This document shows, piece by piece, positions 1 to 64,000 of a stretch of DNA of 64,000 bases; positions within the stretch are counted from its first letter, which is position 1, and each line of letters begins with the position of its first letter. The notes under the pieces are model-generated. The model was not told the DNA's origin. It saw nothing but the letters and a program-made list of their open reading frames with translations, and did no database searches. The stretch comes from Planctomycetota bacterium. GTDB taxonomy: Bacteria > Planctomycetota > UBA1135 > UBA2386. Position numbers and translations under genes: made by a program. Location: NCBI GenBank assembly GCA_947501605.1, contig CANMWZ010000005.1, positions 1 to 64,000 on the forward strand, written 5' to 3'.

Positions 1-1430
1 CGCTCCATCACTTCGTCGAAGGTCGAGACGTCGCGCACGGTCGCAACCTGCGTGCGCATCACGTCGCGCACGTAGGTCGTCTTCAGCGCGAGCTCTTCGA
101 GGCCGGTCGGCAGATCTTGGCCCTTCGACCGCAACGCCTCGGTGTAGTAGCTGTCTTCGTCGATCATTCGCGCGACCACGCTGGCGGTGATGCTGCAGAG
201 CATGATCGGCAGCACCAGCTCGTAGTGACCCGTGAGTTCGAACACCAACACGACGGCGGTCACCGGCGCGTGCGTGACCGCGGCGCAGAGGCCCGCCATG
301 CCGACGAAGGCAAACGTGATCTGCTCGTGGCGGGCCAGCTCTTCGCTGGCGTTGGGCGCGATCCACTCGAGTCCGTGGGCGAAGAACGCGCCGAAGGCGG
401 CGCCGACGACGAGATTGGGCGTGAAGATGCCGCCGAGCCCGCCACTGCCGATCGTGGTCACCGTGGCTGCGAGCTTCCATACGAACAGCGAGAGGACCAT
501 CGTCAGCGGCGCCGGATTGGTGCCATCGACGATGTTGGCGATCACGTCGAAGCCGTTGCCCCAGACTTCGGGCACGAACAGACCCATGGCGCCGACAAAC
601 AGTCCACCAAGTCCCAGCAGCAAGGGTGGCGACAGCTTCAGCGCCAGGAACGCCTGTCGGCCGCTCTTCAGCAACCGGCGGAACAGGATGCCGCCGAAGC
701 CACAGAACACGCCGAGAAGCAGCGCTGCGAGCACGAGGTGCCACGACAGCACACCGAGGTCCTGGGGCAGGCCGCCGCCGTAGATGGCGCGTTCGTCAAG
801 CAGTGCGCGGCGCAGGATCGTGGCCAGCACCGACGACACGACGATCGGTGCGAACACGTCCATCGCGAAGTTGCCGAGTACGGCTTCCATCACGAAGATC
901 GCGCTGGCGATGGGTGCGTTGTAGGACGTGGCCATGCCGGCGGCGATGCCGCAGCCGAGCAGCATCGCGCGCGTGCGCGAGTTGACGCGGAAAGCTCGAC
1001 CGAGCGCCGCCGCAAACGTCGCTGCAAGCTGCGAGTTGGCGCCTTCTTTGCCAATGCTGCCGCCCGAACCGATGGTGCAGGCCGACGACACGATCTGCAC
1101 GAGGCTGTCACGGATGCGAATGGTGCCGCGACGCAGTGCGACGAGGCCGATGATGTCGGAGATGCCAAACGGCGCGCGCTTGTTGGACAGCAGCCAGAGC
1201 ACGGCGCCAGCGAGCACGCCGCCGAGCGTGGGCACCAGCACGGTCTGCAGCGGGGACAGGTGGATGCGGACCGCGTCGGAGAGCCGGTCGCCGTCGCCAA
1301 CGAGCGTGTGCTGCAACCAGGTCAGCAGATGCTGGAACCAAGTGCCCAAGAGGCCGCCCGCGACGCCGATCAGGGCGGCGAGCAAGAAGATGCCGACGGT
1401 GCGCGTCGGGATGCCTTTGGCCCCGGTCAT
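1..1430 (-). CDS. ClC-family chloride channel/transporter with start of C-terminal CBS domain (runs off the window's left edge)
   Basis: Not in the ORF track; translated by hand from ATG at 1430 (in-frame TGA upstream at 1455-1457). Contains GSGGSIGKEGA (ClC gating-Glu motif), GMATSYNAPIASAIFVME, GIFTPNL and SYYT, then VRDVM (CBS start). Many hydrophobic helices. Confidence 0.92.
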   Translation of the reverse strand, partial: MTGAKGIPTRTVGIFLLAALIGVAGGLLGTWFQHLLTWLQHTLVGDGDRLSDAVRIHLSPLQTVLVPTLGGVLAGAVLWLLSNKRAPFGISDIIGLVALRRGTIRIRDSLVQIVSSACTIGSGGSIGKEGANSQLAATFAAALGRAFRVNSRTRAMLLGCGIAAGMATSYNAPIASAIFVMEAVLGNFAMDVFAPIVVSSVLATILRRALLDERAIYGGGLPQDLGVLSWHLVLAALLLGVFCGFGGILFRRLLKSGRQAFLALKLSPPLLLGLGGLFVGAMGLFVPEVWGNGFDVIANIVDGTNPAPLTMVLSLFVWKLAATVTTIGSGGLGGIFTPNLVVGAAFGAFFAHGLEWIAPNASEELARHEQITFAFVGMAGLCAAVTHAPVTAVVLVFELTGHYELVLPIMLCSITASVVARMIDEDSYYTEALRSKGQDLPTGLEELALKTTYVRDVMRTQVATVRDVSTFDEVME

Positions 1431-1507
1431 GGCGATGAAGAAGAGCGCAGAGGTTCATCGACGCAGGCGGGCCGGTCAAGCGCGGCTGTGCGATCGTGAC
1501 TCTGCGT

Positions 1508-2986
1508 TCAGTCGGCGTCTTCGTCGCAGCCGCGGCGCAGGCACGCGCCGTGCACGGTCTGCGTCAGATAATCCAGCGCGTCGAACCCTTCCTCGGGTAC
1601 CGGCACGGAGCGATCGCGCGTGTAGACCGACTGAACTGTGCGCACAGTGCCGTCGACCCGCTGGCCAATCGTGATCTCGTCGGGCGCGCCGGTCGAAAGG
1701 TCGGTGCCACCCGGGCCGGTCAACAACCGCACCGCCGGTTCGGCCGGGGTACGACCCTGGCGCAAGACGAGGGCCATCGAGCCATCGTCGAGGCGGATGC
1801 GCGAGCCCTGCGGGAAGGCCCCGAGTGTGCGAACAAACAGCCGGAGCCACCGCGGGTCGAAGTCGCGCTGATGGCGGCGCATGACGGCATAGGCCTCGAT
1901 CGGCGTCAGCGCGCGTTTGTACGGACGCACGGACGTCAGCGCTTCGAACACGTCGCAGACGCGAACCAGCCGGCTGACGCCGGATGGTTGCACCGGCAAC
2001 AGCGTGCTGGGGTAGCCGCCGCCGTGCCCATCCATGTGGTGGCAGAAGGCGGCGCCGATGGCGCTCGCGTGCACGTCTGGTTGTTCGAGCAGGATGTCAG
2101 CCCCGAGGCGGGGGTGTTGGGCCATCCACACCCACTCCCCTTCGTCGAGTTTGCCGCGCTTCCACAGGATCTCCTGCGGCACCTTCGACTTGCCGATGTC
2201 GTGCAGCAACGCGGCGATGCCCACTTCGACGAGTTTCTCGCGATCCGCGCCCGCAGCGCGCGCGACCTGGAGCGCGAGCAACGCAACTCGCACCGAATGG
2301 CCGACCGTGAAACGGTCGACGTTGTCTTGGGCCGCGAGCGAAAGGAGTCCGCTGGGCTCCTGCTCCAATCGAATCAGCGTGCGTTCGATCGTGCCCGCCG
2401 CACGATCGACGCCGACGGCGCGGTCGTGCACCGCCGCCGCTGAACTCTGCTGTAGCGCGTCGATCAGTTCCTGATACTGGTGCAGGTCTGGTCGCGTGGC
2501 ATCGAGCATCGCGGCCGTCCGGTTGCCTGGGTCCGCGGGGGTCGAAGAAGTGATCCGCACATGGCGCACGCCGAACGCGCGCAGCGAATGTTCGCGATGC
2601 TGCCGCAACAAGGCGTCCTGGTTCTGGTCCTGCAGCAGCAGGTCGAAGAGCCGATTGCACTCCTCGACACCGAGCTCGGGTTGGAACGTGAGCGTCGCGA
2701 CTTCGCGCCGCGTCAGCGCTCGCAACAGTGTGCGCGCCTGAAGGCTCGGGGCGAGCAGCAGTGCGCCGTCGTGGTAGATCGCGTCGTCGCCGAACTGCAG
2801 CGACAGCGGCATCTCGACGCCGCAGGTCTGCGCCTGGCGCAAGGCGAGCACGAAGGACAGCAACGCCTGCGTCACGTGGATGCTGTCGCGACCATGCACT
2901 TCGCGGCACTGCGCGGCGGTTACCAGCGAGTGCGCGCATTCGAGCACGGCGGTGCTGCGCAGTTCGAGCTGGGTGAAGGGCATCAT
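1508..2986 (-). CDS. HD-GYP domain protein (putative c-di-GMP phosphodiesterase)
   Basis: HSVRVA, LLHDIGK, HPRLGA, HHMDGHGGGYP, DVFEALTSVRPYK motifs. Confidence 0.9.
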   Translation of the reverse strand: MMPFTQLELRSTAVLECAHSLVTAAQCREVHGRDSIHVTQALLSFVLALRQAQTCGVEMPLSLQFGDDAIYHDGALLLAPSLQARTLLRALTRREVATLTFQPELGVEECNRLFDLLLQDQNQDALLRQHREHSLRAFGVRHVRITSSTPADPGNRTAAMLDATRPDLHQYQELIDALQQSSAAAVHDRAVGVDRAAGTIERTLIRLEQEPSGLLSLAAQDNVDRFTVGHSVRVALLALQVARAAGADREKLVEVGIAALLHDIGKSKVPQEILWKRGKLDEGEWVWMAQHPRLGADILLEQPDVHASAIGAAFCHHMDGHGGGYPSTLLPVQPSGVSRLVRVCDVFEALTSVRPYKRALTPIEAYAVMRRHQRDFDPRWLRLFVRTLGAFPQGSRIRLDDGSMALVLRQGRTPAEPAVRLLTGPGGTDLSTGAPDEITIGQRVDGTVRTVQSVYTRDRSVPVPEEGFDALDYLTQTVHGACLRRGCDEDAD

Positions 2987-3630
2987 GCCGGGTCCCCGTC
3001 GAGATCATCGAGGGTGGCCGCGGGCAGGCTGCGGATCACCGTGTTGGCGACTCGGCCGCAGAGATCCCTCAGTCGCGCTTCTGCCTCAGCATCGCCGCCG
3101 GTAGCGGGGTCGAGGACGTTGAGCTGTTCGATCAGCGAAGTGGCAAGGCTGTCGAGGTCGCGCGCCGCGGCATTGCCCATCTGCGCCAGCAGTGAGACCG
3201 CTCGCTGCTTGGCCTGATCGCGCGAACGTGCTGCCGCCTCGGCGAGGATCGCAACGAACTCGGCATCCTGGTGTTCGCCGAGAGCCGGCACTTCGCTATC
3301 GCTGAACTCTCCGCGCACGGCCGCATCGAGCGTGGCGGTGAGCTCCTGCGGCGAGACGCACTCGAGCCGCATTTCGCCGTCAACTGGGATCGGCTGCGGG
3401 GTGTCAAACTCCAGCAACTGGCGAAAGATGCTCTCGGTCGCCTCGCACAATCGCGCTTCGAGCATCGGATCCGTGGCGTCGAACATGGCGGACGGCAGCG
3501 AGGTCGTCCGCTTCAGTTGCGTCTGCAGGTCGAGCTGGTGCCGCGCGATCGCGGCCTGAAAGTGCTCGCCTGCTCGGTCGGATGCGTTCTTGTCCAAGGC
3601 AGCGCGCGTCGGGCGCGCGTTGGCTTTCAT
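2983..3630 (-). CDS. hypothetical helical protein, coupled to the HD-GYP gene
   Basis: ATG at 3630 (MKANARP...); its TGA overlaps the HD-GYP ATG (ATGA); start uncertain; the longer ORF call overlaps the thiolase. Confidence 0.65.
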   Translation of the reverse strand: MKANARPTRAALDKNASDRAGEHFQAAIARHQLDLQTQLKRTTSLPSAMFDATDPMLEARLCEATESIFRQLLEFDTPQPIPVDGEMRLECVSPQELTATLDAAVRGEFSDSEVPALGEHQDAEFVAILAEAAARSRDQAKQRAVSLLAQMGNAAARDLDSLATSLIEQLNVLDPATGGDAEAEARLRDLCGRVANTVIRSLPAATLDDLDGDPA

Positions 3631-3801
3631 CGGTCGGCCAGTGGTCACCGCCTGAGTCCGTCCTGGATCGGTGTGCTCGGGTCTTGGCTGGTAGGTGCGA
3701 CGCAAAGGCTGTCCGGGCCGGCGCCGCAAGCGAGCCTCGGGTCGCAACGCGCCCGCCGCCCCCGTATGGTGCGCGCCCGATTCTCCAGAACGCCCCATCG
3801 C

Positions 3802-4980
3802 ATGGAACGCATCGCCATCGTCGCCGCCGTCCGCACGCCCATCGGCAAGTTCCAGGGCTCGCTGTCTTCCTTGACTGCGGTTGACCTCGGGGCCCACGCA
3901 ACGAGGGCCGCGCTGCAAATCGCCAAGGTGATTCCGACCGACGTCGACGAGTGCTTTTTTGGCCAGGCGCGACAACTGGGTTCCGGTCCAAATCCAGCGC
4001 GCCAGGTCGCGATCGCGGCGGGCTGCGGCGACGGCTGTGTCGCCACGACGGTCAACAAGGCCTGCGGATCCAGTCTCAAGGCGATCGACTTCGCCCGCGC
4101 CGCGCTGCTGCTCGAAGGCAAGCGCACGGTGGTGGTGGGTGGCATGGAGAGCATGACCAACATCCCGTTCCTGTTGCCGCAGATCCGGCAGGGCTATCGC
4201 CTCGGCCACCAACCGGTGCTCGACGGCAACTTCCAGGACGGATTCACCTGCGGCATCCTGAAGGAGCCGATGGGGATGACGGCGGAGTACCTGGCGCAGG
4301 ACTACGCGATCTCGCGGCAGGCCCAGGATGACTACGCGCTACAGAGCCACCAGCGTGCCGCGGCGGCGCAGAAGGCCGGGGTCTTTGCTGCCGAGATCGC
4401 ACCGATCCGCATCGACGGCAAGAAGGGACCGACCGTGGTCGACACCGACGAGCACGTCCGCCACGGCATCGCAATCAGCGACCTGCAGAAGCTGCCGCCG
4501 GTGTTCCTCCCAAAAACCGGCACAGTGCACGCGGGCAACAGTTCTGGCATCACCGATGGCGCCTCGTGCCTTGTGTTGATGACCGAGAGCGAGTGCGCGC
4601 GTCGCGGCCTCTCGGCGCTGGCGTGGCTCGGTAGCTCGGCGACCGCGGGCGTCAGTCCGCGCATCATGGGCATCGGTCCGGTGCCCGCGACCAAGAAGCT
4701 GCTGGCGCAGACGGGACGGGTGCTCTCGGACTACGGTCTCGTGGAGCTCAACGAAGCGTTCGCAGCGCAGATGCTCGCTTGCCTGCACGATCTGCCGATC
4801 GCGCGCGACCGGCTCAACGTCAACGGCGGCGCCCTCGCCCTCGGGCATCCGATCGGGGCGACCGGCGCGCGCATCGTGGTGACGCTCGTGCACGAGATGG
4901 CCCGCCGCGGCGAGAAACGCGGCCTCGCTGCACTGTGCATGAGTGGTGGCATGGGCATGGCGGTCGAGTTCGAGCGCTGA
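3802..4980 (+). CDS. acetyl-CoA C-acyltransferase (thiolase)
   Basis: MERIAIVAAVRTPIGKF start; NKACGSS (catalytic Cys), NEAFA, GHPIGATG, CMSGGMG. Confidence 0.96.
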   Translation: MERIAIVAAVRTPIGKFQGSLSSLTAVDLGAHATRAALQIAKVIPTDVDECFFGQARQLGSGPNPARQVAIAAGCGDGCVATTVNKACGSSLKAIDFARAALLLEGKRTVVVGGMESMTNIPFLLPQIRQGYRLGHQPVLDGNFQDGFTCGILKEPMGMTAEYLAQDYAISRQAQDDYALQSHQRAAAAQKAGVFAAEIAPIRIDGKKGPTVVDTDEHVRHGIAISDLQKLPPVFLPKTGTVHAGNSSGITDGASCLVLMTESECARRGLSALAWLGSSATAGVSPRIMGIGPVPATKKLLAQTGRVLSDYGLVELNEAFAAQMLACLHDLPIARDRLNVNGGALALGHPIGATGARIVVTLVHEMARRGEKRGLAALCMSGGMGMAVEFER

Positions 4981-5272
4981 CTGGTGGGGATCGGCGGCGG
5001 CGGCACCTCTGGCCCGCCCGCGCCGGTCCGCTCGCCGATTCGTGGTTCTGGCGCCCACGGCTTGGGATTGTCCCTATTGGGTTGCCCTTCTCGGGTGGCC
5101 CCTATTGGCGGAAAGGTGCGGCGCAGTCGCCATGACCGGGATCCCGCGTTCGTTCCTACGGCTGCCGGCGGAGCCGGCGAGCGCGGGGCAAACGGGGTCA
5201 GGCGGCGCATCGCGTCGTTGCGCCGAGCAGCGGCCGGGAGCTACAACCTCCGCCCTTCGTTCCGCGACCGCC

Positions 5273-6223
5273 ATGATCCGAATCCTCGTAGCCGCGTTCT
5301 CGTTCGCCTGCGCCCTGCCGATGGCAGTGGCCCAGGACATCCCCGGTGTCCGCACGACGCTCACAGCTGAGCCCGCCATGGTGCGCGGCAGCGAAGTTGT
5401 GCTGCGCCTCTCCATCGAAGTCACCCAGGACGCCGAAGTCCCGGCCGACTTGCTGACTGGTGTGAAGCTCGACGTCAAGGTCGGCGATGCCGCTGGCCCC
5501 ATGGTCCGCGAAGCCGGCAAGGGCGGTGCAGTAGCGCTGTCAGCAGGTACGTCGCTGTCGCGCCTGATCAAGTTGCCAGTCGATCGATTGGCGCCCAATG
5601 CCAAGGACGGCATGGGCGTGGTCACGATCGCAATTTCGTGGCCGGACATGACCGGTGCCAACTGCGTCGTGCAGATCGCTCCAGACCTCAGCAAGATCTC
5701 GATCGACCAGCTCGACCTCAAGAAGACCAAGGTCGTGCTCGTCACCAACTACGGTGAGATGACGATCGCCTTCTATGCCGACAAGGCCCCGGAGACGGTC
5801 AAGAACTTCCTCAAGCTGGCCAAGGACGGCTTCTACGACGGCACGAAGTTCCATCGCGTGATCCGCAACTTCATGGTTCAAGGCGGCGACCCGCTGACCA
5901 AGAACGACGACCAGCAGGCGCGCTGGGGCACTGGCGATCCGGGCTACAAGGTCAAGGCCGAGTTCAACGACACCAAGCACACGCGCGGTACGTTGTCGAT
6001 GGCGCGCAGCGCCGACCCAGACAGCGCCGGTTCGCAGTTCTTCGTCTGCCACGCGGATGCCGCGCACCTCGACAATCAGTACACCGCGTTTGGTGCACTC
6101 GAATCGGGGCTCGACGTGCTCGACAAGATCGCCAACGTGCAGTGCGGCGGCAACGAGCGCAGCACGCCGCTGCAGCCAGTCAAGCTGGAGCAGGCGATCG
6201 TCATGCCGGTCATGAAGCAGTGA
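5273..6223 (+). CDS. secreted cyclophilin-type peptidyl-prolyl isomerase with N-terminal extra domain
   Basis: Signal peptide MIRILVAAFSFACALPMAVAQ; FYDGTKFHRVIRNFMVQGGDP, GTLSMAR, SAGSQFF, HLDNQYTAFG. Confidence 0.92.
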   Translation: MIRILVAAFSFACALPMAVAQDIPGVRTTLTAEPAMVRGSEVVLRLSIEVTQDAEVPADLLTGVKLDVKVGDAAGPMVREAGKGGAVALSAGTSLSRLIKLPVDRLAPNAKDGMGVVTIAISWPDMTGANCVVQIAPDLSKISIDQLDLKKTKVVLVTNYGEMTIAFYADKAPETVKNFLKLAKDGFYDGTKFHRVIRNFMVQGGDPLTKNDDQQARWGTGDPGYKVKAEFNDTKHTRGTLSMARSADPDSAGSQFFVCHADAAHLDNQYTAFGALESGLDVLDKIANVQCGGNERSTPLQPVKLEQAIVMPVMKQ

Positions 6224-6237
6224 AAGGAGACCGGACC

Positions 6238-6795
6238 ATGATCGATCTCGACAACACCGACCCGAGCCAGATCGAAGCCGCGATGGTGACCAGCAAGGGC
6301 ACCATGGTGGTGACGTTCTTCCCGGACAAGGCGCCCCTGCACGTGCAGAGCTTTCTCAAGCTGGCGCAGAAGGGCTTCTACGACGGCCTCGCGTTCCACC
6401 GCGTGATCCGCAACTTCATGCTGCAGGGCGGTTGCCCCAACACCAGGAAGGGAGCAACCGGCCAGCCCGGAACTGGCCGCCCTGAGGGGCCGGGTCTGCG
6501 CGCCGAGTTCAACGACATCCCGCACACGCGCGGCATCCTGTCGATGGCTCGCAGTCGCGACCCCAACAGCGCCGGTTCGCAATTCTTCGTCGTTCATGCC
6601 GAACATGCCACGCACCTGGACGGCCAATACACGGTCTTCGGCAAGGTCGAGGACGGGCTCGAGGTGCTCGACGACATTGCCTCGGTCGAATGCTCGTTCG
6701 GCGGTGGCGGCGAGAAGTCGACCCCCAAGGAACGCATCGAGATCGAACGAGTCGAAGTGCGCGCGCGGCAGCAGCGTGGTGAGGCGCCGGCGTGA
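6238..6795 (+). CDS. cyclophilin-type peptidyl-prolyl isomerase (cytoplasmic)
   Basis: AAGGAG upstream of ATG 6238; FYDGLAFHRVIRNFMLQGGCP, SAGSQFF, HLDGQYTVFG. Confidence 0.94.
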   Translation: MIDLDNTDPSQIEAAMVTSKGTMVVTFFPDKAPLHVQSFLKLAQKGFYDGLAFHRVIRNFMLQGGCPNTRKGATGQPGTGRPEGPGLRAEFNDIPHTRGILSMARSRDPNSAGSQFFVVHAEHATHLDGQYTVFGKVEDGLEVLDDIASVECSFGGGGEKSTPKERIEIERVEVRARQQRGEAPA

Positions 6796-7583
6796 CGGCG
6801 GCGATGCAGAACGTGCTGTGCGATCGCGAGGGACACCTCGCGATCGTCACGGTCAACCGCCCGCAGAAGCTCAACGCGCTCGACGCCCAGACGATCGGCG
6901 AACTCGACTGCTGCATCGCCGCGCTCGAGCAGGATGCGACGGTCGGTGCGATCGTGATCACCGGTGCCGGCGAGAAGGCCTTCGTCGCTGGCGCTGACAT
7001 CACGGTGCTCGCCAAGCAGGGCGTGCTCGACGGCAGCGACAACGCGCGCCTCGGTCAGGCTTTGACCAGTCGGATCGAGAACTGCAAGAAGCCCGTGCTC
7101 GCAGCAATCAACGGGTTTGCGCTCGGCGGCGGCCTCGAACTCGCTCTGGCGTGCGATTGCCGCTTTGCGGCGGAGAACGCCAAGCTCGGCCTGCCCGAAG
7201 TGTCGCTCGGCATTGTCCCCGGCTATGGCGGCACCCAGCGACTGCCGCGCTTGTGCGGCACGGGGATCGCTTTGCAGATGATCCTGACCGGCGATCCGGT
7301 GACGGCAACCGAAGCGCTGCGCATCGGCCTCGTGAACGGCGTGTTTCCAGCCGCGGACCTGTTGCCGCAGGTGAAGGCCATCGCCAACAAGATGGTGTCG
7401 CGCGGGCCGCAGGCGCTGGCACTCGCCAAGCAAGCTGTGCGTCGCGGCATGCATTTGTCGATGCAGGATGGGCTCGCGCTCGAGGCCGACCTGTTCGGCG
7501 CGATCAGCAGCACCGCCGAGATGAAGGAAGGCATGGCGGCGTTCTTGGAGAAGCGAAGAGCTTCGTGGATCCGCGGCTCCTGA
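6792..7583 (+). CDS. enoyl-CoA hydratase (crotonase family)
   Basis: NRPQKLNAL, AFVAGADI, GFALGGGLELALACD, LPEVSLGIVPGYGGTQRL. Confidence 0.95.
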   Translation: MTAAMQNVLCDREGHLAIVTVNRPQKLNALDAQTIGELDCCIAALEQDATVGAIVITGAGEKAFVAGADITVLAKQGVLDGSDNARLGQALTSRIENCKKPVLAAINGFALGGGLELALACDCRFAAENAKLGLPEVSLGIVPGYGGTQRLPRLCGTGIALQMILTGDPVTATEALRIGLVNGVFPAADLLPQVKAIANKMVSRGPQALALAKQAVRRGMHLSMQDGLALEADLFGAISSTAEMKEGMAAFLEKRRASWIRGS

Positions 7584-7599
7584 CGGGGTCGCGCCGCGC

Positions 7600-8823
7600 A
7601 TGACGACGCCGGCCAGCGAGCCCCACGCGGTCGAACGGCTGCAGCGCCTTTCGCGCGGGGAACCGGTGGCGCTGCTGCTCGGTTCGGGTTGGTCGCAGAG
7701 CCTCTTGTGCACCGAGCCAGTCGACGCGCTGTCGCTCGCAGCCGGGGCCGAGATCGGCGCGTTCGAGCTCCTGGAGGCCTTTCTCGAGCGCCATCGCGAT
7801 CGCACCTGCGCCGGGTGGCTCGGCTACGACCTCGGCCGCGATGTCGAGGCGTGGCCGCGCGCGATCGCAGACGACTTCGAAGTTCCGGTGCTCCACATGG
7901 CGGCCTACAGGCGCGCAGAGCCGTGCGCCCCGGTGCCGTTGCCGCCCGCGCCGCCAACGGCACCAGCTCGCGCCTTCACGGCACACACGAGTCGCGCTGA
8001 CTATGAATGCCGCGTCGCCGCCGTGGTCGAGCACATTCGCAGTGGCGATATCTTCCAGGCCAACCTGTCGCAGCCATTCTCGGCGCAGTGGGACGGCGAT
8101 CCTCGAACGCTGTTTTGGCGGCTTTGCGAAGCGAGCCCGGCGCCGTTCTCGGCCTATGTCGAGGATGGCAACGGCACCGCGGTTCTGAGTAGTTCGCCCG
8201 AGGAGTTTCTGTTTCGCGACGGCTCGTTCGTGCGCACGCGACCGATCAAGGGAACGCGGCCGCGTGGCAAGGACGCAGCCAGCGACGCGCGGTTGCTGCA
8301 CGAACTGCTGCACAGCGACAAGGACCTCGCCGAACTGGCGATGATCGTCGATCTCATGCGCAACGATCTCGGCAAGGTTGCACGCACCGGCAGCGTGGTG
8401 GTGGGTCGGTTTCCTGAGCACGCGAGCTTTGCGCACGTGCACCATCTGTTTGCCACCGTGACCGCAGAGGTCGATGACTCGGTAACCGCCGGCGAACTGC
8501 TGCGCGCGACCTTTCCCGGTGGCTCCGTCACTGGGTGTCCCAAGCTGCGTTGTCTCGAGATCCTGGAGCAGATCGAGATCGCGCGCCGTGGCGTTTACAC
8601 CGGCGCAATCGGCGCGTTCTTGCCAGGCGGCAGGATGCACTGCAATGTCGCGATCCGCACGCTGGTGCACCGCGATGGCCGCATCCGTGCCAACGCCGGC
8701 GGTGGCATCACGACGCTCAGCGATCCCGCTGCCGAGTACGACGAGACGCGGCACAAGTTGGCAGGAATGGAGCGCGCGCTGCAATGCCGCGCCAACGCGC
8801 CGGATTCGGAGTCGCGGCGGTGA
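7600..8823 (+). CDS. pabB: aminodeoxychorismate synthase component I / anthranilate synthase component I family
   Basis: GDIFQANLS, PAPFSAY, SSSPEEF, TRPIKGT, MIVDLMRNDL, FPGGSVTGCPK; adjacent class IV aminotransferase favours PabB. Confidence 0.85.
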   Translation: MTTPASEPHAVERLQRLSRGEPVALLLGSGWSQSLLCTEPVDALSLAAGAEIGAFELLEAFLERHRDRTCAGWLGYDLGRDVEAWPRAIADDFEVPVLHMAAYRRAEPCAPVPLPPAPPTAPARAFTAHTSRADYECRVAAVVEHIRSGDIFQANLSQPFSAQWDGDPRTLFWRLCEASPAPFSAYVEDGNGTAVLSSSPEEFLFRDGSFVRTRPIKGTRPRGKDAASDARLLHELLHSDKDLAELAMIVDLMRNDLGKVARTGSVVVGRFPEHASFAHVHHLFATVTAEVDDSVTAGELLRATFPGGSVTGCPKLRCLEILEQIEIARRGVYTGAIGAFLPGGRMHCNVAIRTLVHRDGRIRANAGGGITTLSDPAAEYDETRHKLAGMERALQCRANAPDSESRR

Positions 8824-9560
8824 GTGGTGCGGCGACTTCGCTGATCGAGACGATCGGCGTCTTCCGCGGCGAGCTGCGTCTGTTGGCGCGGCATCAGGCG
8901 CGCCTTGGCGCGGCGATGCTGGCGCTCGGCGATCGCGAGCCGATTCCCGTGAACTTGCAGCAGCGCGCCGAGACGCTGCTCCGCCAGCATCCGGGTCATG
9001 ACATGGTCCGGGTGGAGCGTCGGCTGCCAGCCTGCGGTACCGACGGCGAGTTTGTCCTGAGTTCGCGGTCGCGCGCGCAGTCGCCGTGGGCGCGGTCGCG
9101 CACTGGCGAGCCGGTCAGGTTGTTGCCCGTGGTCGGGCGCCGGCCAACAGCGGCGCCAGCCGCCGAGTACAAGGCCGAACCGCGGACCTACTGGGACGCC
9201 GTGTTGCACGAGGCGCGAAGCGGCGGCGCCGATGACGGCATCCTCCTGGGCGACGACGGTGCAGTGCTCGAGACCGCGGTCGGCAACCTCTGGCTGCTGC
9301 TCGATTCGGTCTGGACGACGCCGCCGCTCGACGGTCGCGTGCTGCCAGGTATCGCTCGTGCTTTGCTGCTCGAACGAGCTGCCCTGGCCGCGATTCCGGT
9401 AGCCGAACGACGGCTCGATCTGGGGGATCTCCACCGAGCAGAAGTTCTTGTCGTTTCGAATGCTGCGTTCGGTCCAGTCCTGGCTGGCCTGGTCTCGGCA
9501 AGCGTCGCGGACTGCAACACGTCGCTGCAGCGGCTGTGGCGATTTGCAGTGGGCGACTGA
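8820..9560 (+). CDS. aminotransferase class IV (putative 4-amino-4-deoxychorismate lyase, PabC-like)
   Basis: GTG overlaps the pabB stop; LIETI, H..RL, YK, VLETAVGN, TPP...LPGIAR, SNA. Confidence 0.8.
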   Translation: MSGAATSLIETIGVFRGELRLLARHQARLGAAMLALGDREPIPVNLQQRAETLLRQHPGHDMVRVERRLPACGTDGEFVLSSRSRAQSPWARSRTGEPVRLLPVVGRRPTAAPAAEYKAEPRTYWDAVLHEARSGGADDGILLGDDGAVLETAVGNLWLLLDSVWTTPPLDGRVLPGIARALLLERAALAAIPVAERRLDLGDLHRAEVLVVSNAAFGPVLAGLVSASVADCNTSLQRLWRFAVGD

Positions 9561-9592
9561 AGTCCCAGTTCGGAACTGCCGATGGGATCGGC

Positions 9593-10162
9593 ATGAACAA
9601 GCTGGTGAAGCCAACGGTCGAGACCAAGAAGGCACCCGCTGCTCCTGCGCTGCGGCGCGAGCCGAGAGCGTTCTCGTTCCTCAAAGCGCGACGGATCACG
9701 ACCTCGCCGCCGGAGATCGACATCGGCGGCAAGGCGATACTCGCCGCGCGCGTCCATGAGTGCATCCCCGCCCTCGCTCGTGCCCTGGTCGACCAGTCGA
9801 TCGCCGCGCACAACGAACGTGGCCGCGAACGTGGCCTTCGTCAGCCGATCCAGCTGTCAGTGCTCAACCGCCGTCGTCGCGCTGCGCGCGCCTGGGTGCA
9901 GTCGGTCGTTTCGGCTGCGGTCGATGCGCCCACATTGCACGCCGTCGCGACGCAGTGGCTGCCGATGTTGACTGGCCACGGCCAGGATCGAGAGGTCGTG
10001 GTGCGGACCGTTCGCGCCAGCATTGAGTTCTTGCGCGGTGCCATCACCGGCGTTCTCTTCGACGAGCCTGCCGACAACTTGCTCGGTCATGCGCGGGCGC
10101 TGCATGTGCTCGAGACAGTGCTCAGCGCCCACCTCGCGGCAGCGGAAGAAGCGCTGCGCTGA
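9593..10162 (+). CDS. hypothetical all-helical protein
   Basis: ATG 9593, 189 aa, typical codon usage; no motif recognised. Confidence 0.65.
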   Translation: MNKLVKPTVETKKAPAAPALRREPRAFSFLKARRITTSPPEIDIGGKAILAARVHECIPALARALVDQSIAAHNERGRERGLRQPIQLSVLNRRRRAARAWVQSVVSAAVDAPTLHAVATQWLPMLTGHGQDREVVVRTVRASIEFLRGAITGVLFDEPADNLLGHARALHVLETVLSAHLAAAEEALR

Positions 10163-10187
10163 CCCCGGTCCGGCCGGGGAAAAGGCC

Positions 10188-10216
10188 TTGCAAGAGCTTC
10201 GGGGGACAGCTAACGT
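10188..10216 (+). promoter_or_regulatory. sigma70-type promoter of the tRNA gene
   Basis: TTGCAA (10188-10193), 17-nt spacer, TAACGT (10211-10216), 13 nt upstream of the tRNA. Confidence 0.6.
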
Positions 10217-10229
10217 CCTCGCCCCTCGC

Positions 10230-10306
10230 GCGGCCGTAGCTCAATTGGATAGAGCTCCAGACTACGGATCTGGAGGTTAGAGGTTCAAGTCCTCTCGGCC
10301 GTACCA
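10230..10306 (+). tRNA. tRNA-Arg, anticodon ACG
   Basis: 77 nt: acceptor GCGGCCG/CGGCCGT-A-CCA, D arm GCTC-AATTGGATA-GAGC, anticodon arm CCAGA-CTACGGA-TCTGG, T arm AGAGG-TTCAAGT-CCTCT. Confidence 0.97.
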
Positions 10307-10407
10307 CTTACGCCCCTCGCGGGCGTCTCGCAGTGCCCCTCGGGCGCGGCGACATCGCGGCGAAACTGCGGCGACCTCGGGTGCCCGCAAGCGCGGCGGC
10401 AGGCGTA

Positions 10408-10493
10408 TCCCGGTGCCCCGAACGGGACCTCCCGGTGCCCCGAACGGGACCTCCCGGTGCCCCGAATGGGACCTCCCGGTGCCCCGAATGGGA
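10408..10493. repeat. 22-bp tandem repeat (~3.9 copies) TCCCGGTGCCCCGAAYGGGACC
   Basis: Copies start at 10408, 10430, 10452, 10474; contiguous with no spacers; the complete copies differ at one C/T position. Confidence 0.93.
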
Positions 10494-10656
10494 GGCTCCT
10501 TCGCCGGATCAGGGCCACCGGCTTGCCGTCTCTCCCCTTCGCTGCCCGTCGGCCGCTTTCGTGGGGCGGTGACTTCTGCATCGACGGACGCGCGCGAAAT
10601 GACTGCGGGCGACCCATCGGCCGCCCGCGTCTATGGTCTCGAGACCTTGGGTCTGC

Positions 10657-11892
10657 TCAGTTGGTCTGCAACTCGAAGCTGATGCAGTTGCTCAGGGAGT
10701 TGCCCGTGCCGGCGCAGAACGCGACACACTGCGAGCTCAGCACGAGGCCGGCGAAGATCGGGTTCATCGGCAACCCCAGCCCGAAGTTGGCAACCCCGGT
10801 GCAACCGGCACCGGCGGCTGTGAACACCGGGCCCAGAGTCACGATCAGCGGCGACTGCACCAGGATGGGACCACAGAAGGGCGGGACGGTGGGGCTCGCC
10901 GTGAGGCACGGACCGACACCGATACCGCAGATCGCGAACGACGACAGTGGCACGCCGTCGAGGCCGAGGGTGAAGGCTGCGTTGCCGAGGTTCGGGCTGT
11001 TGCGCAGCGTGTGCAGCATCGGGCACGACGGGCAGCTGCCGTTGGCGCACGCGGTGCCAGTCGACGATTCGCGGCCGGTGCGGACGGCGAGCCCGATCCA
11101 CTGGTCACCGGGAATCGACGGTGGCAAGAAGCAGCATGTCTGCGGGCCGAAGTTGAGCGGCGCGCCGGTGACGAGGTAGCTCCAGCCGATCGATTGGAAA
11201 CCGTCCGTCATGTAGAGGATCTGACGGCTCGCATCGACCGCGAGGCCAGTGATACCGCGGAGCGGGACGCTGCCAAAGCAAGGCAGTGGGACCACGACCT
11301 GGACCGTGAGGCACGGGTTCGCCATCGGCGCGATGTGGATCGTCGACGCGCCGGTCGTCCAGTTGGAGTAGCTGTAGAAGACGAACCCGTTCTTCTCATC
11401 GACGGCGAGGCCGCCGGTCGCGTTCGTGACCGTGAGCGGCAGGCCGGTGTTGCACACCGCGAACGGCACTGGCGGGCAGCCGTAGGTCATGCGCGTGAGC
11501 GCGCCAAACGAGTCGAGCATCCAGATCTCGTTGAGCGACTCGACAACCTCGAGGCCCGTGACCAGCGCGTTCGGGGACACCGTCGGCGCCGGGAATGGTG
11601 GGCAGATGTAGGCACAGGTGTTCGGGTCGATCTCGGCGATGACTTGGCCGTTGCTGACCACGGCGCCGTTCCGAATCGGATCCCAACCCGTGCCGCCAGC
11701 GTAGGGGACACCAACTGCGGCCGGGAAGCCGAAGGGCGTGCAGAACGGCAGCGGTGCGCAGCCGTTGTGGTTGCGCTGGTCGAGGATCGGGGTGTTGCGC
11801 GTGATGCCGATCAGGTTGTCGGGCAACTGCGCGAGGACCACGTTGGCCAGCAGGAAGGAGGAGACGACGGCGAGGGATGGGGGGATTCGCAT
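10657..11892 (-). CDS. secreted Cys-rich protein, probable beta-propeller plus C-terminal module
   Basis: Signal peptide MRIPPSLAVVSSFLLANVVLAQ; repeated (T)GLAV(D)/GLEV blades; C-terminal P.LG...LP...F.G..L..Q...SN module. Confidence 0.8.
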   Translation of the reverse strand: MRIPPSLAVVSSFLLANVVLAQLPDNLIGITRNTPILDQRNHNGCAPLPFCTPFGFPAAVGVPYAGGTGWDPIRNGAVVSNGQVIAEIDPNTCAYICPPFPAPTVSPNALVTGLEVVESLNEIWMLDSFGALTRMTYGCPPVPFAVCNTGLPLTVTNATGGLAVDEKNGFVFYSYSNWTTGASTIHIAPMANPCLTVQVVVPLPCFGSVPLRGITGLAVDASRQILYMTDGFQSIGWSYLVTGAPLNFGPQTCCFLPPSIPGDQWIGLAVRTGRESSTGTACANGSCPSCPMLHTLRNSPNLGNAAFTLGLDGVPLSSFAICGIGVGPCLTASPTVPPFCGPILVQSPLIVTLGPVFTAAGAGCTGVANFGLGLPMNPIFAGLVLSSQCVAFCAGTGNSLSNCISFELQTN

Positions 11893-12037
11893 GACAGGGG
11901 AAGTCGGTGGGAGCCTTGGGAGCGGCCGCGTCGCAGCGGCGCACCCCGGGAAGGACCGATTGCCGCCGCGCGCACGCCAAAGGCGAAAAAAACCTGCAAG
12001 CCCCACCGGTCGGCTGGCCTGCCACGTCCCGACGTCG

Positions 12038-14170
12038 TCAGCGCGACGGCTCCCAGTGCACGGCGTCCCACTCGCTCATCCGGTCGATGGCCCCGTCAGC
12101 GGGCCGCTGCCGCGTGGCCCGAACACGGCGTTGGATCTCGGTCGCGCGCTGCGCCGTGGCGGTGTCCCCTCGCGCGGCGGCCGCGACCCTGGCGATCTCG
12201 ACCGCCCCAAGCGCCCACTCGTTGAAACCCGTGCCGTACGACCACAGCGCGTAGGCCGGATCGCGTTCTTGCTGGGCTTCGAGCGGGGCCCCGTCCTGCC
12301 AGCGCAGCGCGGTGGCGACGATGCACTCCTTGTCGTCGACCAGCCAGCCGTGCCGCACGGCGGTCACGGCGATCGTCTCGGCCAGGGTGCGGGCGTTCTG
12401 GTTGCCGGTGATGCGGTGCGCGGCGGCGAAGCCGTTGCACGCCAGAGAGTCTTGCCAGGGCGTCCAATAGCGGCAGGCACCGGCCAGCATTCGAGCGTCG
12501 GGGTTCTCGATCGCCATCGTCCGCACCGAGCCTTCGGGCAGTTCGCGGCCAGCCCACTGCGCGAAGTTCACGAGGTCGAGGCGCGCGTTGATTCGAGCCA
12601 GCAGGTCGGAGTCGCCGGTCGCGAGGTACATCCAAGCGGCTGCCAAGTGCGTTCGGCCCGCGCCGCGCGGGGCATCCGTTCCGGATGTCGACTTGCCCGG
12701 TTCGACCGTCTCGCCGGACAAGAACAATTGCACCTCGTGCAGCAGCTCGCGCCGGGCCCAGTGGGCTCCGGTCAGCTGCGCGAAGGCGCCGAGGTAGTTG
12801 CTGCTCCAGTGCTGGCGGTCTTTGCCGCCCCAGCCATGCGTCTCGAAGGGCGGCTCTGGCGCCGGCTTGCCGAGGCGATCCGTCGACACCTCAGGGTGCC
12901 AGTGCGTGCGACCCGACCACACCGTCCACTTCGGGTGGTCGAGTGCGCGCAGCATGGCACCGTCCGTCTCGAACATGTGCACAGGCCGACAGGCTTCCTG
13001 CAAGACCGACGGTTCGACCTCGAGCAGGAAGCTGCCGATGCCGGTGGTGGCAATGACCGAGAGTTTGGTGACGCCAAAGTCCATCTGGTCGCCCGTCTGC
13101 CCGGCGTTCTTCGTGCCCGAGAACTCGTAGGCCACGAATGGGTCCGGTTGCGGCCGCTCGCTACCGGCAAAGGCGCGGTGGCGCTGCTCCAGCATCGCCC
13201 GCGCGCCGTCGCCGCGAAGCCAGTCGGGCATGGTCGCTGGTTCGCCAAACGCGCCGAACGCGCCGGTGCCCGTCCACGAGGTGGCCGCGCGCACGGGCCC
13301 GAGTACTGCCGCTTGGATGCTGCCGTCGCGCCGCACGTCCTTGCCGGTGAGTGCGGGCAACAGCGAGCCACAGCGGCGGATGCCCTGGCCGTCGCCAAGC
13401 ACCTGCTGTTGCAGCAACACGACGCGACTCCCTCGTTCGGTCGTCTGCTGCTGCACGCAGAGCCGCCCGGGATGGCGAAACAACAGCGCCATGCCGGTAG
13501 CCTCGATCGCGAACTCCTCGACCGCGACTTGCATGGCCGCGGTCGCAGGGTCGCTGAAGAAGACGGCAGCATCGACGTAGGCGTGGGCGTCACCACGGCC
13601 GCGGGCCACGATCAACTCGACAACGAGGCCCGTGGTGCCCAGGCGGGCGCTGCGAAGCTCGACCTTGCGCATCGCATTGTCCTCGAGCGTCGCCGTGACT
13701 GGCGGTTCCAGGCTCGCTTCGCCGAGATTGGTGCGTGCTTTCACCACCAGCGTACTCGCGAGTTCAGGGAATGCGCCCTCGGGCGACGGGCCGGCGCCCG
13801 GCACCAACGGGAGCGAGGCTTGGCCCATAGCCGGCAATTCGGCGGCAAACAGGCACAGACCTTGACGCAGCGAGCCGTCGGGCCAGCGGGCGCCAAAGGA
13901 TTGCCACGCGGTGGCGCGACCGTCGACGTGCAGATCGGGCAACTCGCTCACCGCGCCGCGCGCAAACGGCACGACGGCGCTGACTACTTCGCGACGCGGG
14001 TGCGGCGAGAGGTTCTGCAGCACGATCGTGCGCAGCGCGGTCTTGGCTGCGGTCGGTTCTGGCCCGGGAGGCGGCTCTTGCGCCCGCGCGAGTGGCAGCA
14101 GGGTGCTGACGGTGCCAAGGAGGCCAATCAGCCACGGCGACGAGCGGCGGACGCGCACTGCGATCTGCAT
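12038..14170 (-). CDS. secreted protein with YetA/PcRGLX-like N-terminal domain and probable alpha/alpha-toroid C-terminus
   Basis: Signal peptide ending ARAQ; VPFARG...WQSFGARWPDGSLR resembles the PcRGLX/YetA N-terminal motif; Trp/His-rich helical C-terminal half. Function uncertain. Confidence 0.65.
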   Translation of the reverse strand: MQIAVRVRRSSPWLIGLLGTVSTLLPLARAQEPPPGPEPTAAKTALRTIVLQNLSPHPRREVVSAVVPFARGAVSELPDLHVDGRATAWQSFGARWPDGSLRQGLCLFAAELPAMGQASLPLVPGAGPSPEGAFPELASTLVVKARTNLGEASLEPPVTATLEDNAMRKVELRSARLGTTGLVVELIVARGRGDAHAYVDAAVFFSDPATAAMQVAVEEFAIEATGMALLFRHPGRLCVQQQTTERGSRVVLLQQQVLGDGQGIRRCGSLLPALTGKDVRRDGSIQAAVLGPVRAATSWTGTGAFGAFGEPATMPDWLRGDGARAMLEQRHRAFAGSERPQPDPFVAYEFSGTKNAGQTGDQMDFGVTKLSVIATTGIGSFLLEVEPSVLQEACRPVHMFETDGAMLRALDHPKWTVWSGRTHWHPEVSTDRLGKPAPEPPFETHGWGGKDRQHWSSNYLGAFAQLTGAHWARRELLHEVQLFLSGETVEPGKSTSGTDAPRGAGRTHLAAAWMYLATGDSDLLARINARLDLVNFAQWAGRELPEGSVRTMAIENPDARMLAGACRYWTPWQDSLACNGFAAAHRITGNQNARTLAETIAVTAVRHGWLVDDKECIVATALRWQDGAPLEAQQERDPAYALWSYGTGFNEWALGAVEIARVAAAARGDTATAQRATEIQRRVRATRQRPADGAIDRMSEWDAVHWEPSR

Positions 14171-14176
14171 GCGGAT

Positions 14177-14182
14177 AGCCTA
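14177..14182 (-). promoter_or_regulatory. -10 hexamer of a putative leaderless transcript
   Basis: gc-TAGGCT-6 nt-ATG(14170); no Shine-Dalgarno. Confidence 0.5.
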
Positions 14183-14221
14183 GCGAGCCCCCTCGTTCGC
14201 CCCTCGAGCCCCTTGCGATCC

Positions 14222-16492
14222 GTGGCCTTCCACCAACCGTTGTCGTTTCTTCTCGCCGCGTTGTTCTTCGTGGCTGCTGCCCGCGGCCAGGCCCCACCCG
14301 AGCCGCAGCCCGATGCCGCCGAGGTGCCGTGGCTCCAGAGCACGGCCAAGGAGCTCAACGCCTTTGCCACGCTGGCTTACAAGAATGGCTTTCCGCGTCG
14401 CGCGCGCGACGTGTGGGTCGAGATCCTCGCCGAGTACGACCGCAACGATGCCGTTGCCCGCGAACAACTCGGCTATGTCGCGGTTGGGAGTGCGTGGCAG
14501 CCCAAGCCCGGGTTTGACTACCCGCAGATCGACGAGCCAAACCTCAAGAACGCGAAGATGCTCGACGGCAAGTGGCAGGCGACGGCCAAGCGACTTGGCG
14601 ACGGCCATCGAGAACTCGCTGCGACCTTGCAAGCGGCCGGCAAGCAGAACCGCGCGCAGTACCATTTCCGCCGGGCCCTGCGCTTCCAACCCAATGACGG
14701 CAAGGCGCAGGCGGGCGTCGGTGCGCGCACGGTCGAGGGGGTCACCGGCACCGACCTCGAGCTCGAGTTGCTGCGGCGGTCGCGGACGATGGAACGTCTG
14801 GTCACGAGCCTGACCGCGCAGAAGTACGCGGTGAAAGACGTCGCGCAGACCGATCCACGACTCGACAGCGCCGGCGCCAAGTACGCCGCGGTCGCCACCG
14901 AGAACTTCGTCATCTTCGGCGACTGGGAACGCGACGTGCTGGTGGACGTGGCGCAGTGGTCCGAGCGTTCGCTCGCGTTCTGCCAGCAGGTGTTCGACGG
15001 CGAAGCCTGGAAGACCCCGGCCGAGATGACGACGAAGATCGCCTTCTTCAAGGACCGCGCCGTCTGGGGCCAAGTCGTAAAGGCCAACGCGGCGGCGATC
15101 GGCGATGTGGACTTCGTGCTGCAGCACACGTCGGCGTGCGGCATCGACCGCGGCAAGAATGGCCTCCTCGTCTCCGGTCAGGCGGACCCGGCGGTGATGA
15201 TCGACTACGCCGTGCGCAAGGTGGCCGAGCAGTACTCGATGACCAAGCGCGACGCGATCGTCGAGGGCACGGGCCACGCGGTGGTGGGGCTGTTCTTTGG
15301 CCGCAACCTGATCATGACGGTGGCCGAGCAAAAGCAGAGCGGCACCGTGGCCGGCCGTGGTCAGGGTCGCTTCGAAATGCCGGACCTCGAGGTCTGGAAG
15401 GAACTCGCGCGCGACCTCGCGTTCGAAAAGGCGAGCGCACCGGCCGCCCACCTGCCGTTGATCCAAGTCGCGAGCTTCTCCAACGAGGAGCGCATCAAGG
15501 CGTGGTCGTTTGCCGACTACCTGCTGCGCCGCGAGCCCAAGCTGTTGCTCGCGCTCGATACGTCGGGCACTACCGCCAAGAACGACTTCGAAGTCATGAC
15601 CGCGTTCTTCGACGCGACGAAGGTGCAGCTGCGCGAGGTCGAAGAGGACTGGCGGGTCTTCTACACCGGGGATTCGGCGGCGCTGCGCGCGATTCGCGAC
15701 CAGGTCACACCGATGGATGCGATCAGCAAGGACGCGCCATTGTGGATCGAGGAGTTCAACCGCCTGCGCCGCACCTTCAGGGCCAAGAACGCCGGTTGGT
15801 CCGCCGACTACTCGGGACCTTGTCGCCAACACGCCGACTACCTCAAGAAGAACAAGGTCGCGCGCGATGGTGAGAACACGCAAGAGGCGGGCAAGCCCCT
15901 GGCCACCAACATCGGCCGCCTGTTTGCGCAGGGTGCGCTGATCCAAAGCGGCGAGAAAGACCCGAAGAAGGCGATGGCCGACTGGTGGCTGATTCCTGGC
16001 TTCCGCGATGCGCTATTCGACCGCACGCTCGAGCAGGTGGGCGCCTATGCCGACGGGCCCTTGTTGGTGATGGACGTGCAACGCGGTCGGACCATGGGCC
16101 CTCGGGTCGAGTCGATGACCTTTCCCTGGGCCAATCAGAAGGGCAGCGAGGTCTACAAGGGCGAGGTTGTCGCGTCCGTCCCGGTGGCGCTGCTCGGCCC
16201 CGAGATCGCAGCCTTGCTGGCTGCCAACGGCCGCGGCAAGCAGAAGGACATCGGCTTTCCGATCACCGCCCACTACTTCGCCGCCGACCCCGGCGACGTG
16301 AAATGCACCGTGCTCGTCGGCGGCCAGCAAGTCGTTGGCAAACTCGTGCGTGCCAACTTCGGCTCGCGCCGGGTGTCGGCTCCAGGGCTGTGGGTGTTCT
16401 ATCCGTTTGATCCGCTGCCAAAGGGCGTCGACATCGCGGTGAAGTGGACGACCAAGACCGGCAGTGAGTCCGTGACCTTCCAGGTGCTGTGA
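14222..16492 (+). CDS. large secreted protein, TPR-like N-terminus plus CAP/SCP-like domain (paralog 1)
   Basis: GTG 14222 gives signal peptide ...LLAALFFVAAARGQ; CAP-like FNRLRR...CRQHADYL...AMADWWLIPGFRDALFD..LEQVG; start uncertain. Confidence 0.75.
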   Translation: MAFHQPLSFLLAALFFVAAARGQAPPEPQPDAAEVPWLQSTAKELNAFATLAYKNGFPRRARDVWVEILAEYDRNDAVAREQLGYVAVGSAWQPKPGFDYPQIDEPNLKNAKMLDGKWQATAKRLGDGHRELAATLQAAGKQNRAQYHFRRALRFQPNDGKAQAGVGARTVEGVTGTDLELELLRRSRTMERLVTSLTAQKYAVKDVAQTDPRLDSAGAKYAAVATENFVIFGDWERDVLVDVAQWSERSLAFCQQVFDGEAWKTPAEMTTKIAFFKDRAVWGQVVKANAAAIGDVDFVLQHTSACGIDRGKNGLLVSGQADPAVMIDYAVRKVAEQYSMTKRDAIVEGTGHAVVGLFFGRNLIMTVAEQKQSGTVAGRGQGRFEMPDLEVWKELARDLAFEKASAPAAHLPLIQVASFSNEERIKAWSFADYLLRREPKLLLALDTSGTTAKNDFEVMTAFFDATKVQLREVEEDWRVFYTGDSAALRAIRDQVTPMDAISKDAPLWIEEFNRLRRTFRAKNAGWSADYSGPCRQHADYLKKNKVARDGENTQEAGKPLATNIGRLFAQGALIQSGEKDPKKAMADWWLIPGFRDALFDRTLEQVGAYADGPLLVMDVQRGRTMGPRVESMTFPWANQKGSEVYKGEVVASVPVALLGPEIAALLAANGRGKQKDIGFPITAHYFAADPGDVKCTVLVGGQQVVGKLVRANFGSRRVSAPGLWVFYPFDPLPKGVDIAVKWTTKTGSESVTFQVL

Positions 16493-18759
16493 TGCAACCA
16501 CTCCTGTCGTCGCCACACCGCGGAGCGTTTGCGTGGATGCTGGCCACTGGCTCGCTGTTGGCGCAGGACATCGGCGCGGCCGACGCACTCGCAGCGCAAG
16601 CCGAGACCGCCGCGGTCGCGGCGATGCTGAACCGCGCTGCGGCGCTGGCCAGCAACCAGCAGTTTGGCCGAGCGGTGGCGCTGTGGCGCGAGGTCGTGCA
16701 GGAGTGGGATCCCGGCAACGCGCGCGCGCTCGAAGCACTCGGCTTCGTGAAGGTCGGTGAAGTGTGGCGCCGCGACGCCAACAAGGCCGTGGCCGAAATC
16801 GACCTGAAGGGCGACGCGAAGCTGCAGAAGAAGATCGATCAGGAATGGAGCAAGACGGAGAAGGAGATCGCCAAGTTGCTCGACGGCACCGCCAGGGCCT
16901 TCGCGGTCGCCGGGCGCAGCGATCGCGCGCTGCAGTTCTGGCGCCGTTTGGTCACGCTGCGTCCCGGCGACAAGCAGGCAGTGGCAGCGATCGCCGCGAT
17001 CAACGCCACTGGTTTCGACGGGCACTCTGGCTCGCCGTCCGAACTCGCGATGCTTCGTCGGGGCCGCGCGTTTGCCCAGGGCGTCGAGTTCTTGCGCGGC
17101 TATGAGCCCGCGGTGGCGCCAGCCGAGGGCCAGAACCCCCTGATGCAAAAGGCCGGGATCGCGCACCAAGGTATGCGGACCGATCACTTCGTCGTCTGGG
17201 GTGCGCTGCCGCCCGAGCGGCTGAAGCTCGCGGCGCAGGCGGCCGAGCGCGGGCTGTTGCTGAGTCGGTTGATGTTCACCAACGCTGACGGCGAGCGCTT
17301 CGTCGAGAAGAAGCATCACGACATCCTCTGGACCGCGGACCGCGCGGTGTATCAGAAGACGCTGGATGCCGCTGCCGAGCAGTTCGACCGTGAGCGGCTG
17401 CGGTTCTTGAAGGAAGACGTCGAACTGGCATTCGTGCGCGTCGGCAATGACTACCAACGCCTCTACACGCTGGCGAACGGGACTGGCGATGACTTCTTGG
17501 TCGACGTCACGGCGCGCGGCGTCGTGCAGGATGCCTCGGGCATCGAGAACGAAGGCTTGTGGGAGGGCATCGGCCACGCCGCCGTGGCGTTGCTCTTCGA
17601 CCGCACGTTGTCCTTCTATCTGGAGCAGCCACAGGGCAACACGGTGACCAACTGGAAGCCGAAGCCACTGCAGCCGGACATGGAAACGTGGCGGCAGATC
17701 GCACAAGAGAGCGCGTGGGCGAAGAACGACACGCCGAGTGCGCGACTGGTGTTGCTGCAGGGTCACAAGATGACCAATGACGAGCGCGTCAAGGCGTGGT
17801 CGATGTGCGACTGGCTCGTGCGCGTCGATCCGACCTTGCTGATGCAGCTCGCCGCCAGCAGGACCGAGACCGTGCGCGACGCCGATGCGGTGACAGCCGA
17901 GTTCCAGAAGCGCGCTGGCAGGAGTCTCGCAGACCTCGACGAGTCCTGGCGTGAGTACTGGGGCAAGGGTCAAGCCTTGCGCAAAGCGATGGCGGCAGCG
18001 CCGAGCGGCAAGAAGGAGGCGGTGCAGGATGCACGGCTTCTGGCCACAGCCATCTTCCGGGCGCGCGCGGCAGCGGATGCCGGACCCGGCGGGTTTGTCG
18101 TCGCGACTTCCGCGGCTGCGCAGAGCGTTCACGACTGGCTGCAGAAGAAGGCCAAGTTCGAGGAGGAGCAGCGGCGCGCGAAGGCCAATCCAAAGAAGCC
18201 GGTGCAACAGGGGCCGCCGCCCGAGCCACCGGCGCCACCGGCCGCGTGTGGCACGACCGTGATCCACTGCGAGGGTGCGGACCCCGCCGCCGCGGTCGCG
18301 GCTTGGATGACGGTGCCAGCGCTGCGCGATTTCTTGATCGACCCGGCGCGCACGATGTTCGCTTGCAGCAAGGGGCCACATGCATTCGTGCTCGAACTGG
18401 CGGGCGAAGTGCCACCGACGGTGCGCGGTGCTCCGACGTGCTATCCGCGGGACGGCCAGCACGATGTGCCAGGGACGCTGGGTGACGGCGGCACTCCGGT
18501 ATCGCTGCATTGCTTCCGCGAGGTCGATGCGGGGCAGTTGTCGGAGATCACCTGCGTCGTCACGGCCAATGGCGCGCGCATTCCCGGCACGCTCGAGGTG
18601 ATCCAGGGCAAGTCCGGATTGTCGGCGCGGGGGTGCGTGGCGTTCACGCCGCGCTCGCCGTTGCCGCCCGGCGTCGTCGAGGTCGCGTGGACCGTGCCGT
18701 TGCCACTGCGCGGCGGCCGCGACGTGCCAGCGCCGCGGGCGAAGTTCACCGTGCGCTGA
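16489..18759 (+). CDS. large secreted protein, tandem paralog of the preceding gene, with degenerate CAP-like domain
   Basis: Overlaps the upstream stop; shares ARE.LG(Y/F)V.VG..W, EG.GHA.V.L.F.R.L, PD.E.W, ER.KAWS..D.L.R..P; AVAAWMTVPALRDFLIDP. Confidence 0.8.
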   Translation: MMQPLLSSPHRGAFAWMLATGSLLAQDIGAADALAAQAETAAVAAMLNRAAALASNQQFGRAVALWREVVQEWDPGNARALEALGFVKVGEVWRRDANKAVAEIDLKGDAKLQKKIDQEWSKTEKEIAKLLDGTARAFAVAGRSDRALQFWRRLVTLRPGDKQAVAAIAAINATGFDGHSGSPSELAMLRRGRAFAQGVEFLRGYEPAVAPAEGQNPLMQKAGIAHQGMRTDHFVVWGALPPERLKLAAQAAERGLLLSRLMFTNADGERFVEKKHHDILWTADRAVYQKTLDAAAEQFDRERLRFLKEDVELAFVRVGNDYQRLYTLANGTGDDFLVDVTARGVVQDASGIENEGLWEGIGHAAVALLFDRTLSFYLEQPQGNTVTNWKPKPLQPDMETWRQIAQESAWAKNDTPSARLVLLQGHKMTNDERVKAWSMCDWLVRVDPTLLMQLAASRTETVRDADAVTAEFQKRAGRSLADLDESWREYWGKGQALRKAMAAAPSGKKEAVQDARLLATAIFRARAAADAGPGGFVVATSAAAQSVHDWLQKKAKFEEEQRRAKANPKKPVQQGPPPEPPAPPAACGTTVIHCEGADPAAAVAAWMTVPALRDFLIDPARTMFACSKGPHAFVLELAGEVPPTVRGAPTCYPRDGQHDVPGTLGDGGTPVSLHCFREVDAGQLSEITCVVTANGARIPGTLEVIQGKSGLSARGCVAFTPRSPLPPGVVEVAWTVPLPLRGGRDVPAPRAKFTVR

Positions 18760-18859
18760 GTCGCGTGGGGAATCCGCCACCGCCGCGTGCGACGTGCCGG
18801 CAGCGGGCGCACTTGGCTCGCGGTGGTGCCCCGGTTCGCAACGAGCGTGCGGGCGAGGA

Positions 18860-19843
18860 TCAGATCGCTTCGCGCGCCTTGGCCTTCGGTTTCGCCTCGA
18901 CCTTGCGCACTGGCACCTGCACCTCGAAGTAGCGGCGGTCGTCACCGACGCTCGGGCTGTTGTAGTTCATCATCCGCATGGTTCCTGCGGCTTCGAACTC
19001 CGTCGCATTCGCCGCCAGCCAGCGGAGCAGGCGCTCGTTCAATGTGGCGAGACGGTCGGGCCGTTCATAACCACGCGCACCGACGCTCAGCACGGTCACC
19101 GCGGGGACATCGACAACCTCTACTTTGCCATTCTTGCCGGCTTCGCCGATCGCGGGATCGCCGTAGAGGAACGCCATGCTCTGTTCCGCGGCCGCCTCGC
19201 CGTTGTGGTCGTAATCGATCTGGACCGGCGTGGTCATCGCGATGTCGTTCTTCTTGATGTGGTTGAACAGCATCCAGAACGAGGACATCGAGCCATTGCG
19301 CCGCATCGGTGCCCGCACCATGCGATAGGTCGGGTAGTCGCGCAGCTCGATCTCGTCGAGGGCGGCGTAGGTCGGGAAGCCCTTGGGCAGTTCGGCTTCG
19401 CGAACGGGCGTGAAACGCAGGTCCGAATCGAGGTCGGCGAGTGCGAGGCGCAGTTTGGTCGCGGCGACCATGGGCCCGTCTTGCGACTCGTGCGCCACCG
19501 CCGCGGCGGTGGCCGAAGCAAGCCGCCGCGCGGCTTGGCTGCCGGCGGGCAGCAGTGCTGCCACCTCGGATGCCAGCACGCGGAGATCGGCGAGTCGCTG
19601 GGTCGTACCGTTGGCGTCTGCTGCGTTGGCGCGTCGGCTGTCGGCGAGGTCGGCGGCGAGACCGGTCTCGAGGGTCGCGGCCGCCTGCGTTCGCGCCTCG
19701 AGGTCTTGGACCTGCAGCAGTCGCTCGGCGGGCTCGCCGTCCGCAGCGGGCATCGCCTCGGTCGGGCTTGCTTGCGCGGCCAGCGACGGCAACTCGGTGG
19801 CGACGAGGCAGAGCAGGACGAACACGGCGGGCCGGATGCGCAT
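18860..19843 (-). CDS. secreted SOUL-family heme-binding protein
   Basis: Signal peptide MRIRPAVFVLL...; IELRDYP, FWMLFNHIKKNDIAMTTPV, MAFLY, YNSP...RRYFEVQVPV. Confidence 0.85.
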   Translation of the reverse strand: MRIRPAVFVLLCLVATELPSLAAQASPTEAMPAADGEPAERLLQVQDLEARTQAAATLETGLAADLADSRRANAADANGTTQRLADLRVLASEVAALLPAGSQAARRLASATAAAVAHESQDGPMVAATKLRLALADLDSDLRFTPVREAELPKGFPTYAALDEIELRDYPTYRMVRAPMRRNGSMSSFWMLFNHIKKNDIAMTTPVQIDYDHNGEAAAEQSMAFLYGDPAIGEAGKNGKVEVVDVPAVTVLSVGARGYERPDRLATLNERLLRWLAANATEFEAAGTMRMMNYNSPSVGDDRRYFEVQVPVRKVEAKPKAKAREAI

Positions 19844-19948
19844 GGGCGGCCGTTCGCCCGCGCCCGCGCCGCGGATGCAGTGGGCCCCCGGTCGGTGGTT
19901 TGCCAGTCTCGCCTTTGCGAGAGGTCCCTCTATGCTGCGCCGCCCCGT

Positions 19949-22117
19949 ATGTCGGACCCCATCCAGAAGGACCTCAACGAACAGCAGGCAGCCGCCGTCA
20001 TGCACGGTCGCGGGCCGCTGATGGTGCTCGCCGGCGCTGGCTCCGGCAAGACCCGCGTCGTCACCCGCCGCATCGCCCGGTTGCTGCGCGAGGGTGTGCG
20101 CGGCAGTGAGATCCTGGCGATGACCTTTACCAACAAGGCCGCCGGCGAGATGGCGCACCGCGTGCAGGACCTCGGTGGTCCGTTCGTGCGCATCGCGACC
20201 TTTCACTCGGCGTGTGCCCGCTTCCTGCGCGCGGACGCGGCCCTGCTCGGCTACCCCGAGCACTTCACGATCTACGACACCTACGACCGCGATTCGGCGA
20301 TCCGATCCCTGCTCGAGGACCTGGGGCTCGACCGACTGAAGGTCAAGCCGAGCGCCGTCGGCTCGACGATCTCGCGGCTCAAGAACACCTGCATGTCGCC
20401 GCAAGACCTCGCGACCGGCAGCAGCGACCTCGCCCGCGTGGTCGAACAGGTGTGGCAGCCGTACCGCGACCGCATGAAGCAGCTCGGAGCGATGGACTTC
20501 GATGACCTGCTGCTCAACTTCTTGAAGCTCCTGCGCGAACACCCCGATACCGCGGAGCAGTATCGAGCGCGCTTCTCGTGGATCCTGGTCGATGAGTTCC
20601 AGGACACCAATCGCGTGCAGTACGACTTGTTGCGCGAGCTGGCGCCGAAGGACGGCAACGTCTGCGTCGTCGGCGATCCAGACCAGTCGATCTATGGCTT
20701 CCGCGGCGCCGAGATTCGCAACATCCTCGACTTCGAGGACGACTACCCCGGCACCACGGTCGTTCGCCTCGAGCAGAACTACCGCAGCACGGCGGTGATC
20801 CTCCGCGCGGCCGAGACGGTCATCGCGAACAACAAACAGCGCAAGCACAAGCGACTGCGTACCGACAACGAGGAAGGGCAGCCGCTCTACCTGTTTCGCG
20901 CCGCCGGGGCAGCCGAAGAGGCGCAGACGATCGCCGACCGCATCCACGGCCTGCTCGGCGAGGACGTCTCCCTCGACGAGATCGCAATCTTCTATCGCAC
21001 GCACTGGTTGTCGCGGTCGATCGAGCAGGCGCTGAAGGACAAGGGCATCCCGTACGAGATCCTCGGTGGCCTGTCGTTCTTCGAGCGCCGCGAGATCAAG
21101 GATCTGCTCGCCTACCTCCGAGTCCTCGTCAACCCGCTCGACGACGTCAGCATGGAGCGCGTGATCAACGTTCCGACCCGCGGCATCGGCAAGTCCTCGG
21201 TGGACAAGCTGAAGCGCGCCGGCCACGAGGCTGGCATGTCGCTGCGCGAAGCGGTGGGCGAGCCTTCGCTGCACGCGATCGTGCCACCGAAAGCTCGAAA
21301 GGCGCTGCAGCAGCTCGCCGCGGTGCTCGACAAGGCGCAAGCAGCGACGGCGTCTCTGGGCGCGCACGGCGCCCTCGCCGCCATTCTCGAAGGCACCGAC
21401 TACCTCAATCACGCGACGAGTCTTGGCGACCCTGAGGACATTGCGCGCGAGGAGAACATCCAAGAACTTGTCAGCGACGTCACCGCCTTCGACGAGAAGA
21501 ACGAGGAAGGGCTCGGCGGTTACCTGCAGCACGTCAGCTTGCTGACGTCGCAGGACCGTGCGCAGGACGACGGCCCGCGTGTGCAGATGATGACCGTGCA
21601 CGCCGCCAAGGGCCTCGAGTTCGATCACGTCTTCCTCGTCGGTCTCGACGAGGGCGTGTTCCCCAGCATGCGCTCGGTGGACACCGAGGACGGCATCGAA
21701 GAAGAGCGGCGGCTCATGTACGTCGCGATCACGCGCGGGCGGCGCACGGTGTTCTGCAGCAGTGCCAAGGAACGAATGATCAATGGGCAGACCGATCGCA
21801 TGCAGCCCTCGCGCTTCTGGAAGGAGCTGCCGAAGGACTGCGTGCAGGCCTACGAGTCCAAGTGGCACTCGTTCGAGCAAGAGCCAGACTCGGGAGAGGC
21901 GTGGAGCGTCGATCCTGATCCGGGCCTCGAGGCCACGGTTGCGATCCAGCGCGGGTTGCGCGTGCGGCACGACCTGTTCGGCAACGGTGTCGTGCGCAGC
22001 GTGTCGGGCCGCGGCGGCAGCATGCGTGCGGTGGTGCGATTTCTCGATGGTGTCGAGCGCGAGTTGATCCTCGAGTACGCCGGTCTCAAGGTCGTCGACC
22101 ACGGAGCGGATTGGTGA
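19949..22117 (+). CDS. pcrA: ATP-dependent DNA helicase, UvrD/PcrA family
   Basis: LNEQQ, AGAGSGKT, TFTNKAA, VDEFQDTN, VGDPDQSIYGFRGA, LEQNYRS, TVHAAKGLEF, EEERRLMYVAITR, C-terminal Tudor-like VRHDLFG.G. Confidence 0.97.
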   Translation: MSDPIQKDLNEQQAAAVMHGRGPLMVLAGAGSGKTRVVTRRIARLLREGVRGSEILAMTFTNKAAGEMAHRVQDLGGPFVRIATFHSACARFLRADAALLGYPEHFTIYDTYDRDSAIRSLLEDLGLDRLKVKPSAVGSTISRLKNTCMSPQDLATGSSDLARVVEQVWQPYRDRMKQLGAMDFDDLLLNFLKLLREHPDTAEQYRARFSWILVDEFQDTNRVQYDLLRELAPKDGNVCVVGDPDQSIYGFRGAEIRNILDFEDDYPGTTVVRLEQNYRSTAVILRAAETVIANNKQRKHKRLRTDNEEGQPLYLFRAAGAAEEAQTIADRIHGLLGEDVSLDEIAIFYRTHWLSRSIEQALKDKGIPYEILGGLSFFERREIKDLLAYLRVLVNPLDDVSMERVINVPTRGIGKSSVDKLKRAGHEAGMSLREAVGEPSLHAIVPPKARKALQQLAAVLDKAQAATASLGAHGALAAILEGTDYLNHATSLGDPEDIAREENIQELVSDVTAFDEKNEEGLGGYLQHVSLLTSQDRAQDDGPRVQMMTVHAAKGLEFDHVFLVGLDEGVFPSMRSVDTEDGIEEERRLMYVAITRGRRTVFCSSAKERMINGQTDRMQPSRFWKELPKDCVQAYESKWHSFEQEPDSGEAWSVDPDPGLEATVAIQRGLRVRHDLFGNGVVRSVSGRGGSMRAVVRFLDGVERELILEYAGLKVVDHGADW

Positions 22118-23022
22118 GTGATTCCAGCGATATCCTCGCGCGCTTCCGCGAACTGCTGCAGCAAGCCGTGACTCTCGGCGACGTGACGCTGCTCGACGCG
22201 ATGCAGGACGCCGTCGCCGCCGCGCGCGCGCCGGTGACAATCTTGGTGCCAGGCGCTGCGGTGGAGGAGTGGCATGGCCTGATCGGCGTATGCCAGCCGA
22301 TGCTCGACCTTCGCCGGCTGATCGCGAAGTTCGCGCCGGCGGACGCACCTGTGCTCATCACCGGCGAGAGTGGTACTGGCAAGGAGCGCGTCGCTACGGC
22401 GCTGCACCAATTGAGCCGCCGCAAGGACAAGCCGATGGTCGCCGAGAACTGCGCGGCGATCCCGGAGTCGCTGCTCGAGTCGGTGTTGTTCGGCCACGTG
22501 AAGGGCGCGTTCACCGGTGCGATCAAGGACCACCCTGGGCACTTCTTGTCGGCCGACGGCGGCACGTTGTTCCTCGACGAGATCGGCGACATGCGCGCGG
22601 GCATGCAGGTGAAACTGCTGCGGGCGCTGCAAGAGGGCGAGGTGCGCCCCGTCGGCGGCAGCAAGGTCAGAAAGGTCAACGTGCGCGTGATTGCCGCGAC
22701 CAACGCCGACCTCGAAGGCGCCGTGAAATCGGGGCGCTTCCGCGAAGACCTCTACTTCCGACTCAACGTGCTGCGCCTCGCCTTGCCACCGTTGCGCGAT
22801 CGGGGCCAGGACACCGTCGTGCTGGCTCGTCGGTTTCTCGAATCGGCGCTGAAGCAGTCCGGTCGCCGCCTCGTGCTGGGGCCCGCGGTGGAGGAGGCGA
22901 TCCGCACCTGCAAGTGGCCCGGCAACGTCCGCCAGCTACAGAACGAGATGCAGCGCATTGCGGCTTTGTGCGAAGGTCCTGAGGTCAAGCCGAAGGACCT
23001 GTCCGACGAAGCGCGCGGCTGA
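22114..23022 (+). CDS. sigma54-dependent activator AAA+ domain protein (no receiver domain, no C-terminal HTH)
   Basis: ITGESGTGKE, ESVLFGHVKGAFTGA, LFLDEIG, FREDLYFRLNV, WPGNVRQL; stops shortly after the AAA+ lid. Confidence 0.9.
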   Translation: MSDSSDILARFRELLQQAVTLGDVTLLDAMQDAVAAARAPVTILVPGAAVEEWHGLIGVCQPMLDLRRLIAKFAPADAPVLITGESGTGKERVATALHQLSRRKDKPMVAENCAAIPESLLESVLFGHVKGAFTGAIKDHPGHFLSADGGTLFLDEIGDMRAGMQVKLLRALQEGEVRPVGGSKVRKVNVRVIAATNADLEGAVKSGRFREDLYFRLNVLRLALPPLRDRGQDTVVLARRFLESALKQSGRRLVLGPAVEEAIRTCKWPGNVRQLQNEMQRIAALCEGPEVKPKDLSDEARG

Positions 23023-23284
23023 GATCCAGATCAAGGCACGGTTCGCAGGTGCCTTGCGGCCTCCGGCCGACCGCGTCCTGCGGGCGCGGCTGGCCTTCGT
23101 CCCTTGGCGCCTCTGGCGTCGAACCGAGGCGTGGCCGCGCGCGGCAACGCAGTTCGCCGCTGCGGAACCAGCGACCACAACGAGAGGCTCTGGTTGCACC
23201 GCGGTCCGGCGCTAGGATTGCCCGGCCTCGCCTCCCCGGGAAGACCGGGTATTGGACCGATTCGTCCTCGGTCGCTCACACCGC

Positions 23285-26200
23285 ATGCAGATCCTCCAAG
23301 TCCTCGACGGCGCCGACCCGTTCGTGCGCCCGCTCGATGGTGGCCCGCTCGTGCTCGGTAGCGCTGCCGACAACGGGTTGGCACTTGCCTCCCCGGGCGT
23401 GAAACCGCGGCACTTGCGCATCGAGTTCGTCGATGGCGAGCCATGGGTGGAAGCGCTCGAAGGCAAAGTGCTCGTCAACGGTCGCGCCGTGCATCGGGCG
23501 GCGTTGGCGTTGGGCGATCGCATCGAAATCGGCAGCGCGGTGATCGTGCTGGCGGCTTCGGTCGCACGGCGAGCCGAACCCGACGACGTGCTCGAAGCGC
23601 CGCGACCGCAAACGCGCCGCGCTGCGGCCGGTGCGAAGTCGTCGCGCGCGGAGCGCGCTGGGCGTAGCGATGGCAGCAAGAAGCGGCCCTTCGTGCTCGG
23701 TGGGGTAGGTGCCCTTGCGCTCGTGACCGTGCTGTTGCTGCAGGCCAAGTCTTCGACGTTGCCGCCGGTGTTCGCCGAGTTCGATCGCTTGCGCCGCGCC
23801 GGGAGCTTTGAGGTCGCGCAGGGCAAACTCGCCGAGATGGAGCGCTGGGCGAAGGACGCCGACAGCCGCACGCGCGTCGCCAAGGAGTCCGACAAACTCG
23901 CGGCGATGATCGCCCGCGTGCGCGAGCGCCAAGCGCGGATCCTGCAGCAGTCGAGCGAGCGCACCGAGGCCGAGTTCAGCAACGAGTTGCAGCGCGAAGA
24001 GCGCAGCGCCAAGGACGAGGACGATCGGATCGCGGCCCGCATCGTGCGCGCGACGCTCTACGAGTTGCTGCGCGAAGCCGTTGCCAAGACGCCACCGCCA
24101 GAGCGTCAGCCAGAACACCGGAAGCCCGAGCAAGCGTCATCCGGCCAACCGACAGCGGCGCAACCAAAGCCGCAGCCAGTCTCGCCATCCGCAGTCCCGC
24201 AGCCACCAGTCGCCGTGCAGACGCCGGGGCCACAGGTTTCGCCGCCGCTGCCGCATTCCGACGCGGATGCGCTCCCCGCGGCGCTGGTCAACAGCGATGA
24301 CGTCAAGGCCGCCATCGACGGTGCCGTGCTGCAGGCCAGCAAGGGCGAGTTTGCGCAGGCGCAAGGCACGCTGCAGATGGCCATTGCCGGAGCCGATCCC
24401 AGCGAACGGGCGCGGCTCGAATCGCAGTTGACCGAGTTGCGGGCCGCGGCGAAGGCGCAGATGGAGGTGCTGTTGGAGACGGCTCGAAGTGACGCCAAAG
24501 ACGGGCGCTTCGAGAGCAGTATCGCGGCCCTGACCGCTGCCGGTCGGCGGCTCCCGACTGGTGGCGAGTTCGCCGCCGTCCCGACGATGCTCGACGAACT
24601 GCAGCGCCAGCAAGCGACGCGTGGCGGTGGCAACGATGCGGCGGTCCGCGCCGGCGTGGCCGGCATTGACGAAGCGCAGCGCCGTCGCACGCTGGCGACG
24701 CTGGCGCCGGCTCTGATCCGTATTCGCGCAGCCGAAGACGCCGGCGACTTTGCCACCGCGGCAACGGAACTCCAAAGCGCGGTCGCGTCGGTCCGGGCCT
24801 CGGATGCCGACTACGCCGAGCGGCTCGAACTGCGCCTCGGCGATCTGCGCCGCGTGCTGGCGTTGCACGACGAAGTAGCGGCGCTGGTCAAGGGCGGGGC
24901 CGAGGTCGCATTCGACTCGGTCGGCAACGGCGCCGTGCGCGTCGTCGGCGTCGACGGCAGCAAGTTGCGGGCAACTGCGGCTACCGGCGAGCTGAAGCTC
25001 GACTACCGCGATCTCGCGGCCGAGTCGCTCGTGCTGTTTGCCGGCAAGCAGAAGTTGTCCTCTACCTCGATGCTCGGCATCGCCTCGTTGCTCTACCGCC
25101 AAGACGCCCGCCGCCTCGCCGAGAAGGTGCTCGCCCGCGCGCTCGAACTCGACGCCGCCATCAAGCCCGAAGTCGATCGCACTGTTGCCCACGGCCGCGG
25201 CGAACCGATCGACCCGCGCGGCTACGAACTGCGCGCCGATGGCTTCGTTTCCGCAGCCAATGCCGAGGCCGAGAAGCAGGCGCAGAAGGTGCTCGCGCGC
25301 GTCGAGACGGCGCTGCGCAGCAAGGACAGAAAGGCGCGTGCGGCCATCGTGCAGGATGCACTCGCGCTCGGCCCGGGTGCGGTTGGCGCCGTCGCCGGTC
25401 GTTTCCAGCGGCTGCTCGACAAGGAGATCGAAGCGCTCGACGCCTCGCCGCTGCGCAAGCAGATCGACAAACTACAGGCCCAGCGTCAACAGCTCGACGT
25501 CGCACGGCAAGCGGCCAAAGACCTGATCTTCGACGAGGTCCGCTACTTCTATCCGTACAAGCCGCCGCAGGTGGAGCCGCAGCGCTACGCCGAGTACGTC
25601 AGGGTGCAGGCCGAAGTGAATCGCCTCGTCGACGCGGTTCGCAGCGTCTGGAACGACGATCGCCTGCGCATCAAGGTGCCGGCTTCGATGAGCGACAGCA
25701 TCGAACGGCTCGATTGGCTCGCGACCGTGTTGTCGGAACTCGGTGAGCTCGATGCGTTGGCAACGGTCGGGGTCGAGTGGGCCAGGGCGCTGCCGCCCGG
25801 CGCGTCGATCGACATCCACACCTACTGCCAGACCCAGGAAGAGCGCGAGCGATTGGCGCATTGGCAGCAGATCGATGCCTACAACGAGGTGTTGTGCGCG
25901 CAGCTCGACAAGGGCGACGCCGTCCAGTTGCGCATCACCAACGCCTACCGCGCGATGTTCGGTCACCGACCGCTGGCGCTCGACCTGCGCATCCGTTCGG
26001 CCGCGCGCGCGCATGCCGAAGAGATGACCAAGCTGGGCTACTTCTCGCACTTCTCACCGACTCCCGGTCGCAAGACTCCAGGCGACCGCATGCTGATTGC
26101 GGGCTACACCCAGGGCACCGGCGAGAACATCGCGCTGGTCGACGGTCCCGAAGGCGCTCACAACGCGTGGTGCCAATCGTCCGGGCATCATCGCAACCTG

Positions 26201-26326
26201 CTGAGCCCGAGCCACACCGAGGCCGGCATTGCTGGCAGCGACCGCAACTGGGTGCAGAACTTCGGCCACGGTGTCGAGTACCTGCAGAAGCTCGCGGACG
26301 TGCCAAAGCCGTCGAAGCCACGGTGA
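23285..26326 (+). CDS. FHA-like + single TM + helical region + C-terminal CAP (SCP) domain protein
   Basis: N-terminal LVLGS..DN.L.L..PGV...HLRI..VNG; TM FVLGGVGALALVTVLLL; CAP NAYRAMFG..PL..D..IRSAARAHAEEM...GYFSH...GENIA...W.QSSGHHRNLL. Confidence 0.88.
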   Translation: MQILQVLDGADPFVRPLDGGPLVLGSAADNGLALASPGVKPRHLRIEFVDGEPWVEALEGKVLVNGRAVHRAALALGDRIEIGSAVIVLAASVARRAEPDDVLEAPRPQTRRAAAGAKSSRAERAGRSDGSKKRPFVLGGVGALALVTVLLLQAKSSTLPPVFAEFDRLRRAGSFEVAQGKLAEMERWAKDADSRTRVAKESDKLAAMIARVRERQARILQQSSERTEAEFSNELQREERSAKDEDDRIAARIVRATLYELLREAVAKTPPPERQPEHRKPEQASSGQPTAAQPKPQPVSPSAVPQPPVAVQTPGPQVSPPLPHSDADALPAALVNSDDVKAAIDGAVLQASKGEFAQAQGTLQMAIAGADPSERARLESQLTELRAAAKAQMEVLLETARSDAKDGRFESSIAALTAAGRRLPTGGEFAAVPTMLDELQRQQATRGGGNDAAVRAGVAGIDEAQRRRTLATLAPALIRIRAAEDAGDFATAATELQSAVASVRASDADYAERLELRLGDLRRVLALHDEVAALVKGGAEVAFDSVGNGAVRVVGVDGSKLRATAATGELKLDYRDLAAESLVLFAGKQKLSSTSMLGIASLLYRQDARRLAEKVLARALELDAAIKPEVDRTVAHGRGEPIDPRGYELRADGFVSAANAEAEKQAQKVLARVETALRSKDRKARAAIVQDALALGPGAVGAVAGRFQRLLDKEIEALDASPLRKQIDKLQAQRQQLDVARQAAKDLIFDEVRYFYPYKPPQVEPQRYAEYVRVQAEVNRLVDAVRSVWNDDRLRIKVPASMSDSIERLDWLATVLSELGELDALATVGVEWARALPPGASIDIHTYCQTQEERERLAHWQQIDAYNEVLCAQLDKGDAVQLRITNAYRAMFGHRPLALDLRIRSAARAHAEEMTKLGYFSHFSPTPGRKTPGDRMLIAGYTQGTGENIALVDGPEGAHNAWCQSSGHHRNLLSPSHTEAGIAGSDRNWVQNFGHGVEYLQKLADVPKPSKPR

Positions 26327-26339
26327 AGTGCTGGCGGCG

Positions 26340-27623
26340 ATGACCGACCAGTTGGAGATCACCGACCCGCGCGATGGGTCGCAGCAGAGCGTCGCAGTGC
26401 CTTCGGGCCTCGTGCACTTGCGCGCGGATGGCGGCACGATCGTGCTGTCGCCGGATGCCAGCGGCGCGAGTCTCCGCATCGTGCCGACGCAGCGCGGCCG
26501 GCGGCTCGAACCGTTGCTGCCTGGTTCGATGATCGAGGTCTCGGGCCAGCAGTTGTTCTGCAAGGATCTCGCCCCGGGCGATCGGTTCGAGTTCGCCGGT
26601 CGGCGGATCGTGTGGCGCAGCGACGTCGAGTTGCCGCTCGCCGGCGCCGCCTCGAGGTCGACGCAGCGACCGCGGCGGCACGACGGCGCCGCTGCAGCCA
26701 AGCAGACGGTGGTCGAGGACGCGTCCGCCAGTTCGCGGCGACGGCCCCAACCGCGGTCGTCGCGCGCCCTCGTCCTTGTGCTCATGAGCTTGTCGATCGG
26801 CGTTGGCTGGGTGGTGCTGCGCTTCTTCGACATGCGCAAGAGCGTGCCCGACCCGAGCGATCGCGTGGACCTGGCGCGCACGCAGTTCGAGAGTGGGCAA
26901 TACGACCGCGCCCTCTCGACGATTCGGCAAGCAATGGAGCACGAAGTGCCACAGGACGTGCGCCGCGCCGCCGAGGAGCTCACGGCCCAGATCGCCACGA
27001 CGCAGAAGGCCGTCGTCGACTCGGTCGCGGTGCAGCAGGGGCGCGAGGCTGCGGACCTGCTGCAGACGTTCGTCGAGCGCTACGCGCAGGGCCGGTTGCA
27101 GCGACCGGCAGCTCGCGAACTGCTGCGACTTTGTGATGCTTGGCAGAACACGCACGGGGCGGTGGCGTCACTCAGCACCGATGGCGCGCGCACCGCGGCT
27201 GCAGTCGTGGCGCTGCGCGATCGGGCGGCGGCCGTCGCTGAGGCCTCCACACCGGATACCGCCGCCGACGCGATGTTTGCCGCGCGCACGCACCTGCGTT
27301 TCGTCATTCGCGAGTACAGGGCCGCGGTGGTGCGCCTCGACGCCTTTCTCGCCGCGCATCCAGGTGACCAAAGCGTGGTCGGCGAGCGCACAGCTCTCGT
27401 GGCCGAAGCCCGCGCCTGGCTCGCGTCGCAGTTGCCGAAGATCGAGCAGAAGCTCACTCGCGGCGACGTCGATGCCGCCCGCGCCGAGTTCGCGCAGTTC
27501 GAAAAGTACGCGCTGTTGCCGGAGAACGAAGCCGTGGTGGCGGAGTTGCGGCAGCGCCTACGGGCCGCAACTGCTCAGAGCGGCGATTCGCCGATGGTCG
27601 ACGCGCCCGCGGCCGGGCGGTAG
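26340..27623 (+). CDS. degenerate FHA-like + TM + TPR-like membrane protein
   Basis: N-terminal beta domain ending LAPGDRFEFAG; TM ALVLVLMSLSIGVGWVVL; helical repeats. Confidence 0.7.
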   Translation: MTDQLEITDPRDGSQQSVAVPSGLVHLRADGGTIVLSPDASGASLRIVPTQRGRRLEPLLPGSMIEVSGQQLFCKDLAPGDRFEFAGRRIVWRSDVELPLAGAASRSTQRPRRHDGAAAAKQTVVEDASASSRRRPQPRSSRALVLVLMSLSIGVGWVVLRFFDMRKSVPDPSDRVDLARTQFESGQYDRALSTIRQAMEHEVPQDVRRAAEELTAQIATTQKAVVDSVAVQQGREAADLLQTFVERYAQGRLQRPAARELLRLCDAWQNTHGAVASLSTDGARTAAAVVALRDRAAAVAEASTPDTAADAMFAARTHLRFVIREYRAAVVRLDAFLAAHPGDQSVVGERTALVAEARAWLASQLPKIEQKLTRGDVDAARAEFAQFEKYALLPENEAVVAELRQRLRAATAQSGDSPMVDAPAAGR

Positions 27624-28582
27624 AGCGCTAGCAAGCGTCGCGCTGCCGCACCCGGCAGCAGGTTGCCGGCGGCGACCTCCGCGCGCACGTGCGGCAGCGC
27701 GCGCTGCACGCCAGCGTCGTGCAAGAACGCCGCGAGCAGCGACTGCTGCACCGTGCGGTCGAGCCACTCGGTGGCCTGTTGGGCGCGCTTGTGCAGCAGC
27801 GAGCCGTCGCGCCGCATCGTCGCCGCGAGCGCTTCGATGGCCTGCCAGAGTTCGACGAGACCGCGCCCGGTGATCGACGATCCCACCAACACCGGCGCCG
27901 GGTCGCCGTCGCCCGAATGCAACACCCGGAGCGCTTGCATGCACTGCTGCGCCGCCCGATCGGCGGCCGCCGCGAGGTCGGCGTCGGCCTTGTGCACCAG
28001 GATCACCGAGGCGAGTTCCATCACGCCGCGCTTGATGCCCTGCAGTTCGTCGCCTGCCGCCGGCGACAGCAGCAGCAAGAACACGTCGACCATGAAGGCG
28101 ACCGCAGTTTCGGATTGGCCGGTGCCGATCGTCTCGACCAGCACCACGTCGAACCCAGCGGCCTCGCAGCACAGCATCGCTTCGCGCGTCTTGGCGGCCA
28201 CGCCGCCAAGCGTGTCGCCGCCGGGCGAAGGTCGAATGAACGCGTTCGCGTGCCGGCTCAACTGCGCCATGCGCGTCTTGTCGCCGAGGATGCTGCCGCC
28301 GGTCACTCGGCTGCTCGGATCGACCGCGAGCACCGCCACCTTGTGGCCACGTTCGCAGAGCGTGTGGCCCAGCGTCTCGATCAACGTGCTCTTGCCGACC
28401 CCCGGCGCGCCGGTGATGCCAACTCGCAAGGCGTTGCCGGTGTGGGGGAGCAGCGCGTGCAGCAGCGCTTCGGCCGCGGCTTGATCCTGGTCGCGAACGC
28501 TCTCGATCAGCGTGATGGCCTGGGCGAGGGCACTGCGGTCGCCTGATAGCACGGCGGTGGCGAGCGGGGGCTTGGTGGTCAC
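27575..28582 (-). CDS. meaB: methylmalonyl-CoA mutase-associated GTPase MeaB/ArgK
   Basis: GITGAPGVGKST, AVDPSS..TGGSILGDKTRM, ETIGTGQSE, GDELQGIKRG, HKAD. Confidence 0.96.
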   Translation of the reverse strand: MTTKPPLATAVLSGDRSALAQAITLIESVRDQDQAAAEALLHALLPHTGNALRVGITGAPGVGKSTLIETLGHTLCERGHKVAVLAVDPSSRVTGGSILGDKTRMAQLSRHANAFIRPSPGGDTLGGVAAKTREAMLCCEAAGFDVVLVETIGTGQSETAVAFMVDVFLLLLSPAAGDELQGIKRGVMELASVILVHKADADLAAAADRAAQQCMQALRVLHSGDGDPAPVLVGSSITGRGLVELWQAIEALAATMRRDGSLLHKRAQQATEWLDRTVQQSLLAAFLHDAGVQRALPHVRAEVAAGNLLPGAAARRLLALYRPAAGASTIGESPL

Positions 28583-28729
28583 GCGGCGGCGAGGGTAGCG
28601 GGGTCGGACGGGTCGCGCGAGGGTCGGGGATGCAGGGGAGGAGTGAGCGGCGGTTGCGGTGGCTCTTGGCTTGCAGTCGAGGTCGGTAGGTTGACTTGCG
28701 GCGAAGGTGGCGCGGAAGTGGCAGATTCG

Positions 28730-28921
28730 GAGAAAGGACTGCAGGCGTAGGGCCAGGACGTCGTGGACGAGCGGGCGGTAGAGTTCGACAAACCAGCGTC
28801 ACGAGTCCTTGGCCCCGACGCCGGCGCGGTGGTGTTCGCAGAGGCGCACCCAGCGCGTGGTCAGCGGGTCTTGCGACTGGTGCGAGCTGTCGTCGGTCGG
28901 TGAGCGGGACGCGGAGTGCAT
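28730..28921 (-). pseudogene. probable ECF sigma factor N-terminal remnant with internal stop
   Basis: Hand translation from ATG 28921: ...LTTRWVRLCEHHRAGVGAKDS*RWFVELYRPLVHDVLALRL; resembles the TRW...AW.WFVE.Y.P.V start of planctomycete ECF sigma factors; TGA at 28799-28801; similarity then fades. Confidence 0.45.
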
Positions 28922-28984
28922 GGGGGCGGGGCGGAGTACGCGAGGGGGTGCGTCCGCTGCTTGCGGCCTCCCGCGAACCTCCCC

Positions 28985-30517
28985 TCAGTTCCCGATCCGC
29001 ATCCGCGCCCCGTTCGTCGTCACGATCCCGCCGCCATTCACCGCCGTCGCATCGAGCGCGAAGTACTGCCCGTAAAAGCTCGTGCCGAGGAACGGCGGCT
29101 GATTCGGGATCGCGAGCACGAGCGACGCCCCACCGAAGTTGGTCGACAGTGCGAAGTCCAGCTCCGGGGCGATGTGCAGCGAGCACCCCGGCAGCCCGAC
29201 CAACCCGAGGTCGATCGGCAGCGGCGTCCCGTTCCAACTCGTGTTCGACACTCCGAGCGACAGCACGCCGATCGAATCGACCGCGGCGTCGGTGTTGGTC
29301 ACCGTCGCGGTGACGCTGCCGCCGAGATCCGGAGCCCCCGAGAACGCGAGCTGTGGCGTGCCTGAGGCCCCGGGGCACCCTTGCCCGAACACGCCGAGCG
29401 TGCCGGCGACGAACGCTTGCTGCACGCCTTGCAGCGCTTGCAAGTACGCCGCGAGCCCGAGGCCGGTGCCGTAGTTGGCGCCGCCGGTCGCCGTGCAGCC
29501 AGCGTGCGTCACGACGCCGTGCACGTCGGTGCCGTTCGTGCCGATGACTGGCGAGCCCGAGTTGCAGCCGGTGACCGTGATGCGGAACTGCAGCAGCGAG
29601 TTGCTCGTGCTCGCGCGCGGACCGGACGCCGACTTCTGCGCGAGGCTCCACGTCGTGTTGACACCACTCGTGCCGTAGCCGACGACCGTCCAGACCATCC
29701 CTTGCGAACCCGGCGGCACGAGTGCTGGCGTGAACCAACTGCCCTGCGCCTGCCCCGGATAGAGCCCGGTGTTCGAGTTGCGCACCGTCGACAGCACGGC
29801 GTAGTCGTTGCCGAGGCCGCCGTTGACCGCGGTGAGACTGCCGGCGCGCAATGCGTACTGGTCTTGCGGCGGCGGATACTGCGCGTTGCCGCCCGCGTCC
29901 GACAGCGGCACGTTGAAGTGCACGAGCTGGCCGCCGATCGAAGCGATGCAGTGACCGGCCGAGCACAGCGTGCGCTCGTCGACGAGGAACGCCGTGCAGC
30001 AGCCGTCGAGCCGACCGGTGCGCGGATCGCTGCTCGGAACGCGAATGTCCGTCGCTTGGCAAACGCCTTCCGTCGGCGTGATCACATCGCCGATGCGCAG
30101 CTTCGAGACCGCGATGCGATTGCCGATCGAACCTGCGGCCGGCCACAGTTCGATGCGCACCGTGTCGCCGTTGAAGAAGGCCGAGACGTTGCCGTAGTCG
30201 GAAAGGCTGTATTGGTCGAACCACTGCACCGCGCCGTCGTGCATCGACTGCAGGCGAAGGCGCGTTCCTGGTTGCAGGGTGCGCACGCTGAACCAGAGCT
30301 GCATCGAGCTCGTGCCGGGATAGTGCACGTCACCGACGTGGACCGGCGCGCCGTCGGCGCGCGCATCGACGAGGCCGGAGTCGAGCGACCAGGGCACGTA
30401 GGTCGGCGGCGGTGGTTCTTGCGCGGCGAGGGCCGCGGTGGTGGCAGCGAGAGCCAGAGCGAACGCAGCGGCCGTTCGACCAGAGTGACCAGCGAGTCCA
30501 GCGAGCATGGCGTGCAT
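28985..30517 (-). CDS. secreted trypsin-like serine protease with C-terminal module
   Basis: Signal peptide; triad CSAGHC / NDYAVL / GCNSGSP; C-terminal FGQGCPG...PDLG...IPNQPPFLGTSFYGQ...TTNG..MRIGN. Confidence 0.9.
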   Translation of the reverse strand: MHAMLAGLAGHSGRTAAAFALALAATTAALAAQEPPPPTYVPWSLDSGLVDARADGAPVHVGDVHYPGTSSMQLWFSVRTLQPGTRLRLQSMHDGAVQWFDQYSLSDYGNVSAFFNGDTVRIELWPAAGSIGNRIAVSKLRIGDVITPTEGVCQATDIRVPSSDPRTGRLDGCCTAFLVDERTLCSAGHCIASIGGQLVHFNVPLSDAGGNAQYPPPQDQYALRAGSLTAVNGGLGNDYAVLSTVRNSNTGLYPGQAQGSWFTPALVPPGSQGMVWTVVGYGTSGVNTTWSLAQKSASGPRASTSNSLLQFRITVTGCNSGSPVIGTNGTDVHGVVTHAGCTATGGANYGTGLGLAAYLQALQGVQQAFVAGTLGVFGQGCPGASGTPQLAFSGAPDLGGSVTATVTNTDAAVDSIGVLSLGVSNTSWNGTPLPIDLGLVGLPGCSLHIAPELDFALSTNFGGASLVLAIPNQPPFLGTSFYGQYFALDATAVNGGGIVTTNGARMRIGN

Positions 30518-30523
30518 CCGGGT

Positions 30524-30529
30524 AGGCTA
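30524..30529 (-). promoter_or_regulatory. -10 hexamer of a putative leaderless transcript
   Basis: gc-TAGCCT-6 nt-ATG(30517). Confidence 0.5.
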
Positions 30530-30623
30530 GCCCGAAGCGCGCTGCGCCGGCAGGGACCCGAGCCGATCGAATGGGTCCTGAGTTCGTCCCGACAGAGGCG
30601 TCGCCATTCACGAGTCGGTCCGG

Positions 30624-30629
30624 TACCGT
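30624..30629 (+). promoter_or_regulatory. -10 hexamer of a putative leaderless transcript
   Basis: gg-TACCGT-6 nt-ATG(30636). Confidence 0.5.
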
Positions 30630-30635
30630 CCGTCG

Positions 30636-30863
30636 ATGACCAAGATCACCGTGCTCGAGAACGGACCTCTGCGCATCGAAGGGACCTTCACCATTTGTGA
30701 CGCCACCGGCAAGGAGTTTGGACTCGGCGGGCGCACGGCGCTGTCGCTGTGTCGATGCGGCAGGTCGGCCAACCTGCCGTTCTGCGACGGCCAGCACGCG
30801 CGCACGGCCTTTCAGTCGGCGTGTCCCGCGCGCGACCTGCCGCCGCCAAAGCCCAAGGCCTGA
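30636..30863 (+). CDS. CDGSH iron-sulfur domain protein
   Basis: NGPL.I.G and LCRCGRSANLPFCDGQH. Confidence 0.93.
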   Translation: MTKITVLENGPLRIEGTFTICDATGKEFGLGGRTALSLCRCGRSANLPFCDGQHARTAFQSACPARDLPPPKPKA

Positions 30864-30907
30864 GGCTCGCGGTCGGCGCCGACCCGTCCACGCCTTCGAA
30901 CCGACGT

Positions 30908-31360
30908 TCAGCAGCCGAACTGACGGAGGTGGTGGTCCAAGTGCCGCCACTGCAGCGCTTGCCATTCGCCAGGCGTCATCGGTCCAAAAAACGGGTGCGG
31001 CTTGGTTGTGATGGTGTTGGGGCCGCCTTCGCCAAAGCGCTGCACCAGCAGCAGCAACTTCTGCTTCTCGGTCTCGAAGTCGCGCGCTTCCTTGACCAAG
31101 AACTCGCGCGCGGTGGGCATGCCGGGCTTCCAAGGCGTGCTGGACAGGAGTTTCTTCTTGGCCATCCGGCCAAACAGCACGCCGATCAGCATGCGCTTCA
31201 ACGGCAGTTCGCCCAGCGCCACCCGCAGGGGCTGCTGGCAGTGCGCGAGCATCTGCGCGGCGGTCATGGTGCCGAACGCTCGCGCCGCGTCGCTGCGCAG
31301 CGACTCGATGCGACGCAGCATCGCCGCGAGGCCCGACGGGTCGAACAGGGAAGCGGTCAT
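30908..31360 (-). CDS. DUF1569 / DinB-like protein
   Basis: FGTMTAAQMLAHC; HPFFGPMT..EW..LQWRHLDHHLRQFG. Confidence 0.88.
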   Translation of the reverse strand: MTASLFDPSGLAAMLRRIESLRSDAARAFGTMTAAQMLAHCQQPLRVALGELPLKRMLIGVLFGRMAKKKLLSSTPWKPGMPTAREFLVKEARDFETEKQKLLLLVQRFGEGGPNTITTKPHPFFGPMTPGEWQALQWRHLDHHLRQFGC

Positions 31361-31371
31361 GGGCACGGCGC

Positions 31372-33522
31372 TCAGCGGCTGCGGTCTTGGAGCAGGTCCA
31401 GCAATCGGCCCGCGGCGTCGGGAATCACGGTGCCGGGGCCAAACACCTCAGCGACACCGGCACTGCGAAGGGCCGCCCAATCCTGCTCCGGGATCACGCC
31501 GCCAGCGACCACGAGCACGTGGTCCTTGCCCTGCTGCCGCAGGATCTGGATCAGCTCGGGCACCAGTGTCTTGTGCGCGCCGGCCAGCGTGCTGATGCCG
31601 CAGATGTGCACGTCGTTCTCGATCGCCTGCCGCGCCACTTCGTCTGGTGTTTGGAACAGCGGGCCGATGTCGACATCGAAGCCGAGGTCGGCAAACGCGC
31701 TTGCGATGACGCGCGCGCCGCGGTCGTGGCCATCCTGGCCCATCTTGGCCACGAGGATGCGCGGTCTGCGGCCGTGCTGCTCGAGGAAGGTGCGCGTGCG
31801 CGCTTGGACTAGGCCGACTTGCTGCATCGATTTCGCGGCCGCAGCATACACGCCGCCGGCGACCGGCGAAGTGACCTGGTAGCGGCTGAACACCAGCTCC
31901 AACGCCGAACTGATCTCGCCGACGGTGGCGCCGAGTTCGACGGCGGGGATCGCGAGTGCCAGCAGGTTGCCGCTGCCGCGCGCGGCTTCGGTCAGGGCGG
32001 CGAGCGCCTGCTTGACCTTGCCGTCGTCGCGCGTGCGCTTCAGCTCGTGCAGGCGCGCAACCTGTTCTTCGCGAACCACCGTGTTGTCGATCGACAGGAT
32101 CTGCAACGGCTCCTTCCGGTCGGGCTTGTACTTGTTGACGCCCACGATCGTCTCCTTGCCGCTGTCGATCTGCGCCTGCCGTCGCGCGGCCGCTTGCTCG
32201 ATGCGCAACTTCGGCAGCCCGCTCTCGATCGCCTTGGTCATGCCGCCGAGTGCCTCGACCTCCTGGATCAGGGCCCAGGCGCGCTGCGCCAACTGATCTG
32301 TGAGCCACTCGACATAGTGCGAGCCTGCGAGCGGGTCGGCCGTGTGCGTCACGTGGCTCTCTTCCTGCAGGATCAACTGCGTGTTGCGGGCGATGCGGGC
32401 AGAGAACTCCGTCGGCAGCGCCATCGCTTCGTCGAGCGAGTTGGTGTGCAGCGACTGCGTGCCGCCGAGCACCGCCGCGAGCGCTTCGAGGCACGTGCGC
32501 ACGACGTTGTTGTAGGGATCCTGCGCGGCAAGCGACCATCCCGACGTCTGGCAGTGCGTGCGCAGCGCCAGCGACTTCGGGTCCTTGGCGCCAAACGCGT
32601 GCACGATCTTGCTCCACAGCAAACGCGCCGCGCGCAGTTTGCAGACCTCGGTGAAGAAGTTCATGCCGATGCCGAAGAAGAACGACATGCGCGAGGCCAG
32701 CTTGTCGACGTCGAGCCCGGCTTGAATGCCGGTGCGCAGGTACTCGAGCCCGTCGGCGAGCGTGTAGGCGAGTTCTTGTTCGGCGGTCGCACCGGCCTCG
32801 TGCATGTGATAGCCGCTGATCGAGATCGTGTTGAACTTCGGCGTGTGTTGGCCGCAGAACGCGAAGATGTCGCGCACGATCCGCATGCTCGGTCCGGGCG
32901 GGTAGATGTAGGTGTTCCGGACCATGAACTCCTTCAGGATGTCGTTCTGGATGGTCCCTTGGAGTTGCGCGAGCGGCACGCCCTGCTCCTTGCCGACCGC
33001 GAAGAACAACGCCAGCACGGGGATCACCGCACCGTTCATGGTCATCGACACCGACACCTTGCCGAGCGGGATCCGATCGAACAGCGTGCGCATGTCGAGG
33101 ATCGAGTCGATCGCCACGCCGGCCATGCCGACATCGCCGGCAACGCGCGGGTGATCACTGTCGTAGCCGCGGTGCGTGGGGAGGTCGAAGGCGACGCTGA
33201 GTCCCTGCTGCCCCTGCGCCAGCGCCTTGTGATAGAAGGCGTTGGTCTCCTTCGCGGTCGAGAAGCCTGCGTACTGGCGCACCGTCCAGGGCTTCTGTGC
33301 ATACATCGTCGCGTACGGACCGCCGAGGTAGGGGGGCAAGCCTGGTAGCGAGTGCTGGTGCGGCAGGTCCGCCGTGTCGCTCGCGGTGTAGAGCACCTTG
33401 TGGTCGATGCCGTCTGGCGAGGTCCACGGCGGCGTCTCGCCGGCGGCCCGTTGCCATTGGTCGATGCTCGTGCGCGGGAACTCGGCAAAGCCGTAGGGGA
33501 GCTGTTGGAAGTCTGGGTTCAT
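31372..33522 (-). CDS. scpA: methylmalonyl-CoA mutase (B12-dependent)
   Basis: [10 protein letters not shown] (Tyr specificity residue), [26 protein letters not shown]12 motif GQDGHDRG. Confidence 0.97.
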
Positions 33523-33600
33523 CGGACGCGACCAATGTAGCGAGCGGGACTCGACGGCCTCAGCACGAACCCACCGTCGGCGGACCCCGGCGGGGCATCG

Positions 33601-34503
33601 TCACACCCGCCGCAGCCAGATGCTGGTGCCGATGCCCGGCGCTTCGGGCAGGGCGCGCATGCATGCCGCGGGATCGCGTTCGGCGAGGTAGGCCGGATGC
33701 AGTTCGATGACGAAGGCGCTGCTGTGCTGCAAGAGCGCGCGCAGCAGGTAGGCCTCGTTCCAGGCCCAGCGCTGCGCGACCCACTGGCGGGGATACTCGA
33801 AGGCCGCCGGGATGTCGTGGACGTGCAAGAACACGCCTCGACGCAATCGCGGCAAGACCTCGAAGAAGAGGTAGTTGACGTCGCTGCCGAGTTTGCTGAC
33901 GTGGCTCGAATCGATGAACAGGACATCGCCGGAGTCGAGTTCGAGAAACCGTTCGAGCGGCAGGTCCTGCACGCGGTGGCGTACGACCTCACAGTGCAGC
34001 AGGTCGCGCGGACTCAGCAGCGCATCGATGCGCGTCGAGTCGGGGTCGATGAAGGTCGCCTGCGTGGCGATCTCCGGATGGCGCTCTTGCGTGTCGAGAA
34101 ACACTGCCGAGGAGAAGCCCGAGCCGATCTCGATCCAGCGCCGCGGGCGAAAGTGGCGCAGCATGGCGTAGAGCACGAAGGCGTCCGCATACTGGAAGAC
34201 GGCGTTGTCCCAGTAGTAGCGTCGCCCGGCGGTCGCGTGGCGCGGGAACGCGGCGTCCTTGGCGTACGGCAGCAGTTCGCGCAGGCGTTGCCATTGCTGC
34301 GCCTCGCGCCGATCTATGCCAGGCAGTTCGCGGTCGCCGTCGCGAAAGATGTTCGCTTCGTCGCGCTGCACTTCGTCGAAGTCGGGGATCGGCGAATGGA
34401 AGTGCCCTGGCGGGAACGGGCCGATGCGCGCGTGCAGTGCGGCGAGCTCTGAGCGCAGGCGTTCGTTGTCGGCGCGCAGGCGTTCGAGTTCCGAGGGCTC
34501 CAC
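33601..34503 (-). CDS. class I SAM-dependent methyltransferase (Methyltransf_24-like)
   Basis: PPGHFHSPIP, IEIGSGFSS, LFIDSSH, HVHDI, WNEAYLL. Confidence 0.88.
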   Translation of the reverse strand: MEPSELERLRADNERLRSELAALHARIGPFPPGHFHSPIPDFDEVQRDEANIFRDGDRELPGIDRREAQQWQRLRELLPYAKDAAFPRHATAGRRYYWDNAVFQYADAFVLYAMLRHFRPRRWIEIGSGFSSAVFLDTQERHPEIATQATFIDPDSTRIDALLSPRDLLHCEVVRHRVQDLPLERFLELDSGDVLFIDSSHVSKLGSDVNYLFFEVLPRLRRGVFLHVHDIPAAFEYPRQWVAQRWAWNEAYLLRALLQHSSAFVIELHPAYLAERDPAACMRALPEAPGIGTSIWLRRV

Positions 34504-34507
34504 GGGA

Positions 34508-35422
34508 TCACCTTACCGCGAGGGCGGCAGTCCGGCGCTGCTGCAGAAGGTTGTCGATCGTGTAGATCGCGAGCCCGGCCCAGATGCCGGCGAAGCACAG
34601 CGCGCGCGAGGCGGGGAACGGCTCGCCGTACACGTACACGCCAAGCGCGAGTTGCACGCTCGGCGACAGGTACTGCAGGAGGCCCATCGTGGTCATGCGG
34701 ATGCGCTGTGCGCCGTAGCCGAACCACAACAGCGGGATCACAGTGACTACACCCGTGCTCGCGAGCCAGACGAGGTCGGAGGACGTTCCGCGCGAGAGGG
34801 CGCCGTCGCCATTCGCGAACCGGACGGCGAGGAAGGCCAGTGCGATCGGCGCCACGAGCAGCGTCTCGCTCGCGAGCCCGGCCAGCGCGCCGAGCTTCGA
34901 GCGCTTGCGCAGGAGGCCATAGGTGCCCCAGGTCGCCGCGAGCCCGAGCGCGAACCACGGCACGGCGCCGAACTCGATCACCATCGCGAGCACGGCGAGC
35001 GCGGCGAGGGCGATCGCGACCCCCTGCGCGGGCCGCAACCGTTCGCCGAGGACGAAGCGCCCGGCGGCGACGTTGACGAGCGGAACGAGGAAGTAGCCGA
35101 GGCTGCACTCGATCACGCGGCCGCTGTTGACGCCGATCACGTAGAGCAGCCAGTTGCTGGTCAGCAGCAGCGCGGTGAGAAAGTTGCGCAGAGCCTGCTT
35201 CGGTTCGCGCACGACGGCGAGGACGGCCTGCAGTTCGCCGCGCAGCGCGCACAGGGTCAGCAGCACGAATAGCGACCACAGACCGCGGTGGGCGATGACC
35301 TCGTACGAGTCGAGGTGCGAGAGGCGCTTCCAGAACAGCGGCACCACGCCCCAGAACAGGTAGCACGCGGCGGCGGCGAGGGCGCCACGCGCGTTCTCGG
35401 GATGGGGGGCGGGGCCGGTCAC
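34508..35422 (-). CDS. rarD: EamA-family transporter RarD
   Basis: YLFWGVVPLFWK, HRGLWS, NWLLY, SLGYFLVPL, YGLLRK, GLLQYLSP. Confidence 0.93.
   Translation of the reverse strand: MTGPAPHPENARGALAAAACYLFWGVVPLFWKRLSHLDSYEVIAHRGLWSLFVLLTLCALRGELQAVLAVVREPKQALRNFLTALLLTSNWLLYVIGVNSGRVIECSLGYFLVPLVNVAAGRFVLGERLRPAQGVAIALAALAVLAMVIEFGAVPWFALGLAATWGTYGLLRKRSKLGALAGLASETLLVAPIALAFLAVRFANGDGALSRGTSSDLVWLASTGVVTVIPLLWFGYGAQRIRMTTMGLLQYLSPSVQLALGVYVYGEPFPASRALCFAGIWAGLAIYTIDNLLQQRRTAALAVR
34510..34515 (-). promoter_or_regulatory. -10 hexamer of a putative leaderless transcript (inside the rarD 3' end)
   Basis: gg-TAAGGT-6 nt-GTG(34503). Confidence 0.4.
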
Positions 35423-35542
35423 GGGGGGCGGGAAGGGTGGCCTTTGGGAAGGGGCGCGTCAACGGCGTGGTCGGCACCGCGAGTGAGCTATGCTGCGCCC
35501 CCTCGTTCCACCTGCAACCCGGAACACCTTGGAGTCGAATCC

Positions 35543-36883
35543 GTGAAGACCGCGTACCTGACCGCCGCCGCCCTGCTGCTCGTTCCCGCTCTCGTCGCCC
35601 AGGACCCCGCGCGTTTCGCCGCGCCCGTTCGCCTCGAGGCCGGCGCCAAGAAGCTCGGCGCCAAGTCCCTCGGCGAAGGGCGCCTCTATCCGTCCCCCGT
35701 GCTGCACGACGTGAACGGCGACGGCCTGCTCGACGTCGTCGTCGGCGACCTGCGCGGGCGCATCACGTTCGCGCTGCGCGAGAAAGGCACCGGCGCTCCG
35801 CACTTCGCCGCCGAGCAGAAGTGGATGGGCGCTGACGGCAAGGAACTCGACTTCCACAACTGGTGATGCATCGGCATGAGTCCACAGTTCGTGGACTTCG
35901 ACGCGGACGGCACGCTCGACATGGTTGCGGGCATCTTCGACGGCTCGCCGCACCTCGCGCGCGGCACCGACAAAGGGCACGCACCGCCCGAGCAGATCCT
36001 GGATCGCGACGGCGCGCGGATCGTGATGAACGCGATGTGGGACTTCGACAGCAAGCCGCCGAAGTGGGTGGAGCAGACGCGCTGTGACCCCGAGGGCGGC
36101 ATGCTGCAGCGCGGGCACATCACATCGGCCTGGGCCTTTGACTGGGACGCCGACGGCGATCTCGACCTCTTGCTGGGCGACCACGATCACGGGCAGGTGA
36201 TGCTGCGACGCAATGAGGGCAAAGCGGGCGCGCCCGCGTTCGCGACCAGAAACGAGTACGTGCGCGTCGGCGAGCAGCCGCTCGTCGTGAAGGGCACCGT
36301 CACGACGCTGCGCACGATCGACTGGGACGGCGACGGCCTTTTGGACCTGTTGGTCGGCAGCATGGGCGATGCCTATGGCGGCGGCGAGGGCGGCGGGGTC
36401 TACGTCTGCCGCAACGCCGGGGCGAAGGGCGCGCCGCGCTTTCAGCCGCCGACCGTGCTGATCGAGCCGAGCGCGCGCGGGCACAAGGATGCTGTTCGCC
36501 CCGACGCCGGCCTCTACATGGACGCAGCCGATCTCGACGGCGACTCGGACCTCGACCTCGTAGTCGGCGGCTACTCGACGTGGACGCCGGAGCCGCCCGC
36601 GCTCGACGACATGCAGAAAGCGCGCGTCGCCGAGTTGCAGAAGCAGATCGCGGGCCTCGACGAGGAGTCGCAGCGCTACTTCGAGGCCCTGCGCGAGGCA
36701 ACGAAGGGGCTCGACGACGAGGCCTACACCAAGGCCTACGCCGAGTTCCAGAAGGGCGAGGCCGGAACGGCGCGGAGCGCGCGGCAGAAGCGGCAGCAGA
36801 CGCTGCGCGAGGAACTCGAACCGCTCGTGCCGGGGATGAAGCGGCAGTCGTTCACTTGGTACTACGAGAACCTCGCGAAGTGA
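35543..36883 (+). CDS. secreted FG-GAP/VCBS-repeat protein, putative selenoprotein (Sec at codon 108, W-U-C)
   Basis: GGAG then GTG 35543 with signal peptide; D.(N/D).DG..D..(V/A)G repeats on both sides of an in-frame TGA at 35864-35866, which continues in frame (TGC ATC GGC ATG...) into ORF 35876-36883; SECIS-like hairpin directly after the TGA. Confidence 0.75.
35867..35905 (+). promoter_or_regulatory. putative bacterial SECIS element
   Basis: Upper stem AGTCCAC/GTGGACT closing loop AGTTC (G at loop position 2), loop 19 nt after UGA; imperfect lower stem TGCATCGG/TCGACGCG. Confidence 0.7.
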
Positions 36884-37494
36884 CCGCGCGCTGGGAGCTC
36901 CTCCCGCGCGCGCAGCAGCGCGTGATGCCGTGGCAGAACGGCTTTGGCACCACGCGCCAGGTCGCGATCGATCCGCCCGATGGCTCGCTCGCCACGGGGT
37001 TTCGCTGGCGCATCAGCGTGGCAATGGTGGGGCAGGGCGGACCGTTCTCGCACCTGCCCGGCGTCGACCGTGCGCTGTGGCTCGTGCGCGGCAACGGCAT
37101 GCGGCTCGCGATGCCAGATCGCGAGGTCGTGCTCGCCGAACCGTTTGCGCGCCTCGACTTCCAAGGCGAGACGCCGATCGAGGCCGCGCTGCTCGACGGC
37201 CCGTGCGAGGACTGCAACGTGATGACGCGGCGCGGCGAGGTGGTGGCGGCAGCGCGCGTCGTGCAGCTTGCGGCGCACGAGCGACTCGGCGTCGAGAGCG
37301 CGCCACAGCAGGTGCTGCTCGTGCTCGCCGGCAGTGTGCGTGTGGAGGCGCGGGCCCTCGCGCTCGGCGAAGGGGATGCACTCCTTGTGGAGGGGGATGC
37401 CGAGTTCGCGGTCGTCGCGTCCGAGGCATCGACGGTGCTGCTGGCTGCGTTCGTGTCGCGTCGTGACTCGTTCGCGGGCGAGTTGCATCCTTAG
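36880..37494 (+). CDS. hutD: HutD/Ves family protein
   Basis: MPWQNGFGTTRQVA, FRWRISVA, GPFSHLPGVDR, DCNVMTRR; GTG overlaps the upstream stop. Confidence 0.88.
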   Translation: MTARWELLPRAQQRVMPWQNGFGTTRQVAIDPPDGSLATGFRWRISVAMVGQGGPFSHLPGVDRALWLVRGNGMRLAMPDREVVLAEPFARLDFQGETPIEAALLDGPCEDCNVMTRRGEVVAAARVVQLAAHERLGVESAPQQVLLVLAGSVRVEARALALGEGDALLVEGDAEFAVVASEASTVLLAAFVSRRDSFAGELHP

Positions 37495-37805
37495 GTGTTG
37501 GAGGAGTGCTTGCAGCTGTGGGGGATTGTGCGGTTGCCGCCGGCGATGGGGACGGGAAGCGGGGGCCACGCGGAGCCTGTGGAGCGAGGTTGCGGTCAAG
37601 GTCTCGAGAAGCTCCTTCCGTCGCTACGCATCAAGTCGATCGCGAAGACGCGACCAGTTCCGCTGCAGCTTGACGAAGGCTTGGTCGGTCGGGACGCTGA
37701 TATGCCTTCGGGTCCAATGGGGCATAGAGCGCTCTGACTTTCGGGCCCGAGGACCATCAACCATCCCGCAGCTTCCTCACGCGGGGATCGAACCCAGAAC
37801 TCGAC

Positions 37806-38981
37806 ATGATCCTTCGTACTTCCCTAGTCCTCTCCCTGTGCTCTGTGGCCGCGTTGGCGCAGACCAATCGCTCGGTGACCCTCGGTGTCGCGCCTGGCCT
37901 CGGGGTCACGTCGACCTACACGGCGGCGTATCCGACTTCGGCGGCGGGGCGCTTTGGGTTCTTCCTGCTGACGCTGCCGGAACTCACCGCGCAGCCGCTG
38001 ACGGTGCCGGGCTTCACTTCGAACGGGCTCGTGCGCGTCGACTTGAACAACCAGTTGCTGAACTCGTTCTGGTTGCTCGATGGGTCAGGGAGTCAGGGCT
38101 TCTCGGTGCCGATCCCGACGGACTACGTGTTCCAGGGGTTCTCGTTCGACGTGCAGACGGTGGACGTGGACTTTGGCGCGAGTGACCTCGCCTGGGCGGA
38201 CAATGATCTGGAGTTGACGATCGGGCAGGGGGTTGTCGGGCAGGGGCTCAACATGGTTCGGATCCCGGCGGGGACGTTCCAGATGGGGTCGCCTGAGCCG
38301 TTGAACGTAGCGCCGTTCTACAACCAGCCTAATGCACAACCCGTGCATGCCGTGACGATCACCCTTCCGTTCTGGATGGGGAAGTACGAAGTCACGCAGG
38401 CGGAGTATCAGGCGCTAATGGGCTCGAACCCCTCTGTCTGGATCGGGGCCCAGCACCCTGTGAACAACGTAGATTGGAACGACTCTGTGACTTACTGCGC
38501 GGCACTCACTGCAGTGGAGAGTGCGGCAGGGCGTGTGCCGGCTGGCTATCAGTATCGTCTGCCGACCGAGGCAGAGTGGGAGTACGCCTGCCGTGCCGGT
38601 GGCGCTACCGAGTTCAGTCACGGGCAGACTCTGGTCTGTAGTCAGGCCAACTTCAACTTCAGCACCGATTCCGTCATGTTCTGTGGGATCAATTCGATTG
38701 TCGCCGTCGGGAGTTACGCTCCGAACGGGTTCGGCCTGCACGACGTACATGGCAACGTCCAAGAGTGGTGCCTGGACGCTTGGGATGGTTCGGCGAACTA
38801 CCCCGCATCGCCAGTCTCTGATCCCTGGGTTTCTAGTGGACCGCTTCGAGTCCTCCGTGGTGGGCACGACCAGGTCTCCTCGGTGTATTGCCGCTCCGCC
38901 TATCGGCAAACAGGCCAGCCGAGCAGGGAGAACAGCACCATGGGGTTCCGGGTCGTTCTCGCCCCAGTTCTCGTCCCGTGA
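37806..38981 (+). CDS. secreted FGE-sulfatase (C-type lectin fold) domain protein; candidate DGR target
   Basis: Signal peptide; IPAGTFQMGS, FWMGKYEVTQAEY, YRLPTEAEWEYACRAG, PNGFGLHDVHGNVQEWC, C-terminal RGG...CRSAYR...GFRVV. Confidence 0.9.
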   Translation: MILRTSLVLSLCSVAALAQTNRSVTLGVAPGLGVTSTYTAAYPTSAAGRFGFFLLTLPELTAQPLTVPGFTSNGLVRVDLNNQLLNSFWLLDGSGSQGFSVPIPTDYVFQGFSFDVQTVDVDFGASDLAWADNDLELTIGQGVVGQGLNMVRIPAGTFQMGSPEPLNVAPFYNQPNAQPVHAVTITLPFWMGKYEVTQAEYQALMGSNPSVWIGAQHPVNNVDWNDSVTYCAALTAVESAAGRVPAGYQYRLPTEAEWEYACRAGGATEFSHGQTLVCSQANFNFSTDSVMFCGINSIVAVGSYAPNGFGLHDVHGNVQEWCLDAWDGSANYPASPVSDPWVSSGPLRVLRGGHDQVSSVYCRSAYRQTGQPSRENSTMGFRVVLAPVLVP

Positions 38982-39110
38982 ACAGGTAGGCCGAGCCCGC
39001 GCGTTGGCGTAGGCCCGTAGGCCCGAGCGGAGCAGGGCCGGAGGTGCCGGAGCCGGAGGGCGGGCGGGCTTCGCCGGCGACCTCAGAACCCCAGTAGAGG
39101 AACAGAGAGC

Positions 39111-39281
39111 ACGCACGTGCGGCTGTTCTCGATCCGCACGGAAGGAGACGCCGATGCGCAGCAGGACCTCGACCGGTTCCTGCGCACGGCCAAGGTCCTC
39201 GCCGTCGAGAAGCGAGAAGGCTGCCTCGGTCCCTCGGGCTCGGTCTGGCCCCCCGGTGAGCTGACGAGTCCCAGTTCCTGA
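39111..39281 (+). pseudogene. truncated remnant resembling the N-terminus of DGR-associated HRDC-domain accessory proteins
   Basis: (ACG)HVRLFSIRTEGDADAQQDLDRFLRTAKVLAVEKR...W then stop at 39279-39281; ACG sits where an ATG would, downstream of GAGG; similarity recognised from memory, not searched. Confidence 0.55.
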
Positions 39282-39317
39282 GCCCGGCCGAAGAACCAGC
39301 CGCGCGCCCCGCGCCGC

Positions 39318-41396
39318 TCAGTGCCGCAGCGCCGCCTTCGGCACCTCGACGAACGCCTGCCCCGGCGCCGCCCAGCGCAGCTCGAGCTCCGCGCCGCCCG
39401 TGGCGTTGAACCACACGACCTCGATCGCATGCAGGCCAGCACCGAGGGCGATCGCGCCTCGCTTCTCGATGCTGCCGTGCAAGCCGTCGTTGTCGACGAC
39501 GAGCTGGCCACCGATCCACAGCTTGCTGCCGTCGTCCGACGACAGGGCGAAGCGATAGAGCTCGTCGTCCCCGACGTCGAGGAAGCCCTGGTAGCGCAGC
39601 GCCACGTGTTCGCCCGGGTTCTTCGGCAGCGCCACCGCGGCGGTCGTGCCCCAGGTGTCGACGACGAGGGCGTTGCGGTCGTCGGGGATCTTCGTCCACT
39701 CGACCATCGAGAGCTTCGCGAACCGCAGCCCCTGGTTGTTGGCAACGGGCTCGACCGGCGGCAGTGGTTCGACCTTGGTGAACTGCTGCTCCACGATCTC
39801 GGTCGCGCGCTCCCCACCGACGAAGCTCGCGGCGCGCAGCGTGCACGACGCGTCGATGCGAACGGGACCCGCCGCGCGCGTGCTCCCTTCCGTAGGCTCC
39901 GTTCCATCGATCGTCCACGTGGTGACCGCAGTCTTGCTCTCTGACGTGATCGACGCCGTGAGCGCGTGCACGAACTGCTGCGACTCGGCCTCGATCCGCG
40001 GCGCGCGCACGACGTCGAGCCGGCCTTGCACGACCACTTCGACGACGGTCGCGATCGGATCCGGATCGGTGAGCGTCACCTCGACGAACGGCGCCGTCGG
40101 CGAGAACGGCGACATGAGACCCGCTGGCGATTGAACCCCGCGGTCGCCGAGCACGCGCACCGACGTGATCGGGTTGGTGAGCCCCTTCAGCATCAGCGCG
40201 TGGTGGCCTTTCTCGGCGTCGAACAGGTGCAGGTAGATCGTAGACGTGTCCTCTGCAACACGCACGGTGCAGCGGCCCCACGGCGTCGCGTCGAACACGT
40301 TGGCCGTCGTGCCGTGGATCGACGCACCGTTGGTCGCCATCCACGCAGCGATCTGCTGCAGTCGTTCGATGGCCTCAGGAGGGAACGAACCGTCGGCGCG
40401 CGGGCCGACGTTCAGCAGGTAGTTGCCGCCCTTGCTCGCGATGTCGACGAGGTTCTTCACGAGGGTCGCGGTCGACTTCCACTCGGTGTCGGCGGCGTTG
40501 AACCCCCAATGGCGGTTCATGGTCATGCACGACTCCCAATCGACGCCTTCGACCCCGGTCGGCGGGATCTCCTGCTCGGGCGTCGCGAAGTCGCCCTTGC
40601 TCTCGCTACTCTGCGAGAACCCCTGCATGCCGGAGCGGTGCACGTCGACGCGGTTGTTGACCAGCATCGACGGGGCGAGTTCGCGGCAGAGCTCGAACAG
40701 GCGCACACCGCGCTCGTGGTTCCAGGTCGCTTCCCATTCGCCGTCGAACCACATCACCGCGGGACGGTACTTGGTGATCACCTCGCGCACCTGCGCATGC
40801 AGGTAGCGTTCGTAGCGATCGAAGTCGGCGCCCGCGGCGCTGCGGTCCTTCGCCTCCCATGGCCGCCGCGGCAGGTAGTCGTCATGGTGCCAATCCATGA
40901 TCGAGTGGTAGGTGCAGAACACGACGCCGTGCCGTTCGCACGCGTCGGCGAGTTCGGCACAGATGTCGCGGCCGTGCGCGGTGTTCATGACATCCCATTC
41001 GGTCTCCGCGCTGTCGAAGAGACAGAAGCCGTCGTGGTGCTTGCTCGTCAGCACGAGGTACTTCATGCCGGCCTCCTTCGCGGCGCGCGCCCACGCGTCG
41101 GCGTCGAACGCGGTGGGGTTCCACTGCGACTGGAACCGGTCGTAGGTGTCGATCGGGATCTGCGCGCTGTCGCGGATCCATTCGCCGTAGTCGGTCTTGC
41201 CGCCGTACGCGCCCTGCGGGATCGCGTAGAGACCCCAGTGGACGAACATGCCGAAGCGGGCCTCGCGCCACCACGCCATGCGGTCGTCGTGGGAGGCGGG
41301 GGCTGCGGTCGGGGACGGCGGTCGCGGCGTCGTGTTCGAGTCGTGGGTCGAACAGGCCGCGAGCGCGGCGAGCAAGCACGCGAGGGGAAGGCGCAT
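39318..41396 (-). CDS. alpha-L-fucosidase (GH29) lipoprotein with Fn3-like and PA14 domains
   Basis: Lipobox LAAC; WWREARFGMFVHWGLY, LTSKHHDGF, WFDGEW, KGGNYLLNVGP; PA14 LSSDDGSKL...DNDGLH. Confidence 0.95.
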   Translation of the reverse strand: MRLPLACLLAALAACSTHDSNTTPRPPSPTAAPASHDDRMAWWREARFGMFVHWGLYAIPQGAYGGKTDYGEWIRDSAQIPIDTYDRFQSQWNPTAFDADAWARAAKEAGMKYLVLTSKHHDGFCLFDSAETEWDVMNTAHGRDICAELADACERHGVVFCTYHSIMDWHHDDYLPRRPWEAKDRSAAGADFDRYERYLHAQVREVITKYRPAVMWFDGEWEATWNHERGVRLFELCRELAPSMLVNNRVDVHRSGMQGFSQSSESKGDFATPEQEIPPTGVEGVDWESCMTMNRHWGFNAADTEWKSTATLVKNLVDIASKGGNYLLNVGPRADGSFPPEAIERLQQIAAWMATNGASIHGTTANVFDATPWGRCTVRVAEDTSTIYLHLFDAEKGHHALMLKGLTNPITSVRVLGDRGVQSPAGLMSPFSPTAPFVEVTLTDPDPIATVVEVVVQGRLDVVRAPRIEAESQQFVHALTASITSESKTAVTTWTIDGTEPTEGSTRAAGPVRIDASCTLRAASFVGGERATEIVEQQFTKVEPLPPVEPVANNQGLRFAKLSMVEWTKIPDDRNALVVDTWGTTAAVALPKNPGEHVALRYQGFLDVGDDELYRFALSSDDGSKLWIGGQLVVDNDGLHGSIEKRGAIALGAGLHAIEVVWFNATGGAELELRWAAPGQAFVEVPKAALRH

Positions 41397-41572
41397 GCGG
41401 GCAAAGGGTAGCGCCGGCGGCTGCGGCAGGGCACTCTCGCGGGACGGGGCGAGCCGGGGAGCGAGCCGGCTGCCGCGTTACGACCCGGTGGGAATCCTGC
41501 CTCGTGATCCTCGTCCGAGCCCAGATCGCGGAGCCAGCCTCCGTCCACGACGTCTACGCCCGCCAACCCATC

Positions 41573-42076
41573 ATGCGAATCGTTCCCGTTGCTGCCGTCC
41601 TCATCCTCGCCACCGCCGCCGCCGTTCTCGCTAGCCACGCACCGCCCGCCGCGCGCTACGTGCCCGCCGAGATCCGCTTCGAAGGCAAGGTGATCCTGCG
41701 CGGCTCCACCAGCGACGACGGCCACCCCGACGTCGATGCCGTGTGGGACTACCAACGCGGGCAGTTGCGCTATGCAGCGACCGAGGACTTCGCGGCGCTC
41801 GGGATCGCGAACGACCAGATGGAGTGCACCCTGGAGTCGCCCGCGGCGAAGAAGGACGCGAACGGCCGAGCTGGCGCGCGCGAAGCCGAGATCGAGGTCG
41901 ACGTTCGCTACGGCGGCCAACTCAGCACGTTCGAGTTGCGCCTCGTCCGCGATCCCAACGCAGCGAACGGGGCCGAGTGGCGGATCCACGAAGACGACCT
42001 CGATCGCCTGTTCGGGAACCGCTTGATCCGCCGCGACGACGCGCGAAGGCTGCAGGATCCGGCGCGCAAGAAGTGA
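41573..42076 (+). CDS. hypothetical secreted protein
   Basis: Signal-like MRIVPVAAVLILATAAAVLA; typical codon usage. Confidence 0.65.
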   Translation: MRIVPVAAVLILATAAAVLASHAPPAARYVPAEIRFEGKVILRGSTSDDGHPDVDAVWDYQRGQLRYAATEDFAALGIANDQMECTLESPAAKKDANGRAGAREAEIEVDVRYGGQLSTFELRLVRDPNAANGAEWRIHEDDLDRLFGNRLIRRDDARRLQDPARKK

Positions 42077-42228
42077 AATCGGGGATCCGCTGCGGGCTCC
42101 GCCGACCCTGAAGAAGTTCGCGCCCGGTCGGCGATCGCGGTTCCCTCGGCGCGCCCCGTTATCTAGCGTGTGCGGTCCCGCGGGCGCGCCGACACGAGCC
42201 GAGCCGCGGTCCCTGCCCCTTCCTCTGC

Positions 42229-43719
42229 ATGACTACTCCGCACTCGCTGTTCGCCACGCCGCGCCAGGACTTCGTCGCCGGCATCGTCGTCTTCCTCGTC
42301 GCGTTGCCCCTGTGCCTCGGCATCGCGATCGCTTCGGGTGTGCCCCCGGTCTCCGGGCTCGTCGCCGGCATCGTCGGTGGACTCGTCGTGCCGCTCGTCT
42401 CGCGCGCGCCATTGTCGGTCTGTGGCCCGGCAGCGGGACTCACGTCCATCGTTCTCTTGGAAGTGTCGAAGCTCGGTGGGCTGCCGCTGTTCTTGACCGC
42501 GGTGATGCTCGCTGGCGCGATGCAGTTCGTGATGGGCGTCGTTCGCGCCGGTCGCCTGTCGTCGCTGGTGCCGTCGTCGGTCATCAAGGGCATGCTGGCC
42601 GCGATCGGCATCACCATCGTGACCAAGCAGTTGCCCGTGGCACTCGGCGTCGATGCACCGTTGCTCGAACTGCACACGAAGTCGCCGCACGCAGGCTCGC
42701 TCCTGCTCACGGCGATCTCGCTCGTCATTCTCTACACCTGGAAGAAGACGCCGTTCGGCAAGATCGCGTTCTTGTCGCCGGCGCTGATCGTCGTCGTGCT
42801 CGCGAGTGTGCTGGCCGCACTTCTCGACGGCAATGCGACCTTCGGTCTCGCGGCGAAGGCCTATGTCGACGTCCCGCTCGGCGGCCTCACGTCGCTCGCG
42901 GATTCCGTGCCGCGCCCCGACTTCGGTGGGTTCCTGCGCACCGACGTCTGGATCGCCGCCGCGACGATCGCGGTCGTCGCGAGCATCGAGACGCTGCTCA
43001 GTCTGCAGGCCGTGGATCGCCTCGATCCCCTGCGCCGCCACAGTCCGCCCGACCGCGAACTGCTGGCCCAGGGTCTCGGCAATGCCGCGTCCGGCTTCCT
43101 CGGGGGCCTGCCGATCACGTCGGTGATCGTGCGCAGCGGCGCCAACGTCGCAGCCGGTGGCCGCGGTCGGTTGTCCGCGATCGTGCACGGCGTGCTGCTG
43201 TTCGTCGCGGTCGTGTTCGCGGCGTCGCTGCTGAACCGCATCCCGCTCGCCGCCCTCGCGGCGGTGTTGATCCAGGTCGGGCTCAATCTGTGCAAGCCCG
43301 CACTGTTCACCAGTCAGATCAAGCTCGGCATCAACCAGCTCGTTCCCTTCGTGGTGACGATCGCGGCGGTGATGGCGACCGATCTGTTGAAGGGTGTGGT
43401 CATCGGCATCCTCGTCGGTATCGCCTTCGTGCTGCGGCAGAACGCGCAGGACGCGGTAGTGGTCAGCACCGACCCGGACGGCGCGCTGCGCTTCCGTTTC
43501 CGCCGCGATGCGACGTTCATCACCAAGCCGCAGTTGTTGTCGGCGCTGGACGACGTGGCGGACGGGTCGCGCGTCGTCATCGACGCCACCGGCGAATACG
43601 TCGACCAGGACGTCAAGGAAGCGCTCGCGTTGTTCATCGACGACGGCAAGCATCGCGGCGTCCATGTGGAACTCGTCGGGATCGACCTCGGCGGAGCGAG
43701 TGCCGGCGGGGGACACTGA
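42229..43719 (+). CDS. SulP/SLC26-family anion (bicarbonate/sulfate) transporter
   Basis: DFVAGIVVFLVALPLCLGIAIASG, GPAAGL, ETLLS, ELLAQGLGN, TSVIVRSGAN; short STAS-like tail. Confidence 0.93.
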   Translation: MTTPHSLFATPRQDFVAGIVVFLVALPLCLGIAIASGVPPVSGLVAGIVGGLVVPLVSRAPLSVCGPAAGLTSIVLLEVSKLGGLPLFLTAVMLAGAMQFVMGVVRAGRLSSLVPSSVIKGMLAAIGITIVTKQLPVALGVDAPLLELHTKSPHAGSLLLTAISLVILYTWKKTPFGKIAFLSPALIVVVLASVLAALLDGNATFGLAAKAYVDVPLGGLTSLADSVPRPDFGGFLRTDVWIAAATIAVVASIETLLSLQAVDRLDPLRRHSPPDRELLAQGLGNAASGFLGGLPITSVIVRSGANVAAGGRGRLSAIVHGVLLFVAVVFAASLLNRIPLAALAAVLIQVGLNLCKPALFTSQIKLGINQLVPFVVTIAAVMATDLLKGVVIGILVGIAFVLRQNAQDAVVVSTDPDGALRFRFRRDATFITKPQLLSALDDVADGSRVVIDATGEYVDQDVKEALALFIDDGKHRGVHVELVGIDLGGASAGGGH

Positions 43720-46628
43720 TGTCGACGACGCGCGGGCCGCACTCCGGCGACCCGGTCGAAGCGGCGCTGCATCGCGCCGCGGAAGTGCTGCCCGACCAGG
43801 GCCCGATCGGCGTGTTCGTGCACCACAACACGCTGCACGCGTTCCAGCGCGAGTCGTTCCATGACGGCGTGCAACGTGGCGCATCCTTGCTCTCGGCGCG
43901 GCCCTACCTCGAGCTCGATGCGTATCGGAAGGCGTTCGCGAGCGGGCGCATCGAGGCGCAGGATCTCGAGTTCGAGCTCCGTTGCGAACTCGGCGATCGC
44001 GCCGAATCCCCGGTGCTGCTGTCGATGTCGCGGCTCGAGGTGTGGACGGCGTTGATGCTCGCCGAGGTCGACGCCACGGATGCGGTCGGGTTGGACTTCG
44101 CGATCGCCGCCGGGACCAACGGGCCGTCCCGCGACCGAGCCCTGTGGAATGCGGCGGTTCGACGCTGCGAACGCGGGCCGATGCGGACACTGCCGTTGCC
44201 GGTGGCGCCGCCGCGCCACCGCGATGCGCTGCTCTTGCTCGGTGCCGCGGACCCCGACGAGGTGGTGCACGGCGAACTCGTGCGACTGTGCTCGGCGTAT
44301 CTCGACCAAGGTCAAGCGCAGGCGGTGCTGCCGTCGCGCGACCGCGGGTTCTTCGTGGCGGTGGGCGAACTGCATCGCAGCGGCGCGCCGGTCGCGTTCG
44401 CCTGTCGACCCGCGGATCGCGATCTCGCCGACTTCGTGGCCCGCGAATGCAGTGCGCGCGAGGTGGTGGACGTGTGCCTCTCAGCCCTCGGCGTCGAGGC
44501 CTCGATGGTCGAGGACTTCGTCGTCGCGACGCTGCTTTCGCTGCGCGGTTTCGCCGGCATGGTCTCGCGTTTCGCGCGCCATCCGGAGGACGACCGGGTG
44601 CACGTGCATGCGTCGCTGCTCGACTTCCTCGCCGTGAGGCTCTGCTACGAACGGCGCATCGTCGAACGACTCTGTGCCGAGCACGGTTTGCCTGTTGCGT
44701 TCGCGGCGTTGCGACGCCGCGCGCACGACCATGCGCTCGCCACCGCACCGCGCGACGCGCGTCTCGATGCGCTGCCGCTGTTCGCCGTCGCGCACAGGGC
44801 CGGTGTCGAGCCGGATCGTGTTGCCGATCTCCCCGAGGCCGAGTTGGCGGCGCTGTGGCAAGAATCGCAGGCGGCCTCCACGGTGACGCGGCAGCGCGTG
44901 TTCCACGAAGCCTACGAACGGCGCTATCGCCGCCAGATCCTCGATGCCCTCGCGCAGCTGCGCCCGCACGCGGTTCGCGGTCCTTCGCGGCCATCGGCGC
45001 AGTTCGTCTTCTGCATCGACGAGCGCGAAGAGAGCATCCGCCGCGCGCTCGAGGAGCAGTCGCCGGAGCTCGAGACCTTCGGGGCCGCCGGCTTCTTCGG
45101 CGTGGCCATGGACTACCAAGGGCTCTACGACCGCGAGCCGGCTCCGCACGCGCCGGTCGTGGTGATTCCCGCGCACGAGGTGCACGAGTCCCCGGTGTTC
45201 ACCGAGCGCGATTGGGACGCGCTGCGACGGCGGATGCGTTCGGCGGTCCACGCCGTCGAGCGAACGACGGGCAAAGGCTCGCGCGGCCTCCTGGGCGGTG
45301 CTGGCTCGTCGCTGCTGCTCGGGCCGCTCGCTGGCGCAGCGGCTGCCGTTCGGGTCCTCGCGCCGCGATGGTCGATGATGCTGCGCGACAGCATCGAACG
45401 CTGGCTCGCACCGGTGCCGACGACGCGCCTCGTGTCGCTGCGCGGCAACGCCATCGCCCTCGACGGGCCGCGGCAGAAGCCGATCGGCTTCTCGCTCGAC
45501 GAGGCGGCGGACCGTGTGGCCAACACGCTGAAGAACCTCGGCCTCGTGCGCGACTTCGCGCCCGTCGTGGTCGTGCTCGGGCACGGCTCGACGAGCCTCA
45601 ACAACCCACACGAGTCGGCGCACGACTGTGGTGCGTGCGGCGGCCGACGCGGTGGTGCCAACGCGCGGTTGTTCGCCGAGCTTGCCAATCGGCTCGCCGT
45701 GCGTCACGCCGTGGCCGAACGCGGAGTGGAGATCCCGGACGACTGCTGGTTCGTCGGCGCGCTGCACGACACCGCGGACGACTCGGTTCGCTACTACGAC
45801 CTGCAGGCGCTGCCGTCCCATGCCGCTGCGGCGTTCGACGTCGCAGCCGCCGCGCTCGAAGACGCGCGGGCGAGGAGCGCCCACGAACGTTGCCGACGGT
45901 TCGAGCACGCGGCAGCGACGCTGACTCCCGCGCAGGCCCTGCGGCACGTCGAGGAACGAGCTCGCCACCTGGCGCAGCCGCGGCCCGAGTACGGCCACTG
46001 CACCAACGCCATCGCGGTGGTGGGGCGGCGACGGCTCACGCGCGGTCTGTTCCTCGATCGACGCGCGTTCCTCGTCAGCTACGACCCGACGGTCGACCAG
46101 GACGACGTCGTGCTCGCGCGCATCCTCGCGGCGGTCGGGCCGGTCGGCGCCGGCATCAGCCTCGAGTACTACTTCTCCTCGGTCGACAACGAGGTCTTCG
46201 GTTGCGGCACGAAGCTGCCGCACAACGTCACCGGCTTGCTCGGCGTGATCAACGGCCACCAAGGCGACCTGCGCACGGGCCTGCCGCTGCAGATGGTCGA
46301 GATCCACGAACCGATGCGGTTGTTGATGATCGTCGAGGCGACCTGCGACGCGCTGTTGCGAGTCGCGGCTCGCAACCCAGAAGTGATGGAGTTGGTGGGC
46401 AATCGCTGGGTGCAACTCGTGTCCGTGCATCCCGAGACCGGCGCGATGCACTATTTCGACAAGGCGACTTCGCAGCGCCCGGCGGGCTTCGTGCCCTACG
46501 TGCCGTCGGACGCGCCGTTGCCTACGGTGCAGACGTCTGCCGAATGGTACGAAGGGCGCAGCGAACATCTCGCGCCGGCGATCGTCGCGAGCGCGCTGCG
46601 AACCGCAGGACCTGGAGGTGTCGCGTGA
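43719..46628 (+). CDS. dabA: inorganic carbon transporter subunit DabA (DUF2309/UPF0753)
   Basis: LP.QGPI.VFVHHNTL, FCIDEREESIRRALE, GHGS...NNPH, CGACGG, RPEYGH, DRRAFL.SYD, HEPMRL. Confidence 0.95.
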   Translation: MSTTRGPHSGDPVEAALHRAAEVLPDQGPIGVFVHHNTLHAFQRESFHDGVQRGASLLSARPYLELDAYRKAFASGRIEAQDLEFELRCELGDRAESPVLLSMSRLEVWTALMLAEVDATDAVGLDFAIAAGTNGPSRDRALWNAAVRRCERGPMRTLPLPVAPPRHRDALLLLGAADPDEVVHGELVRLCSAYLDQGQAQAVLPSRDRGFFVAVGELHRSGAPVAFACRPADRDLADFVARECSAREVVDVCLSALGVEASMVEDFVVATLLSLRGFAGMVSRFARHPEDDRVHVHASLLDFLAVRLCYERRIVERLCAEHGLPVAFAALRRRAHDHALATAPRDARLDALPLFAVAHRAGVEPDRVADLPEAELAALWQESQAASTVTRQRVFHEAYERRYRRQILDALAQLRPHAVRGPSRPSAQFVFCIDEREESIRRALEEQSPELETFGAAGFFGVAMDYQGLYDREPAPHAPVVVIPAHEVHESPVFTERDWDALRRRMRSAVHAVERTTGKGSRGLLGGAGSSLLLGPLAGAAAAVRVLAPRWSMMLRDSIERWLAPVPTTRLVSLRGNAIALDGPRQKPIGFSLDEAADRVANTLKNLGLVRDFAPVVVVLGHGSTSLNNPHESAHDCGACGGRRGGANARLFAELANRLAVRHAVAERGVEIPDDCWFVGALHDTADDSVRYYDLQALPSHAAAAFDVAAAALEDARARSAHERCRRFEHAAATLTPAQALRHVEERARHLAQPRPEYGHCTNAIAVVGRRRLTRGLFLDRRAFLVSYDPTVDQDDVVLARILAAVGPVGAGISLEYYFSSVDNEVFGCGTKLPHNVTGLLGVINGHQGDLRTGLPLQMVEIHEPMRLLMIVEATCDALLRVAARNPEVMELVGNRWVQLVSVHPETGAMHYFDKATSQRPAGFVPYVPSDAPLPTVQTSAEWYEGRSEHLAPAIVASALRTAGPGGVA

Positions 46629-47977
46629 GCGAGCTGCTGGACCTGGTTCCTGGCTGCCTCGTCGCCACGATCGCAGCACCCGGGGCCGCCGTCGTGTGCG
46701 TGGCGTTGATCGCCCTCGCGTCGCGCGAGCGAACGTCGGAACGCGTGGCCCTCGTCCTCGTCGGCATCGCGCTCGCCGTGTCGCTGGCCGCCAGCGCGAT
46801 CGTTGCACTCGCTGCCTCCGGACTCTTCGGACCTGGGGTCGAAGGCGAGGTCGACTTCGGCGCGTGGCTCTCCGTCGGTAGCTACGAGGTGCCGGCCGTG
46901 CTGCTGGTCGACACGCCGGCGGTGGTGTTCTCGCTGCTGGCGGCGGCGCTGACCGCGTTGGTCGCGCGCTTCTCCAAGACCTACCTGCATCGAGAACCTG
47001 GCTTCGTGCGGTTCTACGTGCTGCTCGGCATGTTCGCCGCCGGCACGCAGTTGGTGGCCTTCGCCGGCGCGCTCGACCTCATGTTCGCCGGGTGGGAACT
47101 GCTCGGCTGGTCGTCGGCACTGTTCATCGGCTTCTTCCACGAACGCGCCGAGCCGGCGCGCTCGTCGGTGCGCGCGTTCACGACGTATCGCATCTGCGAC
47201 ATCGGCTTCCTGCTGGCGATCGTGGCGACGCACGAGCTGATCGGCTCGACGCGAATCGCTGCGCTCCCTGCTGTGGCTCTGCTGCCGACCTCGGTCACGA
47301 CGGCGATCGCCGCGATGTTCTTGTTCTCCGCGCTCGGCAAGTCGGCGCAGCTGCCGTTCTCGGGCTGGCTTCCGCGCGCGATGGAAGGGCCGACGCCGTC
47401 GAGTGCGTTGTTCTACGGCGGCGTCTCGGTGCACGCCGGTCTGTATCTCCTGCTGCGCGTCTGGCCGATGCTCGAAGCGGCCCCGGCGGTCGAGTTCGTC
47501 GGCGTCGCCATCGGTCTCTCGACCGCGGTCTACGCGACGCTCGTAGCGCGCACCAACAGCGATGCGAAGGGCACCCTCGCGCACGCGACGTTGGCGCAAG
47601 TGGGGCTCATGCTCGCCGAGATCTGCGCCGGCTATCGCGAACTGGCGCTGCTGCACCTCACCGGGCACGCGTTGTTGCGCGTCTGGCAGTACTTGCGGGC
47701 ACCGAATGCGATCCACGATGCGCATCGCATCGGGCACGAGCACGTGGTCCCCTCGTTCTTGTCCTCGTCGCGGCCGCACCTCGCGAAGAGGCTCTACGCC
47801 GCGGCGCTGCATCGGTGGCGGCTCGACGAGCGGCTCGATCGCGCGATCGCGCCGGTGCTGGGGTTGGCGCGGTGGATCGACGTCACAGAACGGCGCCTCG
47901 CCGCGTTCGTGCGCGCCGGCGACGACTCGCGAACGAACGACCGCCGCGGGCAGGATCCGCGCGGAGGGGCCTCGTGA
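46625..47977 (+). CDS. dabB: DabB / NuoL-like proton-conducting membrane subunit
   Basis: YLHREPGF.RF, GWELLG, KSAQLPFSGWLPRAMEGPTPSSA, HAG; GTG overlaps the dabA stop. Confidence 0.88.
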   Translation: MSELLDLVPGCLVATIAAPGAAVVCVALIALASRERTSERVALVLVGIALAVSLAASAIVALAASGLFGPGVEGEVDFGAWLSVGSYEVPAVLLVDTPAVVFSLLAAALTALVARFSKTYLHREPGFVRFYVLLGMFAAGTQLVAFAGALDLMFAGWELLGWSSALFIGFFHERAEPARSSVRAFTTYRICDIGFLLAIVATHELIGSTRIAALPAVALLPTSVTTAIAAMFLFSALGKSAQLPFSGWLPRAMEGPTPSSALFYGGVSVHAGLYLLLRVWPMLEAAPAVEFVGVAIGLSTAVYATLVARTNSDAKGTLAHATLAQVGLMLAEICAGYRELALLHLTGHALLRVWQYLRAPNAIHDAHRIGHEHVVPSFLSSSRPHLAKRLYAAALHRWRLDERLDRAIAPVLGLARWIDVTERRLAAFVRAGDDSRTNDRRGQDPRGGAS

Positions 47978-49092
47978 TGTTGTTCGCGGCGATCGGAGAA
48001 GCTGACGTGGCACCGTGGATCGTGTTCGCGGTCTCGGTGTCGATGTTGTTCGCCTCGACGGTGGAACAGCACGCGCGCTACACGCTGCTGCCGATGGTCT
48101 TGGTGGCGGCGCTGCTCGCGGTCGGGGTGTCGGCCGCCGACGGGATGCTCGGCTATGCCACGCTCGGGCTGGTGGCATTCGTGCACGCCGCGACCGCGGT
48201 GCGGCACAGTCGCATCGGTGCGATCTCGCTGGTGTTGGCCGGGATCTCGACCGCGGTGGCGGCGATGGCAGTCGGCAGCGATCACGTCGTCCTCGCGTTC
48301 TGGGCGTCGCTGGTCGCGATCGCGCTTCGCGCCGGCGTGATGCCGCTGCACTTCGGCGTCGTGCACCTCGGCGACAAGGTCGCGGCGCTGCAGGCGCAGC
48401 AGTTCGCCTCGACGCTGGCGCTGGTGTTCTTGCACTTGCGGTTCGTCGACCATCACCCTACGGCCTACGAGTTGGCGCCGATCCTGGTTCGCATCGGCGC
48501 GGTGGCGACGCTGTTGCCAGCACTCGCGGCCTTGGTCCAACGCGATCTGCGCGGGCTCTACCGCTGCACCGTCGCCATGCACGGCGGCATGCTGCTGGCC
48601 GCAGTCGGCGCGGCGGGCCACGGCCACTACGCCGCGGCGTTGCTGGTCTCGGTGACGACCTGCCTCGGCGTCTGCGGGTTTGGTCTGATGGTCAGCGCGC
48701 TCGAGCAGCGCGCCGGGCGCGTGTCGCTCGAAGGACTCGGCGGGCGCTTCCGCGCCTTCCCGCGCCTCGGCGCTGCGTTCGCGTTCTTCGGCGCTTGCGG
48801 CGTCGGCATGCCAGGCACGGCCGGCTTCATCGCCGACGACCTGTTCTTGCACGCCCTGTGGGAAGAGAGCGTGCTCGGCACGGTGCTGGTCGTCCTCGGC
48901 AGCGCGCTGCTCGCGGTGGCGACGATCCGCGGCTACACGCGGGTCTTCCTCGGGCCGCCGTGCGCGTCGCCCGCGCCCGACTTGCTGCTCGGCGAACGGT
49001 TGGTCGCCGCCCTGCTGGCGATCTTGTTGGTCCTGCTCGGTGTCGTGCCCAACTTGATCCTCGGCCCGGCTGCGGCCCTGCTCGGTTCCTGA
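47977..49092 (+). CDS. short NuoM/MrpD-like membrane subunit
   Basis: LRAGVMPLH, ALVQRDLR, GMPGTAGFIADDL; ATG overlaps the dabB stop. Confidence 0.82.
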   Translation: MLFAAIGEADVAPWIVFAVSVSMLFASTVEQHARYTLLPMVLVAALLAVGVSAADGMLGYATLGLVAFVHAATAVRHSRIGAISLVLAGISTAVAAMAVGSDHVVLAFWASLVAIALRAGVMPLHFGVVHLGDKVAALQAQQFASTLALVFLHLRFVDHHPTAYELAPILVRIGAVATLLPALAALVQRDLRGLYRCTVAMHGGMLLAAVGAAGHGHYAAALLVSVTTCLGVCGFGLMVSALEQRAGRVSLEGLGGRFRAFPRLGAAFAFFGACGVGMPGTAGFIADDLFLHALWEESVLGTVLVVLGSALLAVATIRGYTRVFLGPPCASPAPDLLLGERLVAALLAILLVLLGVVPNLILGPAAALLGS

Positions 49093-49116
49093 TCGGTCCG
49101 CTAGGATCTGCCGGCG

Positions 49117-50730
49117 ATGCCCATGCCCTTGCCGCTGTGGTCCCTGAAGCCCGTCCATGCCCCCGGTGTGCCGGCCCGCGTCCCGCTCGACACTGTGCTG
49201 ACCCTCGGGCGCTCGCCGACGAACGGGCTCGCGTTCGACGCCGCTGCGTTCCCGTCTGTGTCGGCCCACCACGCGCGCATCGTGGTCGCGAGCGACGGCA
49301 CGTTGCACGTGGAGGACCTCGGTTCGAGCAACGGCACGTTCGTCAATGACGAGCGCACCGAGCGGGCCTCCCTGCGCGACGGCGATGTGCTGCGGCTCGG
49401 GCTCGACGGGCCGTCGTTCGTGGTCGAGGAACGCGGCGGCAGCGCGGTGACGACGGTGGAGCCGATCGACCTTTCGCGCCAACGGAACCACGCAGACCTG
49501 TCGCAGACCTCGGTGGTGCGGATCAAGCGCGCGCTCGGCGTGCCCGATGGTCAAGACCTCGGCCAGATGGTTGCACGCAGCGAACGCGGCACGCGCCGCG
49601 GCCTCGGCATGGCGATGGGCGCGATGCTGGTCCTCGGGGTCGGTACCGCGGTCGCCGTGCAGGCTTCGAGGCGCGGCAGCGCCGAGAAGTTTTCTTTTGA
49701 ACTCGCGCACCAACTGGCGAATGCGTCGGCGGCGCTGTCGCAGCAACGCGCCGAGTTCGACCAGCGGCACGACACCCTCAAGCTTGAACGCGAAGTGCTG
49801 AAGCAGCAACTCGACCAGTTGGCGGTGCAGGATCAGGGTGCCAAAGTCGACGTCGCGCGGTTGCGCGACGAGCTGACCGCGACCAGCACGCGCCTGCGTT
49901 CCTACGACCCCGTGAACGTCGCGGCGGCCCAGCATGCGAGCATCGGCGCGGTCCAGCGTTCGGTGGTCTTCGTCGACACGCGCGTGCGCTTGCGTCATTC
50001 GGAGTCCAAGAAGTTGCTGCGTCTCACCAAGGAGGATGCGAGCGGGCAGCAGACTGTGACACTCGACGGCGACGGCGATCCGTTCGAACGGATGAGCAGC
50101 GGGTCGGGCTTCTGCATCGACGCAGATGGCCGCATCGTGACCAACGCGCACGTCGTGCAGCCCGACGGCTACGACCACAGCTACCCGTGGGGCGAGAGTG
50201 AGAAGTTGCTGCCCGAACTGGTGCTTGCCGTGGTGTTCTCGGGTACGGACGTGGCGCACTCGGCGAAGCTCGTGCGAACCCTCGAAGGCGGCGAGCACGA
50301 TTTGGCACTGCTGCAGATCGAGCCGTTCGAAGGCATGCCGCGCTTGTCGAACTTCCGCTCTGACGCCGTCGTCCTCGAGGTGGGCACCGACGTTTATCTG
50401 CACGGCTTCCCGCTCGGCAAGGCGGCGATTCAGGACGGCAACCGCGTCTTCGCCTCGAGCTTCCGCGGCATCCTTAGCCGACAGGTCGGTTCGTGGCTGC
50501 AAGTCGATGCCGCCGTGCATCCGGGCAACAGTGGCGGCCCACTGACCGACGCGCACGGTGCGGTGTTGGGCGTCGTGACGCGCGTGCAGCGCATCGATGC
50601 AGGGGCGATCGCCCCAGCCATGGGCTACGTCATCCCGATTGCCAATGTCGCGGCTCTGCTAGCCGAGCCGCAAGCGCCGGCGACGATCAGCCCGGACGGT
50701 GCGGCCGCGACCACCGGCGCGGGGAAGTGA
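49117..50730 (+). CDS. FHA domain + TM + coiled coil + trypsin-like (HtrA-type) serine protease
   Basis: FHA LGRS...VSAHHARI...DLGSSNGTFVN; protease GSGF, TNAHVV, DLALL, HPGNSGGPL. Confidence 0.9.
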   Translation: MPMPLPLWSLKPVHAPGVPARVPLDTVLTLGRSPTNGLAFDAAAFPSVSAHHARIVVASDGTLHVEDLGSSNGTFVNDERTERASLRDGDVLRLGLDGPSFVVEERGGSAVTTVEPIDLSRQRNHADLSQTSVVRIKRALGVPDGQDLGQMVARSERGTRRGLGMAMGAMLVLGVGTAVAVQASRRGSAEKFSFELAHQLANASAALSQQRAEFDQRHDTLKLEREVLKQQLDQLAVQDQGAKVDVARLRDELTATSTRLRSYDPVNVAAAQHASIGAVQRSVVFVDTRVRLRHSESKKLLRLTKEDASGQQTVTLDGDGDPFERMSSGSGFCIDADGRIVTNAHVVQPDGYDHSYPWGESEKLLPELVLAVVFSGTDVAHSAKLVRTLEGGEHDLALLQIEPFEGMPRLSNFRSDAVVLEVGTDVYLHGFPLGKAAIQDGNRVFASSFRGILSRQVGSWLQVDAAVHPGNSGGPLTDAHGAVLGVVTRVQRIDAGAIAPAMGYVIPIANVAALLAEPQAPATISPDGAAATTGAGK

Positions 50731-50833
50731 CGGGCACTGCACTCCTCGCGGGGTGAACGGGGCTCAACAGCCCAGCAATCCCATTGGGTTCGTCGCGTTG
50801 ACCAACTGGCTGTGGTGATCCGCCACGCCGACC

Positions 50834-51481
50834 GTGCTCATGCTGAACCCGCTGTCACCAGACACTGACGACTGCCAAGGTGCTGGCCCCGACGCGGGTT
50901 TCGCGCGCCGTGGAGCGGGGGATCACCCGATCGTTGGGTTGGTGCGTGAGCACGACGTGATCCGCCTCGGCCTCGATGCGATCGCCACCGAGAGCCTGCG
51001 CATACAGCGCAGCTTCGAGGTTCGGCTGGGCTTCTGGATGCCGGCCCTGGAGTGGCTCGAACTGTTCGTCGACCGCGACCACCACGCGCGCGAAGAGGAG
51101 GTCCTGTTCGTGTGGCTGCAAGGCGCCGGAATGCCGATGGACCGCGGCCCGCTGGCGCAGGTGGCGAAGGAGCACGAGAGGGCGCGCGCGGTGCGCGGGC
51201 GCATGGTGCAGGCGGTCGCGATCTACGACGTTCGCGGGCTGGCCGAGGCCGCGCAGGAGTACTCGGATCGATTGCGGCAGCACATGGAGGACGAGGAGCG
51301 GCTGCTGTTTCCGTTGGCGATGGAGTGCCTTGACGCGGTCGCGCTCGGGGAGCTCGTGATCCGCCTCGCCGGACATCGCGATCAGATCGGGGGTGCGATA
51401 CGCGAACGCGCGGATTGGCTTCAGCGGGAGTTGTTGGCGGGCGAGCCGTCGGGCGAGGATGGCGGGCCCGCTGTGCCGTAG
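50834..51481 (+). CDS. hemerythrin/HHE cation-binding domain protein
   Basis: LVREHDVI, HHAREEEVLF, EHERAR, HMEDEERLLFP; start uncertain. Confidence 0.85.
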   Translation: MLMLNPLSPDTDDCQGAGPDAGFARRGAGDHPIVGLVREHDVIRLGLDAIATESLRIQRSFEVRLGFWMPALEWLELFVDRDHHAREEEVLFVWLQGAGMPMDRGPLAQVAKEHERARAVRGRMVQAVAIYDVRGLAEAAQEYSDRLRQHMEDEERLLFPLAMECLDAVALGELVIRLAGHRDQIGGAIRERADWLQRELLAGEPSGEDGGPAVP

Positions 51482-51490
51482 CGGCGACTC

Positions 51491-54400
51491 TTACATGTTG
51501 CGCCGATACTGCCCGCCGACGTCGTACAGCGCCGCCGACATCTGACCGAGCGAGCACACCTTCGCCGCGGTCATCAGCTCCGCGAACACGTTCTTCCCGG
51601 CCAACGCATGTTGCTGCAGAGCCACGAGCGCCGCACTGGCTTCGGCCTCATGCCGCGCCTGGAAGGCCGCCAAGTCGTCGATCTGCGCCTTCTTCTCGTC
51701 CTCGGTCGATCGCATGACCTCGTTGACGATGTGGATCGGCGAGCCAGAGCTCGACAAGAACGTGTTCACGCCGATGACCGGCAGTTCGCCGCTCGCCTTC
51801 TTCTGCTCGTAGTGCATCGACTCTTCTTGGATGCGCGAGCGTTGGTACATCGTCTCCATCGCGCCGAGCACGCCGCCGCGTTCGCTGATGCGCAGGAACT
51901 CGGCGTACACTGCTTCTTCGACCAGGTCGGTCAGCTCTTCGATGACGAAGCTGCCTTGCAGCGGGTTCTCGTTGCGCGCGAGGCCGAGCTCCTTGTTGAT
52001 GATCAACTGGATCGCCATCGCGCGCCGCACCGAGTTCTCGGTCGGCGTCGTGATCGCCTCGTCGTAGGCGTTGGTGTGCAGCGAGTTGCAGTTGTCGTAG
52101 ATCGCGTAGAGCGCCTGCAGCGTCGTCCGGATGTCGTTGAAGTCGATCTCCTGCGCGTGCAGGGAGCGGCCCGACGTCTGGATGTGGTACTTCAGCATCT
52201 GGCTGCGCTCGTTGGCGCCGTACTTGCGCTTCATCGCGCAGGCCCAGATGCGGCGTGCGACGCGCCCGATGACCGAGTACTCCGGGTCGATGCCGTTGCT
52301 GAAGAAGAAGCTCAGGTTGGGCGCGAAGTCATCGATCGCGAGGCCCCGACTCAGGTAGTACTCGACGAACGTGAAGCCGTTGCTCAGCGTGAAGGCGAGC
52401 TGCGTGATCGGGTTCGCACCGGCCTCGGCGATGTGGTAGCCGCTGATCGAGACCGAATAGAAGTTGCGCACCTTGTTGGCGGTGAAGAACTCCTGCACGT
52501 CGCCCATCATGCGCAGGGCGAACTCGGTGCCGAAGATGCAGGTGTTCTGCGCCTGGTCTTCCTTCAGGATGTCGGCCTGCACCGTGCCGCGCACCGTTTG
52601 CAGGGTGTCTTGCGCGATCTTGTCGTAGACAGCTTTCGGGAGCACCTCGTCGCCGGTGACGCCCAAGAGCAGGGTGCCGAGTCCGTCGTTGCCGGTCGGC
52701 AGTTCAAAGCGGTAGCGCGGGCGCGGAAGCGCGCGGAACTTGGCGTCGATCTTGGCCTCGACTTCGGCGCGCAGACCGTGCGCCTCGATGTACCGCTCGC
52801 AGCGCTGATCGATCGCCGCGTTGAGGAAGAACGCGAGCAGCATCGGCGCCGGGCCGTTGATCGTCATCGACACCGACGTCACCGGGTCGCAGAGATCAAA
52901 CCCCGAGTAGAGCCGCTTGGCGTCGTCGAGCGTGCAGATCGACACGCCGGCGTTGCCGATCTTGCCGCGGATGTCCGGGCGCAGTGCTGGGTCTTCGCCG
53001 TAGAGCGTGACCGAGTCGAAGGCCGTCGACAGCCGCTTGTAGGGCTGCCCGTAGGACAGGTAGTGGAAGCGGCGGTTGGTGCGCTCCGGGCCGCCTTCGC
53101 CGGCAAACATGCGCGTCGGGTCTTCGGACACGCGCTTGAACGGATAGACGCCGGCGGTGAACGGGAAGCGGCCCGGTACGTTTTCGATCAGCAGCCAGCG
53201 CAGGCGGTCGCCGTGGCTGCGGTAGCGCGGCAGTGCGACCTTGGGGATGCGGAGGCCGGACAGCGAGGTGGTGTGGTTTGGCACCCGCACTTCGTTGCCG
53301 CGCACCGAGAACACGGTTTCGTCGGCGGCGTAGCTCTTGGCCATGCCGTCGTAGGCGGCGAGCAGTTTCTGGCACTCGACGTCGAGCAGGACGAGTTGCT
53401 GCGAGAAGGCCGCATCGAGTTCGGCTCGCGCTGCGGTTGCCGTTGCCGGCAGCATCGCCGCGGCGGCGCGCAGTTGGTGAACGCGTTCGGCCGTGTCGGC
53501 CTGAGTCTCGGCCCAGGATCGATAGGCGCGGTTTTGCTCGACGATCTCGGCGAGGTAGCGCGTGCGTTCTGCGGGCACGATGCTCGACATGGTCGGCTCG
53601 CCGATGGTGAGCGGCAAAGTGCTTTGCCACGCGCCCGGGCGGATGCGATCGAGCGCGCCGCAAAGCTGCTTGTAGAGCCTGCTCGTGCCCGGATCGGCAA
53701 ACGTCGACGCCATCGTGCCGTAGACCGGCATCGATTCGACCGGCTGGTCGAACGCCTTCTTGTTGCGTTGGTAGGCCTTGCGCACTTCGCGCAGTGCGTC
53801 CCTCGCCCCACGGCGGTCAAACTTGTTGATCGCGACCAGGTCGGCGAAGTCGAGCATGTCGATCTTCTCGAGCTGGCTCTGGGCGCCGAACTCCGGCGTC
53901 ATCACGTAGAGCGACAGGTCGGCGTGCTCGGTGATCTCGGTGTCCGACTGACCGATGCCCGAGCTTTCGAGCACGATCAAGTCAAAGTCCGCGCAGCGCA
54001 ACACGTCGAGGCCATCCTGCACCGAGTCCGACAAGGCGACGTTGGCGCGCCGGGTCGCCATCGAGCGCAAGTAGCAGCGGTCGGAGCGGATCGCATTCAT
54101 GCGAATGCGATCGCCAAGCAGCGCGCCGCCACTGCGTCGCCGCGTCGGGTCGACGCAGAGCACGCCGATGCGCATCTTCGGGAAGTCGAGCAGGAAGCGG
54201 CGCAGGAGTTCGTCGATCAGCGAGCTCTTGCCGGCGCCGCCGGTGCCAGTGATCCCGAGCACTGGGGCCACCCGTGCCAGCTTCGCGCGCCGGGCCTTTA
54301 GCTCTGGTCGATAGCGTTCTCCGTCATGCTCGACCAAGGTGATCGCGCGTGCGATCGCCGCTTGGTTCAGACTGTCGAGCTGCGGCAGTTGCGCATCGGG

Positions 54401-54904
54401 CGCGGCGACGGCGAAGTCGCAGTGCGACAACATGTCATCGACCATGCCCTGCAGCCCAAGCGTGCGGCCGTCGTCGGGCGAGTAGATGCGGGTGACGCCG
54501 TAGGCCTGCAGTTCGGCAATCTCCGCCGGCAGGATCACGCCGCCGCCGCCGCCGAACAGTTGCACGTGTTGGGCAGAGCGCGCGTCCAGCATGTCGCGCA
54601 TGTAGCGGAAGAACTCGTTGTGTCCGCCCTGGTAGGACGTGACTGCGATGCCCTGCGCATCTTCCTGGATGGCCGCGTCGACGATCTCTTGCACCGAACG
54701 GTTGTGACCGAGATGGATCACTTCCGCGCCAGACTGCTGCGCGATGCGGCGGAAGATGTGGATCGAGGCGTCGTGGCCGTCGAACAGCGCCGTCGCGGTG
54801 ATCAGCCGAATCTTGTTGTGAGCCTGAAATGGGCTCGCAGGGATCGGCGTTCCCGACGCAGCGGCATTGGCCGCCGAAGAAGGGTCTTGGGTGCGCGTCG
54901 CCAT
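51491..54904 (-). CDS. icmF: fused isobutyryl-CoA mutase / GTPase
   Basis: N-terminal B12 domain FDGHDASI; GTPase [24 protein letters not shown]; mutase [10 protein letters not shown] (Phe specificity residue); C-terminal GGQYRRNM. Confidence 0.97.
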
Positions 54905-55056
54905 GGATCGAGTGGGGAGGAGTTATACCGACGCGTGCGGGGCATCGCCCTGCGACTTGCCGCGCAGTTCGACGCGCCCGCTCTCTTGGTTGCGCACGCA
55001 GGCTCACGGTTGCGCTGCTCGGGCATGAGCTTGCGCTACGTGGGCCTGGGTTCGCG

Positions 55057-55473
55057 CTACTCGGCTGCGGGCTCTTCGACCTCGACGATCGAGAAGTGCT
55101 GGCTCACGATCTTCCAGTCGTTGCCCAGCCTACAGACCGAGAAGGTGCAGCGACCGCCTTGTTCGTGGCCGCGCCCCTCTGGGTCTATCTGCAGCAACTT
55201 CCAGCAGCCGGCGACTGTGGCGAACTGATCCTCGAACACCTGGATGTCGATGTCGCGCAGTTCGAGTTTCACCGACTCGAGGTAACGGAACTCCTGGTCC
55301 AGCACTTCCTCGAAAGCGCCCCAGCCGCGGTCGTGCCGGCCGGACGCATCCAAGTTCTGGAACCGCTTGTCGGTCCAGAAGTGTGAACGGTAGGTCTTCA
55401 GATCGCGGCTGTTGAACGCCTGCCGCATGCTGCGGAAGAAGTCCTCCAGTTCCTTCAAGCTCTCAACGCTCAT
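55057..55473 (-). CDS. NTF2/SnoaL-like (DUF4440) protein
   Basis: AFNSRDL...GW...C-terminal WKIVSQHFS. Confidence 0.82.
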   Translation of the reverse strand: MSVESLKELEDFFRSMRQAFNSRDLKTYRSHFWTDKRFQNLDASGRHDRGWGAFEEVLDQEFRYLESVKLELRDIDIQVFEDQFATVAGCWKLLQIDPEGRGHEQGGRCTFSVCRLGNDWKIVSQHFSIVEVEEPAAE

Positions 55474-55548
55474 GGGGACCATTCGTGCTGTCAGGTGTCC
55501 TTGCGCCAGAACCCACCGTGCCGCAGCGGTGGTGCCTAGCGTCTTGTT

Positions 55549-56922
55549 TCAGCGATGGATACGGCTGTAGAGCGGCTCGTTGGCTAGCTCGTAGACCACC
55601 CTGCCGTTCACGATCGCCACTTCGACGAAGGTCCTATAGTGCATGGGATCACCATCGAGAATCAAGATGTCGGCGTCCTTGCCTGCTTCGAGGGACCCAA
55701 TTCGGTGGTCGACCCCCAGGATCTTGGCCGCGTCCAGAGTCAGAGTCCGGAGCGCCTGGCTCGACGTCATGCCGCCGCGGACGGCGAAGGCCGCGTCGAC
55801 CGTGGGCGTATTCAAGTCCATTCCCAGAAGCCCGTTGGTGCCGACACCCGCGCCACCGAACATGCCGACCGGGCAGGTTACGGCGAGTGGGATACCCGCC
55901 TGATTGCACAGCGCGGCGGAGGCGAGGTTGGAGCCGGTGCGGTCGGGGTCGGCCGGATCCGCGGGTACGCGATCTCGCGGCGACAAGATCACCATCGAGT
56001 CGGTCGCGGCGATTTCGTCGGCGCAGAGCCACGCCGACAGCGGCTTGACCAGGACCACGCCGGTGCCGAGTTCGGCCGCGATCTGCATCGCACTGCGGAT
56101 GGCATCCAGGTCGGATCCAGCCCCGGTGCGACCGCCGCCGAACGGGTTGAAGCCGCCGCCACCGAGCTGGAGCCACAGCTTGGACTTGCCGCTCAGGATG
56201 TCGAGGATCTTCTCGGTGCCGGCCGGCGCCTTTGGCGGCTTGGCAGTCGGGTCCTCAGACTTCTTGGCCAAGAAGTCCTCCTGCGCCCGTCGGTGCTCCT
56301 TGGCTTGCTTGACCAAGTCGCGGAACTTCTCACGCTCGCCGGCCGGAAGCTGCGCGTTCATGCCGAGGACGGTGCCTTCTTGCAGCACCATGTCCTCGAC
56401 CTTGCCCCAGGCGAGTTTGACCACGGCGGCATCGCCGGCGGGGGAATTGCCGCCGCGGGGGGCGCCGGCGAGGAACGACGTCACGCCCGCAGCCAGGCCC
56501 TGCTTGATCTCCGGATCGAACGGGTTGCAGCTGTCGATCCAAGGCGTGCCCCGTCCTTGGCCCATGCCGGCGCCGTAGACACAAACGAAGCCGGGGCAGA
56601 CCGTCTTGCCCTTGGCGTCGATCACGGTCGTGCCTTCTGGCAGCTCGATCTTGTGCCCGACCGCCAGGATCTTGTCGTCGCCGATGAGCACGGTGGCGCC
56701 AGTAATGCGTTGTCCGGTGCCGAGGTAGACATCGCCGCCGGTGATCGCGGTGTGCTTCTTGGGCTTGCCGTCGGTGGCCTGTGGGGCCGCCGGTTGCTCC
56801 GCGGCGGGCGAGCCACCGCCTTCGCCCTGGCCGCCGCGATTGAACCGGCCGCGGCGCTGCGCCGTGAGGTCTGGGCTCAACAGCAGCAGGGCAACGAGAC
56901 TGGCGAGGATCGGGAGTCGCAT
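55549..56922 (-). CDS. secreted amidohydrolase-fold protein (metal ligands lost)
   Basis: Signal peptide; IDAKGKTVCPGFVCVYGA (no HxH); C-terminal GSLEAGKDADILILDGDP. Confidence 0.88.
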   Translation of the reverse strand: MRLPILASLVALLLLSPDLTAQRRGRFNRGGQGEGGGSPAAEQPAAPQATDGKPKKHTAITGGDVYLGTGQRITGATVLIGDDKILAVGHKIELPEGTTVIDAKGKTVCPGFVCVYGAGMGQGRGTPWIDSCNPFDPEIKQGLAAGVTSFLAGAPRGGNSPAGDAAVVKLAWGKVEDMVLQEGTVLGMNAQLPAGEREKFRDLVKQAKEHRRAQEDFLAKKSEDPTAKPPKAPAGTEKILDILSGKSKLWLQLGGGGFNPFGGGRTGAGSDLDAIRSAMQIAAELGTGVVLVKPLSAWLCADEIAATDSMVILSPRDRVPADPADPDRTGSNLASAALCNQAGIPLAVTCPVGMFGGAGVGTNGLLGMDLNTPTVDAAFAVRGGMTSSQALRTLTLDAAKILGVDHRIGSLEAGKDADILILDGDPMHYRTFVEVAIVNGRVVYELANEPLYSRIHR

Positions 56923-56933
56923 GGTCGTAGTCC

Positions 56934-58463
56934 TCAGCGGGCCTGGGTGTCGGATTCGATCTTGCGGCCTTCGAGCCACACCGATCGGAGTTCGCTAGTG
57001 GGGTCGAGCGGATCGCTCGAGAACAGCAGTAGGTTGGCCTTCTTGCCGGCCTCGAGCGTGCCGCATTGGCTCTCGAGTCCGAGTGCCTTGCTCGGCACCA
57101 GGGTCACACCGCGCAGCGCGACGTCGCGCGGCAGTCCGGCGCGCACTTGTTCCATCAGGCGGAAGAACAACGTGCGCACGCGCGCCGGGCTGTCGCCGAG
57201 GACGAAGCCGACTTCGATGCCGGCGTCGTGGAGCGACCGCACCGGGTTCACCACGTAGCGACTGCGTGGGCGGACGCTGAGGTCGGGTGGGACGAGCACG
57301 GCTGCCTTCATCGCCTTCAGTTCGTCGATCACGAGGTCGAATGCGCCAGCCTGCGTGTCGAACGACTCCGTGCAGATCGTGCGCGAGAACGTGAGGTCCT
57401 TGCCACCAGCATGGAGCCAGTGCAGCAGGTCCGCCGCCGAGTTGAGCTGCACGATCGCCTTGTGCTTGCCTTCGATCAGGTCCGCGAGCACCTCGATGTT
57501 GGGGTCCTTCTTGTCTTCTGGCTTTGGCCCCTGCGCCTTGTCCGCTGTCGGTGCGCCCTCGGGCTTCTTGTCGTCGGCCTTCGGCGGCTCTTGCGGCTTG
57601 GGTTGCTCTGGCTTTGGTTGCTCTGGCTTGGGCTGGTCGGGCTTTGGCGGCTCCGGCTTCGGTGGCTCCGGTGGCGGCTGCGGATCGCTGGGCTTCGGCG
57701 CTTCGGCGGGTTTCGCCTCGCCACCTGGTTTGCTGCCGTCGGCGGCTTTGGCTTCCGGCTTCGGCGCTTCCTTCGGTGCCTTGCGCGCTGCCACCGCCTT
57801 GTTGGCCGCTTCGAACCCGTCCTTCAGGGCCTTCTTGACGCGCGCGTCCCGTTGCATGCCGAGGAACACGAACGCGTCGTCGTCGACGACCAGCGCCTCG
57901 AGCGTGGTGCCATCGGGCTTGAGCACCGCGCCAAACCCGGGGAACCCATCGCCTGGTGGTGTCAGCGCCAGCGTGGTGATGCCGGCGCGCAGCAGTTCGC
58001 CGAACACCTCTTGCTTGGGGTCGAGTCGCTCGGCGACCTTGGTTGCGGCGCTGTTTTGCACGCCGCGGGCGCCGCTGTCCGGCGGTGGCGTGCCTTGACC
58101 TCGGCGACCACCTCGACGCGGACCGGCCTCGACCGAAAACGTCGGCGGCGGCGAGACCAAACCGGCGCGGGAGTGCGCGCTGACGAGGCCTGGCATCAGC
58201 GTGCCGCCCTCGCAGTCAACGATGCGCGCGCCGGCGGGCGCGGCAACGTCGGCGCCGACGGCGACGATCTTGCCGTTGCGTACGACGAGCGTGCCGCGCT
58301 CGATGGGGGCGCCGCTGATCGTCAGGATGCGCGCGTTGGTGAACGCGATCGGTCGCACGTCCTGCGCGCGAAGTCCCGCGGCGCATAGGCCGAGCGCCAG
58401 CACAGCCGCGCGCAACGCGAAGCAACGGTTCCGTCGAGGGTTCGTTCGGAGCATCAGGATCAC
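56934..58463 (-). CDS. secreted amidohydrolase-fold protein with Pro/Lys/Glu-rich insert (metal ligands largely lost)
   Basis: GTG 58463 or ATG 58454; PGLVSAHSR; GTLEAGKKANLLLFSSDP. Confidence 0.88.
   Translation of the reverse strand: MILMLRTNPRRNRCFALRAAVLALGLCAAGLRAQDVRPIAFTNARILTISGAPIERGTLVVRNGKIVAVGADVAAPAGARIVDCEGGTLMPGLVSAHSRAGLVSPPPTFSVEAGPRRGGRRGQGTPPPDSGARGVQNSAATKVAERLDPKQEVFGELLRAGITTLALTPPGDGFPGFGAVLKPDGTTLEALVVDDDAFVFLGMQRDARVKKALKDGFEAANKAVAARKAPKEAPKPEAKAADGSKPGGEAKPAEAPKPSDPQPPPEPPKPEPPKPDQPKPEQPKPEQPKPQEPPKADDKKPEGAPTADKAQGPKPEDKKDPNIEVLADLIEGKHKAIVQLNSAADLLHWLHAGGKDLTFSRTICTESFDTQAGAFDLVIDELKAMKAAVLVPPDLSVRPRSRYVVNPVRSLHDAGIEVGFVLGDSPARVRTLFFRLMEQVRAGLPRDVALRGVTLVPSKALGLESQCGTLEAGKKANLLLFSSDPLDPTSELRSVWLEGRKIESDTQAR
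57595..57669. repeat. 5 x 15-bp coding repeat (EPPKP/DQPKP/EQPKP)
   Basis: Units GGCTT(G/T/C)GG... start at 57595, 57610, 57625, 57640, 57655. Confidence 0.8.
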
Positions 58464-59884
58464 CAAGCGGGGCGAGCGGGGTTGCGGCGATAGCAGATCG
58501 TGCCGTTCACGACGAACAGCTTGACGTGACTGCGCGGGTCGAGCGGATCGCCGCTCCACACGCCGAGGTCGGCGTCCTTGCCGACATCGAGGGAACCAAC
58601 GCGATGATCGATGCCGAGAAAGCGCGCGTTGTTGATCGTGAGGGCGCGCAGGCCGACTTCGTGCGGCAGTCCTAGTCGAACCCCCATGGCGGCCTGCAGC
58701 GTGAGCTGTTCTTGCGGCACGACCGGCGAATCGGTGTTGACGCCGATGCCGTCGCGGCCGACGCCTTTCACTTGGTCGCGCCAGCCGTCTTCGCCGTCCC
58801 AATACCAGTCGGCCATCAGGCCGCTGATCTCGTTGTAGCGCGTGTCGAAATGGTAGACGCGCGGGCCAGCGGCGATCGGCAGACCCGCTTCACGCATCTC
58901 CTGGCGCATGCGAAAGGCGTCGAATTCGCCGTGCACCACGACGGTCCAAAGACCGAGCTCGAGGCGCAGTTCCTGCAGCGTCTGCAACACGACCTGGTAG
59001 ATCTGCGTGTGCACCGACAGAGGGAACTCGTGCAGGTAGAGGCCGCGCAGCAGTTCGAGTGTCGGGTCGAACTTCGGCTTCTCGCCCTTGCCCTGCTGGA
59101 ACGCCAGGTAGGCATCGTGGTAGCGCTTGCCGTCGAGCAGCGTCGAACGGATGCCGTCGCTCATGCCCATCATGCCGGCGCCGAGGTCGCCCGAAGCGCG
59201 CTCGGGGTTTCCTGCCTGGGCGATCTTCAAGCTGCCGGGAAAGCGCACCAGCGCCTCGTCCGGGCTCCTGCCCCAAGTCTTCGTCAGGGTGCCGAAGCCG
59301 CCCATGTTCGAACCCGAGCCCGGGATGTAGAGCGCGGTCGAGACGCCGCCCGCGCGGGCCATCTGCATCTGGTCGTGTTCCAGCGTGATCAGGTCGAGGG
59401 TCCGGAACTCGGGGTTGGTCGGATGGACAGTGTCGTTGAGATCAAAGCTGGCGCTGGCGATGTGGCAGTGCGGTTCGATGAACCCAGGCACGAGCCACGC
59501 ATCGCCGCAGTCGACGACTTCGTAGCCGTCGGGCACGGCGATGTCTTTGGCGCGCCCGATCGCTTCGATCACTCCGTTCCTGGTGACCACGACGCCGTTC
59601 TCGATCGGCGGCGCGGTGATGGGCAGCACCTTCTCGGCGAAAAACACGTAGCCCGGGCTCGGTAGGCCCCGTGGGCCCCATTTCGCCACCTGATGCTCGG
59701 CCTCGGTCGCGGGGCGGTTGGGATGCCAGACATCGAGCGAGTTGCCGGTGTCCTTTGGGATCGAGCCCTTGGGAATCGGGTCGCGGCGTTCGGTCGAAGG
59801 CGTCTGTGCCCGCAGCGAGCTGATGGTCAAGGCCGCGATTGCGAACGTGAGGACGACGGCGGATCGGTAGGTCGGACGAGTCAC
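58460..59884 (-). CDS. secreted amidohydrolase with intact metal-binding motifs
   Basis: PGFIEPHCH, LKIA, SVHTQ, VVHGE, NTDSP, GSLDVGKDADL. Confidence 0.92.
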   Translation of the reverse strand: MTRPTYRSAVVLTFAIAALTISSLRAQTPSTERRDPIPKGSIPKDTGNSLDVWHPNRPATEAEHQVAKWGPRGLPSPGYVFFAEKVLPITAPPIENGVVVTRNGVIEAIGRAKDIAVPDGYEVVDCGDAWLVPGFIEPHCHIASASFDLNDTVHPTNPEFRTLDLITLEHDQMQMARAGGVSTALYIPGSGSNMGGFGTLTKTWGRSPDEALVRFPGSLKIAQAGNPERASGDLGAGMMGMSDGIRSTLLDGKRYHDAYLAFQQGKGEKPKFDPTLELLRGLYLHEFPLSVHTQIYQVVLQTLQELRLELGLWTVVVHGEFDAFRMRQEMREAGLPIAAGPRVYHFDTRYNEISGLMADWYWDGEDGWRDQVKGVGRDGIGVNTDSPVVPQEQLTLQAAMGVRLGLPHEVGLRALTINNARFLGIDHRVGSLDVGKDADLGVWSGDPLDPRSHVKLFVVNGTICYRRNPARPAW

Positions 59885-62694
59885 TTTTGTACCTCGCGGT
59901 TGTCGACGGCGATCGCGCCGTTGCAGGCGACCAGCAGCACGCGGCTGCCGGGTTCGAACGGGTCTCCCGAGAACACGACGAAGTCCGCGTCGCGACCGCG
60001 CTGCAGCGAGCCGATGCGGTCGTCGAGTTGGAAGGCGCGCGCGGCATTGCTGGTGATCGCAGCGAGCGCTTGGTCTGGTGCCATGCCGTAGCGCACGGCG
60101 TAGGCCGCGTGCAGTGGCAAGAACCGCGCGCCGGCGCAGTCGCCAGTGCCGAACACGACCGGCAGGTCGAGGTCGCAGAATCGGGCGGCGGCATTCACGA
60201 GCTTGGCACCGTCCTCGCGAACCACTTCGGGTTCGAGCAGGACGGGTGGGCGGCTCTGACCCAACATGCTGCTGTCGTCGAGCAGGGCGTCGGCGCCGTG
60301 CAGCACGAACGGGAGCTTCTCGGCCGTCAACAGCGCGACGACGGCGCGGAGCGCGGCGAGGCGCTGCACGCGCACGACGAGCGCGGCGTGACCGCCGACG
60401 ACGGCGCGCATGGGTTCTTGGTTCTGGTCGACGTCCGGCTTCTTCGGTGCATCGCTGGGCTCGTCGTCGGCGAGCGCGGACGACGGCTTGCTGGTGCTGC
60501 CGCCAGTGGTCTTCGACACGCGCTTGGCTGTGAGTGGCTGGTCGCCCATGGGGCCGAGCGACAGGGTGCCGTCGAACGCATCGTCCTTGATGGTGCCTTC
60601 GATCGAGGCCGAGCCGCCCATGCCGCGGAACTCGAGCTTGAGCTTCGCTCCGTCGTAGGAGCCGGTCTCGATGCTCTGCTCCGGCAGTTCGCGTTCGCCG
60701 ATCGACATGCGGATCTTGCCGGTGACCTTCTCGCCTTGCAGTTCGAGGTCGAGCAGCACCTTGATCTGGAACCGGCCCTGAAGATCCAGCATCGCCTCCC
60801 AGGTGCCGGTGACGGGGTCCGGTTTGGCCTCCGCCTTCGGCTCGGGCGTCGGCGGCGGCGGCGCCGCTGGCTTCTTGCCCGACTTGTAATCGGCCATCGC
60901 CAGCTCCCAATCGGTCCAGGTCTTGGCGTATGCGCGCGCCCGGTCGATGGCTTCCTTCAGCGGTTTCTCGCTGTCGGGGCCGATCGCATCGAAGACCATG
61001 CGCTGCGCACAGATTGCGCGCACGAGCATGGCGTCGTGGTCGCGAGCGCCGGTCTTCACCGCCGTCACGCGCCCACTCATGAGCCCACCGTCCTTGCCCG
61101 AAGCGAGTACCGTGGTCACCCCTTGTTCGAGCGCCGCTTCGAACATCGGGTCGTCGAACGCGATCACCGTGTCGAGCGGCTGGCCGCTTGCACCGACGGG
61201 CACGCCGCTGCCTTCGCCGGCGAGACCGAGGTGGCTGTAGGCATCGACAAAGCCAGGCGTCATCACGGCGGTGGGCAGATCGACAATGCGGGCGCCGTAG
61301 GGGATCGACAGTTGTTCGCCGACGGCTTTGACGCGGCCGTTCTGCACCAGCAGCACGCCATCGCGAAACACCTTGCCGGTGCCGTCGAGGATCTTGCCGC
61401 AGCGGATCGCCAGCAGTTGGTCCTCCGTCGGCCGCTGGAAGGCGCGGTGGCCGTCGATCCAGGTGCTCTCGACCATCGTGCCGATGGCCAGCGGATCGCC
61501 ACTCAGCACGACGAAGTCGGCGTCCTTACCGGGCGCCAGCGTGCCGACGCGGTCTTGCACGCCGAGGATCGCGCTGGCATCGGCGCCAACTGCGCGCAGT
61601 GCGGCGGTAGCGGGCAGGCCGTTGCGGACCGCGAGGCCGACGGCGAGTAAGTAGTCGCGCAGCGGCGTGCCGGGCGCCGGTGCTAGGCCGACGGCCAGTC
61701 CGGCTGCGGCGGCGCGCGCGGGCGCATCGAAGTGCGCTTCGGGCAACTTCTGCGCGCGGTCTTCGCCGCCGGGATTGCTGCGGCCAAGCTGAACGGGCAG
61801 GCGAAAGACGGCGGCGAGACCCTGCTGCTTGCAGAGATCGGCGAGCGGCGCGATCTCCATCGGGTTCTCGAGCACCATCGGCATGCCGAACTCGCGCTGC
61901 AAGGTCAGGGCCCGGCGGATGTCGGCTGCGCGCCACGCCGCGGCGCGCACCGGCAGCCTGCCGGCGGCGGCCTGCGCCAGCGCCGTGCTGTCGTACTGGT
62001 TCTGAGCCGCCCCTTGCCCCTGAAGTCCGGTGGCGGTCTTCGCTTCGCGCAGCAGCGCGCGCAACTCGGCGAGCACCGCGATACGCGCAGTGGGCGTTTG
62101 GATGCGCGCGGGCAGCAGCGGGTCTTCGTCAGTCGGGTGGACCGTCGGCTCGAAGACGCGAGGCGCGTTGGTGCCGCCGTCGTCGAAGTTGAGGCGCAGG
62201 GACGCGTTCTCGCTCAGCACGCGCTGCACGAGATCGCGGCCCGCCGTCTTGACCACCGCGCCTTGGCCGGAGCACAGGCGTTGACGACCCGGCGAGAGAT
62301 AGACGGTAGTGACGCCACCCTCGAGTGCCGAGCGCAGTGGGTATTCGAAGTCGAAGCCGTCGATCGCGAGCACGTCGGGCGTGACGGCATACTCGTCGTC
62401 GCGTTCGGCGCCGAGATCGCTGTCGACCGCCACCAAGCCGGGCATCACAACCCGCCCGCTGGCGTCGACGATCGGCAGGTCGGTCGGTGCCGCGGTCTCG
62501 ATCGCCGCGATCTTGCCATTGCGCACGACCAGCCACGCATCGGCGACCGGCGGACTGCCATCGCCGCGGAGCAAGGTGCCGCAGCGCACCGCGAAGTCAC
62601 CGCTCGGCGGCGCCGGCGTCGCGGCATCCTGGGCGACGCTGGTTGGCGAGCAGAGTGCGAGCGCCGCGGTGAAGCGAAGCCACGTGCGCGACAT
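59881..62694 (-). CDS. secreted tandem two-domain amidohydrolase-fold protein (both domains degenerate)
   Basis: Domain 1 PGLVAVDSD...GTLAPGKDADF; domain 2 PGFVDAYSH...GSLQRGRDADF with an inserted beta-rich domain; alternative GTG start at 62700. Confidence 0.9.
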   Translation of the reverse strand: MSRTWLRFTAALALCSPTSVAQDAATPAPPSGDFAVRCGTLLRGDGSPPVADAWLVVRNGKIAAIETAAPTDLPIVDASGRVVMPGLVAVDSDLGAERDDEYAVTPDVLAIDGFDFEYPLRSALEGGVTTVYLSPGRQRLCSGQGAVVKTAGRDLVQRVLSENASLRLNFDDGGTNAPRVFEPTVHPTDEDPLLPARIQTPTARIAVLAELRALLREAKTATGLQGQGAAQNQYDSTALAQAAAGRLPVRAAAWRAADIRRALTLQREFGMPMVLENPMEIAPLADLCKQQGLAAVFRLPVQLGRSNPGGEDRAQKLPEAHFDAPARAAAAGLAVGLAPAPGTPLRDYLLAVGLAVRNGLPATAALRAVGADASAILGVQDRVGTLAPGKDADFVVLSGDPLAIGTMVESTWIDGHRAFQRPTEDQLLAIRCGKILDGTGKVFRDGVLLVQNGRVKAVGEQLSIPYGARIVDLPTAVMTPGFVDAYSHLGLAGEGSGVPVGASGQPLDTVIAFDDPMFEAALEQGVTTVLASGKDGGLMSGRVTAVKTGARDHDAMLVRAICAQRMVFDAIGPDSEKPLKEAIDRARAYAKTWTDWELAMADYKSGKKPAAPPPPTPEPKAEAKPDPVTGTWEAMLDLQGRFQIKVLLDLELQGEKVTGKIRMSIGERELPEQSIETGSYDGAKLKLEFRGMGGSASIEGTIKDDAFDGTLSLGPMGDQPLTAKRVSKTTGGSTSKPSSALADDEPSDAPKKPDVDQNQEPMRAVVGGHAALVVRVQRLAALRAVVALLTAEKLPFVLHGADALLDDSSMLGQSRPPVLLEPEVVREDGAKLVNAAARFCDLDLPVVFGTGDCAGARFLPLHAAYAVRYGMAPDQALAAITSNAARAFQLDDRIGSLQRGRDADFVVFSGDPFEPGSRVLLVACNGAIAVDNREVQK

Positions 62695-62696
62695 GT

Positions 62697-63992
62697 TCAC
62701 TTGCTCCCCGAGGCAGCCGCGCCGGTGCTCGATGTGTCGAGCAGATACTTCAGCCGTTGGTCCTTGCTGCGCTCGTAGACCAGTTGGCCTTCGAGGACGA
62801 CGGTCTCGACCCAAGTGGTCGCCTGCATCGGGTCACCGGTCACGATCTGCAGGTTGCCGAGCTTGCCGACTTCGAGCGTCGCGAGCTGGTCCTGCAGGCC
62901 GAGCAACTCGGCCGGCACGGTGGTGAGCGCAGCGTAGGCTGTGCTGGCGTCGATGCCTTGGCGCACGCAGGCAGCGAGCTGCCACCAGGGATACGAAGTC
63001 GGGCCGCTCTGCCCGAGGCTCAATGCGAACGGGATGCCGGCATCGGCCAACAGCTTGGCGACGCGGATCTTGGTCTCCTTGCGCGTCTCGGGGTCGGTCT
63101 CGAAGAACTCCAGCGTCTCGTCGAGCACAACGGGGTGTTTGGCGGCCTTCAGGAGGTCTACGGCGCGGTGCACTTGCGGCCCCAGCACTAGGACCAGATC
63201 GAGTTCTGTCTGCAGGCGCATGGCCTCCGGCACTTCGGCCGAGCCGGGCACATAGAGCCAACCGCGGGTCTTCTTCTGCAGCAGATCGAGCACCGGCTTC
63301 TTGGTGCGATCCCACTCTTCGGTCCACTTCTTGTCCTTGTCGATCGCACCCGACTTCTGCTCCTGTTCGAACTCGGCCTTGCGGCGGTCGAAGTCGGCGA
63401 GGTACTCGCGCGCGTCTTCGAGGGCTCGGCGCAGTTTGCGAATCTGCAGCAAGCGACCACCGCCCTGCGGTTGCAACGACAGCTTGAGCCCACTCTGGGT
63501 GCTGACGGCCATATCCTCGACCGTTCGGCCGAACGGGCGAACGACGATGCCCGAGCCGCCGAGCAGCGTCATGTTGCCGGGGATGGAATGCACGGTGCCA
63601 ATGCCCGAACGCAAGCAGTCCTCGAAGAAGGGGCTCGCCGGATCGAGTGCGTCGGAGATCTTGACGAACGCGACGTTTTCCATGCGCTCGTTGGCGCCGC
63701 GGGCACCGCCTTGGCTGTGCGCGAGGACCCAAGTTGGCAGCACGACTTTGCCGGTCGCGTCGAGGACCTTCGCTTCCCACGGCACTTCGATGTCGGCCAC
63801 GGGTCCGATCTTGGTGATGCGCCCATTCTCGATCAGCACGGTGGCGTTCTCGAGCACGGGCCCGTGCATCGTGTGCACTCGCCCGCCCTTGACCGCGATC
63901 AGGTCCTGCGCGCGCGCAGGAGCCGCGGCCAGCGCGGCGAACAGGAACGCGGACAGCGCGGTCGTTGCGACCGTTCGGCGAGTGGAGTTCAT
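62697..63992 (-). CDS. secreted amidohydrolase-fold protein (metal ligands largely lost)
   Basis: Signal peptide ending ARAQ; DATGKVVLPTWVLAHSQ; LEVGKLGNLQIVTGDP. Confidence 0.88.
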   Translation of the reverse strand: MNSTRRTVATTALSAFLFAALAAAPARAQDLIAVKGGRVHTMHGPVLENATVLIENGRITKIGPVADIEVPWEAKVLDATGKVVLPTWVLAHSQGGARGANERMENVAFVKISDALDPASPFFEDCLRSGIGTVHSIPGNMTLLGGSGIVVRPFGRTVEDMAVSTQSGLKLSLQPQGGGRLLQIRKLRRALEDAREYLADFDRRKAEFEQEQKSGAIDKDKKWTEEWDRTKKPVLDLLQKKTRGWLYVPGSAEVPEAMRLQTELDLVLVLGPQVHRAVDLLKAAKHPVVLDETLEFFETDPETRKETKIRVAKLLADAGIPFALSLGQSGPTSYPWWQLAACVRQGIDASTAYAALTTVPAELLGLQDQLATLEVGKLGNLQIVTGDPMQATTWVETVVLEGQLVYERSKDQRLKYLLDTSSTGAAASGSK

Positions 63993-64000
63993 TGCTTGGA

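Follow-up and report, generated by a model that had tools for sequence, protein, structure and literature searches.

Does the DNA between positions 35543 and 36883 hold two adjacent genes, or a single gene whose internal UGA codon is read as selenocysteine (Sec)? The question arises from a window of 64,000 nucleotides, the whole stretch of planctomycete DNA that was analysed, in which a preliminary description had proposed a hidden, secreted selenoprotein made of FG-GAP repeats. Here we trace the reading frame, the hairpin behind the UGA, the homologues and the Sec machinery of the genome, and then ask what an exported protein of this kind might do with a vicinal Sec-Cys pair.

Reading frame and downstream hairpin

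The two open reading frames are indeed one frame that is interrupted only by TGA-TGC-ATC-GGC, just as the preliminary description had it. Translation would begin at a GTG at 35543, meet one in-frame TGA at 35864-35866 (codon 108), go on through TGC ATC GGC to an ATG at 35876 and end on a TGA at 36881-36883. With the internal TGA read as U, the product has 446 aa and carries ...DFHNW-U-CIGMSPQFVDFDADG (Trp-Sec-Cys). Its features around the start and the UGA are the following:

35543..36883, + strand: almost certainly a single gene of 446 codons with an internal UGA as Sec108 (from ORF read-through, homologues, Pfam and model)
35531..35534, + strand: GGAG motif resembling a Shine-Dalgarno sequence, 8 nt ahead of the GTG (seen in the sequence)
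35543..35599, + strand: probable cleavable signal peptide, residues 1-19, with the mature chain starting from Gln20 (by eye)
35864..35869, + strand: UGA-UGC, vicinal Sec108-Cys109, in the predicted loop into strand A of blade 2 (alignment of 172 members and model)
35878..35898, + strand: candidate bSECIS hairpin, stem GAGUCCAC/GUGGACUU, loop AGUUC at 35886-35890, 19 nt past the UGA (folding, covariation and conservation)

The signal peptide that had been claimed for the N-terminus is recognizable by eye as MKTAYLTAAALLLVPALVA followed by Q, and most homologues have hydrophobic N-termini ending in A-x-A-Q or AQ, so that the gene product is predicted to be exported. The TGA is spanned unchanged by contigs from 4/4 sequencing runs (3 studies, with X9 possibly being the source of the same DNA), and an assembly error was ruled out because metagenome contigs cross the codon without change. 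The stretch was contained in runs from metagenomes of lake water and freshwater sediment. Two contigs from RNA libraries (X13 and X16) also cross the TGA and begin near the start codon with zero cover upstream of it, keeping in mind that DNA can occur in such libraries. No promoter- or terminator-like site was found within 35300-37900.

A HutD-family gene (PF05962, E 3.7e-46) follows at 36880-37494 on the + strand, and its GTG start overlaps the final TGA (GTGA), which suggests translational coupling to the propeller gene; a HutD gene adjoins a family gene in only one other locus. Upstream, at 34508-35422 on the - strand, lies a divergent gene for an EamA-family transporter, and a similar upstream region is seen in a few close relatives.

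The hairpin 3' of the UGA has an 8-bp stem and a 5-nt loop, AGUUC, with a folding energy of -10.9 kcal/mol and a z score of -3.9 as a 21-mer (2/200 shuffles were as good). In 48- and 62-nt windows the z score is only -1.0 and the genome has 66% GC, so that the energy alone proves little. According to the legend of Fig. 2 in PMC13188914, bacterial SECIS elements have a loop of 3-9 nt with a G in the first two loop positions, an upper stem of 4-16 bp, a distance of 16-37 nt from the UGA and a minimum free energy of <= -7.5 kcal/mol, and the query hairpin with AGUUC, 8 bp, 19 nt and -10.9 kcal/mol falls within these bounds in loop, stem, spacing and energy, as the preliminary description had anticipated. 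The upper stem, the loop and the spacing that it had reported therefore stand, but its imperfect lower stem is poorly kept among homologues, with pairs +12/+32 and +13/+31 holding in 93 and 99 of 156.

A conserved hairpin downstream of the TGA in homologues had been suggested as a check, and all five inner pairs are kept in 148 of 156 TGA forms, compared to 0/11 Cys forms and 2/366 equivalent positions in sister blades. At the second position of the loop, 149 of the 156 have G. Two-sided changes occur at 4/6 pairs (39 cells; 0/500 shuffles) among 94 of 138 distinct 45-mers, a count inflated by the relatedness of the sequences, and 94.9% of cells are paired in these same 94 45-mers as opposed to 30-45% in slid controls. 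The proline codon of the stem is CCA in 102/129 members, while CCA makes up 6% elsewhere in family genes, and its choice is coupled to the opposite arm: all 102 CCA members have GTG or ATG there and 23 of 25 CCG members have GCG, i.e., a synonymous change at Pro is tied to a Val/Ala change as RNA pairing requires. The 3' arm is also encoded by the first codons of the DxDxDG loop of blade 2, and the same loop, C-AGUU(U/G)-G, follows the UGA of two unrelated genes for UxxC thioredoxin-like proteins in the same genome. By these comparisons selection acts on the hairpin as an RNA element, and together with matched, hairpin-free Cys forms as controls it offers a clean model for SelB recognition.

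Homologues and selenocysteine machinery

Full-length matches carry one TGA, and the family is matched in 53/61 genomes of the query's taxonomic family. TGA stands at the Sec column in 162 gene copies that represent 156 distinct contexts (loci L021-L193) and is followed by TGC in 152 and by TGT in 4 of these; this TGA-Cys column is kept in homologues down to ca. 28% identity to the query. Trp precedes Sec in only 105/156, and Gly, Ser, Tyr, Thr, Phe, Gln or Val are found otherwise, so that the W-U-C motif of the preliminary description is correct for the query but the motif of the family is U-C. Exceptions at the column are L154 (TGT-TGC), L155 (TGC-TGT) and the divergent L156, a full-length homologue in which Gly-Tyr replaces Sec-Cys and whose genome (G428) lacks Sec machinery. 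Counts exclude a frameshifted row (L053), distant generic FG-GAP proteins (L056-L063), two rows in which the column is uncovered (L158 and L238) and one missed by the motif regex of the hairpin count (L275).

Homologues thus have TGA or Cys at this column: next to the 156 TGA contexts, 118/120 database relatives of the Cys form are Cys-Cys, the column being uncovered in the other 2. A clade with the motif IYCC[IV]G (P0272, P0274, P0343 and P0362, from Gimesia, Lacipirellula and Allorhodopirellula) is named only as FG-GAP/VCBS repeat protein, and named relatives are Planctomycetota. Cultured species carry Cys-Cys forms, which makes the function testable now. In a midpoint-rooted FastTree phylogeny of 161 rows, Cys forms are found in two places among Sec forms (L154 is nested with support of 0.93-0.94), which suggests loss of Sec under this root and makes Sec the likely ancestral state of the family.

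The expectation that annotation pipelines would split the gene was borne out by the best 120 database matches, all of which (120/120) cover only the C-terminal 74-75% of the protein, with 119 beginning at MSPQ, while N-terminal halves form their own clusters of ca. 105 aa. Sec forms are thereby cut into nameless halves, so that family statistics and proteomics databases miss them. The family was not found at E<=1e-45 in 251 genomes of the phylum of G456 or 121 of that of G458 (sets without a positive control), and it was not found in plasmids. A metagenome scan returned TGA in 77/79 loci, though its pattern was built from residues encoded by the hairpin and is therefore biased to TGA forms and silent on the Sec:Cys ratio. 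When 1.84 billion representatives were searched with a profile, multi-repeat proteins dominated the results and nothing could be learned about the family from them.

Several individual loci deserve mention. The sole TGC match of the metagenome scan (L231:5021-5060) has TGC-TGC with an intact hairpin and no N-terminal half upstream. In L053, a one-base insertion in the region of the hairpin loop shifts the frame with the TGA still in place. One genome (G033) has 15 matches, and all 10 that were fetched (L078, L079 and L115-L122) have TGA-Cys and the hairpin. Family genes form tandem pairs in L044 and L175. Extra cysteines surround the site as C-V-U-C in L185 and as U-C-x-C-F-C in L123, L177 and L181.

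Looking for selA, selB, selC and selD had been proposed as a way to check the recoding, and all four were found in the genome. The proteins SelA (471 bits), SelB (335 bits) and SelD (348 bits) score above curated cut-offs, and the tRNA-Sec(UCA), with 79 bits against a cut-off of 47, is the sole UCA tRNA at default ARAGORN settings. The selD gene itself has one in-frame TGA and lies adjacent to selA (G000 C4:41082-43372, + strand), with selB on C2 and selC on C1. A global reassignment of UGA was considered and rejected, TGA being the stop of 1511/1880 long training ORFs of this genome. ARAGORN also listed two long (95 nt), possibly false tRNAs, Ala(AGC) and Thr(CGT), at G000 C4:151369-151463 and C30:6871-6965.

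Further in-frame TGA candidates of the same genome lie at G000 C32:8515, C18:32545, C1:343603, C15:32957, C19:54980 and C7:58886, all on the - strand; by motif, we take four (U-G-P-C) and one more (U-P-A-C) to be thioredoxin/TlpA-like and the remaining one (CxxU) to be SelW-like. At C39:5093 and C2:274987 (both - strand), coding-like sequence lies on both sides of an in-frame TAG, with one gene presumably encoding a FIST-like protein and the product of the other looking secreted; these may be pseudogenes, errors or cases of read-through. Genome-wide scans by hairpin and codon score were too noisy to define the selenoproteome.

Across the phylum, selA was detected in 298/401 sampled genomes, suggesting that Planctomycetota are an under-explored group of selenium users. 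The propeller family is common, with an alignment profile finding it in 112/401 genomes, often as several paralogues, and 109/112 have the TGA form as scored by the stop column, whose position was verified for 70 fetched loci. Among these 109 genomes, 108 have selA, and the last one (G120, in 410 contigs) has selB above the cut-off. The TGA form is thus seen in 1/103 selA-negative genomes compared to ca. 28 under independence, with the proviso that kin are not independent samples. The genomes G368 (Cys-Cys) and G428 (Gly-Tyr) have neither selA, selB nor tRNA-Sec, while G371 (Cys-Cys) has all three. In a second sample of 301 genomes of another class, 16 had family matches: TGA forms came with selA and selB in 5/5 genomes, and 9 of 11 genomes with open forms lacked both (7/11 being from one genus). 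Only 1/24 genomes of family f7, in which Cys forms occur, has selA. As far as these genome samples reach, the TGA form tracks Sec-decoding genomes, and Cys forms appear mostly in genomes without Sec machinery.

How else could the stop codon be accounted for? A pseudogene or sequencing error is brought to mind by the stop itself and by the relative frameshifted just past its hairpin, L053. We consider it hardly conceivable, since dozens of families share this TGA in this column, contigs of independent runs span it unchanged and the frames are intact on both sides; the presence of TGA or Cys in homologues likewise speaks against a strain-specific nonsense mutation. Alternatively, a suppressor or leaky read-through might insert Cys or Trp at the UGA, or the halves might be separate polypeptides that assemble after translation, in line with the two genes called by annotation and with an ATG at most 6 codons past the TGA in 76/156 members. 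We judge this very improbable: another 76/156 have no ATG, GTG or TTG in those 6 codons, the spacing in homologues is invariant and in frame, and the C-terminal half has, by eye, no signal peptide of its own, as the preliminary description had remarked. Moreover, the only tRNA with a UCA anticodon at default ARAGORN settings is a genuine tRNA-Sec (79 bits vs. 47), the hairpin fits the bSECIS model and the TGA form follows selA and selB. Recoding as Sec, by comparison, almost certainly makes 35543-36883 a real, intact selenoprotein gene decoded by the known bacterial mechanism, and we have very high confidence in the joint claim that there is one reading frame, that position 108 is Sec, that selection acts on the hairpin and that the gene depends on the Sec trait.

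Predicted fold and possible function of the Sec-Cys site

Pfam detects FG-GAP_3 (E 1.6e-19, 3 stretches) and FG-GAP in the read-through protein, and the presence of these repeats on both sides of the TGA, as claimed earlier, is seen from FG-GAP_3 together with DxDxDG motifs recognized by eye on each side. DxDxDG in loop AB and matches to PF13517/PF01839 place the query in the VCBS/FG-GAP superfamily. An AlphaFold2 model built on 35 sequences (pLDDT 93.8, pTM 0.91) predicts that the mature protein is a five-bladed FG-GAP/VCBS beta-propeller with the following parts:

35708..35725, + strand: DxDxDG-type loop of blade 1, D56-G61, upstream of the UGA (conservation; strands E32-36/E45-49)
35894..35911, + strand: DxDxDG loop of blade 2, D118-G123 (conservation)
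36032..36073, + strand: extra beta-hairpin predicted between blades 2 and 3, specific to the subfamily (model strands E145-148 and E155-158)
36140..36157, + strand: DxDxDG loop of blade 3, D200-G205 (model and alignment)
36320..36337, + strand: DxDxDG loop of blade 4, D260-G265 (model and alignment)
36530..36547, + strand: DxDxDG-type loop of blade 5, D330-S335 (model and alignment)
36608..36817, + strand: predicted helical insertion of three helices in blade 5, optional in the family (model H337-406)
36839..36865, + strand: C-terminal strand SFTWYYEN, predicted to complete blade 5 (model E414-422; W439 in 81%)

Since the C-terminal strand completes blade 5, the fold would need both ends of one chain. 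In the model, the three helices of the insertion come after strand B and before strand C of blade 5, and the insertion is cut to 12-25 residues in 14/172 members, with members lacking the regex anchor falling outside this measurement. D56 is found in 100% and D60 in 99% of 172 members. DxDxDG in loop AB binds Ca2+ in PVL and integrins (PMC8023676), and the five loops of the query probably bind Ca2+ on one face.

The Sec-Cys pair lies in loop 85-95 of the mature-chain model, ahead of strand A of blade 2. U or C followed by C is found in 172/172 aligned members; U/C108 and C109 are both 100% conserved, and the other columns at 99-100% are Pro, Asp and Gly of the repeats. Sec/Cys-Cys is, in this alignment, the only invariant element outside the repeat scaffold, and no invariant catalytic acid, His or third Cys was found among the 172 members. 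In propeller topology, the loop before strand A faces away from the loops between strands A and B. From this general rule and the strand order of the model, the U-C pair would lie at the mouth of the central funnel, opposite the Ca2+ face and beside the optional beta-hairpin and the helical insertion, with the helices of the insertion on the same side.

What could such a protein do? We favour a redox catalyst that works on its own in the cell envelope or at the surface (probability of ca. 0.6 to 0.65), based on the invariance of U/C-C, on Cys as its regular and only well-represented substitute (118/120) and on UxxC thioredoxin-like proteins that could recycle the pair. The genome has five such Sec candidates, at least 3 of them with N-termini that resemble signal peptides by eye. 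Redox proteins make up the majority of characterised selenoproteins (PMC13188914, section 7), and PQQ alcohol dehydrogenases have vicinal disulfides on their propellers (PMC13384848). In the proposed mechanism, SelB bound to the AGUUC-loop hairpin would deliver Sec-tRNA(UCA) to UGA108, and the chain would fold into the five-bladed VCBS/FG-GAP propeller with its signal peptide removed. The selenolate could then attack an oxidised substrate in the funnel, with a disulfide, polysulfide, peroxide, sulfoxide or metalloid oxyanion as options, and the neighbouring Cys would resolve the intermediate to give an eight-membered selenenyl-sulfide ring that exported thioredoxin/TlpA-type proteins might re-reduce. 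Paralogues that have diverged in their loops would differ in substrate. No conserved redox partner or neighbour emerged from the flanking genes, as the best recurring cluster (10/158 loci) consists of close kin or shadow frames and Pfam on 150/297 flanking ORFs gave scattered hits. The homologue without both residues, L156, indicates that the scaffold can persist without Sec-Cys.

Two other functions are compatible with Sec recoding. The pair might be a soft-metal or metalloid site (Hg, Cu, Ag, As or Te) on an exported scavenger or chaperone, considering that Table 1 of PMC13188914 has CU motifs in HgcA, SaoL and MbdU and GxUC in a CopZ-family (2Fe-2S) protein, and that some members add Cys at the site (CxUC in L185; UCxC in L123, L177 and L181). 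His, Tyr or Phe at 49 and His at 192 in 35% would be in keeping with this, as would, weakly, TerC beside a family gene in 3/150 scanned neighbours. We nevertheless find a metal site unlikely, because a third ligand is unconserved among the 172 members, a metal-resistance operon context was not found and the up to 15 matches in G033 fit diversification of substrates better than a single scavenging job.

The propeller could also resemble lectins or adhesins, with the Se-S ring as a stable element that binds a ligand, and it might then be a glycan binder switched by redox state. Vicinal disulfides that bind sugars were reportedly described by Richardson in 2017, and such rings can be structural or sugar-binding instead of catalytic. 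Lectin propellers usually carry a binding site on every blade, whereas U-C is found on one blade only, and keeping Sec and hairpin over paralogues with ca. 28% identity would be costly for a passive ring. Although lectins (PVL, tachylectin) and integrins are among the VCBS propellers (PMC8023676), and CRTAC1, ITFG2 and integrins are the relatives by sequence whose structures have been solved, we regard this option as quite improbable. FG-GAP/VCBS proteins are usually taken for adhesins or lectins, and the invariant Sec-Cys points to chemistry in one branch of them. Returning to the redox catalyst, we see a slightly better than even chance for the broader picture of a large, old and often multi-copy class of Planctomycetota selenoenzymes, i.e., exported five-bladed VCBS propellers that would perform extracellular redox chemistry with a vicinal Sec-Cys ring placed at the mouth of the funnel, within a selenium-based envelope redox network, and have given rise to Cys forms via loss of Sec.

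Comparison with known selenoproteins and propellers

Genes known to be decoded via SelB and bSECIS elements (PMC13188914, section 5) resemble the query gene in having an in-frame UGA, a hairpin inside the ORF at 19-nt spacing, a loop of 5 nt whose second base is G and whose third is U, selA/B/C/D in the genome and Cys homologues without a hairpin. Compared to them, the hairpin position of the query family is unusually fixed (+19) over a very divergent family. The closest relatives outside the Sec forms, the Cys-Cys homologues with IYCC[IV]G, share length, a signal-peptide-like N-terminus, five repeats, the helical insert and the vicinal pair, but have Cys for Sec and no hairpin; 9/11 genomes with such forms lack selA and selB, and these proteins are uncharacterised as well.

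Among VCBS propellers, integrin alpha, CRTAC1, ITFG2, PVL lectin and tachylectin-2 likewise have DxDxDG between strands A and B (PMC8023676), while the query is set apart by five blades each with DxDxDG, the Sec-Cys pair and the helical insert. CRTAC1 is the closest sequence relative with a structure (E 7e-9, similarity at the level of repeats), and Foldseek TM scores to integrin-type chains are only ca. 0.3. The best whole-fold matches to the query model are five-bladed glycosidases of GH43/62/32/68, topped by GH62 (Z 19.1, rmsd 3.8, 277 residues aligned, 10% identity). At 5-13% identity to the query this likeness of fold shows no function, and neither a GH Pfam match nor an invariant acid outside the DxDxDG/strand-B scaffold that could be a catalytic Asp/Glu was found. 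PQQ quinoprotein dehydrogenases are propellers larger than five blades; the query model is five-bladed, and the query has no PQQ-enzyme Pfam match. What PQQ alcohol dehydrogenase has in common with it is the adjacent Cys-Cys ring on a propeller, in a protein of unrelated sequence (PMC13384848).

Vicinal pairs with Sec have precedents, such as the adjacent Cys-Sec of animal thioredoxin reductase. Bacterial CU/UC selenoproteins comprise SaoC, SaoL, HgcA, KCU-star and GxUC CopZ-like proteins (PMC13188914, Table 1). All of these are unrelated to the query in sequence, and its U-C stands internally on an exported VCBS propeller instead of in a C-terminal tail or in a metal protein of the cytoplasm. 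Literature and catalogues contain little to compare it with: the family is not among the 119 prokaryotic selenoprotein families of Table 1 in PMC13188914, whose main text has 0 occurrences of FG-GAP, VCBS, repeat, propeller or planctomyc; none of the 87 families in Table 1 of PMC9312934 fits, nor does any in the new-family table of PMC12013277; and our search of the open-access literature found nothing that ties FG-GAP or VCBS proteins to selenocysteine or selenoproteins. NCBIfam 20.0 has 0 families for the query, and 35 members match only unrelated repeat or coiled-coil models. The remark that this is not a characterised selenoprotein family therefore agrees with both Table 1 of PMC13188914 and NCBIfam 20.0. 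Relative to the catalogues compared, the decoding mechanism is known, while the family, its predicted fold and its predicted exported location are new, and the family brings the beta-propeller fold, an exported location and the internal U-C as a motif context to the catalogued prokaryotic selenoproteome, which had lacked them.
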